IMG/VR virus record: IMGVR_UViG_3300042691_030495 | Length of the DNA: 64,000 nucleotides | Reading direction: 5' to 3' (one strand) | Source of the DNA: a virus | In this document: positions 1 to 64,000 of the stretch, one piece after another | Layout: each line of letters opens with the position of its first letter | Position numbering within the stretch: position 1 is the stretch's first letter | Notes under the pieces: model-generated | Told to the model about the DNA's origin: nothing | The model's database searches: none | What the model saw: the letters and a program-made list of their open reading frames with translations, nothing else | Program-made: the position numbers and the translations under genes

Positions 1-222
1 GTTCCAATCAAGGGAGTCAACAAGAATTGGGTGCCAAGCTGTTCCGTCAAACACTGCAGGCTCCTCTTCGCCGTACACATAGACATAGCCCATCTTCTGG
101 CCTTGCTCTTCGAACGGGCTGTCTAGGATTCCGTCTGGGTCTGGCCATAAGCGAACTCCGCGAAGTAGCCCTGCGCGAGGATTGATCTTGGTAGCGGCTT
201 GACTTTTTTCTTCAGTTGTCAT
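1..222 (-). CDS. Hypothetical protein, truncated by the window edge (MTTEEKSQAATKINPRAG...)
   Basis: Minus-strand ATG at 222 preceded by an AGGAG SD; the frame is open to position 1; not in the ORF track. Confidence 0.6.
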   Translation of the reverse strand, partial: MTTEEKSQAATKINPRAGLLRGVRLWPDPDGILDSPFEEQGQKMGYVYVYGEEEPAVFDGTAWHPILVDSLDWN

Positions 223-318
223 ATTATTCTCCTATACTAGAAAGTAGTGAACGTCATTATTACCATAGGAAAAAGTATACATGTCAAACACTGATTTTGC
301 AAAAATAGGGGGTAAGAG

Positions 319-1254
319 GTGAGTTACCTAAACAAAACAATTTTTGTTATGGTCCCTGCTTATAGAGATCCAGTGCTTAGGGAGACTCTTGATTCAATAT
401 TTCAAAATGCCTTGAACCCTGAAAGAGTGTTTGTTGCTATTGGTGCTCAGTACGATAATGAAATTCCAATGCCAGATCTTACGGGGCTTCCTAGTAAAAA
501 CCTAAGATTGTTGACTATACACCCTGAAAATAGGCCAGGGGTATACAGGCTTAGAAGCATCCTTAATAAGTTGTATGCTGGCGAAGACTACTATCTATCT
601 ATAGATTCTCACACCTTTTTGGCGGAAGGCTGGGACGAAGAGTTAATCCGCAGCTTAGAGTCATTCAATGACAAGAAGACAGTACTACAGGCTTACGAGC
701 CTGGCTCAATTTTGCACAAGAATGGCACCATGAAGTATATTCACTATCAGATGTCTGTCAGCTTAGATAATGAAGTAAATATCCCGAGGCTTGTTATGAA
801 AGATTTAATATACAAAGACTTATTAGAGACTGAAGAGATGCCTGTTTCAGACTATGTTCAAGCTGGAATGATATTCACTAGAGGAACCTTTGCAGATGAG
901 ATTAGATGGGGCGAACTCTGGCAAAATGACCAAGAAGAGCCGTTCCTATCTTTTGAAATGTTTATGCTGGGTTGGACCTCGAGGTTGATGGTGACGCAGA
1001 AAGTTATTAATCATGAACCAGATAGGTATTATGAAACGGTCTACAGTAGTGAGCCGGAGAGCCACAATAGGAATTTTCGTGATAGTTGGGGCATCCAGAA
1101 AGATGATTTGTCTGTAGTGTGCCCCAAGATTTTTGCAGCTATGATTAGTAATTCTGGTCCTTTTAAAGTGTTAAAGGCCATTAAATCTCCTCGAGACTGG
1201 TGGCACTCAATTGGTCTTGAAGACGAGTATGAGAAATATAAAGATCTTTTTTAA
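319..1254 (+). CDS. GT-A glycosyltransferase resembling the GT60/GlcNAc family ([Skp1]-hydroxyproline GlcNAc-transferase-like)
   Basis: IFVMVPAYRDP...SIFQNALNPERVF, YYLSIDSHTF..GWD, AGMIF and EE motifs match the family pattern. Confidence 0.75.
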   Translation: MSYLNKTIFVMVPAYRDPVLRETLDSIFQNALNPERVFVAIGAQYDNEIPMPDLTGLPSKNLRLLTIHPENRPGVYRLRSILNKLYAGEDYYLSIDSHTFLAEGWDEELIRSLESFNDKKTVLQAYEPGSILHKNGTMKYIHYQMSVSLDNEVNIPRLVMKDLIYKDLLETEEMPVSDYVQAGMIFTRGTFADEIRWGELWQNDQEEPFLSFEMFMLGWTSRLMVTQKVINHEPDRYYETVYSSEPESHNRNFRDSWGIQKDDLSVVCPKIFAAMISNSGPFKVLKAIKSPRDWWHSIGLEDEYEKYKDLF

Positions 1255-1287
1255 AAGTTTTAGGATAATGTGTATGTTATAAGAAAA

Positions 1288-1361
1288 CGAGACTTAGCTC
1301 AGCTGGTTAGAGCAAACGGCTCATAACCGTTCGGTCGTCGGTTCAAGTCCGACAGTCTCGA
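1288..1361 (+). tRNA. tRNA with CAT anticodon (elongator Met or Ile2)
   Basis: Acceptor CGAGACT/AGTCTCG, D arm TAGCTCAGCTGGTTAGAGC, anticodon arm AACGG-CTCATAA-CCGTT, T arm GTCGG-TTCAAGT-CCGAC; no initiator hallmarks. Confidence 0.92.
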
Positions 1362-1379
1362 CAGAAAGGAAAAGAAAAA

Positions 1380-1889
1380 ATGACAGCACTAAATTTAACT
1401 CCCGAAGCTTTAGCCAGGTTTTGGGCAAAGGTAGATATAAAAGATGAAAAGTCATGCTGGCTTTGGACTAGAGCGGTAAATAGTAAGGGCTATGGTTCTT
1501 TTGCTATAAACGGTAAAGGAGTTTCTGCTCACAAGATATCTTGGGCTTTAGCTAAAAATGATGGAATTTTGTCTGGTCCTAAAGATCACGTTATGCACTC
1601 CTGTGATATTAGATCCTGCGTCAACCCAAACCACTTAAGTCTAGGCAGTGCTCGTGATAATGCTAGAGATGCAATAAGCAAAGGCCGAAATGTAGTGAGA
1701 ATTCCTAGTAAGGATCCGTACTGCAAAAAAGGCCACCCTAGAACTCCTGAGAACACCCACCCCAAGAAGCACACCTGTCTTGTTTGCGAACGAGACTCTA
1801 ACAGAGAATCAAAAAGAAGAGAGCGCGAGAGAGATAGACCGGCTTACAACAAGAAGCACAGAGAGTACTATCAGAGGACTAAGAAGTAG
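1380..1889 (+). CDS. HNH homing endonuclease (HNH_3 type) with C-terminal Cys/His zinc-binding region
   Basis: RFWAKVD...CWLWT...AHKISW...VMHSCDIRSCVNPNHL..G...DN motif. Confidence 0.85.
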   Translation: MTALNLTPEALARFWAKVDIKDEKSCWLWTRAVNSKGYGSFAINGKGVSAHKISWALAKNDGILSGPKDHVMHSCDIRSCVNPNHLSLGSARDNARDAISKGRNVVRIPSKDPYCKKGHPRTPENTHPKKHTCLVCERDSNRESKRRERERDRPAYNKKHREYYQRTKK

Positions 1890-1894
1890 AAATT

Positions 1895-2161
1895 ATGATT
1901 GAAAGAGGTAACATACGTCAGGTAGCTGAAGCTATAGGAATGTCCCCCCATACGCTGTACTCGTGGAGACGAATTGGTTTCCTAGAGATGGGAGCTGACG
2001 GCCAAGTTGAGGTTGCCCACGCTCTTAAGATTAAAGCTTTTATGAAAAAGTGGAAGCGAAGCAACAATCAAAATGACAGGATGCCAGCCCTGTTTAGGGG
2101 CGGAATTAGTAACTATCATGAGTCAGTTATAACAAGAATTAAAAAAGATTTAAGACCCTAA
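1895..2161 (+). CDS. Small HTH DNA-binding protein (MerR/excisionase-like)
   Basis: IRQVAEAIGMSPHTLYSWRRIG. Confidence 0.6.
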   Translation: MIERGNIRQVAEAIGMSPHTLYSWRRIGFLEMGADGQVEVAHALKIKAFMKKWKRSNNQNDRMPALFRGGISNYHESVITRIKKDLRP

Positions 2162-2214
2162 GCAGGGCTAAAGCTAGCGGTCTAGACTTCACGGTATGTG
2201 ATTACAATTAACTT

Positions 2215-3540
2215 ATGCTAAATTACCAGTTGACTAGTTCCCGCTCTTGGCGAACCATTAAGGGTGCTGCTGCCACCCTAAGGACGTATCAGGTGCAAGA
2301 TGGAAGCATTCCTGATGTTTCTAAACATGATGCCTGTCTAATCGCGGTAAAAGAGCTGGCTAACGAGCTACGTAATATCTCTAGAGAGCTTACGCACGAC
2401 CGGGAGTATCTTCTAGCCTGCGCTTCTGACTTTGAAGACTGGGCCGACTCTGGCTTTGAGACCCCTGACTTTTATGAGTCTTTGTCTAAGTTTAAGCCAG
2501 AACAAAACAGAGCCAACAATGTTTTGCACATAGTGGTGTTTCCCACTTATACACAGAACGGCTCTAATAATCGATATGTAGAGGCTGTGGCGTTTGAGGT
2601 TATTTGGCCAGACTTTATTGCTCGGGTAGAAAAAAGTTATACAAACCCTGCATTTATTCCTATTAGGTTTTTAAGCTTTAGCTCAGGGTATTTAACAAAC
2701 TCGGCCGTTCTGTTCCCCGAGTCGGTTGCAACTAAGTCTGCCCCTAAGTTTACTTGGGGCGGAATTTTCGCTGACAGGGAGGCCGCTAGATTAAGAAGAG
2801 TGGCACTATCCGCGAGTGAGATAACAAACCTTGATCTTCCTCTAGAGGCTAAGAGCTTACTAACAAACAGGGAGTTAGCAGAGCATACTTTTGTTTTGTG
2901 GGACTTGATTCATGACCGCGCTCATATGCGAGGCAATCTGCCCTTTGATCCTTTTATGATTAAGCAGCGCATGCCTTTCTTTTTGTATGCGCTCGAGGAG
3001 CTCCGCTGTGATCTAACAGCATTTAGAGAGTGTGTTGCGATTGTCAATGATGTGGATGCAGATCCGGAAGCTAGAAAGCATGCTCGGTTAGTTCAATATG
3101 CTGTCTTGTTTGACCGCATCTTTAGGTTTCCACTGACTAATGGCAGGGAGCGAAACTATGACTCCGTGGCTGGTCAACTGCTTTTTGCATACTTACACCA
3201 GAACAAAGTTATTCACTGGGTGGACACTAAGCTGACCATAGACTGGGAGAGACTTGCTGACTCGGTTATACGCCTTTCTGATGATATAAACGAGCTTTAC
3301 TTTAACTCGATTGATCGACCTAGAACCGTGCACTGGCTGGCAGCATATGATTTGGTATCTAAATGGCTGCCGCCGCATCCTGCGTCTAAGTGGGCCACTA
3401 AGGACTTACCCCTTACTGGAACGCCTGGTGATCTTACTGACCAAGTTATGGAAGACGAGTTTCCGCTCTCTATGTTCTATGAAGCACTATCTAAAAAGTT
3501 GTCCCCTGTGGTGCAGTCGGCAGTGGGGATTATTATTTAA
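2215..3540 (+). CDS. DUF6421-family protein (conserved actinobacterial protein, probable metal-binding enzyme)
   Basis: HIVVFPTYTQNG, FTWGGIFADREAAR, WDLIHDRAHMRGNLPFDPFMIKQRMPFFLYALEELRCDLTAF. Confidence 0.75.
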   Translation: MLNYQLTSSRSWRTIKGAAATLRTYQVQDGSIPDVSKHDACLIAVKELANELRNISRELTHDREYLLACASDFEDWADSGFETPDFYESLSKFKPEQNRANNVLHIVVFPTYTQNGSNNRYVEAVAFEVIWPDFIARVEKSYTNPAFIPIRFLSFSSGYLTNSAVLFPESVATKSAPKFTWGGIFADREAARLRRVALSASEITNLDLPLEAKSLLTNRELAEHTFVLWDLIHDRAHMRGNLPFDPFMIKQRMPFFLYALEELRCDLTAFRECVAIVNDVDADPEARKHARLVQYAVLFDRIFRFPLTNGRERNYDSVAGQLLFAYLHQNKVIHWVDTKLTIDWERLADSVIRLSDDINELYFNSIDRPRTVHWLAAYDLVSKWLPPHPASKWATKDLPLTGTPGDLTDQVMEDEFPLSMFYEALSKKLSPVVQSAVGIII

Positions 3541-3609
3541 CTTGCCAAAGTGGGGTAACCTGTGATACAGTGTTTTTGCGTTAAAAACAAATATAGATAG
3601 GAGACGCAA

Positions 3610-3957
3610 ATGAAACAAAAATCTGCACTTAGGCTCTCGGAAGAGACTTTATCATATGAGAATGCTTGGAGATACGGAAAGTATTTTTATATAGCTACCT
3701 TGACTGACGGAAGGGATGTCGGGTTTTCTGCTGACAAAGTTCTAGTTACCGACACAGGGGACCTGTTAGCTATGTCCACATCCTTTGCAAGAGATAGAGG
3801 AGACGGCACTGGCAAATTTGATCGCGAAGAAACAGAGGCTAGAACTACTGTTTGCCTAGCAAAAGGTCAGTGGGTCTCTTTCTATGCAGCTAGTGCCTTA
3901 ACCGGAGATCCAGTCGGCCTTGATTGGGTTGAGGGGTATGTAGCTAAAAAGTCTTAG
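3610..3957 (+). CDS. Hypothetical protein
   Basis: ORF with AGGAG SD. Confidence 0.6.
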   Translation: MKQKSALRLSEETLSYENAWRYGKYFYIATLTDGRDVGFSADKVLVTDTGDLLAMSTSFARDRGDGTGKFDREETEARTTVCLAKGQWVSFYAASALTGDPVGLDWVEGYVAKKS

Positions 3958-3968
3958 TAATTAAGACA

Positions 3969-4041
3969 CCCCGTGTACTCCAATGGCAGAGAGAGCCGAC
4001 TTAAAATCGGTACAGTATCGGTTCGAGTCCGATGGCGGGGA
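3969..4041 (+). tRNA. tRNA-Leu(TAA), short variable loop
   Basis: Acceptor CCCCGTG/GGCGGGG (one mismatch), anticodon arm GCCGA-CTTAAAA-TCGGT, T arm ATCGG-TTCGAGT-CCGAT, discriminator A. Confidence 0.85.
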
Positions 4042-4055
4042 CATAATTCAGAATC

Positions 4056-4658
4056 TTAAACGATGTCATCTTCTTTTTTAAAGACAAATACGATTGCACT
4101 TCTTGGGGTATTTGGAAATACTTCATGAGACGTACCAGATGGTACAAAGATTACATCCCCTGGATTTAGTTCATAGTCAGTGTATTCTTTTGAGTCTCCG
4201 ACGTAGATTCTCCATGTGACGGATCCTACGCATTGTGTGTAGACATTATCAGTATCGTCTTCGTGTCTCTCGACTTTCTTTTCTGAGCTACTTAAGCTAA
4301 TAATTGCAAGGGACCCGCTTGGTTCTTTATTAAAAGTAGAGACAAGATCTGACTTTATTTCTTCAAGCCCTGGGAAAAAGTCTTCTTGTGGTCTATCTAT
4401 AAGGATTGTCATATAGCCCCAGAAAGCAACTAGACCTTTTCTAAATTGACTATTATCGTCGCCTTCTTCCATCTCCTCTTGTCTTGATTTAGGCATTGGT
4501 TGCTGCGAGCCAAAGTCAATAAAGTTGATAAAATAGTCCCATTTGTCTGGGAAATTAGAGTAGTGTTTTGGGAAAACTGTGACAGTTCTATTTCTTATAG
4601 ACTCTTTTAAAAGATTTTTGTTATGCTTTTCGCTGAACATATGGTAATTATATATCAT
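4056..4658 (-). CDS. JmjC/cupin 2OG-dependent oxygenase
   Basis: HEDDTD (HxD)...GSVTWRIY...LNPGDVIFVPSGTSHEV. Confidence 0.75.
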   Translation of the reverse strand: MIYNYHMFSEKHNKNLLKESIRNRTVTVFPKHYSNFPDKWDYFINFIDFGSQQPMPKSRQEEMEEGDDNSQFRKGLVAFWGYMTILIDRPQEDFFPGLEEIKSDLVSTFNKEPSGSLAIISLSSSEKKVERHEDDTDNVYTQCVGSVTWRIYVGDSKEYTDYELNPGDVIFVPSGTSHEVFPNTPRSAIVFVFKKEDDIV

Positions 4659-4697
4659 AAGGTCCCTAAGTGTGGGGCTGTGTTATGATATGGGAAT

Positions 4698-4898
4698 ATG
4701 GTAAGTAAAAAACGTTCGCTGGCTAAGTCTCTGACTTGGCGCGTAATTGCAGTTGTTAGCACCCTGTTGATTGGCTATGCCATGACCGGGAGCTGGGCTT
4801 TCGCGGTGTCGCTGACTGTTGTGTCGAACGTAATTAACTTTGTGCTGTACTACATACACGAGCGTGTGTGGCTGGGTGTGGACTGGGGTAGGAGCTGA
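4698..4898 (+). CDS. DUF2061-family small membrane protein
   Basis: KRSLAKSLTWR...YYIHERVW..V.WG signature. Confidence 0.75.
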   Translation: MVSKKRSLAKSLTWRVIAVVSTLLIGYAMTGSWAFAVSLTVVSNVINFVLYYIHERVWLGVDWGRS

Positions 4899-4899
4899 G

Positions 4900-5067
4900 A
4901 TGTCTGAACGTGAAAATATAAACGCCACTACTGTTGCAGACGAAGCAGCAGAGAAGAAAGTCCTATTTGGATGGTGTATGGATGGAAATGATGAGGAGTG
5001 TATAGTGGAGTTTCCTAGGCACAGGTGCTCGTGTGAGTGTCACCAGGGAGTGCAACATGAGGGCTAA
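4900..5067 (+). CDS. Small Cys-rich hypothetical protein
   Basis: ATG at 4900 after GGAG; GWC...C...CSCECH. Confidence 0.5.
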   Translation: MSERENINATTVADEAAEKKVLFGWCMDGNDEECIVEFPRHRCSCECHQGVQHEG

Positions 5068-6043
5068 ACATGATGTAGAAGCTCATGCTGGTACTTGGCA
5101 TAGCGAGACAAAGCTCTTAAGAAGAAATGGCCACAGTGCAAATCGATTTAGAGTGGAAGACTTTAATACCAGTAAAGTGGGCTCCAACTCTGTTAAGTTT
5201 TTGGTTTCTAACAAAAGAAAAATTGTTTTTGACAATACTGATTCGTATGGCCACATACTAATGTTTTGGGTCGATATGGCCATAAAAGAAATGTCTTTAA
5301 CTAAAGAAAAGCTCATTTTTGTTTTTGCCCAAAGCGCTGACCATAGGGAACGAATTTTAGAAGGATCTGAAAGTCTCACAAAGTACTTAGTCAAGAGGTT
5401 CACTGATCTAGGTCATGAAGTCGAGTTTATAGATGATGGTGGGGTTGTCATAAATAACTTTGTCTTATACAAAATGTGGCATCACATTGCCCCGGATAAC
5501 GGTTCTAGGGTTGGTGCTTTCTTGTCTAGCGGTCTTGACTACTCTAAACCTCCTAGTAAAAAAATCTATTTAAGTAGGGGTAAGACTACAACTTATATTG
5601 GTAACAAACATATGATGATCCCTCTGTCTGAGACGACAACATCGATTGGCATGAGTAAGTATAGAGACGAAAACAAATATAAATTCACTGACAGAATAGA
5701 TGATGAAGAGCAAGTAGAAGCTTACTTTAAAAGTCTTGGATTTGAAATTGTATACCCAGAGGACATAGAGTCTTTTGCTGATCAGCTGCAGCTAATAGCG
5801 TCAGCTAAACTTTTAGCCTCTGTTACTAGCTCTTCATTAATTGCCTCTGTAGTTATGGCACCAAATACTTGCATAGTAGAGCTTTCTACCCCGTTGGAGG
5901 ATAGCAGGATCCACTCCCACTACAAAGTCTTGTCCGAAGTAAATAGAAAAAACTATCTTTCAATTTCTAATTCTAGAGTTGCTTCCGAAGTAATTAACTC
6001 TATAGAAACAAATTTAGCTGTTAAAAGCTTTCTATTGAGTTAA
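5057..6043 (+). CDS. Glycosyltransferase family 61 (DUF563)-like
   Basis: YGH, KKIYLSRG, RI.DEEQVE.YF...GFEIVYPE...DQ motifs; start chosen at ATG 5057. Confidence 0.75.
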   Translation: MRAKHDVEAHAGTWHSETKLLRRNGHSANRFRVEDFNTSKVGSNSVKFLVSNKRKIVFDNTDSYGHILMFWVDMAIKEMSLTKEKLIFVFAQSADHRERILEGSESLTKYLVKRFTDLGHEVEFIDDGGVVINNFVLYKMWHHIAPDNGSRVGAFLSSGLDYSKPPSKKIYLSRGKTTTYIGNKHMMIPLSETTTSIGMSKYRDENKYKFTDRIDDEEQVEAYFKSLGFEIVYPEDIESFADQLQLIASAKLLASVTSSSLIASVVMAPNTCIVELSTPLEDSRIHSHYKVLSEVNRKNYLSISNSRVASEVINSIETNLAVKSFLLS

Positions 6044-6594
6044 GAAAGAACGTCGTAGAAGAAAACTAGAAGAACTCTACGTGTTCCTTTTGTAATCTCT
6101 GCAACTCCGTGCGAAACATAATAGCCAGGGAAGACAACCATGTCTCCAGCTTTTGCTTTTACAGAAGTGTTCTGATCTGGGAACACAAGTTCCCCGCCTT
6201 CATAGTCATCGTTTAGAATAAGACTGCAAACGTGAGACCGCTTCATTCCATCAAATATGCCATCGTTGTTTGCGTCTTCATCCCTGTGTGCAGGTAGAAC
6301 TGCCCCCTCAAACATGGTGACACCAAACATCCGATTAAACGTTAGTGTCCCCAGCATGTCATATTTATCTAAAAAGTAGTCTTTTACAATATTCAAAACT
6401 TTAAGTAAGATTTTGTTTGGATCCATAGATATAGGATAGTTTTCTGGAACCTCTACTGAAAAACTTTCTATAAGTCCAGACCCCTCAAATAAAGGCTTCG
6501 GGTCGTAGCCAGAATTTTTTATTACCATCTCGTTAAGCTGGCGTAGCTCGTCTGCAGAGATGTTCCCCTCTAGCACTTCGTAGGTGGGTTCCAT
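6040..6594 (-). CDS. 2OG-Fe(II) oxygenase, prolyl-4-hydroxylase-like
   Basis: HRD...LNDDYEGGELVFP...GDMVVFP...HGV...G.R; AGGAG SD before ATG 6594. Confidence 0.85.
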   Translation of the reverse strand: MEPTYEVLEGNISADELRQLNEMVIKNSGYDPKPLFEGSGLIESFSVEVPENYPISMDPNKILLKVLNIVKDYFLDKYDMLGTLTFNRMFGVTMFEGAVLPAHRDEDANNDGIFDGMKRSHVCSLILNDDYEGGELVFPDQNTSVKAKAGDMVVFPGYYVSHGVAEITKGTRRVLLVFFYDVLS

Positions 6595-6663
6595 ATTTAA
6601 GTCTCCTAGTTTCACGTAGTATTAGACTATATTACCGGAACGCAAGCTGAGGAGATTTTCCCT

Positions 6664-7395
6664 ATGACAAACGTAGTTATTCCCATGGCCGGGGGTGGCA
6701 GTCGGTTTTCCGATGCTGGCTACGAATTGCCTAAACCTTTGATTGATGTAACCGGGCTTCCTATGGTTCAGAAGGCAGTCTGGAGCATGGGCATCGGCGC
6801 TCGCTATGTCTATGTAGTGCAGGCCGAACACAATAAAAAGTACAACCTTACTGAGCTCCTCCCAGCGATGACTCCGTCTTTAGAAGTTATTGTGCTTGAA
6901 GTAGATGAGATTACAGAGGGGGCGGCAGCTACTGTACTAGTTGCAAAAGACTACATAGACAACGATGACTTGTTAGTAATCTGTAACGCAGATCAAATTG
7001 TAGAGTGGGTGCCAAATGATTTCCTCAAAGATGCTGGGGAGAATAGAAACTTAGATGGAAGTATTGCTACTTTTACAGCCGAGGGTGACCAGTGGTCTTA
7101 TGCTAAAACAGACGAGAGTGGTCATGTAGTCGAGGTGGCTGAAAAGAATCCAATTAGTGACCAGGCCACTGTTGGGATTTATTATTGGAGATATGGCTCA
7201 GATTTTGTCAAGTACGCAGAGCAAATGATTAAAAAGGACATTAGAGTCAACGGTGAGTTTTATGTGACTCCGGTATATAACGAGGCAATTCTTGATGGAA
7301 AATCTGTAGGTGTCTACCCTGTGGACAAGATGATACCTCTAGGGACTCCTGAGGACTTAAAGTTGTACTTGGATTCACTGACAGATAGTCTATAA
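6664..7395 (+). CDS. Sugar-phosphate nucleotidyltransferase / GT-A fold protein
   Basis: VVIPMAGGGSRF...LPKPLIDV, NADQ, EK..IS..ATVGIYY, EFYV.PVYN, LGTPEDL. Confidence 0.85.
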   Translation: MTNVVIPMAGGGSRFSDAGYELPKPLIDVTGLPMVQKAVWSMGIGARYVYVVQAEHNKKYNLTELLPAMTPSLEVIVLEVDEITEGAAATVLVAKDYIDNDDLLVICNADQIVEWVPNDFLKDAGENRNLDGSIATFTAEGDQWSYAKTDESGHVVEVAEKNPISDQATVGIYYWRYGSDFVKYAEQMIKKDIRVNGEFYVTPVYNEAILDGKSVGVYPVDKMIPLGTPEDLKLYLDSLTDSL

Positions 7396-7403
7396 TTAAA
7401 CAT

Positions 7404-8048
7404 ATGAAAGACGCATCTTTAGCTTTAGACGACTTCTCGAATGCTGGATTAACCGCTAGTGAGATATACCCTGGCATATTCGTAGTAAAAGATTTTCTGA
7501 CTGATCATGAGATCGAAACTTTAACCAATCAGTTCTCGAGCATGAGCGAGGATGATTGGAGTGTTCAGTACACTCAAAGTCTTTACGAGTTTATTAAGAA
7601 TCAATATGGTGTAGACACTATTGAAGAGGCCCAGGAGCTAGGTCATCCTGTTAAAATAGATTCGAATTGGGTTGATAAAAACGCCCTTATTAAAGATGAA
7701 ACTGTCTGCAACAGTATTAATACTAGGCTTGGTAAAATCTTTGAAAACTTAAAAGATCTAGAGCTACAGGGCGCTGGATCTATTCAAAGGCAGTATGAGG
7801 GTATCGACCTTGGGTATCACGTAGACAGCTTGTCTAATCCTCTTGTGGCCTACGCTGCTGTCATGTACGTTAATGGAGACTTCAATGGCGGGGAGTTGCA
7901 CTTTCCTACTATTGATGTGCTGTTTAAACCAGAAGCTGGTAACTTAATAGTCTTCCCTTCGGCTGACGAATACCTACATGGAGTTACTCCAGTAGAAGCT
8001 GGACCTGTTAGGTATGCGCTTCCAGCTTTTGTAAACAAAAAAGTGTAG
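7404..8048 (+). CDS. 2OG-Fe(II) oxygenase, prolyl-4-hydroxylase-like
   Basis: HVD...YVNGDFNGGELHFP...GNLIVFP...HGV.....R. Confidence 0.85.
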   Translation: MKDASLALDDFSNAGLTASEIYPGIFVVKDFLTDHEIETLTNQFSSMSEDDWSVQYTQSLYEFIKNQYGVDTIEEAQELGHPVKIDSNWVDKNALIKDETVCNSINTRLGKIFENLKDLELQGAGSIQRQYEGIDLGYHVDSLSNPLVAYAAVMYVNGDFNGGELHFPTIDVLFKPEAGNLIVFPSADEYLHGVTPVEAGPVRYALPAFVNKKV

Positions 8049-8057
8049 GGATAAAAT

Positions 8058-8987
8058 ATGAGTATTGGGGTTAATGAGCACCCAACCTATGGGTTTGCCG
8101 ACAGTCACCTAGGGGAAAATATTAAGTATATCCACATGACCCGGCAGTCGATAGTAGTTTCTGATTATGGTGGGCAAGATGTAAGTCAAAGCTATATATC
8201 TAAAAAAAGAAAAGTATTTCTTCCGGGAGATGTTACGTATGGTCATTTAATTTCGGAAGTACTGGGTTGCGCCATATATGAAATTGACACTTCGCCTGAA
8301 AAGATTCATTTTATATTTAGCGCTGGTCCAGAAAGCATTCCCGCACTAAGAAATAACACGGGGACCCTTCTTGAATTCTTCTCTAGAAAACTGAAAAGCT
8401 TGGGACATGATATTACCTTTACTCCTCAAGTTGAGCAGGTAAATACCGGTGCTGTTGCAAACAACTTTGTGGTTCACTGCAAGAGCATTGCTAGTTCTCC
8501 GTATACTTTAAAAAGAGTTAGAGATGTATTTTTAAGTGAAATAGAGCAGAAAACTCCTTCTGAAAAAATATACCTGAGTAGGGGTAAGACGCTCTTAAGT
8601 AGCACGTTCGGAGATCGCATCTCTCAAGAAGAAGTTTTAGAGGACTACATGCGCACTCTTGGTTTTACTGTTATATACCCTGAAGACCTTGAAACTTATG
8701 ATCAGCAGTTGGAAATTATAACGTCTGCCAAAGTCCTTGCTTCTGTAACCAGCTCATCTTTGCTGGCCTCTATTTTTATGCATCCTGGATCTACTGTCGT
8801 GGAGTTTGCTGTTGAACTATTTCATGGGGACCCAGCGGTAACTCCTGGTATGGTTCAAACATTGTATTATGAGATCTCAAAAGCTTTTGATTTAAACCAT
8901 GTCTCAATAAGTAGCGATGGAAGCTCGTCTAATTTACTAGAGATTATTGAGTCAAATTCAGGGCTAAAATCACTTCTATCGGGTTGA
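8058..8987 (+). CDS. Glycosyltransferase family 61 (DUF563)-like
   Basis: YGH, KIYLSRG, GFTVIYPE...QQ; paralog of 5057-6043. Confidence 0.75.
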   Translation: MSIGVNEHPTYGFADSHLGENIKYIHMTRQSIVVSDYGGQDVSQSYISKKRKVFLPGDVTYGHLISEVLGCAIYEIDTSPEKIHFIFSAGPESIPALRNNTGTLLEFFSRKLKSLGHDITFTPQVEQVNTGAVANNFVVHCKSIASSPYTLKRVRDVFLSEIEQKTPSEKIYLSRGKTLLSSTFGDRISQEEVLEDYMRTLGFTVIYPEDLETYDQQLEIITSAKVLASVTSSSLLASIFMHPGSTVVEFAVELFHGDPAVTPGMVQTLYYEISKAFDLNHVSISSDGSSSNLLEIIESNSGLKSLLSG

Positions 8988-9014
8988 GCCCGGGGATGGC
9001 CTATACTTAGTTAT

Positions 9015-9719
9015 ATGAGTCCTGTATTTAATGTAGACGCCTTTACTGCTGCTGGCTATGAAGTAGAAGAGCTTGCATCCGAAGTTTGGCTAGTGCGAAA
9101 TCTTGTAAATGACGAAGATCTAAAGCCTGTGTTTGACTACATTGAAAGTCTTTCTGAAGAAGACTGGTTGGGTCATTACATGGACCACCTGCGCGATAGG
9201 GCGGAGCGAGAATATGGCACTCGGGATATTGAAACTTTAAACAAAGAAGGCAAACTCGCCATCACTTTTGATTGGGCAGATAAAACTGTTAGAGTCGAGA
9301 ATCTCCCGATACTAGGCAAAGTTAATGACGCTATTACAAAGATTATCTCCTATGACCCAAACTTGTACTTTAATGGCCTAGGCACTATTCAACGTCAATA
9401 CGAAGGGTCAGATCTTAAAGTTCACGTAGATAACCATGTTGATCCGTATGTTGCTTACGCTGCAGTTATCTACTTGAATGATGATTACGTTCACGGGGAA
9501 GTCATATTCCCTGAGCAGGGGCTAGAAGTTAAGCCTGAAGCTGGTTCAATGCTGTTTTTCTCATCGGGTGAGACACACCCTCATGGAGTGAACCCTCCTG
9601 GACCCGGTCCCTTTCGCTACGTGTTTCCTTGCTTTATAAAACAAACAGAGCTACCTGAAGGTTTTGTCCACAGTCCTAGCGATATACATATGAAATATTC
9701 AACTAAGAGGAAGTATTAA
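9015..9719 (+). CDS. 2OG-Fe(II) oxygenase, prolyl-4-hydroxylase-like
   Basis: HVD...YLNDDYVHGEVIFP...HGV.....R; paralog of 7404-8048. Confidence 0.85.
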   Translation: MSPVFNVDAFTAAGYEVEELASEVWLVRNLVNDEDLKPVFDYIESLSEEDWLGHYMDHLRDRAEREYGTRDIETLNKEGKLAITFDWADKTVRVENLPILGKVNDAITKIISYDPNLYFNGLGTIQRQYEGSDLKVHVDNHVDPYVAYAAVIYLNDDYVHGEVIFPEQGLEVKPEAGSMLFFSSGETHPHGVNPPGPGPFRYVFPCFIKQTELPEGFVHSPSDIHMKYSTKRKY

Positions 9720-10418
9720 ATGACAGAAATTATATTTAGATCTAGTATGACGGTTGAGCTTGTTCAGTCTATGGGCGACGACTCTAGCGTTGTTAAGTCT
9801 GCCCGAGTGTCCACTGGTGGCGGAACTAGTACTCCTGAAAGAGATGCTGGACTGATTAACTATTTAATGAAAGATCGTCATGGTACTCCGTTTGAGCACA
9901 ATGCTTTTACCTTCTATATCGAGGCACCTATCTTTGTCTTCCGTGAGTTTATGCGTCACAGGATTGCTTCATACAATGAGGAGTCTGGACGCTATAAAGA
10001 GTTGGCTCCTATTTTCTATGTCCCTAAAGAGAGCCGTAAGTTAGTTCAGGTTGGTAAACCTGGCTCATATACTTTTGAAGAGGGGACCTACAGGCAGAAA
10101 AAGATACTACCTGCTGACATAAAGCGAATTGCTACTGAGGCATACTCTTCCTACGAAAAGCTACTAAAAGAGGGAGTTGCTCGAGAAGTAGCCAGAACTG
10201 TACTACCAGTTGGACTTTACTCTTCTATGTTTGTAACAATGAACGCTCGTGCCCTGATGAACTTTTTGAGCTTGCGTACTTCCGTTGAGTGGTCTAAGTT
10301 TCCTTCTTACCCACAGGCTGAGATTGAAATGGTTGCAGAAAAGATGGAAGCTATCTTTGCTGAAAAGATGCCAATTACTTATAAGACATTTAACATGAAT
10401 GGTCGAGTAGCCCCATAA
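9720..10418 (+). CDS. thyX: FAD-dependent thymidylate synthase
   Basis: HGTPFEH, RHRIASYNEESGRY ThyX motif, REVARTVLP, NARALMNFL.LR. Confidence 0.95.
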   Translation: MTEIIFRSSMTVELVQSMGDDSSVVKSARVSTGGGTSTPERDAGLINYLMKDRHGTPFEHNAFTFYIEAPIFVFREFMRHRIASYNEESGRYKELAPIFYVPKESRKLVQVGKPGSYTFEEGTYRQKKILPADIKRIATEAYSSYEKLLKEGVAREVARTVLPVGLYSSMFVTMNARALMNFLSLRTSVEWSKFPSYPQAEIEMVAEKMEAIFAEKMPITYKTFNMNGRVAP

Positions 10419-10469
10419 AATAAAACTGGCACCTAGGATGTCCTAGATGCCAGCTCTACTTGTTGCTTA

Positions 10470-11693
10470 TTACTTTGTCGGGTTTGTTCCATCTGCACTA
10501 GGTGTAGCTGGCTGAGGGGCCGAAGTAGCTTTAAACTTCGGACGGATAACAACGTGAACCTGGTCGTAGCGACGGTCGCGCTTGTACACGCCTCCACCGT
10601 TAGACTGTGATCCACCCATTCCGTTAGTGGTGTTTCCTTCGTAGCATGTGATGGTCTTCTTCTTAGGGTTAGTCTTAAGAACAATTCCAGTGTGGTCTGG
10701 GTCATTGTTGCGCTCCCAGTCGAAGAATATGATGTCGCCAGGAAGGGCTTCGGTAACCTTTACGGCTTCAAAGCCTTTCTTCTTTAGACCATTGATTCCT
10801 GCAGTGCAGCCTACGTATCCCTTAGGGGTCTGAGCGTTGCGTACAATGTAGCCTGCTCCAGACTTCTGGAAGATGTAGGAAACGAAAGACGCACACCACG
10901 GAGCATAGTTAAGTCCCATGAACTTACCGAACATGGTGTCTTTCTTTGGTCCCTCGACGTACTTCTTGTCTACAAAGTATTTTGCAAGAGCTAGAACTGC
11001 TTCTGGGCTTCCAGGAGTTAGTCCTTCCTTTTCGATTAGTGGGTGTAAAGGAATTCCTGCTACAGCAGTCTTTGCTGGTGCTGCTTTCTTTGGTGCGGGT
11101 GTTGCGTGTTGCGCAACAGGCTCCGCATCTTCGTGGTTGATTGGAGCTATGGTGACAGGAGCATTTTCTGGAGTTGCAACTTTACCTTCTGCAATTAGCT
11201 TTTCCTGCTGGATAACAGACTTAACAAAAGCAATTGGGCTAACGAAGCCTTTGCCTTTTAGATCCCAGACGTGCTTTTTGCCTTCAACAATTTCAAAGTG
11301 TAGGTGTCTTCCAGCTGAAGCTCCGGTGTTTCCCATGACTCCTAGAACCGTTCCAGCTTCAATCTTCTGCCCGGTCTTGACTTTAAGAGATCCTTCTACC
11401 ATGTGGCCGTAGCGGGTGACGTACCACTTACCGTTAACTTTACAACGAAGGTCTACGTAGTATCCAACTCCTCCTAAAGATCCGTCAGCGTTTTTAAGCT
11501 TTGATGTGCCTGCATAGACTACAGTTCCGTCATGCCAAGCTTCACAGAAAATCTTTTCGGCTGGTCCCCAAAGGTCATCGCCATTATGGTGCTTCTTAAT
11601 TTTTTCGATGGGATGCACTCTCCATCCGAAAGGACTTGTAATCTTCCAAGCCTTCCCCTGTTTCCCGTCTATAGGGAACTGTGCTTTTGCCAT
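10470..11693 (-). CDS. Endolysin-like protein: M23 peptidase plus CHAP domain
   Basis: HNGDD...YGH...GNTGASAGRHLHFE (M23); PWCASFVS...PGDIIFFDW...HTGIV...EGNT (CHAP); SD-supported start 11693. Confidence 0.88.
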   Translation of the reverse strand: MAKAQFPIDGKQGKAWKITSPFGWRVHPIEKIKKHHNGDDLWGPAEKIFCEAWHDGTVVYAGTSKLKNADGSLGGVGYYVDLRCKVNGKWYVTRYGHMVEGSLKVKTGQKIEAGTVLGVMGNTGASAGRHLHFEIVEGKKHVWDLKGKGFVSPIAFVKSVIQQEKLIAEGKVATPENAPVTIAPINHEDAEPVAQHATPAPKKAAPAKTAVAGIPLHPLIEKEGLTPGSPEAVLALAKYFVDKKYVEGPKKDTMFGKFMGLNYAPWCASFVSYIFQKSGAGYIVRNAQTPKGYVGCTAGINGLKKKGFEAVKVTEALPGDIIFFDWERNNDPDHTGIVLKTNPKKKTITCYEGNTTNGMGGSQSNGGGVYKRDRRYDQVHVVIRPKFKATSAPQPATPSADGTNPTK

Positions 11694-11782
11694 TGTAACT
11701 CTCCTAGATATAGTATCTCCCACTCAATTGTACCAAGCGCTCGGGGGGTGCGAATTTGGATTAGATAGTGTAGGCTTTCATC

Positions 11783-13088
11783 ATGGACTTTAAAGAACGA
11801 AGCGCATACTTAAGCGACTACATGGCGAAAGTGATAGACGCCAAAACTGTAGCAGAAAACGCACAAAAAGCAGCATTAGATGCAGCTTCTGAATTTGGGT
11901 ATGAGATGGGGGTAATGTTCGAGAAGGGCCGGATATATGAAGAGTTGGACACGATCTACCACTCCTTGACAGATGAGGAAGAGGATGCTAGGTTGACCTT
12001 AGAGATCGCCAAGCAGGTAGTCTCTAGAACGGACTACAAAGATGAATGAAAGTTTTGACTTTAACTTTGACGCATCGGAATACGCTAAATCCATAGACAG
12101 TGAGAAACTTGCTGATCTTTGGGCGAAGGTAGAAGTTGCAAAGATTATGATGGATCAGGCAAATAAACTAACTCGTCAGGTTTATGCTGACCTAGAGTTT
12201 TATAAAATGACTTCTACTTTTCGAGATGACCCAAATGACTGAGCACGCTCCTAGAGATCTCCCACTAAGTGATGCACCTAGATCATGGCGACGTGATATT
12301 AAAGTTATGGAACGGATTTGTATACACGGGATTGGTCATCCGGATCCAGAACTTGAATATGAGGGAGAAGATGCGGTCCACTCCTGTGATGGTTGCTGTT
12401 GGAGTGAGACACCTTAATGCAAACTTGGATTGATATTCTAACGGACCCGCATCATCTATTGGCAGACTTCCTAATGAACGTTGGCTTTGAGATCGCTTTT
12501 GCTTGGGTTACATATTTAATTCTAGTTAAAGCTCTTAGACAGAGTAGAAGAAAAAAGCCTAGGGGAAGAAGAGCTAAAAGAAGGTCTGATACAATTAGAA
12601 GATGAACAGCTTAGAGGGTAAGACTTCTGGTGTGTATAAGGTTTACACAGAAACCAGTTCTTACATTATTAATCTCAATCGTGGGATAGCTAAGCGCGCA
12701 CCGGGGGATGGGATGGGTAAGGCTCCTGAAGAGGAGCTAGAGCTAGAAGTGGTAATGCTTCGTGGGGATAATATGTGGTTCAATCTTCGGGCAGTAAATG
12801 CTACTGTTGGGCAGATAATGCACCTAGATTGTGAAGGAATCGACGCCACAAGTGGTTATACTTGGCGTAGGACAACAATCGTACGAAAGATTGAAAAGAT
12901 AGATGGACGCAAAAAAGTATGATCGGCAGGTTGAACTTGTCGACATTGGTGAGGCCGAAGAGCTCGCTGTAAAAATGATCATGCAAGAAGGAGCCTTACG
13001 GTTCCAAGACTTGGTGGTTGCTGAACTTACAAAGCATGGTATGTTCGACGCCATTACTGTTATAGAAAAAGTCGAGCTTGACTCTTAA
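11783..13088 (+). CDS. Run of six small overlapping hypothetical genes (11783-12049, 12042-12242, 12226-12417, 12417-12605, 12602-12922, 12903-13088)
   Basis: Tightly packed co-oriented ORFs with start/stop overlaps, typical of phage. Confidence 0.6.
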
Positions 13089-13350
13089 ACAGAGAGTTAA
13101 GGATGCTGCAAAACCACATCTTGCCCAGTATGGGAGAGCTCCTGTATTGGTTAAGGGTGCCACTTGGGTTCTTGTCGCGTTAATCATCATTCCTGATCCT
13201 TTTGACTGGATCCCTGGACTCGCGCTAATGGACGAACTTTTGTATGCTTCTGTACTATTATGCTTACTACATAAGTATGGTGCAGCTGCTGGTGAAGACA
13301 AAAGAAGTGCAAAAGATCTAGTTAACGAAATTATAGGGAGAAAAAACTAA
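13078..13350 (+). CDS. DUF1232/YkvA-like membrane protein
   Basis: IIPDPFDWIPGLALMDE motif between hydrophobic helices. Confidence 0.55.
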   Translation: MTLKQRVKDAAKPHLAQYGRAPVLVKGATWVLVALIIIPDPFDWIPGLALMDELLYASVLLCLLHKYGAAAGEDKRSAKDLVNEIIGRKN

Positions 13351-13637
13351 TGGACATTGAACAATTTAAAGAAGTATCTAAACCGTTTTACAGTGAGACC
13401 TATCAAGTTCTAGTTAAGAAGCAGGCTGACTATGGGCCACTTAATATCTCTAGAGCTCCTGGAGGTCCTTTGAATGGTCTTAGGGTTCGTATGCATGACA
13501 AGCTATCTCGTATTAATCACTTGATTGACAGCGGTGCAACACCAGAGAACGAAAGTTTGCGCGACTCTTTCCTAGATCTTGCAAACTATAGCGTTATCGC
13601 AATGATGGTTCTAGATGGCAAATGGCCAAGTGAGTAA
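13350..13637 (+). CDS. Nucleotide-modification-associated domain 1 (DUF1599-like) protein
   Basis: KKQADYG..NI...LRVRMHDKLSRI...ESLRDSFLDLANY. Confidence 0.75.
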   Translation: MDIEQFKEVSKPFYSETYQVLVKKQADYGPLNISRAPGGPLNGLRVRMHDKLSRINHLIDSGATPENESLRDSFLDLANYSVIAMMVLDGKWPSE

Positions 13638-14388
13638 TGAAGAAGCCGAAAAGCTTAAGCAAGAGGGCCGCGAGGAAGTCTTGGACTGGCTTGTAGCTAG
13701 GGAGTTCCTAGGCTACAGTAGGCCGGAAAACCTATACTTTCGGTGGGACTGGTACAAGGGTGTCCTTACCCAGATGCCTTGGGCCAAATCAGAGAAAAAC
13801 TAGACTGATAAAATTAACCTATCTTTAGAGATAGGAAATATTATGACTCCAACACCTCCATACTTTCAGAGCCAAATGGAAGAGCAAAAGAAGTGGGACG
13901 ATGGCTTTAGAGCTGGGGTAGCTGAAGTTGTCTCTGCACTGTCAGAAAACGTGTCATCTGAAGACTTAGAGGGTCCCACAAGGGACTGGGTAAAAGACTT
14001 TAACGACAAGGTCTCAAAGAAGTATTTGTAGTCTAAATATTCTGATAGGGTAAACATAGCCCGATTAAAAGCTTAGGAGACTACTGGCATGAGGATTAAT
14101 GAGAAGAGCTTGCAACGTCTTCAAAAGCAGCGCCACATGTACGACATTCAGCGTATGATTTTGGCCAATCCTCTATTTAAAAACCTAGGTGCTAAAGATC
14201 AAAAGACCTTACAAAAGCTTATTTATAAAGCTGAGCTGGCTGAGATGTTTATGCGCGATCGTAACGTGATTAGGATCAACCAATCCTTTGATGAGATTAT
14301 GGAAAATGTCATGGGTATGATTGACGAGTCTATGTATAGCGAAGAAGAACTTGAAGAAAAAAGACGTCGCGAAGAGGATGATTTTTAG
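13615..14388 (+). CDS. Three small hypothetical genes (13615-13803, 13843-14031, 14089-14388)
   Basis: Co-oriented ORFs; SD motifs before 13843 and 14089. Confidence 0.55.
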
Positions 14389-14461
14389 ACTTTTGTGTGT
14401 ATAATGAAATTGTACTTATGGGTACTGTTCATTGTTATTCCTTTAGTGTGATTGATACAGA

Positions 14462-14498
14462 AAGCCCCCGGTGTAGAGGCCGGGGGTTTTTTGTTTTT
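14462..14498. terminator. Intrinsic terminator between convergent transcription units
   Basis: AAGCCCCCGG-loop-CCGGGGGTTTTTTG. Confidence 0.8.
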
Positions 14499-14510
14499 AA
14501 GGTCTGTGTG

Positions 14511-15281
14511 CTATGGGAGTCTTGACCAAGTTATTGGTCCAACAATGCCGTCAACTTTTAAACCATTTGCTTTCTGAAAAGCTCGGACTGCTCTGTCAGT
14601 GATTGGACCGAACTGTCCGTCTTGTTTTAGACCCAACTTACTTTGTAGAAAAACTACATTCGGTCCTGTAGATCCTATTTTTAACCACTTACCTAATCTA
14701 GGTTTTTTACTTACTGGAGGAGTAGGTGGTGGGGTAGGGACTGGAATTGACGTTGGTGCTGGTGCAGAGTTAGATGCTCTCTTATTGCACTCAGCAACAA
14801 TGTAGTCAAGTTGAGACATTATGAATGGTCCAGGACAAGCGGTTGCTTTGTACTGTGAGTGCCACGCTATAAAGAACTCTGACTGTCTAACTGAAGGCTC
14901 ATTCTTTGCAAATCCTTTTCCTGCTCTAGGCGATTGACTTGCGTGAAACACAATTACATCAATTAAAGCATTAAGAGATTCCGGAGATATAGGCCAATCT
15001 CCTCCAGTAGAAGAGTTATCTATCTCAAACGAAACAGCGTTTGGATCTGGGGCTCCACCAGTTGAGTGGGGTCTGCGTTCAGGGTTTACAATCCCTGTTA
15101 CAGCTCCGCTTCTGGCTATGTGATATGTGGGGTGTGAATCTCTAGTGTTAGCGTTAGCTACATAAGATAACCCGTTAGTACCTGCAACGTGGTGTATTAC
15201 TACTCCGTTGATTGGTTGACCATTACGAGAGCCACCAAATCCGTTATCTTGTACTCCTGATACTTTTGGATACCACGTCAT
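14511..15281 (-). CDS. N-acetylmuramoyl-L-alanine amidase with C-terminal peptidoglycan-binding domain
   Basis: VVIHH...YHI...FEI...WH....TACPG; DGQFGPITDRAVRAFQ...DGIVGPITW; SD-supported start 15281. Confidence 0.88.
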   Translation of the reverse strand: MTWYPKVSGVQDNGFGGSRNGQPINGVVIHHVAGTNGLSYVANANTRDSHPTYHIARSGAVTGIVNPERRPHSTGGAPDPNAVSFEIDNSSTGGDWPISPESLNALIDVIVFHASQSPRAGKGFAKNEPSVRQSEFFIAWHSQYKATACPGPFIMSQLDYIVAECNKRASNSAPAPTSIPVPTPPPTPPVSKKPRLGKWLKIGSTGPNVVFLQSKLGLKQDGQFGPITDRAVRAFQKANGLKVDGIVGPITWSRLP

Positions 15282-15409
15282 ACGTTTCTCCTCTTTAACA
15301 TTTACTTCTCCTTGCGCGTTGGGACTTGTTTCCAGTTTTAGAAACAATAGTGCCGTCTTCGACAAGCCCCCTTGATTTATAAAGTAAAAGTAAAGTTAAG
15401 TACTTTTTA

Positions 15410-16084
15410 TTAGCCCAGCAGTCCCCAGGTCTTAGGTCCGACAACTCCATCAGCAGTTAAACCTTTTGAAGCTTGGAAAGCGACAACAGCTGCGTGAGTC
15501 TTAGGACCGAATGGACCAGTTGGGTTTACACCAAGTTTGTTTTGTAAGTAAAGAACATCTGCGTTAGCAGGTTCGCCTTGCTTTAGCATTCTTCCTGGGT
15601 ACGCTCTTGTTCCAGCTTTAGCTGGTGCTGCAGGTGTTGCAGGTGCAGGTGCAGCACTTGTAGGTGCGCCTCTAAAAGCTTCGTAGTCAATGTTTCCAGC
15701 ACCCATAGTTGGTGTACCGCCGACTCTGAATGAGAAGTGAAGGTGTGCTCCGTAGCCGTTTTCTTTGCCAAGACCTGAGCCACCAGTTAGGCCAATTACT
15801 TGACCCTGCTTTACTGCTTGTCCTGGTTGAACATCAATGCGTGAAAGGTGCAGGTAATCTGCAGTGTGACCTGATGGGAAGCTTAGAAATACCATACGTC
15901 CACCAGCCCCGGTGAAAGTGTTAACAATATTTATAACAGTTCCGTCAGCGACTGCTTTTGCTGGTGTTCCAGTAGCAACCGCGTAGTCAACTCCTGGATT
16001 TACTGAGGGCTTTGCCCTATTCTTGTGCCCGTTAAAGCTATCTGAAATTGATCCGCCATCTACTGGCCGTATCCATGTTGACAT
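15410..16084 (-). CDS. M23 peptidase with peptidoglycan-binding domain
   Basis: NPGVDY, YLHLS, AHLHF; FGPKTHAAVVAFQ...DGVVGPKTW. Confidence 0.85.
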   Translation of the reverse strand: MSTWIRPVDGGSISDSFNGHKNRAKPSVNPGVDYAVATGTPAKAVADGTVINIVNTFTGAGGRMVFLSFPSGHTADYLHLSRIDVQPGQAVKQGQVIGLTGGSGLGKENGYGAHLHFSFRVGGTPTMGAGNIDYEAFRGAPTSAAPAPATPAAPAKAGTRAYPGRMLKQGEPANADVLYLQNKLGVNPTGPFGPKTHAAVVAFQASKGLTADGVVGPKTWGLLG

Positions 16085-16252
16085 ATTAAATCTCCTTAGT
16101 TTTCCATAATTATTTGGAATGTGCGTTAATACTGCTTTTCAGCATCAAATTATATTATACATGAAAAATTTTTCACCCTTTTATTTACAACGGATATAAG
16201 AAACCCCGGTAACTACTCCAATTACAGAGAGCTACCGGGGCTTAGGGAACGA

Positions 16253-16459
16253 CTACTTAGTTTTCTTTTTTGTTTCTTTTTCTTCCTTCTCATAGCGGAA
16301 GAACGGGAAGGTTACAACCCACAGGAGGAGGGTCAAACCAATTAGGTTTCCTGTTAGATCTTTAGCGGAGCCTTCTAGTACTAACCATGCAACGGCCATA
16401 CCAAGAAGAGTCCACGACTGCTCGATTACGTCTTTTACTAGTGCTTTGATGAAATGCAT
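16253..16459 (-). CDS. Small two-TM membrane protein (holin-like)
   Basis: Two hydrophobic segments and a charged C-terminus. Confidence 0.5.
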   Translation of the reverse strand: MHFIKALVKDVIEQSWTLLGMAVAWLVLEGSAKDLTGNLIGLTLLLWVVTFPFFRYEKEEKETKKKTK

Positions 16460-16867
16460 TTATTTGCTTCCTTTTTCTCTTCTTTGTTTTAGTAGTTCAA
16501 AGTCTTTGACTTTTGTTTCTCCCATGTAGTCCCACGCATATCCTCCTGCAATTAATGCAGTGTTAACGGATTCGCTTGCGCCATCTAGGAAAATCCAACC
16601 AAGGATCCGGCCATACTTTTCAGTAGAGTCTGGCTTCTCGGTGCGAATAACAATAAGACTTGCAGCCTTTAGGGTCTCAGCTAAGTGCTTCTTAACTTCT
16701 AGTCCTAAAGCCTTTTCTGCTTTGTCAGTCGTGCGTGATTCTGGTGTATCTATTCCAGCTAGACGGACTCGCTGGGTGTAGGAGATGTTGAAGCCTAGAT
16801 CTAGATCGACGTCAATAGTGTCTCCGTCAACTACCCTTAAGACTTGCTTTACTCGATATTCGTACAT
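16460..16867 (-). CDS. Thermonuclease (SNase) family nuclease
   Basis: VVDGDTID...VRLAGIDTPES...KYGRILG. Confidence 0.9.
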   Translation of the reverse strand: MYEYRVKQVLRVVDGDTIDVDLDLGFNISYTQRVRLAGIDTPESRTTDKAEKALGLEVKKHLAETLKAASLIVIRTEKPDSTEKYGRILGWIFLDGASESVNTALIAGGYAWDYMGETKVKDFELLKQRREKGSK

Positions 16868-18844
16868 TTATGCTCCGCTTCTTATGTTTACGGTGGTTGC
16901 TATACCGGCCATTGAAACGGCGGATAGGGCTATCTGGGTGACTACAACGGCTGTAACAACCACCTTTTCTGACTGCTCTCGGACCTGAGGGCTCATGTCA
17001 GCTCCAGCGTTTCCTAGGAAGTTAAGGGTTTCTAGGGCCCCTCCAAGGACGTCACCAAGGAGTGGGATGGCTGCTAGGGACTCGTCTAGGACAATGTCAT
17101 CCTGCTGGGCTGCCACGAATAGGGCCTCAAGAGCCTGCTCGTACTCCTCAGAGCCTGGTTCTGCTGTTTCGAAGGTCTCGAGGGCTGCCTCAATAAGAGC
17201 CTCTGCCTGGGCCTCTGAGAGCTCTGTAGGGACTATTTCAGCTAGGTCTATATCCATAAGGACTTCAGGGGTAATCTCCTCTGGCAAATCCTCTACAGAA
17301 GTGATAGGCTCCTCTTCAGAAGGAGTTGGTTCAGGTGAAGGTTCAGGTGAAGGCTCAGGTTCGACAGGTTCTGGAGAGGGCTCTACAGGTTCTGTGGTTG
17401 GCTCTTCTGGTTGCTCTGGTTCCTCTGGCTGTGGTGTGGTCGGTTCTTCTGGCTCTGGCTCCAGCGATGGTTCTGGTTCTGGGACTACTGGTGTGGTCGG
17501 CGGTACGGTTGGTTCAACGGTCGGTTCTGGGGATGGAGTCGGAGTCGGCTCCACTGGAATCGGCTCATAAGTAACCAGAAGGATTAGCACCTTCACGGTT
17601 CCGCCTGCTGGATCATTCTGGAAAGTTTCGTTCGATACTTCTACTGTTGCTGAAGTCTCTCCAGCTAGTAGCTCAAACAAAATAGAAGAGACGTCTTGTC
17701 CTCTGGTCGAGTTGTTTGGATCTCCGTAGTATCCTGTGGCACTGGCAATTCTCTGACCTTCAGGGGCGATTATCTCTATAGACTGGCCTTCGTTTGTAAC
17801 TGTTGCACCATTTGGAACTGTAGGTGGAGGCGGTGGAGGGGACGCTACTAATGTCGAAGCAGTGTCCGAGTATGGAGAGTAGACAGCTTCTGTGTCGTTA
17901 TCAGAACGTATTCTGAATTGGTAAGTCTGATCTAATCCACCTGTTGTTTGGAAAGAGTCTCTAGGTATGATGATGCTGTTTGTAGTAGACGCTACTCCCC
18001 AGCCGGTGACAAAGTTATCTGTTGACCAACTGACTGCGTAGCGCTCTACTGAAGTGCTTGTAGGGGTTGGAGCATCCCAGGTAAGCTGAACGGTTCCATC
18101 CTGTAGTTGAGTAGCGGTTACGTTTGTTGGAGCGTTAAGAGACGGAGCTGGTGGCTCTGGGGTAAAAGGGTTCTCTGTTGGTGGCTCTGGAGTAAGCTCT
18201 GGAGTCTCTTCAGTCTCTTCAATTCCGTAGGTCTCAAAGTCAACGATTGTGCCATCGTTTAGACGCACTCCGGTTCTAGGGTTGTACTGTGGGTACTCTG
18301 GACCAGAGAGGGTGTAAGCCATAGCAACTGTGCCATCTGAAAGAATGGCAGCAGTAATCACAATATGAGTTGGCTCTGTTGCATTTTGTAGCCAGATTGG
18401 TCTAGCTGAAATGTCTACCTGGAATCCACCATCTGATGAACGAATGATTAAATGTTCGTCAGATCTCCACTGCGGGTATACAACCCAGTCGAAGGAGTAG
18501 AGGGAGATAGAAGGAGTAGAGGGGTAAGTCCAGTAGGTTCCATCTGGAGCGCCGAAGACGATAACTGAGTTGGTTGTAGCGTAGACGCTGTTATAGGCTA
18601 CTCCGTCAAAAGTTACGTCAACGGATAGTGGAATCTGATAAGAGGTGTCATCTCCACCGCAAGTGTTAAGCTCTACAACTACTGGTTCAGTTGAAGCATT
18701 TTGTTGGGCAGCAGCCACTGCAGCTTCTTGTCCTGGGTAGACGCAAGTATTAGCGTTGGCTAAGTCTGCTGCAAGGAATGCTGGGGCAAACGCGAGTAAA
18801 AAGGCTAGAAGGATTCTGCTTCTAGTTAGTTTAAATTTAGGCAT
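16868..18844 (-). CDS. Secreted/membrane-anchored surface protein with FN3 domain, lectin-like domain and Pro/Glu-rich stalk
   Basis: N-terminal signal peptide; APTNVTA...LTWDAP...Y.V...YQFRIRS (FN3); YYGDP...NDPAGGTVKVL; EP/TP repeats; C-terminal hydrophobic segment. Confidence 0.7.
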   Translation of the reverse strand: MPKFKLTRSRILLAFLLAFAPAFLAADLANANTCVYPGQEAAVAAAQQNASTEPVVVELNTCGGDDTSYQIPLSVDVTFDGVAYNSVYATTNSVIVFGAPDGTYWTYPSTPSISLYSFDWVVYPQWRSDEHLIIRSSDGGFQVDISARPIWLQNATEPTHIVITAAILSDGTVAMAYTLSGPEYPQYNPRTGVRLNDGTIVDFETYGIEETEETPELTPEPPTENPFTPEPPAPSLNAPTNVTATQLQDGTVQLTWDAPTPTSTSVERYAVSWSTDNFVTGWGVASTTNSIIIPRDSFQTTGGLDQTYQFRIRSDNDTEAVYSPYSDTASTLVASPPPPPPTVPNGATVTNEGQSIEIIAPEGQRIASATGYYGDPNNSTRGQDVSSILFELLAGETSATVEVSNETFQNDPAGGTVKVLILLVTYEPIPVEPTPTPSPEPTVEPTVPPTTPVVPEPEPSLEPEPEEPTTPQPEEPEQPEEPTTEPVEPSPEPVEPEPSPEPSPEPTPSEEEPITSVEDLPEEITPEVLMDIDLAEIVPTELSEAQAEALIEAALETFETAEPGSEEYEQALEALFVAAQQDDIVLDESLAAIPLLGDVLGGALETLNFLGNAGADMSPQVREQSEKVVVTAVVVTQIALSAVSMAGIATTVNIRSGA

Positions 18845-18847
18845 ACT

Positions 18848-19132
18848 CTACTTCTTGGCCTTAGCCTTAGTGGTGGAATTGCCGTCCTGATCGACGCCCT
18901 TAAGGGACATAGCAGGGGCAAAGGCAGCGTTGATTTCTGCACGGGTTAATTTGCCATCTTCTAGGAAGGCAACGGATAGACGCTCGATAACCTTGGCAAC
19001 TGCAAGGATTCCGCCCATAGCCATAGCCAGCCATAGGTCTACGCCCATGACAGCTCCAGCGCCAATGACGCCTAGGGCAGATGCGATAAAGGTTGCCACT
19101 ATTCGGGCAAGAACATTAAGGGTTGTTTTCAA
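18848..19132 (-). CDS. Small membrane protein (holin-like)
   Basis: Two hydrophobic helices, DGKLTRAEINAAF, basic tail. Confidence 0.5.
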   Translation of the reverse strand: MKTTLNVLARIVATFIASALGVIGAGAVMGVDLWLAMAMGGILAVAKVIERLSVAFLEDGKLTRAEINAAFAPAMSLKGVDQDGNSTTKAKAKK

Positions 19133-19214
19133 TCTGGGGCCTTTAAATTAGGCCTCTCCCCAGAGAACTACTGCTTATATTTTATCAGACTTCTATTTGT
19201 AGTAGTATTTTTTT

Positions 19215-20273
19215 ATGGAAGAATCCACTAGAAAATTACGTATTGATTTAGAGAATACATACGAGCCAGAAGAGTGCTACATAACTACGCACCAAATTTT
19301 TGAAGAGTTTAGTCTCGCTCCGTCTTTAAAAGATCTTTCATTATCTCTACATAACCCTGATCCCGTAAATATGGGCAGCACTGAATTAGATTTTGTAGAT
19401 ACAAATGAAATGATTTCAGATGAGATTAAAGTTTTAATTTATGTCCAAGACACTATCTATCACTTTTTTATAGACTCTCTAACTATGATCCTTAAGATAC
19501 ATAAGGAGCATTCAAATATTAAGTTTGTTTTATACCTACAAAGAGCTAGAGGCACTAAGGGTATAGATAATTTCTACGAGCTACTATTTTTAATTCTAGA
19601 CGGGCAAGGTGTAAACTATACAACCGTATCCACCGTACCGGGGAAAGACTATGCACCAGTCTATAAATTTAATAACTATGTGCGAATAGACAGACAAGTC
19701 AATATCCACCACTTGATGTCTTTCTTAGACGTGGAGTATATGGCAGACATTGCTATTAAATACTCTAGAAAGTATATGAATGCTACCGAGTCGGTTGAAC
19801 CGTTTAGGAAGCTATACATATCTAGAGGCAACGCTCCATCTGATTTAGGACCTATAGAAGAGGACTATCCAGACTACAGGGACGACCTGAGAATGAACGA
19901 CGCCCTAAAGTTAGAGGAATTCTTTGTCAGTCAAGGGTACGAAGCTTTCAGCCCTGAGAAGAAGTTTGGCTCTATTATGGAGCAGATTGTGTATATGAGT
20001 GAGGTAAAGACCCTAGCTTCCATTACAAGCTCTGGCCTAGCTAACATGATATTTATGAGGCCTAACCAGACAATCATTGAGGTTCAGGCTGAGCTGGTCC
20101 AGGTTATGAGGTTTGAGAAGGATAGCTATGTCTACCCTAAACAGCAGATACATAACTACTATTCGACCTTATCCTTTATGAGGCAGCATACCCATATAAG
20201 TATCCCTAGCCGTAGGGATCCGGATAAGGTAATTAAGACCCTAACTAGCGGTCAACTTTCCTATTTAATTTAG
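19215..20273 (+). CDS. Glycosyltransferase family 61 (DUF563)-like
   Basis: YHFFID, KLYISRG, EQI.....V..L....SGLANMIFM.P...IIE. Confidence 0.75.
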   Translation: MEESTRKLRIDLENTYEPEECYITTHQIFEEFSLAPSLKDLSLSLHNPDPVNMGSTELDFVDTNEMISDEIKVLIYVQDTIYHFFIDSLTMILKIHKEHSNIKFVLYLQRARGTKGIDNFYELLFLILDGQGVNYTTVSTVPGKDYAPVYKFNNYVRIDRQVNIHHLMSFLDVEYMADIAIKYSRKYMNATESVEPFRKLYISRGNAPSDLGPIEEDYPDYRDDLRMNDALKLEEFFVSQGYEAFSPEKKFGSIMEQIVYMSEVKTLASITSSGLANMIFMRPNQTIIEVQAELVQVMRFEKDSYVYPKQQIHNYYSTLSFMRQHTHISIPSRRDPDKVIKTLTSGQLSYLI

Positions 20274-20325
20274 TTGCATTTGCCTTAACAGTGTGCTAGG
20301 GTTATTGGTTTAGGAGGTGTAAATT

Positions 20326-20671
20326 ATGGAAATTACATTCGTTTGGAGCTGGCTATCCTTTTGGGTAGGTGTTGCTTCTGTATTCGTAAGCCTGTTTGCT
20401 ATAGCTGTAGTAATGGCTGTAGCCAATGCTGGTAAGGCAAAGAAGAAGACTTCTGAGCTTATCGACATGCAATGGGGCTCAAGCTTTAAGTAGCCCCTCA
20501 ATTGCTGGTAGAATAGGTGTCATGGAGATACTTATCTGGCTGGGCGTATTAGCCTGGTTTGTTGGTGCTGTTGGCGCTTATTTTGTCGTATCTATCAAAC
20601 TATCTAAAGAGATAAAAGAGATGACCCCTGATCAGCGGAGAGAGTTCTTTAAGACTCGGAGGCAGAGATAG
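20326..20671 (+). CDS. Two small single-pass membrane proteins (20326-20493, 20522-20671)
   Basis: AGGAGG SD before 20326; hydrophobic N-termini. Confidence 0.5.
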
Positions 20672-20674
20672 AGG

Positions 20675-20923
20675 CTAAAGCTCTCTACCCTCTTCAAATT
20701 CTTCTTCTCGTTCTGGCCCCCAGGCATAATACTTAACGGTCTTGAGAAGGTCCAGAACTTCATATGTAAGGGCCTCTGTGGCCAATAGAAGGTCTGCCTT
20801 GTGTTCTGGATCTGTAGGCTGCTGTACCTCTGTGTGGACTTCCTGGACGGCATAAGCGCATAATTCTAAACGCCTTAGAGCTACATCTATAGGCGTTGCT
20901 AGTGGATCTCTCTGACCTGCCAT
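20675..20923 (-). CDS. Hypothetical protein
   Basis: 82-aa ORF. Confidence 0.45.
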   Translation of the reverse strand: MAGQRDPLATPIDVALRRLELCAYAVQEVHTEVQQPTDPEHKADLLLATEALTYEVLDLLKTVKYYAWGPEREEEFEEGREL

Positions 20924-20939
20924 AAGACTATTTTAAGGG

Positions 20940-21900
20940 CTGAATGAGAGGGGGAGTTTAGTAGATTCAATCCTTCCAATCCTCTTAATCCTTTGATTAG
21001 TTTCTTAATATAGAAAATTCTAGAAAATATTTTTCAACTTATAAAAGTAATAAAGGGATTGAAGGGGATTGGACGGATTGGAGGGATTAAAAACTTACTT
21101 GCGCTATCTTGCTTGGTTGGTATACTACGGAGAAACCGTGGCTATTGGGGATAAATAACTACTTGACAAGTTAGATGGATAGTGTATTGTTAGGAGGGGT
21201 ATTTAATCCCCGTCTTTACTGTCTTTTATGGCAGTATCCTTGGCTTCTTTCCTAGATCCCTTTAGCTTCTTTGGGGTCTGGACTAGGTGAGGAGCCTTCA
21301 GCATAGACTGAAATAACGCTTGGGCTTCTGCCTTGCGTCTGGCTTCATTGGCTCTATCTAGCATGGCTTCAGTATAGCAGTTCTTTATATATAATATAAA
21401 TCAATAATCAATAATCAAAATCAATAAATCAATAGATCAATAGTTATACGAGTTCTGAAGTTGGCTTCGTAATTTTGAAACTTGTAGGGGGATTGATTTA
21501 TTGATTTATTGACTTTGATTTCCGGTTTGAAGTATAGCAGGGGGGTCTGGCATATTGACCTATATTACTTATATTTGCAACAGCAGTAGGCTAGAATCAT
21601 AGAAGGTATTATCAAAAGAAAAAAGATATCTTTTCTTAGAATCTGATAATACTAAAGGGCTAAGTATAACATAGATTCTAGAAAATACTAGGTTATTTTT
21701 TGATAATACCTAGTTAAAATAGTACTTATATACTTATCTTACTATTAGTATATTGCCCGTATAGGAGTTTTTTCCGGGGGTTACTATGCTGAAAGTCCAA
21801 TAAGTGTATAAGTCTATAAGTAGTATTTTCTATGCTAGACTGTAAACTATGGAATTGGACTTGACATTTGCTTTTTTGTTCGAGACTATATAGACTACTA
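20940..21900. repeat. AT-rich, largely non-coding region with several convergent short-repeat arrays (origin-like)
   Basis: AATCC x3 facing GGATT x4; ATCAA x6 facing TTGAY x4; 14-bp inverted repeat 21604-21617/21698-21711; ACTTAT facing ATAAGT. Confidence 0.7.
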
Positions 21901-21914
21901 CAAAGACAGGAGAT

Positions 21915-23106
21915 ATGATGAATGACACTGAAGCTACCGAGGTGTTAAAAGCAATCCATGAAGAGTACCGTGAACGGTATATCAGAGATGGCTACCTTGA
22001 TTTCAATAAAGACATCAACGACCTAATGATGAAAGAGATGAACTACTATCCAGAAAAGTTAGCCTCTTCCGTAACGGTCGAAGGAGTTAAAGTCGGTTGG
22101 TATCAAGACGCCAAAGGATCATTGTATCGATATGACGGAGTCATTTGGGATGTAGTCCCGAAGGACAAGATTTCAGGATTGGAGTACCTAGGTTAATGTC
22201 TGACATTTTTAATTCTTTAAGTTTCTCTGAGGAAGATGTCGAAGCTGTGCTAGATGAGTTCGAAGCTGAGCAAGCTTTGAATGGACAGATCTGTGCTTGC
22301 GGTCATCCAGTTAAACACCATAAGTACAGCAAGATCCTTGGGATTACTCAGTGTAAAGCTGGGAAGCAGCTCTGTAACTGTGCTTATGTGAATCCGGTTC
22401 TTCGAGTATCGAACAGTAGATTCTTTATGAGGAAGTCTACGGGCCATGGGCCTAGACACGCTCTGACTCTGGGAATCCACTCAGTGGTTAGGGAGAATCT
22501 CAATAGGGGTGACGACAATCAGATATCCATGGATTGGATGAACAACCCTGTCTCTTGTGAGAAGTGCAAGGCAACAGACAAGAAGCTGAGCCCAATACTT
22601 TTAACAACCAGTAGGACCAGGTTTGACCTAGACATCGAGCTCAAGGATCGACTGGTCACAGCTCTACTTTGTGGGGAGTGTGCTGGTTAATATGGAAGAG
22701 AAACTAGAGTCGATAGCCAAGGCGATTGAGAGCCATATTGCAATCCTTGTGGACTATGATGTAATTGAGGCTCAAGTTGGAGATACCCTCTCCGAGTATG
22801 TTTGGGCCATTGTTACTGATAATCAAGAGGAGTCAGAGACCCTGGCAACCGTAAGCAAAATAGGAGAGAATAATGAAGTTCACCTTCTGGGACCAACTGG
22901 TTTTAAACCTGACTGGTAGACTACCGCGGAGGACTCAAGCTGAGGTCGACGATCTGATTGCCCTCAAAGAGATGATCTCCAGGGTAACTGAGCTTGAGTA
23001 CAGGTCTAGGTTGCTTGCCGCTGAGAAGCGTAAGGTTGCCAAAACTAAGAGCGACACGCCCAAGCCAACAAAGCCAAAAACTACCAGAAAAAAGAAGGCT
23101 GAATAG
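21915..23106 (+). CDS. Four hypothetical genes (21915-22196; ~22196-22690 Cys-rich zinc-binding; ~22691-22919; 22873-23106)
   Basis: Overlapping co-oriented ORFs; CACGH, CxxC motifs in the second. Confidence 0.6.
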
Positions 23107-23149
23107 CCTCTCTACACAGCTTAAAAAAGATACTGTAGTATGTACTTAA

Positions 23150-23375
23150 GAACACATTTGTACCACAGATGGGTTCAACAAGCTTCGGCGAAGGCGGTCA
23201 AGCTGAAACCGAAGTCGGAGAGTATTCTCCGATGCCTGGCATAGTTGCTAGGTGTAAATGAATACAGGTCTGCAGGAATCTAACGTGTCTCAACTCACGC
23301 TGGGAGAGAGTTCCTAAACTGACCAGAAGTGACCGTTTCGTCTGCTAAGGTAGGCGAGACGGTTTACTTTTTATC
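23150..23375 (+). ncRNA. Candidate structured non-coding RNA
   Basis: ORF-free; five consecutive helical elements with G-U pairs and a terminal long hairpin plus T-run. Confidence 0.5.
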
Positions 23376-23387
23376 TGGGAGTTTTAG

Positions 23388-23633
23388 TTGGCAGAAGACA
23401 TAGTGAAAATAGTTCCACTCGCTGAGGAGATGGGCATAAGTTACAAGACAATATATGTCTGGATCAACGACTGCCGCCTTGAGATGAAGAAGCCTGGGTT
23501 CGTCAGCAGGTCCGAAGCTTGGGAAGTCTTCGACTATATGAGATCGAAACGGTCAGAGATTTCTTACTTCACATCGACTTATGGTATCAACCGAGATGCC
23601 TATGGACGATTCATTTCTGAGCCTAATGAATAA
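23388..23633 (+). CDS. Small HTH DNA-binding protein
   Basis: LAEEMGISYKTIYVWI; similar to 1895-2161. Confidence 0.55.
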   Translation: MAEDIVKIVPLAEEMGISYKTIYVWINDCRLEMKKPGFVSRSEAWEVFDYMRSKRSEISYFTSTYGINRDAYGRFISEPNE

Positions 23634-23683
23634 ACAAAAGTCATAAACAAATCAATAAACAACATTAATGTTAAACTAAATTT

Positions 23684-24352
23684 ATGTGCGAGATATGTAC
23701 AACTGAGATGGCGGAGAGCTATGTAGCTCTTCCCAAGTTTAAGATTACCCCTGAGCAAAAGTTGTTGCTAAAGGGCAAACCTCATACTGGCTTAAATTCA
23801 AAACTAACCCCAGAGCAACTAGAAGATCGTCGACTCTATAAGCGAAGCTACGACAAGCTCTATCGAGAGTGGCGCAGGGCTAACGGCGACAATTATCAAA
23901 AAGAATATCAAAAGATATACAAGAGAAACCACGCTTCAGAGATTCACGAATACATAACTGGGTACCGAAAAAAGAACCCTGAATATGCCTTAAAAGCCAG
24001 TAGAAGAAAGCGAGCTAGAAAAGCTCTAGCTCCATCGCATCACTACACTTCAAAAGACATCCTAAGTATTCATGGGACAGCATGCTATCTATGTGGCAGA
24101 GAAATTGATTTATCAGCCCCACGCTCATCAGGAATTCCTGGCTGGCAGGAGGGCCTACATTTAGATCACGTAATCCCGCTGGCAGCAGGTGGCTCCGACA
24201 CTGTTGAGAATGTTAAACCGACTCATGCACTCTGTAATATGAGAAAGAATTCTGCCATTCCGATTGACATTGGAGATACGGAAATAACGGTTAAGGTACT
24301 ATTTGATCAGATATACGGTCAACCTAAAAAGGGTAGGCCATCAATTGAATAG
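23684..24352 (+). CDS. HNH endonuclease
   Basis: CYLCG...LHLDHVIPLAAGGSDTVENVKPTHALCNMRK. Confidence 0.9.
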   Translation: MCEICTTEMAESYVALPKFKITPEQKLLLKGKPHTGLNSKLTPEQLEDRRLYKRSYDKLYREWRRANGDNYQKEYQKIYKRNHASEIHEYITGYRKKNPEYALKASRRKRARKALAPSHHYTSKDILSIHGTACYLCGREIDLSAPRSSGIPGWQEGLHLDHVIPLAAGGSDTVENVKPTHALCNMRKNSAIPIDIGDTEITVKVLFDQIYGQPKKGRPSIE

Positions 24353-24532
24353 TCATCCGTTGTTTATGCGGGGGAAAAAGGTAGCTCACACTCTCTCCAC
24401 ACGCAAAAATTCGTCCGGAACTAATCACCAAGTTTTAACGAATGTACAATTGTTAGTTAGGGCGGCCAGGATTTCCGTCCTCTCCCCAGTAGATCCTGGT
24501 CGTCCGCTACTCAAACAGTTGGAGCGTTTAAC

Positions 24533-25582
24533 ATGAGCACTCAGGACCTATCCCCTGAATATCAGATAGATGAACCAATCGACCTTAGGGCCGATCTGGC
24601 CTCTCTTGGAATCGAAGAAGTCGATAAAGGCGTCTGTGAAGACAACTATGAAAACCGTGGTATATTACGGCGCGCTAAACTCAACTGGGATCCAGTCTTC
24701 TCAACGAACGGCGTGCCTACAGGACTAATAAGGGCCCGATCAAAAGAGACCACCAAGGAACGCCGCCTCCTATCCCTAGCGGAGAAGCGTCCACTACTTG
24801 TCAACCAATCGGATAACAACTCAGATTTCTTAACCGGCCTGGACCTCTTAGCGGAATCCGCCTCGGATTATTTAGTACCGCCTTGGGTTGTGCATTCTAC
24901 CAGGTTATACTTGAAAGAGCAAGAGGACGGTGGACCAAAATCCGCTAAACGCCAGCCGCTCTGCCAGCCCCACCGTTGCCGCCAGATCAAAGATGACGGT
25001 ATCCGCTGTATGCTCTGGGCATCGGGACGTCCAAAGGATGACGGTCTCTGCCGGATACATTTGCGCAGTGTTAAAAAGTTAACCTCGGATGACATTGAAC
25101 GGGCGCGCACTAAGTTGATGCAAGCCGCCCCGTATGCCGTCGACAAACTTGAGGAGCTTATGGAGTTCGCTGAGAGCGAACCGGTAATGCTCAAAGCCGC
25201 AACCGAGATCCTTGACCGAGCCGGCGTGCGCGGAGGTATAGAGATTGACTCGAACGTTAATATCGACGTCCGGCCTGCAGCGGAAGTAATCAACGAACGT
25301 CTCAACCGGCTTGCCGCAGGAGCCATTCATGCAGCGGCCCGCTTATCTCAGGAAGGTATGGACGTCGTTGACGCTGAGGTTGTAGTTGAGGGTGAAGATA
25401 CCGGATCCAAAACTTTTAACGAATCATTGGACGGCCCGGTAGACGTAACGACCGGATCTGAAGATAACGGATCTATAACGTTTAACGAATCATTAAAAGA
25501 TGACCTGGATCCAACGGAATCCACAGTCCACGGTCCACAGTCCACAGAAGAACGGCCTGCTCTACCTAAGGAAGAGAAATAA
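24533..25582 (+). CDS. Putative terminase small subunit-like DNA-binding protein
   Basis: C...G.RC...LC.IH zinc-like motif followed by AAPYAVDKLEELM..AESEPVMLKAATEILDRAG, a pattern seen in actinophage TerS-like proteins. Confidence 0.5.
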   Translation: MSTQDLSPEYQIDEPIDLRADLASLGIEEVDKGVCEDNYENRGILRRAKLNWDPVFSTNGVPTGLIRARSKETTKERRLLSLAEKRPLLVNQSDNNSDFLTGLDLLAESASDYLVPPWVVHSTRLYLKEQEDGGPKSAKRQPLCQPHRCRQIKDDGIRCMLWASGRPKDDGLCRIHLRSVKKLTSDDIERARTKLMQAAPYAVDKLEELMEFAESEPVMLKAATEILDRAGVRGGIEIDSNVNIDVRPAAEVINERLNRLAAGAIHAAARLSQEGMDVVDAEVVVEGEDTGSKTFNESLDGPVDVTTGSEDNGSITFNESLKDDLDPTESTVHGPQSTEERPALPKEEK

Positions 25583-25920
25583 TGAATAACCTAAACGGTA
25601 ACCCGGATCCAACCTTTGCACGGATCATTGAAGCGGCCCGCACCCATTACGAGAACCTCAAAGCGGACATCCCAAACGCCTCTAACCGGATAGAGTACAT
25701 ACGTCTGACGACCTTAGCTCAGGAAGCATATACTCTTTTAACGAATCTTGAATTGTTCGAGCTCGGTCTCGTCTACGCACGGGTAGCTAATCTAGACGCC
25801 CAGTCAATGGAGCGTTACATGGAAATAATCGCGTCTCGCAAATCTGACGGATCCGAGATCCCGTTGGATCTACCAGAGTTTAAAAGTCCGTTTACACCAC
25901 CACCGTCCACAATGCAGTAG
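25582..25920 (+). CDS. Hypothetical protein
   Basis: Overlaps the stop of the upstream gene. Confidence 0.6.
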   Translation: MNNLNGNPDPTFARIIEAARTHYENLKADIPNASNRIEYIRLTTLAQEAYTLLTNLELFELGLVYARVANLDAQSMERYMEIIASRKSDGSEIPLDLPEFKSPFTPPPSTMQ

Positions 25921-25929
25921 ACTTCTCCC

Positions 25930-26802
25930 ATGAGGTTTAAAAAGACGCAAGGACCTGGACCACACGTAGAGCTGTTCATATCCACAGCACAGAAGTACTT
26001 GGGGTATACTTCAGAGATCCTCGGCCGTAATATGTTTGGTCAAAAGGTTGGTTACGACGCCGGCCCATGGAGTGGCGCGTTCATTGATGTTGTTGCCCGG
26101 GAGTCCCTGGTGAACATTCCATCATTCGTTTATTCAGCTGCCGGTCTGGCGGAATGCATTCGTAGTGGCGCGATCTCGCGAGCGCCGCGGCCTGGTGACA
26201 TAGCGATCTTTAACTTTTCATCAATGAGCGGACATGAGCCGGATCCCTTCGGCCCGCCCCATTGCGGGATCGTTACTGACGTCCAAGAATTCACGAAGAG
26301 CGGCCGGTTTGTAACGGTTGAGGGAAACACTGAAGGTGGATCCAAACATTTAACGAAGGACGGCGTGCACCAAAAGATCCGCCACGTAACGGACGTTGTA
26401 ATCTTCTGCAGGCCCGCCTTCACTAACGGGAAGATCCGATCCAGGAAGACTTTTTACGAACGGTTCATGGATCTGTTCGATGCGGCCCGCACTCGTATAA
26501 CGGTTGCTGAACTGGAGGAGATCCGGATAGCGGCGAGCGCGCCTTCAGTATTAAAGTTAAACGGAGAGATCCGCCACGGGGATCGGAACAAACGGATCGA
26601 GACGATCCAGCTAGCGCTCGCAACGGTAACGGACCTCAGGGGCTGTGAACCAGGGAAGTGGGATGCCATCACGGCTGCGGCCTGCTCGCGCTTTCAACGA
26701 AACATTGGACGAACCGGATCTGATGTTACGGGTCTTCCGGATCCGGGTACTTTAAAACGTTTGTCAAAAGTTAGCCGCGTTTTCAAACTTGAATCCGAGT
26801 AG
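25930..26802 (+). CDS. CHAP-like domain (catalytic Cys replaced by Ser) plus peptidoglycan-binding domain
   Basis: GPWSGAFI, PRPGDIAIF, HCGIV, TVEGNT; GKWDAITAAACSRFQ...TGLPDPGTL. Confidence 0.7.
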   Translation: MRFKKTQGPGPHVELFISTAQKYLGYTSEILGRNMFGQKVGYDAGPWSGAFIDVVARESLVNIPSFVYSAAGLAECIRSGAISRAPRPGDIAIFNFSSMSGHEPDPFGPPHCGIVTDVQEFTKSGRFVTVEGNTEGGSKHLTKDGVHQKIRHVTDVVIFCRPAFTNGKIRSRKTFYERFMDLFDAARTRITVAELEEIRIAASAPSVLKLNGEIRHGDRNKRIETIQLALATVTDLRGCEPGKWDAITAAACSRFQRNIGRTGSDVTGLPDPGTLKRLSKVSRVFKLESE

Positions 26803-26847
26803 TTCTTGTGCTAGACTTCGATGGTCTATAGAAAGGACGTTAAAAAC

Positions 26848-27189
26848 ATGAACAAAGCAGTAATTGAGTCCTACCTCAGGAACCTCCTTGGCCAGGTTGC
26901 TGGAGCAGTCATGATTGTTACCCAGACATCAGGAATTCTGAATCCAATCGACTTCGGTACCAGTGAGTGGCTCCTCGTGGCCAACGCCTTGTGGGCGTCC
27001 CTCATCCCAGTAATCCTACGTTGGGTCAACAAGGCCGACCCAGCATTCGGCGCGGTTGCAGAAGTTGCAGCCAAGGAAATCACAAAGAAGATCTCTTCAG
27101 CGGCAAGCTCAGCAAAGAAGAAACCTGCTGCTAAGAAGCCAGCAGCAAAGAAGCCAGCAGCAAAGAAGCCGGCAGCAAAAAAGAGATAA
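26848..27189 (+). CDS. Holin-like membrane protein with KKPAA-repeat basic tail
   Basis: ESYLR...IPVILRWVNKADPAFG; four KKPAA repeats. Confidence 0.6.
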   Translation: MNKAVIESYLRNLLGQVAGAVMIVTQTSGILNPIDFGTSEWLLVANALWASLIPVILRWVNKADPAFGAVAEVAAKEITKKISSAASSAKKKPAAKKPAAKKPAAKKPAAKKR

Positions 27190-27319
27190 CTTTTAACGAA
27201 TCATAAGAAGCCGGCCCGGTTCAATGTAACCTCGGCCGGTTTTCTTTTTTCTAAAATAGACTTGACAAATAAAAAACGGCATGCTAGTGTTTCAAAACAG
27301 CTAACAGAAAGGACTGAAC

Positions 27320-29318
27320 ATGCAGTCAAAATACATCAAGATGTTATCGGATGAGCAGAGAATTTGCAGGGCCTGCGGATATGAACGTTCACCAAATGCC
27401 GGCCCGTCGGATGACTTGCAGTATTTTAAACAAGGACCGTACCACCCGTCATGTCATGAAGAGGTTGAGCAGCTGATCAAAACTTTTAACGAAAGCGGCG
27501 TGCCCCGTGAAAAAGCGATCGAGATATTTAAGCGCCTCGGTATTAATTTAGAACTGCTCAGTGTCAACGGAGTGTCTGCTAAGAACTTGACAAAATAGTA
27601 ACGGCTTGCTATAGTCAATGCTATGGATGAAAAGTGCGAGCTCTGCGGAGCAACGGGTAAGGGAACATCGGCGTGGGGCGGTTGGTGCCACGACTGCGAC
27701 AATCAAATGTCGGAAGCGGTTTGAGTAACGGCGTGCACTGGATTTGTTCGCGCGCCAACAGTTACGGTATCGGCGTGCGCCGTTTGCCACGGAGTACCTG
27801 CACCTGCGGTGAGTACTGGATGTTCTACTGCGAGGACTGCGGAGAGTGCACACATTGCATCGGTGAGTACTACATGGTCGAGGACGAGGTTTGGTATTCC
27901 GCGATCAGCGCACGGAGCAAACCCGACATGCTTTGCGTTGGGTGCCTGGAAACTCGCATCGGTCGACTTTTAACGAAAGATGATTTTAGTGACGCCCCGT
28001 TGAATTCGCTGCCATTCTGGACTAGGTCCGAGAGATTGAAATCTAGATTGAATTCGACCGGGCCTACTTTTCACGAATGATCGATTGTGCTCCGCGAGGA
28101 GGGGTTCCAAAACTTTTTAAAAAAATCTTCCCTTTTTCCCTTTTGTTTTTGAAAACTATGGTATAGTTCAAATACCAAATAGAGAGGGGAAGTCATGGAC
28201 TTCTATGGAAACCCAGAAATCAAAAAGGCCTATCAGGCTGGCTTCAATGATGGACTCCAATGTGGCGTAGATAACGCACGAGAGTTCGAATACATAAATG
28301 AAGAGCAGGCAGAAGAACTTCTGACTGAACTAGTGAAAGAGGAAAACTAATGGGGCTAGACATGTATCTTGAGGCGAGGAAGTTTGTCTCGTCATACTCT
28401 GACGCCGAGACTTACCAGAACCTGAAAAAGCAAATGGCGCTCGCGGACGGAGACCTGCCGCACAGCAACTTCGGCACGCTCAGTCTTGAGGTTATGTATT
28501 GGCGGAAAGTAAACGCCGTCCATGATTGGTTTGTTCGTGAGGTTCAGAACGGCGAGGATGACTGTAAGACGTATCACGTCAGCAAGGAAAAGCTTGCCGA
28601 ACTCGTGGACATCTGCAAGCGGATTGTCGATAAACAAGACCCGACGGTTGCTGCGGATTTACTCCCATCGGCGAGCGGGTTCTTCTTTGGGTCAACGGAC
28701 TATGATGAGTATTACTACGAAGGCCTGCTTTGGACTATCGAGGGGATTGAACGGATACTGAATAATCCGGCCTATGACGGCATGGACTTCTACTACCAAG
28801 CCAGTTGGTGAAACCTGACGGTTGGCTTGCTGGTTCGTGAAAAGTTCACCAGCAGCAGCTGACGGCATGGATCGTAAGTCCTGGTGCAGCGGCTTGCTGT
28901 TTCGTGAAAAGTTCAGCACAGTTGACGGGGATCCAAACTTTTAACCAACGGTGAAGCTATATGTATACCCAAATCACCATGCGGCGAGCGCGGTATGCTA
29001 TGTTTCATGCGTTCATTAGAGTTACACGTAATCGAGACGGCAAGCGACGTTGACGACGCCGTTACCGCTGGTGTACTCCTACCCGAGAGCCTGGTAGAGA
29101 CAGAGTGCTCTGACTGCTCTGAAGGGGTTGGTTACAGCGGACTCGACGAATTCGCGCCGTTCTCAGTGGTGATCGACGAGAATGATAGAGATTGGATTCT
29201 CTGCAGCGAATGCGCATCTCCAGTGGTTGACGGGGGATGGAGACAAGCCACACATATGCCTGAGACGTACTCTAAAGGGAATATCTATGAGCCTGATGAG
29301 GACCTAGACTTCTACTGA
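27320..29318 (+). CDS. Small hypothetical genes, several Cys-rich (27320-27598, ~27819-28080, 28195-28350, 28350-28811, ~29007-29318)
   Basis: CxxC pairs; 28350-28811 has the MGLDMYL...YWRK.NA.H.WF...YYQASW phage family pattern. Confidence 0.55.
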
Positions 29319-29485
29319 TCCATTTTGACTTCAGCCCAGGCTGAGCCAAACTTTCCACGATCGTGGGGCAAAAAAGAATTTGAAAAACTTTTAACGAATA
29401 CGCTTGCGTTTTGTCAGCCAATCGTGCTATCGTTCTTTTGTTGGCAAAAGCCAACGATAAGGACACAAAACGAAAGGGTATCAAA

Positions 29486-30100
29486 ATGGCAATTACGCCA
29501 GTAATGACAAGTCCAACGATTGTAGGGAAAGCTCTCTACTTGGAACTTGTAAACAATCCAGACGCACCAGAGGGTTCGATTGGTATGTGGCACAAGGACG
29601 CTGTAAAGCAAGTAATCATAATGCCACAACACTTGGACGAAGTTGGTATCGCACAACCAGTTCAGATTTGGGACAGAGTTCTTTCCAAGCACTCTCCAAG
29701 AAGCCAATGGGACGCTAACAGATTTGGCTCTGGCAGATTGGTAAAGAAGTTGGACGAATCCAAACTCGAAGCTGAAACTGGTTATCACATTTCTTACTCA
29801 AGCTACTCGAGTGATGAACTAGCAAGTATGTCGCCAGTTGATAAGCACAACGCAACCATTTACACAATTACTGAAAAGATGAAAAGCTACTTGCTCGACA
29901 ACTATTCCGTGAAAGATGAAAATGGAGAATCTACAATGGTCGCTACCCAGACTTGGGTGGTCAGAGATTCCAAGCCACTTGCTATCGAAATGACTAACGA
30001 GGAACTTGACTTAGCTCGCTCTGGCAAAACACCTCAAGCTGTTATCCGCAGAATCCAAAAGGCAAGATTGTCTGCTGGCTTCCCAGAAAAAATCGTCTAA
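29486..30100 (+). CDS. Hypothetical protein, first gene of the MoxR-vWA operon
   Basis: GAAAGGG SD before MAITPV. Confidence 0.65.
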   Translation: MAITPVMTSPTIVGKALYLELVNNPDAPEGSIGMWHKDAVKQVIIMPQHLDEVGIAQPVQIWDRVLSKHSPRSQWDANRFGSGRLVKKLDESKLEAETGYHISYSSYSSDELASMSPVDKHNATIYTITEKMKSYLLDNYSVKDENGESTMVATQTWVVRDSKPLAIEMTNEELDLARSGKTPQAVIRRIQKARLSAGFPEKIV

Positions 30101-30127
30101 GACAGAAAACGAAAGGACACAATCAAA

Positions 30128-31180
30128 ATGTATCTACAACGAGAAATCGCAAAAGGCACTTACAATCTCAATGGTGTATCAGACATAGACACACTATTCA
30201 GCGAGATTGTTGGAAACGCTGTATTACACACAACAACCCCAACACTTGATTCACTTGTTGGAGTTGGTGGTCGTGCCACGCTAAGGGCAAAGCCAACTGC
30301 TAAGGGTGCTAAAGTTGTATCTGAAACTACAACCCCAGAAACTCCAACAGATTTGGAAATTGTAATGGAAACGACTGAATCACTTTCGGGAGAGGAATCT
30401 TATTCTCGACCAAATGGTGAGGACTACTACGCTCGCAACTGGGGAGAACACACAGACATAGAAGTTCTACGCAAAGCGAGAAAAGCCAACCAGTTTGTAA
30501 TGCTGTATGGAAGTCCAGGAACAGGAAAGACTGCTTGTGTCGAAGCCGCTTTCCCAGACGAACTTTATACAGTTCTTGGTTCGGGCGATACCGAAGTCGC
30601 TGACTTGGTAGGTGGCTATGTCCAAACTCCGAGTGGTGGATTCGAGTGGGTGGACGGAAGTTTAGTCAAAGCCGCTTCCGAGGGCAAAGTTCTACTGATT
30701 GACGAAATTGGTCTGATTGACCCGAAAGTTCTTTCGGTTGTCTATGGACTAATGGACGGCAGAAAAGAAATCACAATCACACAGAATCCAGAGCGAGGCA
30801 CAGTAAAAGCTAAGGACGGATTTTTTGTAGTTGCGGCTACTAATCCAAATGCGGCAGGGGTGCGATTGAGTGAAGCCTTGCTTTCTCGATTTGTTATCCA
30901 AGCTGAAATGACTACTGACTGGTCGCTCGCTAGAAAACTTGGCGTTCCGAATCCTGCCGTAGTTGCTTCACAGAACTTGTCAAAGAAATTGGAAAGTGGT
31001 GAAACTTCTTGGTCGCCTCAAATGCGAGAGCTACTTGCCTTTAGAGATTTGAGCAAGTCGTTTGGAACTAAGTGGGCGATTGAGAATCTACTTGCTTCCG
31101 CACCAGAGATTGACAGACCAGTTGTCCAAGATGTGTTCACTCGAGTATTCGGACAGTCTATCTTGCCAGCAAAGATTTAG
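30128..31180 (+). CDS. MoxR/CbbQ-type AAA+ ATPase
   Basis: Walker A GSPGTGKT, Walker B LLIDEI, AATNP, EALLSRF. Confidence 0.9.
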   Translation: MYLQREIAKGTYNLNGVSDIDTLFSEIVGNAVLHTTTPTLDSLVGVGGRATLRAKPTAKGAKVVSETTTPETPTDLEIVMETTESLSGEESYSRPNGEDYYARNWGEHTDIEVLRKARKANQFVMLYGSPGTGKTACVEAAFPDELYTVLGSGDTEVADLVGGYVQTPSGGFEWVDGSLVKAASEGKVLLIDEIGLIDPKVLSVVYGLMDGRKEITITQNPERGTVKAKDGFFVVAATNPNAAGVRLSEALLSRFVIQAEMTTDWSLARKLGVPNPAVVASQNLSKKLESGETSWSPQMRELLAFRDLSKSFGTKWAIENLLASAPEIDRPVVQDVFTRVFGQSILPAKI

Positions 31181-31316
31181 AGCTAGTGTCCTTGCTCTAA
31201 ACCGAAAGGGGTGGACGCAAGTGATCGTGGAGATAATTCCTAATCGCTTGCGTTCACTCCCAAAGGGAACTACACTTAGGACATAACTAAAAATGCCAAC
31301 GAAAGGGAAAATCAAA

Positions 31317-33161
31317 ATGGCACATTACGGACACAGTAAGAAGTCAAGACTTCGCACCAGAGATAAGAGTTCCAAACCAGAGTGGCTTCGCACTTGCTCG
31401 GAGATTGGATTGGTTGCTAACAACTGGGCGATTCGCTCTGACCTAGTTGTTTACGCAGGGGACGATTCGGCAGAGGGCAAAGCGATTGCCGCTTACTACT
31501 CGGACATTTCAGAAATCGAAGTGGACATAGCACAAGCGTTCGGGAGTGCGACTACTCCTGAAATGGTTGGCAACTTTACTCAAAGGGCAACACAATTCGA
31601 GTTCCCAAATGCGACAGGCGTGATTTATCACGAAGCACTACACGCTCGCTTTACTGCTTGGGACACGAACTATCTGGCAAGTCTGCTCGACCCAAATGAG
31701 CAAAAAGCATTTATGTTGCTCGAGGAATCTCGAATCGAAAAGCGTGGAGTAATTGAGCGACCAGAGAATCGTTTATTCTTACGCTCGTCTGCTTTACACT
31801 TGGCACTCGAGGACGCTGACCCTGAAACACTTTCCGCTATGGGAGATGTTTGGCAGGGTGCGTTTGTGTCTGCCCTATCGCTCGCTCGTTATGACGCAGG
31901 AGTTTTGGACGCTGATGATGTGGCAGAGCTTTACACTTCACTCACTTCGATTCTTGGTATGGAACTTTACAGAGAGCTACGAAAGATTTGGGTGGAGTTC
32001 CAATCGCTAAATGTAAGTCAGGCTGACAAGGGTGCTGACCTTGCTAAGAAGTGGGTGGAGTTGTTGCGACAGGCTGACCCAGAGGGAGAGCCTGAAATGG
32101 GCGAGGGCGTAATGTCAGAGCCAAGCGAGGGCGAATCTGGTGAGAGCGAATCGAAAGAATCAAAAGGTTCTGGTGCTATGGCAAAGGCTCTCGAATCACT
32201 TGAGAAGTCTGCTATGGAAACTGAACTAAACACTTCGGACGATTTGGCTGACCAAGAGCGAAATGAAAAGTGGCAGGACGAAGCGAAAGCTCGACAAGAG
32301 CAAAGCAAGAACAACGACCAGAAACGCAAAATGACTGCCAAAGTTTTTGACAAGACAACTGACCCAATGGGTTCTGGCTCGGCTTCTCGACTACAAGAAA
32401 AGCGTTCGCCAACTGCCAACGAGAGAGCGAGTGCTGTCAAGATTGGTCAGATGTTAGACAAGGCAAAGTATCGTGAGCGTTCACTCCACGAAAGAAAATC
32501 AGTCTTGCCAGAGGGAAAGCTAAAGGCTCGAGTGGCTGTCCAAAATGCGGCTCTAAAGTCTATGGGTATCCAATCCAACCAGCCAGCGTGGAGAAAGAAA
32601 GTTCGCAAACACACGGACGACCCAACACTAAGGCTCGGAGTTATGGTGGACATTTCTGGTTCTATGAGTTCCGCTATGGAAGCTATGGCAACTACGGCGT
32701 GGGTAATGGGTGAAGCAGGACACCGAATCCAAGCTAAGACGGCTATGGTGTATTACGGCTCGGGCGTATTCCCAACACTTCGAGTTGGACAACGGCTCGC
32801 TGATGTATCTGTCTATTCCGCACCTGACGGCACGGAGAAGTTTGACGAAGCGTGGCAAGCACTAGACGGAGAAGTGCGACTGACTTCCAATGACGGAGTG
32901 CGTATGTTGGTAATCGTATCGGACGGAAACTACACGCTCTCCCAATCTCAAAGTGCGATAGACGCACTTACGGAGTGTAAGCGAAACGGCGTGGCTGTCT
33001 TGTGGATTACACCGAGAGGTTGTATGGATTATGGTGCGAGAAACATTATCGGGCAAGCGGCGTGGGGAGTTCACCTGACCGAGATGAACACGGACGAGAT
33101 TGCTATGAGTGTTGGTAAATCCGCAACGGACGCTCTCAATAGAGTTGGTAGTCAAGCCTGA
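31317..33161 (+). CDS. vWA-domain protein with N-terminal HExxH metallopeptidase-like (CobT-like) domain
   Basis: HEALH...LLEESRIE; acidic linker; MIDAS DISGS...T...VIVSDG. Confidence 0.85.
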   Translation: MAHYGHSKKSRLRTRDKSSKPEWLRTCSEIGLVANNWAIRSDLVVYAGDDSAEGKAIAAYYSDISEIEVDIAQAFGSATTPEMVGNFTQRATQFEFPNATGVIYHEALHARFTAWDTNYLASLLDPNEQKAFMLLEESRIEKRGVIERPENRLFLRSSALHLALEDADPETLSAMGDVWQGAFVSALSLARYDAGVLDADDVAELYTSLTSILGMELYRELRKIWVEFQSLNVSQADKGADLAKKWVELLRQADPEGEPEMGEGVMSEPSEGESGESESKESKGSGAMAKALESLEKSAMETELNTSDDLADQERNEKWQDEAKARQEQSKNNDQKRKMTAKVFDKTTDPMGSGSASRLQEKRSPTANERASAVKIGQMLDKAKYRERSLHERKSVLPEGKLKARVAVQNAALKSMGIQSNQPAWRKKVRKHTDDPTLRLGVMVDISGSMSSAMEAMATTAWVMGEAGHRIQAKTAMVYYGSGVFPTLRVGQRLADVSVYSAPDGTEKFDEAWQALDGEVRLTSNDGVRMLVIVSDGNYTLSQSQSAIDALTECKRNGVAVLWITPRGCMDYGARNIIGQAAWGVHLTEMNTDEIAMSVGKSATDALNRVGSQA

Positions 33162-33173
33162 TTACCTAACGGA

Positions 33174-33298
33174 GTGCTTGCTCGAGGGTTGAGCGAAAGT
33201 CGGGAGTTACCCCCTTTCACCCGATACTAGTTCCCCAAGAGCAAGACACTAGAAGCCCCGCTGGTTCTTTCCCCCCTTTAGTTGCCAGCGGGGTTTCG
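33174..33298 (+). terminator. Structured 3' region and terminator with C-rich loops
   Basis: TCGGG/CCCGA and GCCCCGCTGG/CCAGCGGGGT stems. Confidence 0.65.
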
Positions 33299-33421
33299 CA
33301 TACCCCAGGACGATCGAGGATCGTGAGAAGTTGCCGGGCGAATTTAAAATATTGTTGCCAGGTTGTTGACTCGCCGGTGCAGCCGGGGTAAACTGAGATC
33401 GTCTAAAGAAAGGGAGGACAC

Positions 33422-34592
33422 ATGTCAGTAATAATCATCGAACACGCGCAGAATGGGTACGAGTGCCACAAGGTTGACTGCCGCGATTTAGCTAAAAAGG
33501 ATCACAAGATAAACCATTCCTGGGAAGAAGAAAACCTGGAGATTGCTGAAAAGAATTTCAATGAGGACCTCAGTGTCGAGAATGGGTACGAAGAGCCTTG
33601 GGTCTGGGCTGACCACGTAAGGGTCTACCCTTGCGCGAAAGGCTAGTCCAGGCAGCACAAACTACAGCAGCAAAAATAAAGGCCTCCCCTGGCGGGAGGT
33701 CTTTACTTTTATGGATCAAAAAAATTCTTGCGACACGCCTTGACTTGTCAGTCATACCTGCTAAAGTTGGAGTATCCAAATTGGATACAAGAAAGAAAAG
33801 GGGCAACAAAATGGACATAGAAAACCTAGACGCAAAAGATGTAGCAATTATGACTATGGGTGCGATTGGGGCGACTGTCGAGATGTATGTCGAACAAGGC
33901 TACGCTGACCCAGCTCTCTACAAGCTGGTCGAGTTTATCGAGGGACTGTCAGTAAACCTAGAGTTTCCAGAACTCACAGAGCGTCTTACAGTTCTAAAAC
34001 TACAAACAGGCGAAGCTGTCAATGAATACATTGACACACACGGCTTGTCAGTCAAGAAAGATGAGTGGTCAAAGTGAAGTCAAAAGAATACGAGTTCAAT
34101 GTCTATGTGGTGGACGGCATGGTTCGCCTATCGGCTTACGAGATGAAGTATCTGGACAACCCGGAGAACCAGGAGCCGGCCGAGACAAACGGCGACAAGT
34201 TTATAACGCTGGTGATTCCAATGAACATGGACCATTTCGGCGAGGTTGCTTACTTGCTCGAGAATCCGAAGTGGCATGTGCCGAAAGAGAAACCAGAAAT
34301 GGCGGACGGCACGGAGCCTACTGAACTAGACCTACGGGCGGAAGCGATAGAGGGCTGGCAAGACTACGATTCCTGGGAGGGTGGCGAGGATTGGTATAAC
34401 GGCCTCCCGACACAACGGCTCAAGGATTGGGTAGACGGCTTGCCTGAATACGAACCGGAGCCATCTCACGAGTGGAGCATGACGACTACGGAGGTGTTTG
34501 ACCAGCTACGGCGCTCGCCAGAACGGCCTGTCTATGCGGATGTCAAGTGCCTAAACTGTGATGAAACTTACCAGGTTGGCAAGGTGTGGTAG
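33422..34592 (+). CDS. Three hypothetical early genes (33422-33646, ~33811-34077, 34065-34592)
   Basis: Promoter and SD-led ORFs. Confidence 0.6.
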
Positions 34593-34647
34593 TTGCGAAA
34601 AGCAACGGGCACGCTATAGACTGAACACACCTAACGGAAAGGGAATT

Positions 34648-34947
34648 ATGAAATTCAATGAAGCACTTGGCGAGGTGATCCGCGAGGAACGAATATCGCA
34701 GGGAAGAACGCTAAGAGAGGTTTCGGGTAAAGGGTCGCTATCACTAGGACACTTATGCGATACCGAACGCGGCGTTAAAGAGCCTTCTTCAAAAATAATC
34801 GAAGCTATCGCTATAGGACTTGGTAAAAGTCCACACGAATTAATCCTGGAAACTGGACTAAAAATGTATCGAGAGTCAACGCCAGAAGTTTTGTTCGCGC
34901 CTAGAAGTTTTGAGTGGATCGATCAATATTCAGATCTAGTGAAATAA
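34648..34947 (+). CDS. XRE-family HTH regulator, ClgR-like
   Basis: LGEVIREERISQGRTLREVS....SLGHL...ERGVKEPSS resembles the actinobacterial ClgR HTH. Confidence 0.7.
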   Translation: MKFNEALGEVIREERISQGRTLREVSGKGSLSLGHLCDTERGVKEPSSKIIEAIAIGLGKSPHELILETGLKMYRESTPEVLFAPRSFEWIDQYSDLVK

Positions 34948-35021
34948 TTTTCCGAATCTAACGCAAAATGTCTTAGGACTATGCTACGATTTAGATACCC
35001 AAGAGAAAGGGAGAAATAAAA

Positions 35022-35540
35022 ATGGGTATGGATGTTTATGGCAAGAAACCAACCAACGAGGTTGGCGAGTATTTTCGTAGAAATGTTTGGGGCTGGCGAC
35101 CTCTATGGCAGTATGTCGAGGACAATCACTCAGAGATTGCTGCTCTTGTGGAATACGCTCAGTCGAACGATGGCGATGGACTCAACGAAACAAAAAGCAA
35201 ATTGCTCTCAAAACTACTCAGGGAAGACTTGGCTAGTGGTAAGGCACAAGCTTACATAGATTCTAGAAACAAGTATCTTGCGAGTCTGCCTTTAGAGCAT
35301 TGCGATTTGTGTGATGGAACTGGAATCAGAACTGATGAGGTTGGTGTCAGTAATGGTATGCCAGAGCGAGAACTGTCGCCAGAGATGGCGAGCATTATTG
35401 GGCGAGCCAAGGGCTACTGTAATGGTTGTCACGGCGAGGGAACTAAAGTTGCTTGGGACACTCACTACTCAGTAGACTTAGAGGACCTAGAAGAGTTTGC
35501 CGACTTCCTAGAGAGCTGTGGTGGATTCGAGATTTGTTAG
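35022..35540 (+). CDS. Hypothetical phage protein with DnaJ-like CxxCxGxG zinc motifs
   Basis: MGMDVYG...YFRRNVWGWRPLW...CDLCDGTG...CNGCHGEG...CGGFEIC. Confidence 0.65.
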   Translation: MGMDVYGKKPTNEVGEYFRRNVWGWRPLWQYVEDNHSEIAALVEYAQSNDGDGLNETKSKLLSKLLREDLASGKAQAYIDSRNKYLASLPLEHCDLCDGTGIRTDEVGVSNGMPERELSPEMASIIGRAKGYCNGCHGEGTKVAWDTHYSVDLEDLEEFADFLESCGGFEIC

Positions 35541-35554
35541 CCCCCCTAACAAAA

Positions 35555-35655
35555 CAACCTGAGTAAGTTGTAAAACTGCTCATAGACTTAGGGAAAGACC
35601 CCTGCTTAGCAGGTTCAACGCCCGAAGCAACCTGAGCAAGTTGTAAAACTGCTCA
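35555..35655 (+). repeat. 28-bp direct repeat (35555-35582, 35628-35655), pseudoknot-compatible
   Basis: CAACCTGAG(T/C)AAGTTGTAAAACTGCTCA twice with a 45-nt spacer. Confidence 0.8.
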
Positions 35656-35796
35656 CTAAACTTTTACCGGCGGTTACCGGCTCCGGTGGATCTAAAATTT
35701 TGTTACTAATTTGTTATCGCGATTAGCGCGTGTTTGTCGGTGGCTGCCGCTAAACTAAAAACAAGTCCAACCAGGGTGGTTGGCAAAAGGGGAATA

Positions 35797-38700
35797 ATGC
35801 TAAAGATCGGAACTAAAGTTTTTGTGGCAGAACACAAGAGCATAGTTGGACGTGTGGCAAACTTCGATGTTGAAGAAGGATACGTTTACGTCAGGACAAC
35901 TGATAACAACGTGATTTGGATTCACCAAGATAAACTGGTAGTATCTAATCAAGAAGGGGAGGTGTGAGATGGAAGAATGGACAAATGGTAGCCTAATCAA
36001 CACAGAGGCTATTGAGGCTCTAACACCAGAGCAAATAAAACAGCTGGAAGAAATTTTAGCTAAGCTCTAAGCTTTATGGATAGCCCCCCGAAAGGGGGGT
36101 TATTTTTTTGCCGGATCCGGCGCTCCGGTGATCCAAATTTTGTTATGGATTTGTTATTAAAATGTCCTCACTTTTGTCGGCGGTATAGGGTAAAGTGAAT
36201 TATGGAATTAGGATTCTACAAAGTACAAAGATAGGTAATTCTAGAAGTAGATGAAATGCCTTCTCCTAATACCAAACTAAAAACTAGACAAAGGGGAAAC
36301 AAATGGAAAAAGACTCAAGAGTGGCAACAGTTTCAGAGCTACCGAAATGCGATTTCTGCGGGGGTAGCGCTAGATACGATGGTGCAACTAAACTAGGCCC
36401 GTGGGCCTTTATGTGCCAAACAGACTGGCTAGCGAATGGCGTTGGGCTAGGATTAGGTAAAGGGCAATTACTACTAAAAGAAAAGGGAAACTAATGAACG
36501 AGATAAATGTTTATGGAACAACTTACTCACGCGAATACATTGAGAGTCAAGTGGAGGGCTACAAAAAGATGAGAGCCGATTTGGCTAATGGAACAATTAC
36601 GCCCCGCCGTGTAGTTGGAACAGGATACAAAAACAGCCGCATGGTTGCGGAAGTGTGGATAGGCGAAAACATCGCCAGATACGAAACACTAAAAGCAGTA
36701 ATGGATTCAGCCTTGACACCAAGTGTCAAGTAGTGGACAATTAGAAACACAACAGAAAGGGAAATGAAATGGCTACAACAGTTGGAGATTTGATCAAGAG
36801 TCTACAGACAGTGGACCCTAATACCCCCGTGGTATTTCAGTACTTGCTACCGGAACACACAGACTACACAACCAAAAAGTTTGCGAAACTAAGTGAAGCA
36901 TTAGAGTACACCAGTTTCGCGGATGAAATGTCTAGAGAGTTTACAGGCTGGCTAGAAGAAATGGAGACAGTCTAATGAGCTGGCTTGTTGACTTAGTCTC
37001 AGAGCGTGGCTTGAATACAGTAATGGCTACCGTGGAAGCAGAAACAACAGTTTCGGCTTATCTGTTGCTTGAGGATGAAAACTTTCTTGTCGCGCTAAGA
37101 AGCGTTGAGACTTTAGAAGGTCTTATTGATTGGGTAAACGAAAACTACTAGCGCCGCGCGCTTGACAACTGCCGGCCAGTGGCGTATTCTTTAGACAAAG
37201 GGAAAGGGATCAGAAAATGGCAAAGAAACACATTCATCAATTCCAATGGGGAGCTTGCGCGATCTGTGGCAAAGTTGTCAACAAAGGTCTTGGAGTGGAT
37301 CTACTCAAAGGAAAAAAAGTTTAAGACACACGTGAGCTAACAGCAACGAATGTGGTACAGTTCAAATGCAACACAAAACTAAACGAAAGGGAGAATCAAA
37401 TGGGAAGAATGTATGCCGAAGGCATAGCAGAATCAGAAATACCTCTAGAGCAACAGATAGAGTGGCACCTAAAGGGTAATCACTATCCTCCGGTCCCGAA
37501 GTCCATGGTCAAGCCTTGTATGGAAGCTATTGAAGCTTGCAACGAAGAAGATTGGAACAGGGAAATTGCAATGCCCGAGGGAGTTCTTTACCGAGGCTTG
37601 ACTTTTGCTCCGGCCTCAGCTATTGTGGAAGCACATCACTTAGATACTTGGATTACAAACGAAGGGGATTACTAAAATGGGAAACAGGGCTTACATTCAG
37701 ATTGACAGCAAGAATCTAGACTTACCAATTATTCTTTATGGACACTGGTCAGGCGATGATAACCTTACTGCCGTAAAAAATGTTTTAGCTAGGACAACTA
37801 GGATTGGCGACCCTAGCTATCTTGTGGCTCAGATTTTTTATGAGTTCGCGACTCTAGGCAACTACGATGGTGAGTTGTCTTTCGGTATTGAAGTTGGACA
37901 GCTAGCAGGTGGCGAAATGGCAGATGTGCCAAATGTCTATGTTCACGCCGATAGTGGAGCGTATTCTTATTGCGACAAGGTGTATACTGAGTTTGTCCGA
38001 TACCCCGCGGTAGTTGGATTCTAGGTTTCAGCTTGAGTTGAGCTTGCTCCTCAGGCTGGAAGCGGATTAGGTATTATCCCCCTTTTACCTAATCCAAGGC
38101 GGTAGTGGATTCCCCCAATTCACTACCGCCAAAACTTTTTTTGGATCCATAAGATTCCGGTGTGGATACTTGACAAATGTCAGTAGCTACTAGTAGGGTT
38201 CTATTACCTAATGAAAGGGGTAAGTAAATGCTAAAGACAACTTGCTATAAATGCGACAAAGAGATAGAAGTTTTGAGCGACAGGGTAGTTCACCCTTTAT
38301 GCGGTGAGTGTCAAGAAAGTTTTGATGATTGGTTTCAGCGAGAGCTAAATGCGATTGAGCGGTGTGGTAAATGAGCAAAATAGAAACTTGCCGTAAAGGT
38401 CATTCAAGAATTAATCTTTACACTACAACACCAAGTGGAGTTCGATACTGTAAAGACTGTAATTCAATTAGGCAGGGCGCTTGGAGAGCTAAGACTGGTA
38501 GAGTAAGCAAAACTAATTCAAAATACGCCGAAGTCTATGACGCAAACGTTAGGATTACAATTGCTAATCTAGAGAAGCGAGTAACACAGATACAAAAGCA
38601 AATTGCCAAACACAAGGCACGAGTAGAGAGGGGTGAAACTGTTGAGTAAGCAAGTCTATTTTGTAGTTGGTGTGGACTTAGACTCCAAAGAGCCGTTTAT

Positions 38701-39898
38701 AGATGATGACACTTTTACAGCTAGGTTTAGCAAGAGTGAGCAAGTTTGGGACACCGAATTAAATGAATGGGTGAACGACCCCGAGCTGGAGCTCTATGCG
38801 GAAGCTCTAGAGATTCTAAACAAGAAGAGGCCGCGAGATGATTGAGTTTGGGCCGGCCGACAGTAGATCTAGAAGGCTTAGTCTTCCCGAGTTAATAACT
38901 AAAGTGGTTACATACAAAGAGCTTGACTTAGAAGTTAGATATCAGATTAGCTTTACTGGCGAGCGCTTAAGGGTAGAGTCAATGGAAGTTTCGGGAGCGT
39001 CTGGAATTACTACTGCCGCGCTAACTAAACTAAAGATTCCCGAGATTCTTAGAAGCCTGGTCTATGAGTACAACCCCTGGCTACATAACTTAATAGCTAG
39101 TGGGGACACTAACAAAGTATCCCTGGCACAGCTTTACTGGGCAGAGTATGCTTGCCAGGGTAGCCCGCGCCTGGTGGTAAAGAATCAGATTGGTAAGGCT
39201 ACAAACACTACTAACTATCACCTTAGAAAATTCGAGGCCAGTGGTCTAATCCCCAAAGATCGACAATCGCCGGCCCCGCGAGCGCGACACGCCTAAAACA
39301 AATGCTGGAAAATGTCGGTAGGTTTTGCTAGATTGGTCTTGTAAGCAAGTTGCTTACAGTTAGGGGTAAAAATGTCAAATGTTCCAATGTCAATGAGTTA
39401 TGCGTATGAGCGAGTTATGGCACTAGCAGGGGGCGAACAAGAATACAGCGACAGCAGTAAGTCAGCGATTTGGCGTGAGATTTCAACTAACCAAGAAATT
39501 AGAAACTTGTCGCTTAGATACTTGTATGGAGATTCATACAAAGCTAAACTAAACTTAGAGCGACTAGACACAAAGCTAGTGGAAGTATTTTCGATAGGGG
39601 TAAGAGCGTGAAGCGACTAACACCATACCAAAAGCGTCAACGAGCTGGGAAGCGTGAGTGGGCTAAGTTTCAGAAGTATAGGTTTCACTACCAACACCTA
39701 GCAACCCTGTTTTCAGGTTTCGCTGTATGCGGTGGTTTTCTTTTGGTTATGGGTTTTATCAAAGGCAACCATACCGTAGTGGAGATTATTGCCGCCTATG
39801 GTTTGACTACCCTTGTTGGGGTATTTCTAAGCCTTAGGGAGTATTTTGTAGTCAAGTCAAGCTGGCGTTATTGGAAGCTAAGGATCCAAAATAATTAG
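35797..39898 (+). CDS. Array of small early hypothetical genes (e.g. 36303-36494, 36494-36733, 36769-36975, 36975-37151, 37400-37675, 37677-38024, 38371-38649, 38633-38845, 38838-39296, 39372-39611, 39608-39898)
   Basis: Short promoter-gene(s)-terminator cassettes with strong AAAGGG SDs. Confidence 0.6.
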
Positions 39899-39975
39899 TT
39901 GACACGCTGGAGTTTTTAGTAGTTCTATGCTACTGTTTTAGTATCTGGAAATGCCAGATAGATAAGGGGCAACAA

Positions 39976-40341
39976 ATGAACAAGGCATTAGAAGTAAGTT
40001 CAAAGGGTGAAGTTCGGGAGTATGACATTACCGAGGGTTCGCTAGAGAAGCTACAGAGTTCTGTAGACGGTTTGATAGAAGCAATAGCTATCAACGATGT
40101 AATCACAATGTGGGTCAATGAGGAGTTTCTGTTCAAAGCAGAGCTAGACCCTAACCCTATGGCAACAGCGTTCTTCGAGTCTGTTGGTGGAACTTATCCG
40201 ATACACGGAACTGTAGTTTTCACTGGTGGGTTTGATGAAGAGGGAGCAACACTAGGACTTAGCAACACCGACCTAGACAAGCTACAAAGAATCTCCGAGT
40301 CTATGCGAGAGTCTATGAAGCAGTTCGGTTATGTGAGCTAA
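39976..40341 (+). CDS. DUF3846-family protein
   Basis: LEKLQSSVDGLIEAI...MWVNEE...NPMAT...IHGTVVFTG. Confidence 0.7.
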   Translation: MNKALEVSSKGEVREYDITEGSLEKLQSSVDGLIEAIAINDVITMWVNEEFLFKAELDPNPMATAFFESVGGTYPIHGTVVFTGGFDEEGATLGLSNTDLDKLQRISESMRESMKQFGYVS

Positions 40342-40560
40342 ACTAAAAAGCCTAAGCCCCCTAATAATCTCGACCTGAGAGTCAGATTAGGGGGTTTAAC
40401 TTTTGCCTGGATCCTGGATCGATCAAGTGGCAAATTTTTGTTACCAACTTGTTATCAAAATAAGTTCACTTTTGTCGGGGGTAGAGATTAGACTACTAGG
40501 GTAGTCAGGAAGTCAAGGTGACCGAGGGCTACAAGACCTTTGGGTCAGAAGGGGGCAGAA

Positions 40561-42281
40561 ATGTCTAATGTATTAGTTGCGGTATCACTCGAGGAAACTA
40601 TTGCTGAACTTGCTGAAGTTAGAGCGAGGAAGGCAGAACTCTCCGAGCGTGAGAGCGAGATTAGAAGTTTGGTTTTGGATACGGTTGCTAAGCAACCAAC
40701 TCAAATACTAAACGGTAATGGTGACCTTATCGCTGAAGTCACACTTAGCGAGCGTAGGTCTATCAACAGTTGGGACGATTTCGAAACTAAGTTCCCTGAA
40801 GCGTATGACGCTTTAGTGAAGTTCGGGGAAGTTCTAACTCTCAACCTTCCGAGATAGCAAAAGTCAAAAGACACCTCACCTTCGGGTGGGGTGTTTTTTG
40901 TTGGATAATTTCTGTGGCACTACAGTGTGGGCTGCACCTGCGAGGATCCTGTGGAGATTTTTTGTTATCAATTTGTTATCAAAGAACCCCCCAAGTTGTC
41001 AGTAGGGTGTGCGAGTATGTTTTTGTTAGCAATTTCGCTAACCCAAACAAGGAGTAGCATGACCGAAGAAGTAAAGGCAACACAAGAGAATTACCTAGAG
41101 CTTTTGGAAGCCCTAAGCGTTCGAGAGGCACTAGAGGTAGCTAGCGGTATCACCAAGCGCCTAGCAGACCTAAAAGTAAACAATGACGGCTATTGGTTAG
41201 AGAAGCCGTGGAAGTTTCCCGAGTATTGGGTGCCAGCTCTCAATGGAGTAATTGACGACTCCGACCTTGACCTAGAAGAAGAGTATGCCTAGAGGGCACA
41301 GGGTTTCTTATAGGAAGCAACCTATTGCTATCTTGCCAGTATCAACAGAAGAACTGATACAGATAACCAAGAAGGAAGCTTGGGTAGATAGGAAAGATTG
41401 GGCGAATCAGATTCTTGCCTTAGTTCAATCTCGACCGAATGAGTGGTTAAAGCTATCGGGTGGGCATACTGTTTCGCTTGCCCCAAGATACCTGAAGCCC
41501 CTGGGGATAAAATACACACAAGACACGACTAAATACGAGAAGCCGTCAATAGCCGTTTTGTATGTGAAGTGGGAAACAAAATAAAAATAATTCCGACACG
41601 CTGAGGAATGTTCTTGATAATTGTCGGCGGTTGGTGGAAGAATTGAGCTGCGGAGGTTCCGCAAGAAAGGGGCAAAAATGCCAAAGTATGAAGTGAAGAT
41701 GTTGGTTGAGTTTTCAGGGGAATTGGAAGCTGAATCTCCCGAAGCTGCCGAGAAGCTTGCTTGGACAAGTTGGGGCGACACAATGGACAAGGAAATTACT
41801 TACGATAATGTGGATTCAATAGAAATCCAAGAAATCGAAGATTACGAAGAAGATGAAGAAGAAGAAGACCTTTTCTAGCTGAATCTTCTTGAAGCCCCCG
41901 CTGATTCTGGCGGGGGTTTTTATTTTGACCCTGGCGGATCCGCTGGCGCGACACGCCCGAAAAACTTTTTTCAAAATGTGCTTGACTTTAGTTTGGGCTA
42001 GTGCTACTTTTGACTTGTTGGGGAAGTTCCCCAAAGATAAGGGGTAAGAAATGAAGTTTGTAATCCGTAGAGCAGTAGCAGGTTTGCTACTTGTGCCAGT
42101 AGTTGCTGGTTTGTATGTTGCTGGTTATGTAGTGCTGGGCTTGCTTGGTGCTGGTATGTCAATTACGCTTGATGAAGTTTGGGCTAATGGACTTTTGATT
42201 GGTTTTGTTTGTGCGGTTGCTTTTGCTTTTGCTACGCAACTGGATAGACTTGCTTACAAGATTATTGGAGAGGAAAACTAA
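40561..42281 (+). CDS. Small early hypothetical genes (40561-40857, 41059-41292, 41285-41584, 41678-41878, 42051-42281)
   Basis: SD-led ORFs between promoter motifs and terminators. Confidence 0.6.
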
Positions 42282-42722
42282 TGACCATTATTGTACTCAA
42301 CCTAGACGGCTCGAAAACGCCTTATGGCTATTCAGCTCACTCTACCGACATAACCGATTACTATGACCGCCTAGTTGCGGAAAGTAGAATCGCTAGCTAC
42401 GAGGTGATTTCCTAATGGGAGATTTACTTTTCTTAGCGTCTGGCATTGCTCTTATTCTTGGTGGCTTTGCTCTTATGATTTACGGCTTACTGATTGTAAG
42501 ACGGGACAACTACCGACCAAAACATACTCGCTCGACATACTTGCCCCCCAAGAGATAGATAGTTCCCCCAACTATCAACAAAACCCCCGTATTTTACCTC
42601 TACGGGGGTTTTCTTGTGTGGTGATTAGTGTGGCTAATTCAGATCCGGGGTTAGTTGACTTGTTTGCTGATTCATGTTAGTTTTACCTTGCCTATTGTTG
42701 GGCTTTAGATTGGAGAGATAAA

Positions 42723-43655
42723 GTGAAGAATAAAATTAGTATCGCGCTCGCGGTCATTGTGCTTGCCATTGGGGCAACACCCGCTAGCGCTGGAGTTCAG
42801 ACCGAAGTTAGTTCTTGGGGTTTGGATAGATTAGACCAAGCAACAGCAACACTAGATAGAAGTTATAGCTACCCCGACAGCGCTGGCGCTGGAGTGCGTG
42901 TCTATGTTATGGATACTGGAGTTCTTGGAACGCTACCTGGTTTTGGCGGGAGAGTTCTTACAGGGTTTGACGCGCTCGCTGGAATCAGAACGCCACACCA
43001 AGCTAACCGTGATTGTAATGGACACGGGACAGCGGTAGCTGGAATTGTTGCGAGCGCTACTTATGGAGTAGCTAAGAGCGCAACCATTGTGCCAGTTCGC
43101 GTTGCTGATTGTAAGGGTGGAGTATCACCTGACGCGGTTCTAAAGGGTATCGATTGGATAGCTAAGAATCACCCGCGCGGTGTCCCTGGTGTTGTGAACA
43201 TGAGTATTGCGGTATCAAAGTCTAAGACGGTTGATGACGCGATTACAAGACTCTACAAACTTGGTTTGGTTTCAGTAGTTTCCGCTGGTAATCAAAACGC
43301 TGACGCGTGTCAAATAAGTCCCGCGGGAGCTAGCCTAGCTTTGACAGTTGGTTCTACTAACATGAACGACCAAAGAACTAATAACTCTAACTTTGGTGAG
43401 TGCGTGTCTATGTATGCCCCTGGCGGTTTGATTACAACCGAAGGTGTAAACGGTTTGCCCTCAACAAGAAGCGGGACATCTATGTCTGCGCCTCATGTTG
43501 CTGGAGCTATAGCCTTGTATCTATCAAAGAACCCAAAGGCGACAGCGCCCGCGACTATTTGGGAGATTACAAGAAACGGGTTGGGTGGCGTTGTCATTGA
43601 CGCTAAGAGTGTCAAGGGTAATGTTCTACTCAACACCGCCTTTCTCAACAAATAA
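42723..43655 (+). CDS. Secreted subtilisin-like S8 serine protease (aqualysin/proteinase K type)
   Basis: Signal peptide; SWGLDRLDQ; DTG, HGT, GTSMSAPHVAG catalytic triad. Confidence 0.92.
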   Translation: MKNKISIALAVIVLAIGATPASAGVQTEVSSWGLDRLDQATATLDRSYSYPDSAGAGVRVYVMDTGVLGTLPGFGGRVLTGFDALAGIRTPHQANRDCNGHGTAVAGIVASATYGVAKSATIVPVRVADCKGGVSPDAVLKGIDWIAKNHPRGVPGVVNMSIAVSKSKTVDDAITRLYKLGLVSVVSAGNQNADACQISPAGASLALTVGSTNMNDQRTNNSNFGECVSMYAPGGLITTEGVNGLPSTRSGTSMSAPHVAGAIALYLSKNPKATAPATIWEITRNGLGGVVIDAKSVKGNVLLNTAFLNK

Positions 43656-43719
43656 ACAACAACAATAAGCGAACCCCCTGCCGTTATGGCGGGGGGTTTC
43701 TTATTGCGGTTGCGCTCGC

Positions 43720-44225
43720 GAGATCTCTGTGGATCTATGCCGGCTAATGTGGTGGATCAGATCTTTATGGTGGATCAGATCTCTACAGCGGATTAGATTA
43801 GATCTACGGTTATGCGGTATGCCGATCTAGTCTTTATGCCGGATCAGATCTAGTTTGTATTTTGATCAGATCTATCTGCGGTATGCGGTTAGATCAGATC
43901 TACCCCCTGCGGTTAGATCAGATCTAGCTTGATCCAAGATCTAACAACTAATCTAAACAAGATCTAACTAAAGATTCTTGTCTGATCTAGCTCGACCGGA
44001 ACTCTAGATCTAGCCTAGAAAATAATTAGATCACTAACCAAGATAAGACCCCCCTTAGTGTCAAAAATTACACACAACTAAGACAAGACCCCTAAGACCC
44101 CTTAGTGTCTTTTCTTAGCTAGACCTGGCTTTGTCTAGATGACAAGTTCGCAAGACTTTAGATCTAGATCAGAGATTAGTCAAGCCTTAGATCTAGCTCA
44201 CACTCTCAAAGACTTTAGATCAAGT
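43720..44225. repeat. GATC/AGATCT-rich non-coding repeat cluster
   Basis: About 26 GATC in ~500 bp, many as GATCAGATCT; followed by A/T tracts. Confidence 0.85.
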
Positions 44226-44546
44226 CTTAGACCTACTTACTCAAACTAAACTAACTAAAAAACTTTTTGTCCTTAGTGTTTTTATTTTTTGTCTTGATTT
44301 CTATAAAAAACTTTTTCTTTTATAAAAATTCGAAGACCCCCCCTATCTTTAGGAAACGATTTTACGAAAAGTCAAAATGTAACCGCTGCCTTCTCACCCG
44401 CCAAAAGCAGTTAATGCTAAGGTACTAACTCTTAGCTTTCAGTACATAGCCGCCCCCGGATTTAAAAAAATAAATCTTAAAGGTACTAAAACTTAAATAA
44501 AGTAGAGTCCTTATCGCCCTGTACAAAACTTGCTAAACTGTACCTT

Positions 44547-45056
44547 ATGACCCGAAGAACTGCCAGAAGTCAACCCATCCCGCCAGCTGAGGTTGAGTAC
44601 TTAAACTCCCTCGAAATAAACGCCCTTATTCCGAGAGTTAGCGCACTATATAAAGCAGGCTGGGCCCTACAGGCTATCGGGGACTGCCTAGACCCAAGGC
44701 GCCCAAGATCCACCGTCAGGAGCTGGGTTGTCAAGGCCGCTGAGGTTGAGAGCCCGGAAGTAGTAGACGCCCCCATTGTTCCTTCACCAAAACACAAAAC
44801 TACCCCTGAGGGATACCAGAAACGCCGTCCAACGTCTCCGGGTATCCAGGAGGACACCTTTGACGAAATCCGCTCCTTGGCCCCTCTAGCGCGCTCCTAT
44901 AGGGCAAAAATGACCCAAACCAGCTCCGCGGCTGTAGCTAACCGCAGATTGACCGATATTTGCACTAAATTACACGAAAATGGCGTAGGAATAAGGGAAT
45001 TAGCCGAGGCAGCAGGGGTAACATACCGCGCTATGTACAAGAGAATCAAGCTTTAA
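44547..45056 (+). CDS. Tandem-HTH DNA-binding protein
   Basis: GWALQAIG...RSTVRSW; GVGIRELAEAAGVTYRAMYKRI. Confidence 0.7.
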   Translation: MTRRTARSQPIPPAEVEYLNSLEINALIPRVSALYKAGWALQAIGDCLDPRRPRSTVRSWVVKAAEVESPEVVDAPIVPSPKHKTTPEGYQKRRPTSPGIQEDTFDEIRSLAPLARSYRAKMTQTSSAAVANRRLTDICTKLHENGVGIRELAEAAGVTYRAMYKRIKL

Positions 45057-45275
45057 TCTCGATTTGACACCCTAAATCCGACACAGTAGGATTTTCGCTG
45101 TGGTAAAATATTAACCGGAGAGCACGTTCTTTCAATAAAAGGAAGGATGTGCTTTTTGGCATCTCTGGACATTTTGTGTTAGAGTGCAACCCACAATTTA
45201 ATATGGAAAGAAAACCAAATAGAACACTAAACGACCGAGTACTAAGGTATTCACTTCTGAAAGGTAGGTCGCTAA

Positions 45276-46028
45276 ATGCATAAGAGGTTCATTTCAATCA
45301 GTGCGATAGCACTAGTAATGACTGGCTCCACCGCAGCGTTCGGACAGATGTTAGAGTCCAGCACCGCTGCGTCAGAACAAACAGTAGTAACACAAGTAAC
45401 AAAACCGGCTGAAATAATTGACTCTCCTGTACAAAAGGTAGAAATTGTTTCCGGCCCTGCTATATCTCCCGTGATTGCTGCGGGCCCTGTCCTAAAGTCA
45501 AGCGCACCCATCGTCGGGTCGTATGACTGGATGGCCCAGGAAAAAGCTGCAAAAGAAGCTCTCATGTCTGATGCTGAAAAAGTGCAAGCAGAACTAGAGG
45601 CAGAAATTGCTCGGCTAGAAAAAATCGCCTCTGACACCAAAGCCCTAAACGAGGCTCTTGTCTTGGTTAAAAAACAAATTGGCATCACCCCTTGGGTTTT
45701 TCAGGGGTCAAGCCCCCGCGCCTGGGACTGCTCGGGTCTTGTAAAATGGACCTACGCCCAGCTTGGGATAGACCTGTATCACAGTGCCACATGGCAAAGA
45801 TACTGGGGCGAGATTGTAGCCGAACCTAAAATTGGAGACCTAGTATCCTTCAATTACAAAAACTACTCAAGCGCCTACCACATCGGGATCTATATAGGTC
45901 CTGATGAGATGCTTCACTCTGGCGGCAAGCCGGGCGATAGGACTGAAATACGCTCTATCAGTGGATGGCAAAAGGACAATGGAAACAGCGAAGTTACCTA
46001 CACCCGCATCATTGAAACCAACAACTAG
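45276..46028 (+). CDS. Secreted NlpC/P60 peptidoglycan endopeptidase with coiled coil
   Basis: Signal peptide; TPWVFQG....WDCSGL, PKIGDLV, HIGIYIG, MLHS. Confidence 0.88.
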   Translation: MHKRFISISAIALVMTGSTAAFGQMLESSTAASEQTVVTQVTKPAEIIDSPVQKVEIVSGPAISPVIAAGPVLKSSAPIVGSYDWMAQEKAAKEALMSDAEKVQAELEAEIARLEKIASDTKALNEALVLVKKQIGITPWVFQGSSPRAWDCSGLVKWTYAQLGIDLYHSATWQRYWGEIVAEPKIGDLVSFNYKNYSSAYHIGIYIGPDEMLHSGGKPGDRTEIRSISGWQKDNGNSEVTYTRIIETNN

Positions 46029-46145
46029 TTAGAACGAGAGGCCCCTCCTTCGGGAGGGGTTTTTCTCTTTAAATTTGACTTGACAAACAAAACCATATAC
46101 ATTAGTGTTTAGTCAAGCATCACCCAAATAGAGAAAAGAGACAAA

Positions 46146-46959
46146 ATGAAGAACATATACAAAAGCATTGTTATCGCAGTTGTTTTTGGAAACGTTATTG
46201 CGTTCCCAGTTGTTGCCTACACATTTCCGTGGGAAACTTACCTAATTGATCCAACCCCCTACTACGTCATTCAGTCAGAGTCGCTAGGATTTTTGATTGC
46301 CGCATGTATCTTCATCTACGAGTGGGTCAAGTACGGTGAGAAGCCAGACATTCTCAAAGGTAAGTTTAAGCCTCGCGCGTTTAAGCAGAAAGTTGCAAAG
46401 TAGCTCTACTTGCGCATACAACCAGACTGTGATAGGATATAGCCATGAACTTAGATAACAATTTTGCTTGGCTAGTCCTACTAGCAGTAGTCGCGATACT
46501 CTACTACCCAGTAGCGAAAAGACTTTACAGAAGATGGAAGCGGGCGCGTTTTTTAAAACAAGATCCGGCTCCACTTCTAGGTGTTGTCTTTCCGCCTTCA
46601 GACAAAAAGGATGAATACTAAATGCGTTTACTACTAGCGCTAAGAGAAATTAACTGGCTTGCGGTGCTTGCTTTGCTTGCATCACTAGTGGCGGTTATTT
46701 TTACCTACGTAACTAACCCACCGCTTACAGGTCCAACGATTGCACTAGCTGCAATCGCCCTAGCTAAGCTGTCCGAAAGAGACTAAAAATAATGGACGCC
46801 CTTACTGTAATGACAATCGTTGTAGCGGTGCTTTTAGTTCTCGGATTTATTTTCTGGGTTTTTCTAGGAGTTGTGATTTTTTTGGGCGCGGCCACCATGG
46901 GAGACGTGCACGACGATTTTCCAACCGAAAAAGATTTTGAAAATAGGAAAACTAAATGA
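46146..46959 (+). CDS. Four small membrane proteins (46146-46403, 46445-46621, 46622-46786, 46792-46959)
   Basis: Abutting short ORFs, each with hydrophobic segments; three are below the ORF-track cutoff. Confidence 0.55.
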
Positions 46960-47243
46960 TGTACTCAACGAAAAAAATACTCACGGTTGATGGGTCGGAC
47001 GAATTAAGAGACGTCCTCCCTTTAAGCGGGGTATTCGACATGCTCGACTGCGAAGTAGAGCTACTGTGCCCGCCTACTGCCCCTACGTCCGAAATAGAGA
47101 AGATGGTTCACATCATTGAGTCTATGATCAACGTAACTGATGTCAGGGTAACCGGCATCCCACGCTCAGAAGAAGAGCGAAGCTATACGGTAACAATTAG
47201 TAACGTACCAATCGAAGTTGCAAAAGGAAAACTAAGAGGATAG
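46956..47243 (+). CDS. Hypothetical protein
   Basis: ATGA overlap with the upstream ORF. Confidence 0.55.
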   Translation: MMYSTKKILTVDGSDELRDVLPLSGVFDMLDCEVELLCPPTAPTSEIEKMVHIIESMINVTDVRVTGIPRSEEERSYTVTISNVPIEVAKGKLRG

Positions 47244-47256
47244 AGTAACCACCATA

Positions 47257-47814
47257 ATGACGAATACAAAATACATAAAAAAGAACCAGCAGGTTCCAAC
47301 TCACATTGCAGAGTTTTTTAAGACCAGCCCTGCTCCGGAGCTTCGAGACCAGTTGATCCGCACCCTTTGCGACAATCACTGGACATACGAAGCTGTTGCT
47401 GCTGCGTGTGACATTACACGAGAGCGCGTCCGCCAGATATACAGCTCGGAGCCTACGCAGAAAAATGTAAGACTTCCGTTTGACATTCCGGAGCCACCGC
47501 TAAAGCCTGAACGCTCTAAGCCGGTTTACATTGAGCCAGCCCCTGAAACACTAAAGCGCTTGCTTGATCTACAGCCTTACGCTCAGCTAGTTAGATCAAA
47601 TGGAAAGGCTTATCGCGAAGAAGCCGAGGAGTACACCAAGCTTCTTAACTACGCTCACACCGTTGAGGGTGTAACTCTTTATCGACTAGCAAAGCGTCTT
47701 GGCGTAACACACGGTGCACTACGTTTTCGTCTTGTACGTTACGGTTACAAAAAACCAGTAACTGCAACTTCGAAAGTTTACACTCCGATCCTAAAAGAAA
47801 ATAGGTTGAAGTAG
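47257..47814 (+). CDS. Tandem-HTH DNA-binding protein (sigma region-4-like HTH)
   Basis: WTYEAVAAACDITRERVRQI; GVTLYRLAKRLGVTHGALRFRL. Confidence 0.75.
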   Translation: MTNTKYIKKNQQVPTHIAEFFKTSPAPELRDQLIRTLCDNHWTYEAVAAACDITRERVRQIYSSEPTQKNVRLPFDIPEPPLKPERSKPVYIEPAPETLKRLLDLQPYAQLVRSNGKAYREEAEEYTKLLNYAHTVEGVTLYRLAKRLGVTHGALRFRLVRYGYKKPVTATSKVYTPILKENRLK

Positions 47815-47831
47815 CAGAGTTATAATATAAG

Positions 47832-47935
47832 TGGCGAAAGCCCTAGCTAGATAAACCGAAGACAATCCAATAGGAGGTCGGAAAACGTATCTAGATTTGC
47901 GGGTCCTACTTTTTTGGTAGGGCCCGCAACTCTTT
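47832..47935 (+). ncRNA. Candidate ~100-nt small RNA
   Basis: TATAAT at 47821, GGC-GAAA-GCC hairpin, CTAGATA/TATCTAG stem, strong terminal hairpin. Confidence 0.45.
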
Positions 47936-48006
47936 AACCGGGTGCGCTGTGTGGTAAACTTCAAGTATCGGGGAATCGACTCTCTACCGAAGAAAGCTCA
48001 CAGCTA

Positions 48007-49404
<1,398 letters not shown>

Positions 49405-49427
49405 TAAATCCTGTACACTAGTACCTT

Positions 49428-50837
49428 ATGGGTAAAAGTATTATGGAACAGCTCGCTCTCCTTCCAGAGGAGGAGCGACTAGAGGCTCTTGCTGACATCG
49501 ATCCAGACTCTCTGATCTGGGACTGGTCCGTTTGGGCGCGTCCAGAGCAGCTAGCCCCGCCCGGTACCGATTGGAATATCTGGCTTGTTATGGCAGGCCG
49601 TGGTTTTGGTAAGACTCGCCTAGCAGCAGAATGGGTCCGCGAACAGGCCAAATACACGACTACCGGCCAACGCCGATTCGCACTTGTTGCCCGTACCGCA
49701 GCCGACGTCCGTGACGTTATCGTTGAAGGTGAGTCCGGAATCATCAATATCACCCCTCCAAGCGAGCGTCCACTATACGAGCCTTCGAAGCGTCGTCTAA
49801 CTTGGCCCAACGGAAACACCGCCACACTTTTTACCGCTGACGAACCTGACGGTCTCCGTGGTCCGCAGTTCACTCACGCCTGGGGCGATGAAATTGCAGC
49901 TTGGCGTCAGACTCCAGATGCCGCAGGTATGACCGCCTTCGATAACCTTCGAGTTGGTACTCGTCTTGGTGCAACCCCGCAGATGGTTGTTACCACAACC
50001 CCCAAGCGAGTTCCACTTCTTTACAAACTTATCGAAGAGTCCAGAACCGACAAAGGTAACGTAATTATTACCAAGGGATCTACCATGGACAATGCTGGAA
50101 ACCTTTCCAACTCATATCTTGACACCATTACCGGCGTTTACGAAGGTACCGCCTTGGCTCGCCAGGAGCTTTACGGTGAGATGCTCGAGGATCTCGAAGG
50201 CTCTATGTGGAATGAAGAGATGGTTGAAGAAGCTAGACATGCTATGTATCCATTCTCTACTCCTCTAAGAGTTATCGGCGTTGACCCTTCTGTTGCTGAA
50301 AACCCTCGCGACGAATGTGGAATTGTTGTAGTAGCGTCTACTGCAGATCACGATCTCTACAAGCGCGAAGCATGGGTTCTAGAAGACGCTTCTGTTCACG
50401 GCTCTCCAGATACTTGGGCTCGTAAAGTTGTTGAGATGGCACGCAAGTGGGGGTGCCCTGTTGTAGCCGAAGTAAACCAAGGTGGCGCACTAGTTCGAAA
50501 CGCTATTCTTTCAATCGACCCGAGCATTAAAGTTCTAGAGGTCCACTCTAAGCAAGGTAAACAGCTTCGTGCAGAGCCAATTGTTCTTGCCTACGAGCAA
50601 AAGCGCGTCCACCATGTTGGATACCTACAGGACCTAGAGTCTCAGATGTACTCGTGGATTCCAGGCGAAGGAAAATCTCCTGACCGGATTGACGCACTTG
50701 TCCACGCTTTAACCGCGCTACTAATTAAACCACCGCCTGGCTTTAGCGGAGGAAAGATACGCGCAAAATCTGTGGCAGACAGAAGACTTCCAAAAAGCTC
50801 AATAACTGACCGAGTAAATATCTTTAGAGTCCGCTAA
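49428..50837 (+). CDS. terL: Terminase large subunit
   Basis: AGRGFGKT Walker A, LRGPQF..AWGDE Walker B, TTTP, IGVDP, SPDRIDA nuclease motifs. Confidence 0.95.
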   Translation: MGKSIMEQLALLPEEERLEALADIDPDSLIWDWSVWARPEQLAPPGTDWNIWLVMAGRGFGKTRLAAEWVREQAKYTTTGQRRFALVARTAADVRDVIVEGESGIINITPPSERPLYEPSKRRLTWPNGNTATLFTADEPDGLRGPQFTHAWGDEIAAWRQTPDAAGMTAFDNLRVGTRLGATPQMVVTTTPKRVPLLYKLIEESRTDKGNVIITKGSTMDNAGNLSNSYLDTITGVYEGTALARQELYGEMLEDLEGSMWNEEMVEEARHAMYPFSTPLRVIGVDPSVAENPRDECGIVVVASTADHDLYKREAWVLEDASVHGSPDTWARKVVEMARKWGCPVVAEVNQGGALVRNAILSIDPSIKVLEVHSKQGKQLRAEPIVLAYEQKRVHHVGYLQDLESQMYSWIPGEGKSPDRIDALVHALTALLIKPPPGFSGGKIRAKSVADRRLPKSSITDRVNIFRVR

Positions 50838-51202
50838 TGAAGGTGCTTGCTGATATATTTCCAGCGCACCTAGCAGTAGTTGCCCCCGGGATTTTTGAAG
50901 ATGTCTATGACCTAAGATCTAATCCACCGACTGAAGATGCCTTTTATCGGAGTACTACCAGGGTTGTTGTTACGGACGAGGCGGTATTTGTTGCTCAGGA
51001 TGGTCCAAGCGGTGCTCAGATCATATTTCAAGAGAGATATGACCTATTCCTAAAAGCAGCAGACGCAAAAAGCGACTATAGAATCATAACTAAGTCTGGA
51101 AAAATGCTAGCATTTCAAAAAGACACCAACTGCGGCTGCGGATCCCGCCTTCGGGGTTGGAACGCGTATAAAACTATCTCTTCAATAAAGGATTCGATAT
51201 GA
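50837..51202 (+). CDS. Hypothetical protein
   Basis: Translationally coupled to terL; CGCGSRL motif. Confidence 0.65.
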   Translation: MKVLADIFPAHLAVVAPGIFEDVYDLRSNPPTEDAFYRSTTRVVVTDEAVFVAQDGPSGAQIIFQERYDLFLKAADAKSDYRIITKSGKMLAFQKDTNCGCGSRLRGWNAYKTISSIKDSI

Positions 51203-51486
51203 CACTTGACATTCTAACCTACGTTATCTTAGTTTTGGCTGCCTACCGAGTCACCCGATTGATTACAACAGATACTATTTTGGAAGGCTTCCGCAACTGG
51301 GTCTGGAGTAGACAAGACCCGGGAACTAAGATAGGCTATCTAATAAGCTGTAATTGGTGTACCGGATTTTGGGTGTCTTTGGCATTCATTCTGGCACATC
51401 TTTTAGTGCCTAATGCCACGTTTGTGGTATCATTAGTGTTATCGACATCTGCCCTAGTAGGTATTATTTCTTCAAAGGCTGAGTAA
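51199..51486 (+). CDS. DUF1360-family membrane protein
   Basis: LAAYRVTRLITTD.I...LISC.WCTGFW. Confidence 0.75.
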   Translation: MTLDILTYVILVLAAYRVTRLITTDTILEGFRNWVWSRQDPGTKIGYLISCNWCTGFWVSLAFILAHLLVPNATFVVSLVLSTSALVGIISSKAE

Positions 51487-51498
51487 CAGGGAGACCCC

Positions 51499-53250
51499 TT
51501 GGGAATTTTCAATAAGAACAGCAAAAACACACGTAGAGAATCTACTAACAGTCGCTTTAGGGCTTCGGTGCCTCGCACTGCGACCCCTGTTGCTCCAGGC
51601 ATCTCTGTAGATTCTTTCGGTTTGGTTTATGCAGAGCCCGCGGCCTACAACACCCCTAGAGCTTTAACTGCAGCAGCAGCCCAGATAAAAATTGGTGACA
51701 AAACAGAGGCAGAGCAGTTTAAAGCTCGTAGACAGTCCGCTTCTTCGTCCTGGCAGACAGAAGCTTGGGAGTACTACGACGCGATTGGCGAAATTAAGTA
51801 CGCTTTTAATCTTGTTGCTGCAGTTGTATCCCGTATTCGAATCTACGCAGCATCTGTAGACAACCCAGCCGAGGCTCCTGTTCCTGTAAATATCTCAGCG
51901 AACATAGATCCTCAGCTAGCAAGAGCCGCTGAGCGCGCATTGGCAAGACTTAACTCAGCATACGGTGGTCAGGCAGGTCTTTTGAAAGACGCTGCTCTAA
52001 ATCTTCAGGTTACTGGAGAGTGCTACCTAGTTCAGGTTCCAGAACGTGTTGGCACTGGTCTTCCAGAGAGCTGGGACATGAGATCTGTAGATGAACTACA
52101 GCTAGACTCCAGAGGAAACTATGTCATTAGCCCAATTCGCGATGTTTCAGGATCTTCTTCCAACCAAACTTCAAAAAGTGCGATAAAACTTCCTAAGGAC
52201 GCGTTTATTGGACGCATTTGGAAGTCTCACCCTCGTTACTCACTAGAGTCAGACTCATCGCTGCGCGGTCTACTCGATCTTTGCGCTGAACTTCTACTTC
52301 TTAACCGCACCTTCCGTGCAACTGCACGTTCACGCTTGAACGCTGGTGCTCTCTACTTGCCAGACGGACTGTCAGTAGCATCTTCTCCGGATCCAGACTA
52401 CCCATACGATGAAGATGGCGAATACAACGAGCAGTATAACGCCGAGGAAGCTGCTGACGACTTCGAAGATCAACTAATCGACGCGATGACCACTCCGATT
52501 AAGGACGAAGACTCCGCGAGCGCCGTTGTCCCACTTATCATTCGTGGACCTGCAGAACTTGGCGACAAGATCAAGCAGTTTAAGTTCGAGCGTTCGTTTG
52601 ACGCCAGCCTTGTGCAGCGTGCTGACCGAGTCCTTGAGAGAATCATGCAGGGTCTAGACGTCCCTAAGGATGTTGTAACAGGTCTTGCAAATGTTAAGTA
52701 TTCAAACGCTCTACAGATTGACGAAGCACTCTACAAGGCTCACATCGAACCTCTAATGCTTCTTATTGTTGACGCTTTGACTGTTGTTTACTTGCGTCCA
52801 TACCTAATTGCAAACGGCTATGACGAAGAAGCTGTAGCCAAGATTCAGGTTTGGTATGACCCAAGTCAGGTAGCAACCAGAAATGACAGAGCTACCGACG
52901 CAGACAGCGGATTCGACAAGATGGCAGTCTCCTACAACACATGGAGACGCGCGCACGGATTCTCAGATGCAGACGCACCTAGCCCAGCAGAACTTGCACT
53001 ACGCCTTGTAATTGAGAAGGGTATGATCACCCCTGAGCTAACTCAAAGCATGCTAGAAGCGGTTGCGCCTGAACTTAAAGATCTTATTAACGCAGCAAGT
53101 CAAGCCAGCTCTGTAGCTCCTATGCCACCAGAGATTGAGCAATTGCTAGCTGGACAGCCAGTGGCTCCTGGAGCAGAGGCACCTACCGAAGAGCCTGCAG
53201 CAGAAGCCCCGGGTCTTGCAGAACCAGTAGCTCCTCAAGAAGGGCAGTAA
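51499..53250 (+). CDS. Portal protein (actinophage type)
   Basis: Position after terL; WQTEAWEYYDAIGEI.Y, SRLNAGALYLP, DEDSASAVVP, HIEP motifs. Confidence 0.85.
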   Translation: MGIFNKNSKNTRRESTNSRFRASVPRTATPVAPGISVDSFGLVYAEPAAYNTPRALTAAAAQIKIGDKTEAEQFKARRQSASSSWQTEAWEYYDAIGEIKYAFNLVAAVVSRIRIYAASVDNPAEAPVPVNISANIDPQLARAAERALARLNSAYGGQAGLLKDAALNLQVTGECYLVQVPERVGTGLPESWDMRSVDELQLDSRGNYVISPIRDVSGSSSNQTSKSAIKLPKDAFIGRIWKSHPRYSLESDSSLRGLLDLCAELLLLNRTFRATARSRLNAGALYLPDGLSVASSPDPDYPYDEDGEYNEQYNAEEAADDFEDQLIDAMTTPIKDEDSASAVVPLIIRGPAELGDKIKQFKFERSFDASLVQRADRVLERIMQGLDVPKDVVTGLANVKYSNALQIDEALYKAHIEPLMLLIVDALTVVYLRPYLIANGYDEEAVAKIQVWYDPSQVATRNDRATDADSGFDKMAVSYNTWRRAHGFSDADAPSPAELALRLVIEKGMITPELTQSMLEAVAPELKDLINAASQASSVAPMPPEIEQLLAGQPVAPGAEAPTEEPAAEAPGLAEPVAPQEGQ

Positions 53251-53252
53251 TA

Positions 53253-53708
53253 GTGGACCAGCCATCTAGCGTAGATCTTGCAAAGAAACTTGCTCATCTA
53301 CTGTCTGACGTAGTTTCTCTGTCTTTTATTTCTCAGGGGCACCACTGGAACATTAAAGGTTTTAACTTTTATCAGTTCCACGCGTTCTTTGCAGAAATAT
53401 ACGAAGACACTTCTTCAGCGATTGATCCTCTTGCAGAAAACATTAGAAAGCTAGGATTCAATGCCCCCTATCTTCTAACTGACTTTTCCGAGATGACCTG
53501 CATCAACCAAGAACGAATTGACGGAGACGCCATTGAGTCTATTAATTCTTTAGTTAGTGCAAACAGTATTGTAACTAACTGCTACGCAGATGCTTTTGAG
53601 CTTGCAGAAAACTGCAACCAACCAGGCATTGCAGACTTCCTTGCTGGAAGACATGAGATGCACCAGAAGTGGCAGTGGCAGTTAGAGTCAACTTTAGGGA
53701 TTAGATAA
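53253..53708 (+). CDS. dps: Dps / ferritin-like DNA protection protein
   Basis: HWNIKG.NFYQFH.FF.E.YE...IDPLAENIRKLG...HQKWQWQL. Confidence 0.88.
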   Translation: MDQPSSVDLAKKLAHLLSDVVSLSFISQGHHWNIKGFNFYQFHAFFAEIYEDTSSAIDPLAENIRKLGFNAPYLLTDFSEMTCINQERIDGDAIESINSLVSANSIVTNCYADAFELAENCNQPGIADFLAGRHEMHQKWQWQLESTLGIR

Positions 53709-54400
53709 TGTCTTCGTATTTAGAGTCTGCTTTTGGTGGAAACTCAAATATCTCGGGATACTCTTTAGTCCCAGAAGAGCAAGAGTTTGCTGACGCAATC
53801 CTAAAGGTTGCCAAAAAGTACGGAAAGTTTAACGACGACAACAGCGGTGTTTGGGTTGGGTACACTCCTGCCTCAGAGAATGAGGAGAACGCTCAGATTG
53901 GCGTTAAGTGTGGCAACTGTGTCTTCTTCATGGGCGGAAATGCCTGCCAGATCCTAGCTGAAGCAGTGGAGGAGAACGGCCTATGCCGTCTTGCTGTATT
54001 GCCAGATGGCGCAGTCACTGCTACAGCTGGCTCAAAGCCTGCTCCGAAAAAAGATCAAATCAAAGGATCTAAAAAGAACCCTAAAGGTTCGGCCGACGAT
54101 GGCAAGAGCGTAACTTTCAACGAAACCATAATTACGTCCCTCAAGAACAAGGTAGAAAGCCACAACGAAAAGGCAGAAGCTGGCAGAAAAGCAACTCTTC
54201 CAACTCTAAAAGCTGTATACCGCAGGGGTGCTGGAGCTTTCTCTACATCTCACAGGCCTGACCAGAATCGCAACTCTTGGGCTATGGCCAGAGTGAACGC
54301 ATACCTGCACTTACTAAAAACCGGATCTCCTAAAAACTCAAAGTACACAACAGATAATGACCTGCTACCAAAGGGTCACCCAAAGTCAACAAAGAAATAA
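53708..54400 (+). CDS. Head-module hypothetical protein with a Cys cluster domain and a basic C-terminal domain
   Basis: CGNCVFF....C........GLC; LKAVYRRGAGAFSTSHRP...WAMARVNAYL. Confidence 0.65.
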   Translation: MSSYLESAFGGNSNISGYSLVPEEQEFADAILKVAKKYGKFNDDNSGVWVGYTPASENEENAQIGVKCGNCVFFMGGNACQILAEAVEENGLCRLAVLPDGAVTATAGSKPAPKKDQIKGSKKNPKGSADDGKSVTFNETIITSLKNKVESHNEKAEAGRKATLPTLKAVYRRGAGAFSTSHRPDQNRNSWAMARVNAYLHLLKTGSPKNSKYTTDNDLLPKGHPKSTKK

Positions 54401-54473
54401 AATACCGCATAATGCGGTAAACTTCTAGTAATATACTTTTAGCAAATACTCCTTTGCTCAGAAAGGCACCCAC

Positions 54474-57400
54474 GTGAGCCAAGCGTTCGATTCCCTACTC
54501 GCTAAGATCGAGAACTACTACTCTGACGCGGATTACACCGTTCAAGACGCCGAGCACCTGTCTCGCATCGCTATCTCCGAATACGCTTCGACTCAGAATG
54601 CTCTAGTAGCTTCGGCTCGTCAACTTTCCAATAATTCAGTACAAAAAATTATTGACCTAACAATTAATAAGCACATAACTGCAGACCCAAGCGAGTGGAT
54701 GCTCTTCGCAGCAAATGCCGTAGACAACGTAATTAACTACTCACAGCGCGGTGTACTAGCTTCTGGTCTTTCAGACTTTACAGACTTTTTACCAGTAGGT
54801 CACCCGTCAAGAACTAACCGCGGGGCTATGACCGCCTCTGCACTAAACCAGGCCACCGCGCTTTGGACTGCTGCAGACCCTCGCATTGCTTCTGACGAAG
54901 CTAGATACGACACATACAAAGCATACGCAAGCCAGCCAGGATCAGTTGAAGCAGACTACGCAGCGTATAAACTTTCAGCACTAGTTGCAGCAGGTTATGT
55001 TCCAGAAGACATTAGTCTTCCGATCACTGCAGCGTTCAGAATGAGCTTTGCAATGCGCTCCGCAATGTCTAAGGCACTTGCTGCTGTACGTCGTCGCCAC
55101 CGCGATGGTAGATTCGCTGAAGAGTTTGGACGTCTAAAGGGATTCTTTAGCCGTGGAGACGGAAGCATTTTCTCTGAAAACGGAAGAATTGTTGGCGCTG
55201 AGCGTGGGACCAACAACTTTGAGGTAGAGTTCAGCGGATCCGACGAGATTCCAGATGGTATCTACACCATCGATGCAGCTAAGACAGATTCCGTTAAAGC
55301 TGTTCTATCTAAGCGCGCACTGAAAGGCGTTAAAGGAAAGCGCAGTATTGCAGTGCCGACTCAGGCAGAGCGAGACGCTGCTATTCCTCTAGACGAGTTT
55401 ATAAAAACTAAAAAAGATGCACCAGAGGGTTGGACTAAGAACGAAGATGGATCTTTTACATCTAAGACAGGTCAGACACTACGTCAGGTAGACACTCGCC
55501 CTGAAGGTGACTACATGTTTGAAGGTGCTGGCGAAAGTGGTGCCGAAGATCCTAACGAACCGTTCTTTGAGTTAACTGACAGAGACGGCGAAATAATCGG
55601 TGTTGCTCAGGACTGGGCCGGCGCAAACAAAATTGCACTTACCTACGATGCTTTTGAAGAAGACAGCAAGCCAGAACCAGAAGAGCCAGGTCTCGACCAA
55701 GACGCTCCTGCCTCTGATCAAGAGGATCCTACAGCCATTGGAAAACCGGAAGACCCTAGAGCAGCTGCAATAGAAGATTTAGTATCCAACCTTGACTCTG
55801 CTGAAGCAAGAAGAGAATTTGAGCGCATGGAGCGGAGAGATGGCTCTTGGCTTGACTCAGAGCAGCCATCAATAGACGCGTATGGACCTGACGATAAGAA
55901 TCTGAACTGGAATGCTGAGTACGACAAAACTACTAAGGACCTTATAGAAAAGATTTTTAGTGACCCAGCAGTTGTCGAAGCTCGTAATGATAGGCCACTA
56001 GCTAAAACGCAAGAGGGCGACCCTGAGGACTGGGAATTAGACAATTGGTACCAAGAAGTCGGCGCTGCAATTTCATGGGCAGCAAAAAAGTACGCAGAAG
56101 AAGCTGCACCGGGCCTCGACCAAGATGCTCCTCGAAGCTTAAATGAGCCAGAAGACTCCGCTGTTGACATCGGTCCAGACCTAGAGAGAACTGACAGCGG
56201 AGATTTAGAGTACTACTCTGACACTGCTGGTGCTGACATCTCTAAAGTTGGAGACAAGTGGCAGCTCGTCAAGAGCGGGTTTGAGGATATTGAACAGCAC
56301 CCACGCGGTGTCTACCAGTATGAAGACACTAAGATGTTTGACTCCGAGCAAGAAGCCATAGCTGAAGCACAAAAGTGGATTGATTTAGGTAAGTCTTCTG
56401 ACTTCTACGACTTTATGTATAACGACTGGTTTGATGGCCAAGCAGATGGCCTAGACCAGGATGCCAAAAACCCTAACTGGTTTGAAGACGCTATTGACTT
56501 TGATGCCATAGACAATCAGGATAGCTGGAAAGACCTAGGCGGAGGCTCCAGAGAGTACACCTCACCAGACGGAAAACTAAAACTAACTTTTGAACCAGAC
56601 GGCGACTCGGACGGTGAGGGTGGACTTGTAGACGCCTCCGGAATTACTGTTGAGTACGATGGTCAATCTGTTGGCAGCTTTAAGGCAACCGAGCGCGACC
56701 TCACGTCTCCAGGAGAAGTTGCAGACGCCCTTAGCCGTACTTTAGCTGAAGCTAATTTTAATCCTAACGATTTAATAAAATTTGATGATTTTGGAAATTA
56801 CGGCTTCGAGCGAGAGAGCGGTCTTGGCACAGTTTCTATCTCTAAAAAGTACGACCCAAACACTAAGAAACTCCAGTGGGAAGTAACTAAAGAAGCTCGC
56901 GACCTTATTGATGAGAACGTTGAGCACTCTTTCTTTGAGCAAAAAAAGTTTGACTCCTTAGATGACGCAAGAGCTTTCGCTGAAGAGTTTGCTCAGATTC
57001 TTAACGATGACGACAAATTCTCCAAATTCCTAAACGATGACTGGGCAGACAGAGACTACGACTACGGCTTTGACCAAGCAGGCGGATCTACGACAGATAC
57101 CGTAAAGCAGCTTGCTGACGGATACAACATCACTCCTCGTGTAGAAATAGTTTACAATTCGAACACCAAGCAGTATGAGCGTTCAGTAAACTCGAACGAG
57201 TTTGAAGCAGACGGTGACTTCTACGACTTTGGTTCGGCAGTAGTTAACCTGTCTGAATATGCTCCAGGTAAATGGGTAGCAACTATCTTCTATGGAGATA
57301 GGGATGGCAGTGGCCAGGATACCCTTGAACTTGAGCAAGACTTCAACAGCCCCGAGGAAGCCTTCGAGTGGGTAGCTAACGGATTTGGTAAAGGGTTTGA

Positions 57401-59915
57401 CAACTCTCAGGTTGCGGAAGGTGTATTAGAACGTCAAGACCTAGATGAGATGGCTAGCTTCCTGCAGAACCCTAAGTACAAGGATGCTCACGACGAAGTC
57501 CGTGATGTTTACGATGAGCTCAACTCAAAGTACTTTGAGCAGGCTCCTGGATCAGGAGAGATCGAGGCCACAGAAGGCGGAAATGCTTCCTACAAAGGAC
57601 CAGATGGATCTACTGGATCTATAAAGTCCGACGGCTCCGGCACCTGGGAAGGCTCCTTCACAGACGCTGAGGGAGAAGTCTCCACCAGAAAGTTTAAAGC
57701 AGAAGATAAAGCTGCTGCTTGGCTACAGAAAAAAGTAGACGACTCTAAATTAGCTGCGTTTAAGAAAGAAAATGGCGGGCTATCTCCAAAGCAGCTCGAG
57801 CCAGCTACCTCTAAGCAGTATGACCTACTGCAGGAACTTTTTGACGAGCGCGACGAGATTGATTCTCTAACTTCTGACGCCATCAAAGATGCTCTAGACA
57901 ACCGCAACCTTTCTAAGTCTCAGATTTCTGCCCTATTTGGCGATCTTCAGAAGAAGCCGTTCAAGCCAGGAGTAGACTCCACTAAGCCAACCGACAGAAT
58001 GTTGAACTCTCTACAGGGCTACCTGACTACAAAGCAGATTTCTCCAGAAGAGCTAGACGACATCCTCAGTCAGCTTGAGGCAGGACTAGACCGCCCTGGC
58101 ATCGAGGCCTTGACAAACAAGCTACGTCGTAAGCCAGATAACGCTGACGCAGCTGGCCTTGACCAAGATGTTAACTCCAAGATTGACCCCACTATGCCTG
58201 ACTCAGCAGTAGGTGCTGATGATGACATTAAGCAAGAAATTGAAGACGCTATTGAGCGCGCCCGTAGCGATCACGAGCGCCTATTTGACGAAATAAATGC
58301 AAAAGAAGAAGACGGAGAGATAACTCCGGAAGAGGCAGAGTCCCAGCGGGATGAGCTAGAGCAGGGCTTGGAGCAGTTCCAGTGGGCTGCCCGTAGACGC
58401 TACTACGATTATCTTTGGGAGACCGGAGAGTTCAACGAAGCGTACAACGATGTTCTAGAAGCATGGAACTCGCAGAGTTTCCGCGATGAGGAAAGAGATA
58501 GAGCTTCACTATTTGACGAAGAAAACGAAGAGGATGAGGGATTAGACCAAGACGCTCCAACCAAGCCTCTCACCGAAAAGCAGCTAGAGCCAGCTTCTGA
58601 CGCTCAGTACAACTACCTACAGAGTCTTGTTGAATCCAAGATGAATGTAGACGCTGACACTGCCGCCGCTGTTGCTGAAGCAGCTACTAACAAGAACCTA
58701 AGCAAGGCTCAGGCCGGTGCTCTTATTGGCAAGCTCCGTGTTCTAGATGACAAAGAAAATCTTGGTCAGTACGGCAAGCCTTCTCAAAAGATGATTGACT
58801 CGGTTAATCGCGACGTCTACGCTAAGGGACTTTCCGAAGAAGACAGAAACGAGATTTTAAAAGATCTTGACAGCTTGTCTAAGGCTGATGTCTCAAGCAT
58901 CATAAGCCAGCTCAAGGAGATGCCAAACGTTCCTGGAGGTCTCGACAACTACATCAAGTCTTTAGTTGAAGATGGAGATCTTGAGGCACTTAAGAGACTA
59001 AGAGCTGACGTTAGAAATGAAGACTCCTTCTCTGTATTAGACAAAGCTATAGCTGATGTCGAGGCCGGAAACACTCCTGGACTAGATCAGGCTGCTCCTT
59101 CAGCTCCGGCTTCAGGACCTCTCTATGACAGGGACGAAGCTTCGAACCTACTAGACGAGATAAAAGCGGCTGAAGACGCTGGTGAAATTGGTAGCACCTT
59201 CTTGCCAACAGACTCTCTTAAGGATTTTGACCCTGAAGACATCGGAGATGCGGCTAGCATGTATGTCGAGTTAGACGATGCTATCGGCAATGTTGGAGAG
59301 GGCAGCTTAAGACAGAAGCTAGAGCAGTTTGCTGAAAAACTACTCAGCAGCATCCAGTCTAGGCTTGGCCCAGTTGAGTCCGCTAAGCGCGACAGCGATG
59401 ATATCGGAAGCGAATTAGAGTTTGATCGCACTTCTAGAAGAGCTAACGATCTTGTTGAGTTCTACTACCCCTCAGAAGGTATCGCTTTTGACCAGCTAAA
59501 TGAGCCAGGAAACAGCAATGTTGGAGACAACAGAGGCGGCGGCTGGGAAGCACGAGTTGCTCTAGACGAAGATGAAGAAGAGGAAACTTGGGTTGCAACC
59601 TTAACCTCTCCCGAAAACGACAGCCAAAACGAGCAAAGAAGTTTTGACAACCAAGAAGACGCGGCTCGCTGGGCAGCAGAAAACTTAGAGTCTAATAATA
59701 ACGAGCTTTTGCCATCAGAATTAGATGAGTTTTTGAGTGGACAAATCTTCTCGACTTATGCTGACAACCCTCAGGCGCTAATCTCTAAGCTGAACGACAT
59801 AGCTGAGTGGTTCCGAGGAACCCGTAGAGGCGACGGAGAAGACGTAGCTAGGGGAATCCTAGAATACGTAGATCGACTAGAAAACCTTCTTGGAGACTCT
59901 GCCCCAAAAGCGTAG
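54474..59915 (+). CDS. Giant acidic multidomain (polyvalent-type) head-associated protein with G[LF]DQ linkers
   Basis: 1813 aa; located between portal and head genes; seven G[LF]DQ[DA] linkers; internally repeated small domains. Confidence 0.8.
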   Translation: MSQAFDSLLAKIENYYSDADYTVQDAEHLSRIAISEYASTQNALVASARQLSNNSVQKIIDLTINKHITADPSEWMLFAANAVDNVINYSQRGVLASGLSDFTDFLPVGHPSRTNRGAMTASALNQATALWTAADPRIASDEARYDTYKAYASQPGSVEADYAAYKLSALVAAGYVPEDISLPITAAFRMSFAMRSAMSKALAAVRRRHRDGRFAEEFGRLKGFFSRGDGSIFSENGRIVGAERGTNNFEVEFSGSDEIPDGIYTIDAAKTDSVKAVLSKRALKGVKGKRSIAVPTQAERDAAIPLDEFIKTKKDAPEGWTKNEDGSFTSKTGQTLRQVDTRPEGDYMFEGAGESGAEDPNEPFFELTDRDGEIIGVAQDWAGANKIALTYDAFEEDSKPEPEEPGLDQDAPASDQEDPTAIGKPEDPRAAAIEDLVSNLDSAEARREFERMERRDGSWLDSEQPSIDAYGPDDKNLNWNAEYDKTTKDLIEKIFSDPAVVEARNDRPLAKTQEGDPEDWELDNWYQEVGAAISWAAKKYAEEAAPGLDQDAPRSLNEPEDSAVDIGPDLERTDSGDLEYYSDTAGADISKVGDKWQLVKSGFEDIEQHPRGVYQYEDTKMFDSEQEAIAEAQKWIDLGKSSDFYDFMYNDWFDGQADGLDQDAKNPNWFEDAIDFDAIDNQDSWKDLGGGSREYTSPDGKLKLTFEPDGDSDGEGGLVDASGITVEYDGQSVGSFKATERDLTSPGEVADALSRTLAEANFNPNDLIKFDDFGNYGFERESGLGTVSISKKYDPNTKKLQWEVTKEARDLIDENVEHSFFEQKKFDSLDDARAFAEEFAQILNDDDKFSKFLNDDWADRDYDYGFDQAGGSTTDTVKQLADGYNITPRVEIVYNSNTKQYERSVNSNEFEADGDFYDFGSAVVNLSEYAPGKWVATIFYGDRDGSGQDTLELEQDFNSPEEAFEWVANGFGKGFDNSQVAEGVLERQDLDEMASFLQNPKYKDAHDEVRDVYDELNSKYFEQAPGSGEIEATEGGNASYKGPDGSTGSIKSDGSGTWEGSFTDAEGEVSTRKFKAEDKAAAWLQKKVDDSKLAAFKKENGGLSPKQLEPATSKQYDLLQELFDERDEIDSLTSDAIKDALDNRNLSKSQISALFGDLQKKPFKPGVDSTKPTDRMLNSLQGYLTTKQISPEELDDILSQLEAGLDRPGIEALTNKLRRKPDNADAAGLDQDVNSKIDPTMPDSAVGADDDIKQEIEDAIERARSDHERLFDEINAKEEDGEITPEEAESQRDELEQGLEQFQWAARRRYYDYLWETGEFNEAYNDVLEAWNSQSFRDEERDRASLFDEENEEDEGLDQDAPTKPLTEKQLEPASDAQYNYLQSLVESKMNVDADTAAAVAEAATNKNLSKAQAGALIGKLRVLDDKENLGQYGKPSQKMIDSVNRDVYAKGLSEEDRNEILKDLDSLSKADVSSIISQLKEMPNVPGGLDNYIKSLVEDGDLEALKRLRADVRNEDSFSVLDKAIADVEAGNTPGLDQAAPSAPASGPLYDRDEASNLLDEIKAAEDAGEIGSTFLPTDSLKDFDPEDIGDAASMYVELDDAIGNVGEGSLRQKLEQFAEKLLSSIQSRLGPVESAKRDSDDIGSELEFDRTSRRANDLVEFYYPSEGIAFDQLNEPGNSNVGDNRGGGWEARVALDEDEEEETWVATLTSPENDSQNEQRSFDNQEDAARWAAENLESNNNELLPSELDEFLSGQIFSTYADNPQALISKLNDIAEWFRGTRRGDGEDVARGILEYVDRLENLLGDSAPKA

Positions 59916-59932
59916 CCCCCAGCGAGGGGGCT
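59903..59932 (+). other. Programmed -1 ribosomal frameshift signal
   Basis: Slippery heptamer C CCA AAA (59903-59909) in the correct phase; hairpin AGCCCCC/GGGGGCT (59914-59932); -1 frame open into the downstream ORF. Confidence 0.8.
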
Positions 59933-62221
59933 GACAGTGGTGTTGGTCTAGATCAAGATGCCGCGGCTATTGACAGAATTAACAAGGTTCTAGCTAAGTA
60001 TCGCCCTGAGCCAGCGCCAAGCAACTCTGTACGTCCTGCGGTAGCAGTGGGCGAGCCAGGATCTAAAGCTAACCCACTCAAGCTAGATGACGAGCAGCTA
60101 CAAGAAAAAACTACACAGGTCACTAAAACCAACCTAGCTGCTTCAATTTCAGTTCTTTCTGAACTATATGACGCTTTTGATAATGTTAAAAAATTCGCAT
60201 TTTGGCGAAGAAAATGGGACCGCAACGCTACTAGGCCTATACCAGTAAACCCTGGTACTGGAGCCTACTACAAAGGTCCCAACGTGTTTGCTTTAGAAGA
60301 GGCAGCGGCTAAGAACGGATTTAGCGACCCTCGTTGGATGACCGCTCAGCAAATACTAAATATGGGTGGGTCAGTTCCTAGCGGTACCAAAGGTACACAA
60401 ATCCTAGTCCCTCAGGTTTTGGTTACTGATGTCAAAGGCAAAGTTGTAGAGCTGTATGAGTTTATGAAGGTTACTGTTTTTAATGGCGACCAGGTCGATG
60501 GAATCCCGTCATATAACCAAGATGACAACAAATCATATACTCCAGAAGAAGCTGCGAATATTCTTTTAGACCGCCTACGCGAAGCCTCTGAGATCAGAGA
60601 CACCGGACAACCAAATGTATTTGGGATTCAGCTTGATGAAGATCAAAATCCTCGATGGATGCCAAACTACGGTTCTTTTCAGCCTGAAAAAATACGACTA
60701 CCGCTTAGAGCAAATTTTGAGGATGACGAAGAGTGGTTTAACACTCTAGCTCACGAACTTATCCACTCTACGGGTAAACTTAACCGACTTGATAGAAAAG
60801 AACTAGATAAAGCTTTTGAAGGTGATGACTCAAGTAGGGCGGAGGAAGAGCTTACTGCAGAGCTAGGTGCCATGATTTTAAGTCGAATGTTTGGAATAGG
60901 TTCTGATTCTAAAAACTCTACAGCATACTTACTTAACCACTTAAAAAATGTTAAAGAGCAAGATCGCAACAACGCTGTAACCGCTGCAGTGTCTAGAGCA
61001 CAGGTTGCGGTTGAGTACTTACTGGGGAATGATGTTTTGCCTCAGTGGGACCCACTAAAGACTAAGGTCTTCCCAACCATACAGTCTGAAAGATTAGATG
61101 TCACTACTCCAAAAGCTTCAAGCTTAAACCCAGACCCAACTCCTGACTTTGTTGATGCCCAGTTAGCTGGCTTTGATCAGGCAGTAGGAGAGGAGTCAGT
61201 CGACCAGGGTAAGTCAATATCAAACAGCAAAGACGCCAAAGAAAAAGTTCTGTCTAGCCTGTTAGAAAAAATTAAAGAAGGTAAGACTCCTTGGCGTAAA
61301 CCGTTTAAAGAAGGATCAAACTTTGCAGGAGCAGACTTACCTAGAAACCCAGCATCAAAGCATATCTACAATGGCATAAACGCGATGGTTCTAAGACTAA
61401 ACCAGCAGCTTTCTGGATATGACGACCCTCGTTGGATGACATACAAGCAAGCTCAGGATCTCGGTGGAAACGTTAGAAAAGGCGAGAAGGGTGTTCCAAT
61501 TCTTATACCTTTCAAGCAGGTTCGCAAAGAGAAAGATTCTGCAACTGGACAAGAAGTAGTTACCGGTAGCTTTATAAGATTTGGAACCGGAACAGTCTTT
61601 AACGTCTCTCAGATTGATGGCATTACTCTTCCTACTGCTAAAGAAGAGGCAGGAGAACCAAAGACTCCTCTAGAGGCTCAAGAATTTATTTTAGAGCGCT
61701 ACAAAAAGTCTATGGAAGCTAAAGGTCTAAAGACACCAGAAGTTGAGTACACCTACATTGGAGAGTACGGGAACCACGCTTCTTCTCCAAACTGGAGTCC
61801 TTCTCTAGATAGAATTACACTTCCAACCAAGGAGCAGTTCAACAGTCCAGAAGACATGTTTGACACTATTGCCCACGAGCTAGCCCACAGCACGGGACAC
61901 AAGGATCGCCTAGATAGGACAGAACTTACCAGCAAGTATGGATCTGATAGCGCCGCTCGCGGCCAAGAGGAGCTCATAGCTGAGATAGCAGCTGCTATTT
62001 TGGCGAGCATGTTTGGAGTCAATAGCGACTTTGATAACACTGCAGCTTACGTAAAGAGCTGGCTTGCAGCCCTAAAGGATGACCCTAACATGGTTACCCT
62101 ATCCTCCTCAGAAGCCCAGAAGGTAGTAGACTACATACTAGGCATGGATCTAGGAGACTGGAGTCCAATAGAAGGCTACAAATCTACAGTTACTAAAAAA
62201 GATGGAGACTCAGATGAGTGA
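59909..62221 (+). CDS. Tandem ArdC-like (DUF1738 ssDNA-binding + zincin metallopeptidase) modules, probably expressed as the -1 frameshift extension of 54474-59915
   Basis: Two copies of P.N....Y.G.N...DPRWMT..Q....GG.V..G.KG and HELxH...EEL.AE...N..AY; the ORF track starts it at GTG 60047, which has no SD. Confidence 0.85.
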   Translation, partial: SVAPSEGADSGVGLDQDAAAIDRINKVLAKYRPEPAPSNSVRPAVAVGEPGSKANPLKLDDEQLQEKTTQVTKTNLAASISVLSELYDAFDNVKKFAFWRRKWDRNATRPIPVNPGTGAYYKGPNVFALEEAAAKNGFSDPRWMTAQQILNMGGSVPSGTKGTQILVPQVLVTDVKGKVVELYEFMKVTVFNGDQVDGIPSYNQDDNKSYTPEEAANILLDRLREASEIRDTGQPNVFGIQLDEDQNPRWMPNYGSFQPEKIRLPLRANFEDDEEWFNTLAHELIHSTGKLNRLDRKELDKAFEGDDSSRAEEELTAELGAMILSRMFGIGSDSKNSTAYLLNHLKNVKEQDRNNAVTAAVSRAQVAVEYLLGNDVLPQWDPLKTKVFPTIQSERLDVTTPKASSLNPDPTPDFVDAQLAGFDQAVGEESVDQGKSISNSKDAKEKVLSSLLEKIKEGKTPWRKPFKEGSNFAGADLPRNPASKHIYNGINAMVLRLNQQLSGYDDPRWMTYKQAQDLGGNVRKGEKGVPILIPFKQVRKEKDSATGQEVVTGSFIRFGTGTVFNVSQIDGITLPTAKEEAGEPKTPLEAQEFILERYKKSMEAKGLKTPEVEYTYIGEYGNHASSPNWSPSLDRITLPTKEQFNSPEDMFDTIAHELAHSTGHKDRLDRTELTSKYGSDSAARGQEELIAEIAAAILASMFGVNSDFDNTAAYVKSWLAALKDDPNMVTLSSSEAQKVVDYILGMDLGDWSPIEGYKSTVTKKDGDSDE

Positions 62222-62381
62222 AAAGAAACCAGACATCCTAGGTGGTTACACTGAAAATGATCCAGAATACTGGGCACTTTTAGCAAAGATCATAGGGAAC
62301 CCTGTGCCAGAGTACGAAGACGACAGCGAGTTCGTTGACGAAAATGGCGTTGTCATAAAAGACATAAAGCCCGCTGAATAA
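62214..62381 (+). CDS. Small acidic protein (55 aa)
   Basis: GGAG SD; ATG overlaps the end of the ArdC ORF; MSEKKPDILGGYTENDPEYWALL... Confidence 0.55.
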   Translation: MSEKKPDILGGYTENDPEYWALLAKIIGNPVPEYEDDSEFVDENGVVIKDIKPAE

Positions 62382-62439
62382 ATCACTTATAAAAATAACG
62401 GGTAATATTGACCTAGGGTCTACAATCTATAGGATTTGA

Positions 62440-64000
62440 ATGAATAACCTAATTGGCCGCTCTGGCAGCTTGTCTCTCTATGCTAATAACGAGCATGGAG
62501 TGATTATTGACTCCTCCATCGGAGCAGTTGTTGCTAGTGGTGCTGCTTCTGACGTTTACTTCCTTGAGAGCTGGGATCTTCCGACTGATCCGGGGGCTAA
62601 AGCTGAAATTCTATTAGCTGAAAAAGCCTTGAGCGCTCTTGAAGAAAAAGCTATTGTTGCTGCCGCCGACAGAATGTACACAATTCCGAAAACTGTACAG
62701 GCTGAAGCTAAGAAAGCTTTAGAGTGGCGCAAAGAAGAGAACCGTGGGGGAACTCCTGTAGGTCTTAACACTGCTCGCACTCTTGCAAAAGGCGGTCAGA
62801 TTGGCATTCGTAAGATTCGCCACATTGCAAAATACTTCCCTCGTCATGAGGTAGACAAAAAAGGCAAGGGCTGGAAGCCTGGCCAAGAAAACTATCCATC
62901 TAACGGACGCATCGCGTGGGCACTCTGGGGTGGAGATGCAGCATGGCGCTGGGCACGCACAATTGTAGAGCGTGAAAACAAAAAGCCTGTAACTTCAGGG
63001 GGCTACTACCCAGGGCAGACAAACTTCGAAACAAGCTCGGAAGATATAAATCCATTTAAATACGCTAACGATCTTGACATGCACTACGGACCTGAATTTT
63101 TAGTCAGAGTCTGCTTAGACGGTTCCGGAATGGATCGCCTATACATGGTTGACATCGACGGATCGATTTACGTGTGGGACGACTCTAACTGGGACAACAT
63201 GGGACATGTCGATGGTGATGTGTGGACATACGATCGTATGCTAGATGATGTTTACGATACTCAGGAAAAAACTCACGTAATTATCGACCCTCAGTCGGCT
63301 CTGCAAATAGCAGCACGCATGGCTGTAGATCCTGGTTGCAAAGTAACTATGTATGAGCTTGACCAGGATGAAGCAGCTCTTACTATGTCAGGGCTTCAGG
63401 ATGAAGACTGGGACTTTATAGACCAAGTAATTGTTGCAGCCGGTACAGCTGACCCAACGACATCCCAGGCAGATAAAGATGGTGACGGAGTACTAGACTC
63501 TGATTTCTTATCTGAAAAAGCAGAAAACCAACCTAGAGATGCACGCGGTCAATTTGCTGCTGCAGGTTCTAGGGTTATTGTTGGTGGCGACGCCCAGCGC
63601 GGGTCAGGTGTTATTACAAAAGTAGACAGCAAGACCGGAATGGTTTCCGTTCGACTTGACAGCGGAAAAGAAATTGAAGTAGACGCTAAGTACACCGAAG
63701 GCGAAAAAGGCTTTGTTGGCCCTAGAGCCGTACCTAAGACCGTAGCCCCATTAGACCTTTCTGGAATTATTGGAGAATCTAGAACTCCAATTAACATGCC
63801 TAATGCTCACCTTCCTGGAACGCTACCTCCGATGTCCAGTAGAGACATTGACAACATGCTTTACAACTGGCCTAAGTACGTATCTGACATGCGCAGTTCC
63901 TACAAGCCAGCAGACGCAGCAGACAAAGAACGAGTAAAAAAGACCTGGGGACTTGAAAAGTTTGCAGGAGAAAACTCTATTGTTGCCGCAGCGGAAACAG
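62440..64000 (+). CDS. Large head morphogenesis protein (probable capsid-maturation protease fusion), truncated by the window edge
   Basis: Frame open from ATG 62440 to the end; ALEWR..NRGGTPVG...YFPRHEVDK...PSNGRIAWALWGGDA domain, QPRDARGQF motif; no protease domain is visible within the window. Confidence 0.65.
   Translation, partial: MNNLIGRSGSLSLYANNEHGVIIDSSIGAVVASGAASDVYFLESWDLPTDPGAKAEILLAEKALSALEEKAIVAAADRMYTIPKTVQAEAKKALEWRKEENRGGTPVGLNTARTLAKGGQIGIRKIRHIAKYFPRHEVDKKGKGWKPGQENYPSNGRIAWALWGGDAAWRWARTIVERENKKPVTSGGYYPGQTNFETSSEDINPFKYANDLDMHYGPEFLVRVCLDGSGMDRLYMVDIDGSIYVWDDSNWDNMGHVDGDVWTYDRMLDDVYDTQEKTHVIIDPQSALQIAARMAVDPGCKVTMYELDQDEAALTMSGLQDEDWDFIDQVIVAAGTADPTTSQADKDGDGVLDSDFLSEKAENQPRDARGQFAAAGSRVIVGGDAQRGSGVITKVDSKTGMVSVRLDSGKEIEVDAKYTEGEKGFVGPRAVPKTVAPLDLSGIIGESRTPINMPNAHLPGTLPPMSSRDIDNMLYNWPKYVSDMRSSYKPADAADKERVKKTWGLEKFAGENSIVAAAET

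Follow-up and report, generated by a model that had tools for sequence, protein, structure and literature searches.

The closest described counterparts of the gene analyzed here are the polyvalent proteins (Iyer, Burroughs, Anand, de Souza and Aravind, 2017; PMC5512222), giant multidomain polypeptides encoded in virion gene neighborhoods, whose MPTase domains were predicted to process them. The giant protein described here shares their size, genomic setting and hallmark combination of ArdC-N and MPTase-PolyVal domains, and its relatives likewise carry ADP-ribosyltransferase and ParB-like modules. Unlike in those proteins, however, a stereotyped 4-residue motif, specific to each clade, stands between the domains, a conserved -1 frameshift appears to add the ArdC/MPTase part and most of the modules lie outside known families; the terms 'linker' and 'frameshift' are absent from the full text of PMC5512222. 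The ArdC proteins of the IncW plasmids R388 and pSa similarly combine ArdC-N with a gluzincin that contains HExxH and a downstream Glu helix, but these are stand-alone 300-aa plasmid proteins, whereas here two tandem copies end a virion-module polyprotein; the R388 protease has no known substrate, and anti-restriction does not require its activity (PMC7213743). Location in the head module and short, repeated candidate cleavage motifs also characterize the T4 IPs and Alt and the inner-body proteins of phiKZ and SPN3US, which are processed by prohead proteases and are thought to be packaged and ejected (PMC10052503). The capsid, portal and protease substrates of those phages all carry one and the same motif; in the present phage, by contrast, G[LF]DQ occurs only in the polyvalent protein, and the candidate motif shared by the head proteins is a different one.

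More distant parallels exist for the predicted mode of expression. As in retroviral Gag/Gag-Pol, a slippery heptamer followed by a downstream structure would yield a minority, protease-bearing long form, short conserved sites lie between the polyprotein domains, and the shared N-terminal part would bring both forms into the particle; however, the two systems are not homologous, the protease candidate here is a gluzincin instead of an aspartic protease, and the genome is that of a tailed dsDNA phage. Among phages, genes with a -1 frameshift include the lambda-like tail assembly chaperone G/GT and the T7 capsid gene 10A/10B. These are likewise structural-module genes with two nested, fixed-ratio products made by slippage at a heptamer (predicted in the present case), but the gene at hand is a different one, in another position and with another payload, the extension here consisting of 770 aa of anti-restriction and protease modules.

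The locus and the predicted frameshift junction

The giant-protein gene belongs to an uncultured phage with a genome of ~140 kb and lies, as the earlier note described, between the portal and head-protease genes. In the window (the whole 64-kb stretch of DNA that was analyzed; all features listed here are on the plus strand), the portal gene (51499-53250; phrog_776, E 6e-104) is followed by genes for a ferritin/Dps-like protein (53253-53708) and a DUF5824 protein (53708-54400), and then by ORF1 (54474-59915), the zero-frame product of which has 1,813 aa, 200.6 kDa and a pI of 4.2. The exact sequence of ORF1 is present on 10 public contigs, the longest of 142 kb. The continuation in the -1 frame, ORF2 (59909-62221), encodes 770 aa, so that the trans-frame product comprises 2,582 aa and 285 kDa. 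The next gene (62440-63999) runs off the window and was identified through its homolog in relatives, a protein of ~1,500 aa with an HK97-like head-maturation-protease domain; the gene after it encodes the major head protein.

The two reading frames meet at a slippery heptamer, C_CCA_AAA (59903-59909), which is correctly phased with ORF1 (X_XXY_YYZ) and lies one codon before the zero-frame TAG stop (59913-59915). The stop codon opens a potential stimulatory hairpin (59913-59933) with a CCCCC/GGGGG core, here with 8 pairs, a 5-nt loop and a predicted stability of -15.8 kcal/mol. Nine loci whose proteins are 40-97% identical share the cassette AAAAG..TA.CCCCC-N5-GGGGG without change; the hairpin core is retained in all of them while the loop varies, with stabilities from -10.9 to -20.3 kcal/mol, and in two loci from two clades (L009 and L012) A_AAA_AAA takes the place of C_CCA_AAA. 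No T-tract follows the hairpin and no plus-strand terminator was called there. The C-terminal residues are PKA, KKA or KKD in each of the 33 ORF1 representatives from clades A-C and in a marine relative. Taken together, these sequence features indicate that ORF1 and ORF2 are one gene joined by a conserved -1 programmed frameshift, which would explain why the earlier note found some copies of the motif in the -1 frame. Gene callers do produce a separate 724-aa ArdC protein (P0050), as would be the case if ORF2 were a gene of its own that starts at GTG 60047, the slippery site being a coincidence or an assembly error. This reading is extremely improbable given that 9 assemblies, obtained independently and from different samples, show the same frame offset and cassette, that the heptamer is exchanged for another canonical one instead of being lost, that a conserved peptide including a linker motif is encoded upstream of 60047, the first in-frame start codon (34 codons past conserved linker copy 8), and that in a sister lineage (P0034-38/L010) the ArdC unit is fused in frame, without a frameshift.

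The long form ends in two ArdC/metallopeptidase modules, as had been noticed from the sequence alone, with Pfam E values between 1e-16 and 3e-29 for each domain and both HExxH motifs intact. Unit 1 (60197-60988) consists of ArdC-N (60197-60418) and an MPTase-PolyVal zincin (60680-60988) with the motif HELIH, and unit 2 (61229-62101) of ArdC-N (61229-61600) and a zincin (61790-62101) with HELAH; both match the anti-restriction protein family phrog_7245 (E 8e-51 and 1.6e-69, respectively). The catalytic pocket of R388 ArdC has been described as negatively charged (PMC7213743), a property that fits poorly with very acidic linkers and would speak against a zincin as their cutter.

A conserved linker motif at module boundaries

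All nine positions originally reported for G[LF]DQ[DA] are exact, with seven copies in ORF1 and two in the -1 frame. GLDQD occurs at residues 406 (55689-55703), 547 (56112-56126), 659 (56448-56462), 1228 (58155-58169) and 1356 (58539-58553), GFDQA at residue 865 (57066-57080) and GLDQA at residue 1536 (59079-59093); in the -1 frame, copy 8, GLDQD (59945-59959), lies 12 codons past the slip site and copy 9, GFDQA (61169-61183), between the ArdC units. When the residues of the 2,582-aa fusion were shuffled 20,000 times, the motif occurred 0.019 times on average and never more than twice, against the nine occurrences observed. Scanning the entire window in all six frames revealed no further G[LF]DQ[DA]; the only near matches were two minus-strand words, GLDQT and GVDQD, and GLDQL, which lies in a frame of 23 codons. 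Of the two weaker variants that had been proposed, YFEQA at residue 1020 (57531-57545) stands as a variant linker because close relatives have the canonical G[LFV]DQDA at the same place, whereas AFDQL (residue 1671) is not kept in most relatives and is probably due to chance.

The beads-on-a-string organization suggested in the earlier note is borne out by the AlphaFold model, in which predicted disordered linkers containing the motifs separate folded modules. The model covers seven of the nine copies; all seven, copy 1 among them, and the YFEQA variant are outside the folded domains, in coil with pLDDT <50. Such coil makes up 24% of the model, and the probability that all seven copies would fall there by chance is ~5e-5. 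Most of the modules match no recognized family or function in Pfam or PHROG.

In an alignment of six relatives, the motif copies share columns whereas the flanking sequence varies, and between these columns blocks are present or absent as whole units. Thus, as predicted, the motifs are conserved in homologs and mark the module boundaries, and relatives gain and lose modules exactly at the motif. Across 33 cluster representatives, the N-terminal domain is constant and the middle is variable (53 segment families across the 33 proteins), and the last two modules are the same in most clade-A members. Among the ORF2 homologs, many retain the position of copy 9, ~140 residues past the first HExxH, and an ADP-ribosyltransferase domain is found in a module with the motif on both sides. 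In an unbiased enumeration of words, the strongest enrichment was that of GLDQ in clade A, GLGQ in clade B and DLDQ in clade C; the clade-specific forms of the motif are GLDQ, GLGQ and D[LF]DQ, and the marine relative has four copies of DVSMxRD. Across clades A-C, the L/F and the Q are invariant while the residue before the L/F and the residue between L/F and Q vary. Assemblin-fold prohead proteases recognize sites such as [LI]-x-E (T4 gp21) and (V/L)-x-A|S (herpesvirus), and [LF]-x-Q has a shape of this type, with a hydrophobic P3, a variable P2 and a fixed P1.

The coincidence of module exchange with the motif is also what would be expected if the motif were a mere scar or joint of module shuffling, copied with each cassette and read by nothing. 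We consider this very unlikely. As the earlier note correctly observed, the codons differ between copies (Gly GGT/GGC/GGA, Leu CTC/CTA/CTT/TTA, Asp GAC/GAT, Gln CAA/CAG), and since the four residues stay invariant and the motif is kept while its flanks diverge, the linker motif appears to be under protein-level selection. Furthermore, unlike passive scars, all copies within a protein switch together between clades. This concerted, clade-wise change points to one co-evolving reader.

A putative reader of the motif and a proposed model of the system

A disordered, repeated and concertedly evolving motif fits any trans-acting reader, not only a protease. It might therefore be a short linear motif by which a giant protein that stays uncut is docked or handled, serving to bind a partner in the head interior, to thread the protein through the portal and tail in order, or as the site of modification of the invariant Gln; some polyvalent proteins, such as the N4 virion RNA polymerase, are indeed packaged uncut (PMC5512222). 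This reading seems rather improbable to us: no candidate partner was found, and the motif is present at every exchange boundary, including those between the ArdC units and at the frameshift junction, so that a separator is a simpler explanation than a docking site. If the linkers are cut, the HK97-like prohead protease encoded by the next gene might do so during head maturation, in the way known for T4 internal proteins and the inner-body proteins of phiKZ and SPN3US, the ArdC zincins being effectors only, which is in part what the earlier note had in mind. In favor of this, the gene is located between those for the portal and the protease, enzymes of this kind are documented to cleave head proteins that are packaged, at short motifs and in some cases at several sites within one protein (PMC10052503), the catalytic region of the protease is conserved across the motif clades, and the invariant L/F and Q match the P3-x-P1 pattern outlined above.

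Nevertheless, we regard the prohead protease as an unlikely cutter, this part of the earlier proposal being disfavored by the sequence comparisons, because neither the major capsid protein nor the portal of clades A, B and C contains a copy of the motif, and the protease protein lacks a linker copy as well. Its one DLDQ, the only [LF]DQ of this protein that is conserved across clades, is inside the catalytic fold, beside the GVS serine motif, and occurs also in L011, from a clade that lacks the linker motif. The capsid propeptide boundary and the N-terminal domain of the giant protein share, instead, another candidate site, [LIV][VT][AS][ASG]. The marine linker DVSMxRD is unrelated even though the protease domain is ~70% identical. 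Finally, giant-protein relatives without ArdC/MPTase (P0039-42 and the Actinomycetia phage DSL-LC01) have no repeated motif, although the protease of L011, from the P0039 clade, is of the same HK97-like type (70% identical over the 134 columns covered). The converse does not hold: P0034-38, with ArdC-MPTase fused in frame, have zincins but no repeated motif, so that the presence of MPTase does not imply that of the motif. The clades in which the frameshift and the motif occur together may form a monophyletic group, in which case a single event in evolution may account for the combination. On this circumstantial evidence, the zincins of the giant protein itself are the better candidates for the cutter.

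The scheme that we prefer, with an even chance of being correct as a whole, combines two nested products, a motif read by a single factor, most likely a protease, and cleavage of the linkers by the zincins; in it we infer that the protein is packaged and cleaved, which protease is responsible and that the modules are effectors. Normal termination would yield the 1,813-aa acidic protein, in which the N-terminal domain, which would target it to or anchor it in the prohead, is followed by seven or eight small folded modules joined by disordered linkers, each with G-[LF]-D-Q. At C_CCA_AAA, with stimulation from the hairpin beginning 3-6 nt further on, a fraction of the ribosomes would slip by -1 and would pass one more linker into two ArdC units, each an ssDNA-binding ArdC-N domain with a gluzincin MPTase, to make the 2,582-aa long form. 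The frameshift would thus fix the ratio of substrate-only polyprotein to zincin-bearing long form, as in Gag/Gag-Pol. The linker motif would be the recognition site of the co-evolving factor, most likely the module-separating protease, and the zincins would cut there, in the head or after ejection, releasing the modules, ArdC anti-restriction units included, as a swappable set.

The putative anchor, residues 1-405 (54474-55688), is predicted to form a helical bundle with a small beta barrel and has no match in Pfam or PHROG and no fold match in PDB or the ESM Atlas. It is the only part common to all distant relatives, including the DSL-LC01 giant protein, and we infer that it is a head-incorporation domain. 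DUF5824 forms an N-terminal extension of the giant protein in P0037 and P0038 and is joined to the ferritin in L011.

Two reading frames and the cassette between them

The giant gene opens with ORF1 (54474-59915, plus strand; 1,813 aa), the 3' end of which reads ...GCC CCA AAA GCG TAG, and is continued on the same strand by a second open frame, ORF2 (59852-62221), in which the first start codon appears only at 60047. Across the overlap, a slippery heptamer of the X_XXY_YYZ type, C_CCA_AAA (59903-59909, plus strand), lies in the correct zero-frame phase, and a hairpin of 8 pairs with a CCCCC/GGGGG core (59913-59933, plus strand; -15.8 kcal/mol) begins at the stop codon. No T-tract follows this hairpin, and no plus-strand terminator was called at 59913-59933. 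A -1 slip at the heptamer would give ...APK-SVAPSEGADSGV-GLDQD..., leading into the next linker motif and then into the ArdC units, with a predicted trans-frame product of 2,582 aa and 285 kDa.

Six relatives from IMG/VR, with 70-81% protein identity, and three loci at a greater distance, from the Logan, JGI and TARA assemblies, were used to compare the cassette. The string AAAAG..TA.CCCCC-N5-GGGGG is invariant in all 9 of the 9 loci that reach the end of ORF1 and the loop and flanks vary; given that the core never varies, no covariation is found in it. The hairpins are located 3-6 nt 3' of the slip site across loci, with predicted energies from -10.9 to -20.3 kcal/mol. In two distant clades (loci L009 and L012), CCCAAAA is replaced by AAAAAAA, also a canonical slippery heptamer, and the C-terminus of ORF1 is PKA, KKA or KKD in all 33 cluster representatives from clades A-C and the marine relative. 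The -1 frame is open across the overlap, lacks a start of its own there and is conserved as protein, and in one sister lineage (proteins P0034-38, locus L010) the ArdC unit is fused in frame and the cassette is absent.

The two frames could also result from a sequencing error, independent initiation of ORF2 or read-through of the ORF1 stop, but the conserved cassette, the exchange of one heptamer for another, the constrained C-terminus and the in-frame fusion in the sister lineage make all three very unlikely; read-through was rejected additionally because a further zero-frame stop follows 11 codons on. Thus, as far as sequence comparison can take it, the reading of ORF1 and ORF2 as a single gene joined by a -1 programmed frameshift holds. 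The GGAG at 59892 was considered as an upstream stimulator of frameshifting and rejected, given that it is not conserved in the relatives. Public gene calls divide the gene in two (for example, the 724-aa protein P0050). One relative, L002, contains an in-frame TGA inside ORF1 (12112-12114), about 25 codons before a GLDQN linker, which might reflect an error in sequencing, a genuine division of the gene or a recoding event.

The linker motif and the modules it bounds

A script scan located G[LF]DQ[DA] on the plus strand at 55689, 56112, 56448, 57066, 58155, 58539 and 59079 in ORF1 and at 59945 and 61169 in the second frame, in exact agreement with the nine copies reported in the earlier note, and the synonymous codons vary from copy to copy as claimed there; a six-frame scan of the whole 64 kb detected no further copy. 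Shuffles of the joined protein (n=20,000) contained 0.019 copies on average and 2 at most, compared to 9 observed. The consensus of 157 distinct sites is [DE][DE]-x-[PDA]-G-[LF]-D-Q-[DAK]-A-[PG]. Of the two weaker variants proposed in the earlier note, YFEQA stands, as it occupies the position of G[LFV]DQDA in close relatives, and AFDQL (residue 1671), absent from most of the relatives examined, is probably a chance match. GLDQ in plasmid-type ArdC-primase proteins (P0144, P0145, P0153 and P0155) was discarded as a further case: it occurs once in each, within a single related group, which is within chance expectation.

An AlphaFold2 model of ORF1 residues 391-1560 was obtained with an alignment of 32 homologs (mean pLDDT 66; 283 of the 1,170 residues below 50). 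Motifs lying inside folded domains would have counted against the cleavage reading; in the model, all seven copies in the modelled range, together with the YFEQA variant, are predicted to lie within coil of pLDDT <50 that separates structured blocks, a placement that all seven copies would reach at random with a chance of about 5e-5. The copy at residue 406 is also covered by a separate model of the N-terminal domain, in which it falls within the disordered tail.

Unbiased enumeration of enriched words yields a different top word in each clade: GLDQ in clade A, to which the window belongs (N-terminal identity to the window 68-97%), GLGQ in clade B (about 50%) and DLDQ in clade C (about 40%). 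In clade C, ...GPDLDQA... is encoded in the -1 frame immediately 3' of the hairpin and the ArdC units are separated by S/DLDQ, and in clade B the motif directly precedes the slip site. The marine relative P0031 has four copies of DVSMxRD in place of the motif. No comparably enriched word was detected in the giant proteins that lack ArdC (P0039-42), in the giant protein of the Actinomycetia phage DSL-LC01 or in the in-frame-fusion lineage (P0034-38). Given that the copies change together within a protein while their codons drift, these comparisons would imply that the linker motif is selected by one reader that co-evolves with its sites.

When six fused proteins are aligned, the motifs share columns and the flanking residues differ, and each block between two motif columns is either wholly there or wholly missing; the block from the first to the third copy comprises 253 residues in the window versus 5 in L003 and L006. 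Cutting 33 homologs at the motifs and clustering the pieces at 75% coverage revealed a constant N-terminal domain and a variable middle, with 53 segment families overall, and the same last two modules end most clade A members. Module gain and loss bounded by the linker, as anticipated previously, is therefore apparent both in the alignment of six and in the clustering of 33, in which the motif boundaries are the sites of insertions, deletions and duplications; ORF2 homologs show the same kind of module variation. In P0080, the module delimited by DLDQ copies at 112 and 405 contains an ADP-ribosyltransferase domain (residues 237-393). An ADP-ribosyltransferase domain of the exoenzyme type is present in the frameshift extension of marine and other relatives (L012:9817-13239; P0073, P0074, P0077, P0078, P0080, P0093 and P0096), and in some of these a ParB-like domain precedes the ArdC units.

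Most ORF1 segments have no match in Pfam and PHROGs, with only a weak DUF3072/TnpV-like signal for residues 1356-1535. Foldseek with the whole 1,170-residue model returned only meaningless matches (TM ~0.07). For the N-terminal domain model, nothing convincing was found by Foldseek against the PDB (best E 0.2) or by VIA-align (best Z 6.9 over 90 residues), TM in the ESM Atlas was at most 0.33, and a feature-based search of the Atlas gave no usable match. Megablast detected no near relative among GenBank phages at the DNA level; at the protein level, only the N-terminal 280 residues found a match, the giant protein of DSL-LC01, which has neither the linker motif nor any MPTase.

The ArdC units and the candidate readers of the linker

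PF08401 and PF18818 each match the second frame twice, with scores well over the Pfam gathering scores, which confirms the two terminal ArdC/metallopeptidase modules first recognized from the sequence alone: each consists of ArdC-N and MPTase-PolyVal with an intact HExxH. Both HELIH (unit 1) and HELAH (unit 2) are followed by an EEL.AE helix, giving the succession of ssDNA-binding ArdC-N domain, gluzincin HExxH and Glu helix by which the ArdC architecture is defined (PMC7213743). The product belongs with the polyvalent proteins, a class with ArdC-N and MPTase domains for which processing by the zincin has been predicted (Iyer et al., 2017; PMC5512222): the 2,582-aa chain is predicted to comprise about 10 folded modules, contains the hallmark ArdC-N and zincin-like MPTase domains, and is encoded among terminase, portal, head protease and major head protein genes in the window and its relatives. 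The terms 'frameshift' and 'linker' do not occur in PMC5512222, and our limited literature searches found neither a motif nor a frameshift of this kind described for the gene class; within these searches, the class and its predicted zincin processing are known, and the linker motif and the frameshift are new.

Two enzymes come into consideration as the reader. The HK97-like prohead protease would fit the [LF]-x-Q pattern, which shares the P3-x-P1 shape of assemblin-fold protease sites, and the catalytic region of this enzyme is conserved in all clades, at 70-76% identity. This protease nevertheless appears the less likely reader, given that linker copies of the G[LF]DQ, GLGQ and D[LF]DQ types are absent from the capsid, portal and protease proteins of clades A-C. 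The protease protein does contain a conserved DLDQ, but it lies inside the catalytic core, after the GVS serine motif, and is also found in L011, from a motif-free clade, so that its role as a self-cleavage site was rejected. The propeptide boundary of the major capsid protein (L003:22298-24328) has three conserved [LIV][VT][AS][ASG] sites instead, where the acidic N-terminal region meets the body. Within residues 1-190 of the giant protein, three similar sites of the form [LIV][VT]A[AS], namely ALVAS, ALVAA and PITAA (window 54603-54614, 54981-54992 and 55023-55034), are conserved in every clade and may belong to a targeting propeptide removed at maturation. The [LIV][VT][AS][ASG] pattern is similar to the assemblin site of herpesviruses and could be where the HK97-like prohead protease actually cuts.

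The evidence against the prohead protease makes the ArdC zincins the better candidate reader, and zincin processing is what Iyer et al. predicted for the polyvalent class (PMC5512222). On the other side, the in-frame-fusion lineage has a zincin but no motif, and the pocket of R388 ArdC has been described as negatively charged (PMC7213743), which counts against the zincin. In a complex prediction that combined ArdC unit 2 (alignment A3), a linker peptide of 40 residues and Zn, the scores were 0.16 and 0.06, below the mark of 0.32, which speaks neither for nor against the zincin. MPTase domains are 82-85% identical inside clade A, and across clades that have other motifs they are 55-63% identical, a pattern that may simply reflect phylogeny.

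The anatomy, conservation and recoding signal of the giant gene are documented here; on this basis, a route from gene to effectors can be proposed. Both products would be brought into the prohead by their common N-terminal domain, frameshifting would set how much substrate-only chain is made relative to the chain with the zincins, and cutting at the linkers, putatively by the zincins inside the capsid or after ejection, would release the modules as candidate effectors. The same logic is proposed as in Gag/Gag-Pol, with a ratio-fixing frameshift and a protease-bearing long form, except that packaging and cleavage are inferred here. In the T4 IP and phiKZ inner-body substrates, the cleavage motif is common to head proteins, whereas here the linker motif is not found in capsid, portal or protease. 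A complete Gag/Gag-Pol-like system in a tailed phage, in which a frameshift sets the ratio and zincins cut co-evolving G[LF]DQ-type linkers to free about ten swappable anti-defence modules, is a tentative proposal that we consider rather unlikely to be correct in full.

Polyvalent proteins are thought to be protein cargo sent ahead of the DNA by phages and plasmids; to our knowledge, how a polyvalent chain of 2,000-3,000 residues becomes working parts has so far been a matter of prediction only. The ArdC of plasmid R388 has no identified protease substrate, and its anti-restriction function does not require the protease activity (PMC7213743). If true, cutting by the zincins would provide the first defined substrate and site for an ArdC-family metalloprotease. 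The locus supplies a definite candidate site, variants that differ by clade and can serve to control for specificity, and a candidate enzyme encoded in the same gene. Its recoding signal, which is deeply conserved, is new to a gene class without one in the literature searched, and the motif-bounded cassettes, with over 20 unknown families alongside the ADP-ribosyltransferase and ParB-like modules of relatives, map the swappable payload of an abundant uncultured group of freshwater and marine phages.

Gene neighborhood

Terminase, portal, a ferritin/Dps-like protein and a DUF5824 protein are encoded upstream of the giant gene, and in the relatives the downstream gene (~1,500 aa) contains a head-maturation-protease domain and is followed by the major head protein. 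The location between portal/Dps and a head-maturation gene given in the earlier note is thus correct, the identity of the protease domain being taken from the relatives' downstream gene. The ferritin/Dps-like and DUF5824 genes (window 53253-54400; L010:8844-13709; L011:8413-9972) are always located between portal and giant gene, and fusions join DUF5824 to the giant protein's N-terminus in P0037/P0038 and to the ferritin in L011. This position and these fusions suggest a functional link with the giant gene; the ferritin/Dps-like protein is possibly a virion-associated Dps.

A small acidic ORF of about 55 aa (window 62214-62381; ...EYWALLAKIIGN...EDDSEFVDE.GVVIK) overlaps the ORF2 stop, and L008, L009, L010 and L012 have such an ORF at the same position after the ArdC units. 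Two tRNA genes are present near the start of the window, at 1288-1362 and 3969-4042 (Met-CAT, Leu-TAA). Among the relatives, the large terminase of a clade C relative (L009:3933-6368) is interrupted between its terminase domains by an intein-type homing endonuclease (Hom_end and LAGLIDADG_3), and a clade B locus (L008:2194-4386) encodes a 730-aa peroxidase-family protein upstream of the terminase.

Follow-up and report, generated by a model that had tools for sequence, protein, structure and literature searches.

A conserved signal for a predicted -1 ribosomal frameshift that would extend a giant phage head-module protein with an ArdC/peptidase tandem

Towards the end of a 64,000-nucleotide stretch of DNA from an uncultured actinobacterial phage (hereafter, the window), a giant head-module gene closes with a stop codon, and a tandem of ArdC and peptidase domains opens shortly downstream in another frame. 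The question is whether these are two genes or one polyprotein that continues into the tandem through a -1 shift, as a sequence-only reading of the window had proposed. We consider that a programmed -1 ribosomal frameshift at C_CCA_AAA is probably real and conserved (at a probability of roughly 0.88), and all the comparative tests that were run (17 relatives, synonymous constraint, a covarying pair and coding in the -1 frame) favor this reading.

The zero-frame ORF (54474..59915, + strand) encodes a giant head-module protein of 1813 aa, the product upon termination at its TAG, in which no Pfam family scored above the cut-off. It is preceded by a portal gene, a Dps-like gene and DUF5824, and in relatives the gene after it carries a prohead protease domain. 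Its first ~320 aa (54474..55433, +) form a conserved domain found throughout a large family of phage proteins of giant size and present in 243 representative clusters; among the matches listed, the domain mostly begins in the first ~50 residues, and a few begin later or appear truncated. Within the clade, identity is 70 to 84% in this N-terminal domain versus 37 to 51% in the C-terminal module (alignment A3), and the domain is the sole part in common with the giant protein of Actinomycetia phage DSL-LC01. A tblastn search with the C-terminal module returned no match, and AlphaFold modeling of the N-terminal domain with 6 sequences gave a result too poor for a fold search (mean pLDDT of 54.5). 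We infer that the N-terminal domain acts as a capsid or portal anchor, and its conservation, together with the gene position, suggests that the giant protein is packaged in the virion.

The 3' end of the ORF reads TCT GCC CCA AAA GCG TAG, where TAG (59913-59915) is the stop. Indeed, C_CCA_AAA (59903..59909, +), the heptamer of X_XXY_YYZ form that had been proposed as the slip site, is in phase with this frame, and between it and the hairpin core lie the spacer codon GCG and the zero-frame stop TAG (59910..59915, +). The hairpin predicted to stimulate slippage (59914..59932, +) pairs AGCCCCC (59914-59920) with GGGGGCT (59926-59932) in a 7-bp stem around the loop AGCGA, 4 nt past the heptamer as originally described. 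Comparison with relatives refines this picture, since only the C5:G5 core (59916-59920 with 59926-59930, +) is kept, starting 6 nt 3' of the heptamer; the two outer pairs can form only with a TAG stop and in part with TAA. This places the core in silico within the ~5 to 9 nt downstream that is expected of the structure at a -1 site. The predicted energy of the bare hairpin is -14 kcal/mol, all the folds that were run fall between -11 and -15 kcal/mol, and the z-scores in a 58-nt context are modest, from -0.8 to -3.7. The pattern GCCCCC-N5-GGGGGC with at most one mismatch occurs twice in the window versus 0.06 expected, and an Rfam search over 59700-60200 gave no match.

By collecting relatives from independent metagenome assemblies (IMG/VR, GenBank metagenome, TARA, JGI, ENA and Logan), we obtained 17 distinct signals, so that the cassette, whose conservation in related phages the earlier reading had left to be checked, is found nearly unchanged. 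They all have X_XXA_AAA, one codon, a stop and the C5:G5 helix 6 nt downstream, and from every one a -1 shift leads to an ORF with ArdC-N/MPTase. The heptamer is in phase at the identical position in every case, as CCCAAAA in 11 of the 17 and as AAAAAAA in the other 6; the spacer codon is GCN in 16 and GAC in the remaining one, while the stop is fixed in place and free in identity (TAG, TAA or TGA). In the helix, four C-G pairs are invariant, one changes from C-G to U-A in a compensatory manner, and the outer pair alternates between G-C and A-U, while the loop sequence is free to vary; with only 3 of 112 cells being compensatory, support for the helix comes mainly from its invariance. The GGAG 5' of the heptamer (59892..59895, +), to which the sequence-only reading had also drawn attention, is present, but its role in the signal did not stand. 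It is conserved in none of the relatives, the 8 bases 5' of the heptamer vary in 16 of 16 aligned relatives, and we therefore regard GGAG as probably incidental, lying outside the signal, and rejected it as a stimulator.

The strength of this conservation exceeds what the protein would need. Among the seven sequences compared, identity outside the signal is 43 to 54%, and when only the codons of conserved residues are considered, 7 of 7 in the signal are invariant as codons versus 3 of 60 (5%) elsewhere (binomial P of 8e-10). The same evidence bears on the idea that a single in-frame gene was split, either by an indel of assembly or sequencing or by a recent mutation that inactivated it, an idea to which a minority of relatives with in-frame fusions lends some color. 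Seventeen distinct sequences, which come from different samples and were built by different assemblers, have the same -1 offset at one and the same codon; this, the conservation of 28 nt around the site far beyond that of the flanks, and the 770 codons that a decaying pseudogene would not hold open and under selection leave this explanation with a negligible probability. In that minority, one 4801-aa ORF (L024/G001) lacks the signal and includes the homolog of the C-terminal module, GFAQ as the linker in the position of the junction, and the ArdC tandem at its end; database proteins P0017 and P0020-22 also have the peptidase motif in frame. Simple in-frame homologs lacking heptamer and hairpin, which had been named as grounds for abandoning the frameshift, thus occur only in a minority of lineages, where they support the existence of the fused product. 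As a negative control, locus L035, from a relative devoid of ArdC, lacks both heptamer and hairpin; the gene boundary there is an ordinary one, with ATG spaced from GGAGA. This locus is that of P0130; the KKA or KKD endings of P0132 and P0130 were considered as a possible signal and set aside as coincidental, having no ArdC downstream.

The run of A residues in the heptamer raises the alternative of transcriptional slippage, in which RNA polymerase would drop or add an A so that some mRNAs encode the fusion in frame. Seven A, found in 6 of the 17 signals, approaches the run lengths at which polymerase slippage is known. However, the other 11, the window included, have only four A behind CCC, a run not long enough for slippage to be efficient, and a conserved in-phase X_XXA_AAA followed by a hairpin at ribosomal spacing is the arrangement to be expected of a ribosomal frameshift; we know of no part that a downstream hairpin plays in polymerase slippage. 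We therefore judge slippage of the polymerase to be highly improbable and retain the ribosomal frameshift.

The -1 frame stays open over 59852-62221, running into the ORF at 60047 as had been claimed, and the peptide past the slip site reads as predicted. The extension (59909..62221, +, with base 59909 read twice) comprises 770 codons plus a stop, and joining 54474..59909 to 59909..62221 gives a predicted trans-frame protein of 2582 aa, in agreement with the earlier estimate of about 2,582; the fused homologs in frame support it indirectly. In the 42 codons 3' of the hairpin, the BLOSUM62 score is 124 for the -1 frame, which has no stops, versus 34 and 39 for the other frames, which have 2 to 7 stops, and by this measure the segment is conserved as protein only in the -1 frame. 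Reassignment or readthrough of TAG was also considered and rejected, as the ArdC tandem is encoded in the -1 frame, the stop in relatives may be TAA or TGA, and the zero frame has 2 to 4 stops in these 42 codons.

Could the tandem simply be a second, ordinary gene that starts at GTG 60047 or at a non-canonical start, with the hairpin serving as a terminator, an attenuator or an RNA-stability element? Public gene callers do place ArdC in a separate gene starting 78 to 231 nt past the upstream stop, and a G:C hairpin right after a stop resembles a terminator without its U-tract. GTG 60047 is the first ATG, GTG or TTG of the -1 frame, but its position is GAA in the closest relatives, and it has no Shine-Dalgarno-like purine run on its 5' side. 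In the eight tabulated relatives, the first canonical start is scattered over 21 to 142 codons past the slip site and is not conserved, the frame opens only 1 to 17 codons 5' of the heptamer, and in one of the relatives (L012) the use of the first start would cost half of the first ArdC-N domain. Moreover, selection on the encoded protein extends, in the -1 frame, over the region 5' of these starts and through the hairpin itself. The hairpin was not picked up by the terminator scan, no T-run follows it, and two genes would leave the conserved in-phase heptamer unexplained. These observations make an independent gene very unlikely. We see a -1 ORF that extends across the slip site, codes for protein from that point and lacks an initiation site of its own, which suggests that the ArdC tandem would be translated only by frameshifting, as a continuation of the giant protein.

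The extension consists of two similar units (37% identity). In unit 1 (60197..60988, +), ArdC-N (60197-60418; PF08401, 61.3 bits) is followed by a zincin MPTase (60680-60988; HELIHSTG; PF18818, 70.3 bits), and in unit 2 (61229..62101, +), ArdC-N (61229-61600; PF08401, 102.1 bits) is followed by its own zincin MPTase (61790-62101; HELAHSTG; PF18818, 97.4 bits). Both Pfam families are above the cut-off twice, in the order ArdC-N then MPTase with HExxH, and unit 2 also matches the anti-restriction protein phrog_7245 (E of 3.6e-121); by its domain content, the tandem is an ArdC-type anti-restriction protein. ArdC matches in cultured phages are single units with at most 33% identity, and blastn of the junction against cultured phages gave no match. 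In one relative (L014), an ADP-ribosyltransferase module is found in addition.

A short linker recurs along the fusion. GLDQ lies just past the junction (59945..59956, +), 5' of every canonical start, as part of a GLDQD that begins at 59945, 13 codons past the slip Lys; in relatives, (E)PGLDQDAP is kept with synonymous codon changes. A further linker, GFDQ, separates the two ArdC units (61169..61180, +). G[LF]DQ occurs 9 times in the fusion (0.09 expected), before and after the slip site alike, and only twice elsewhere in the six frames of the 64-kb window, so the argument that GLDQD speaks for translation of the -1 frame holds. In every clade with ArdC/MPTase, the broader motif [GD][LF]xQ is enriched, being observed 23, 16, 27 and 66 times versus 2.2, 1.6, 4.7 and 5.5 expected, whereas a sister clade without ArdC shows no enrichment (5 versus 6.3 expected), and the motif is absent from the neighboring prohead-protease protein.

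In the mechanism that we propose, a ribosome at C_CCA_AAA would have tRNA-Pro on CCA and tRNA-Lys on AAA, while the G:C-rich hairpin, with its C5:G5 core 6 nt downstream, would lodge at the mRNA entry channel, impeding translocation. A fraction of the ribosomes would then move back by one base (CCA to CCC, AAA to AAA) and read 770 codons in the -1 frame, yielding the 2582-aa fusion with its two terminal ArdC-N/zincin-peptidase units; ribosomes that do not slip would read GCG, terminate at TAG and release the 1813-aa protein. We infer a frameshift efficiency that makes the fusion the less abundant product, and the shift may set the substoichiometric dose of effectors that the sequence-only reading had proposed. 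Both products would be carried into the procapsid by their conserved N-terminal domain, the [GD][LF]xQ linkers may be cut, and the modules, ArdC included, would be released for delivery with the DNA.

The arrangement resembles several known systems. In E. coli dnaX and in orfA-orfB of IS3 and IS911, an in-phase X_XXA_AAR is followed by a simple G:C-rich stem-loop ~6 nt 3' and a nearby zero-frame stop, and in IS3 and IS911 the shift yields a fused, longer and active protein. The locus here likewise combines an in-phase heptamer, a G:C-rich stem-loop and a close zero-frame stop, and the shift would similarly create a longer fused protein. However, its heptamers are C_CCA_AAA or A_AAA_AAA rather than A_AAA_AAG, there is no conserved upstream Shine-Dalgarno-like stimulator, no sequence relationship exists, and 770 codons of anti-restriction and peptidase modules are added to a 1812-aa phage structural-module protein. 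Among phage structural genes, the shifts of the lambda G/GT tail chaperone, the T7 gene 10A/10B capsid and the Listeria phage capsid and tail proteins each make, from a late-operon gene, two products with a common N-terminus at a fixed ratio, the longer one being assembled via the common part and bearing a short structural or chaperone extension. Two products with a common N-terminus are predicted here as well, but what the shift would add is two effector enzymes (ArdC-N plus zincin). Retroviral Gag-Pol combines a -1 frameshift with subsequent proteolytic maturation, and the phage locus shares with it the scheme of an abundant N-terminal packaging polyprotein, a minority fusion with enzymes including a peptidase, and repeated short linkers between modules, although packaging, cleavage and ratio are presumed here, and a dsDNA tailed phage has no homology to retroviruses. 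A Gag-Pro-Pol-like system of tailed phages, in which the shift supplies a limiting zincin MPTase that cuts the [GD][LF]xQ linkers of a capsid-packaged polyprotein, and in which slip frequency sets the enzyme-to-substrate ratio and the timing of cargo release, is a speculative proposal that we hold to be rather unlikely; the enrichment of linkers that tracks ArdC/MPTase amounts to about one phylogenetic contrast and lends it weak support.

The closest protein-level precedent is the polyvalent proteins of phages and conjugative elements, in which ArdC-N plus MPTase is the commonest module pair and autoproteolytic release of modules by MPTase was proposed (Iyer et al. 2017, PMC5512222). The locus fits this class, with a giant multi-module protein beside head genes, between portal and prohead-protease gene, and a 2582-aa fusion containing ArdC-N plus MPTase twice. 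It differs in that the ArdC/MPTase part would be attached conditionally, by recoding, and in that [GD][LF]xQ marks the module boundaries. The words "frameshift" and "recoding" are both absent from that article, and we found no paper linking frameshifting to polyvalent proteins or ArdC; as predicted from the comparisons above, this is a conserved programmed -1 frameshift in a setting where we found none described.

What gene callers report at this locus is a giant "hypothetical protein", a gap labeled "intergenic" and an ArdC gene that is truncated, so that an entire lineage of actinobacterial phages, abundant in fresh and marine waters, would have its true products misannotated. The signal is a conserved and easily recognized recoding element beyond the tail-chaperone and capsid cases, and as a compact 30-nt element with natural variants of heptamer, stop and helix, it could be used to quantify frameshifting in Actinobacteria. 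The site and the linker motif together open the processing of polyvalent proteins, which has long been proposed, to direct testing, and we may conclude that anti-restriction effectors can be joined by recoding to what would be virion cargo.

The giant-protein ORF (54474-59915, plus strand, 1813 aa) ends TCT GCC CCA AAA GCG TAG, and the slippery heptamer C_CCA_AAA (59903-59909) lies in phase with it, followed on the same strand by the hairpin AGCCCCC/AGCGA/GGGGGCT (59914-59932) and preceded by GGAG (59892-59895). In the -1 frame, an open stretch spans 59852-62221 (plus strand), where the earliest ATG, GTG or TTG is the GTG at 60047; after the slip this frame encodes K-SVAPSEGADSGVGLDQDAAAIDR... 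and then the ArdC tandem, two units of ArdC-N (PF08401) and zincin MPTase (PF18818), with both families matched above Pfam cut-offs in both units and 37% identity between the units. Joining 54474..59909 to 59909..62218 gives a fusion of 2582 aa; the features listed in the sequence-only reading are all present. In layout, the site corresponds to canonical bacterial programmed -1 frameshifting: after the slip both tRNAs can re-pair (here CCA to CCC and AAA to AAA), and the stable G:C helix is suitably spaced. We consider the site to be very probably such a frameshift (about 0.88), judging from the sequence; ribosomes that do not slip would meet the zero-frame stop one codon on and release the 1813-aa protein. 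Apart from the one after the slip site, the window has a single G:C hairpin of this shape, at 36083-36099 (GCCCCCCGAAAGGGGGG).

Relatives were gathered without presupposing the signal. When IMG/VR was scanned at the protein level with the ArdC tandem as query, six loci came back; in all of them the giant ORF gives way at the same place to an ArdC frame offset by -1, and their DNA alignment shows CCCAAAAGCNTAGCCCCC-N5-GGGGGCT conspicuous amid diverged flanks. Loci from a GenBank metagenome, TARA Oceans and JGI were added by scanning with A2, an alignment of the C-terminal 300 residues of the giant protein (25-51% identity). Searching with the N-terminal 320 residues and no profile yielded 243 representative clusters; of the top 25 by score (P0002-P0026), 18 have [PK]-K-[AD] at the C-terminus. 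DNA fetched for six proteins with this ending carried the signal in every case, and a -1 ORF encoding ArdC-N/MPTase followed in all five contigs that reach past it, the sixth stopping at the hairpin. Altogether there are 17 distinct signals, 16 aligned in A4 plus one at a contig end (L037). An assembly error that displaced the frame by one base has a negligible probability, since many independent assemblies show the identical offset.

Across the 17 signals, the heptamer is C_CCA_AAA in 11 and A_AAA_AAA in 6, the following codon is GCN in 16 and GAC in one, and the zero-frame stop may be TAG, TAA or TGA at a constant position. The A run is just 4 long in most signals, which makes polymerase slippage as the source of the shifted product highly improbable. 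In the helix, C5 pairs with G5 across a five-base loop whose sequence is free; the outer pair is G-C, A-U or absent according to the relative. Bare hairpins have folding energies of -11 to -15 kcal/mol. In L031 a U-A inner pair replaces C-G, a compensatory change; evidence for the helix comes mostly from invariance and less from covariation. The GGAG, although present in the window, is not conserved, as the eight bases 5' of the heptamer vary in A4. Among seven sequences sharing 43-54% DNA identity outside the signal, codons for conserved residues were invariant at 7 of 7 positions within it (CCA, AAA, AGC, GCC, CCC, GGG, GCT) and at 3 of 60 outside it (0 of 22 for fourfold-degenerate codons; binomial P 8e-10), and third positions vary freely at neighbouring conserved residues, for example in the GLDQDA linker. 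Conservation of the cassette in related phages, which the sequence-only reading had proposed as a check, is borne out by 17 distinct signals and by codons invariant beyond protein need.

The ArdC tandem might instead be initiated independently. In the -1 frame the 42 codons past the hairpin score 124 and contain zero stops; the other two frames score 34 and 39 and contain 2-7 stops in each sequence. Among relatives, the distance from the slip to the earliest canonical start of the -1 frame ranges from 21 to 142 codons, with no conserved position, the GTG at 60047 is GAA in the closest relatives, and no purine-rich stretch that could serve as a ribosome-binding site was found before it; in the relatives, the -1 frame opens just 1-17 codons 5' of the heptamer. 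Independent initiation would therefore leave out conserved sequence, and in the relative L012 would also truncate the first ArdC-N domain, making it very unlikely.

Some relatives carry the same modules without a shift. IMG/VR contig 3300032334_001128 (94% complete) has a single 4801-aa ORF that includes a homologue of the C-terminal module, with a GFAQ linker about ten residues past it, at the place of the frameshift junction in others; further modules follow, the ArdC tandem forms the C-terminus, and the junction has neither heptamer nor hairpin. The peptidase motif is likewise in frame in the database proteins P0017 and P0020-22. As a negative control, L035, a distant relative that lacks ArdC, has an ordinary boundary, AAG AAG GAC TAG and then a GGAGA-spaced ATG. 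In the N-terminal-domain tree (midpoint-rooted for drawing only), the frameshift state, labelled from the C-terminal tripeptide alone in 8 of 18 cases, occurs throughout the ArdC-bearing clades, and in-frame fusions occur in at least two places.

The gene order is large terminase (49428-50837), portal (51499-53250), Dps/ferritin-like protein (PF00210, 53253-53708), DUF5824 (53708-54400), giant protein, ArdC tandem and a second giant gene, which in relatives bears a head-maturation protease domain (phrog_18402). The portal shares 73% identity with its counterpart in Actinomycetia phage DSL-LC01 and 58-64% with those of Microbacterium phages, and the source is therefore an uncultured actinobacterial phage, with about 45% G+C. 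The Dps/ferritin-like gene adjoins the portal on its 3' side in every fetched relative as well (L031-L034, L037). In four relatives (L031:10219-10392; L032:10198-10344; L034:11596-11742; L036:6510-6680), gene calls place a small ORF (48-57 aa) right behind the ArdC gene, in a position that corresponds to a 219-nt gap in the window (62221-62440).

The N-terminal 320 residues are the best-conserved part of the giant protein (A3, the alignment of this domain) and the only part that it has in common with giant proteins of other actinobacterial phages, which suggests that this domain may be a capsid or portal anchor bearing variable cargo. The domain (54474-55433) has no Pfam family and a poor AlphaFold model; its family comprises at least 243 clusters (50% identity), whose giant proteins range from 0.3 to 5.3 thousand residues in length. 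The fusion has nine copies of G[LF]DQ (7 upstream of the slip, 2 downstream) against 0.09 expected, and the rest of the window, read in all six frames, has just two. Every clade that bears ArdC/MPTase is enriched in the generalised motif [GD][LF][DAESG]Q, and the clade that lacks ArdC is not; the slip site always lies within or adjoining such a linker. By clade, the linker is GLDQ/GFDQ (the window's), GLGQ (P0005-7), DLDQ/DLGQ (the AAAAAAA clade) or GFAQ (in-frame); relatives without ArdC/MPTase and the prohead-protease protein show no enrichment. The conserved N-terminal part, the linker enrichment and the position of the slip site fit a polyprotein whose modules would be separated by cleavage, perhaps through the MPTase that it carries. 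MPTase-driven cleavage has been proposed for polyvalent proteins by Iyer et al. (PMC5512222). If the fusion is so cleaved, the frameshift would set the amount of ArdC/peptidase relative to the upstream cargo.

The -1 extension of a TARA Oceans relative (L014:4753-8334, 1194 aa) has an ADP-ribosyltransferase domain (PF03496, E 2.5e-11) before the ArdC tandem, and additional modules occupy this position in L004 and L013 too; the payload delivered by the frameshift therefore varies. In L004, one in-frame TGA (5746-5748), surrounded by a duplicated ...DLEGLDQ... segment, breaks the giant ORF at the point that also terminates the 888-aa database protein P0003; a true split, readthrough at this codon or a scar left by recombination could explain it.

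No published link between frameshifting and ArdC or polyvalent proteins was found in the literature searched, no Rfam family matches the junction region, and the founding polyvalent-protein paper (PMC5512222) makes no mention of frameshift or recoding. The mechanism is already known in kind; what seems new is its use, by which recoding would join anti-restriction effectors to a putative virion polyprotein much as in retroviral Gag-Pol.
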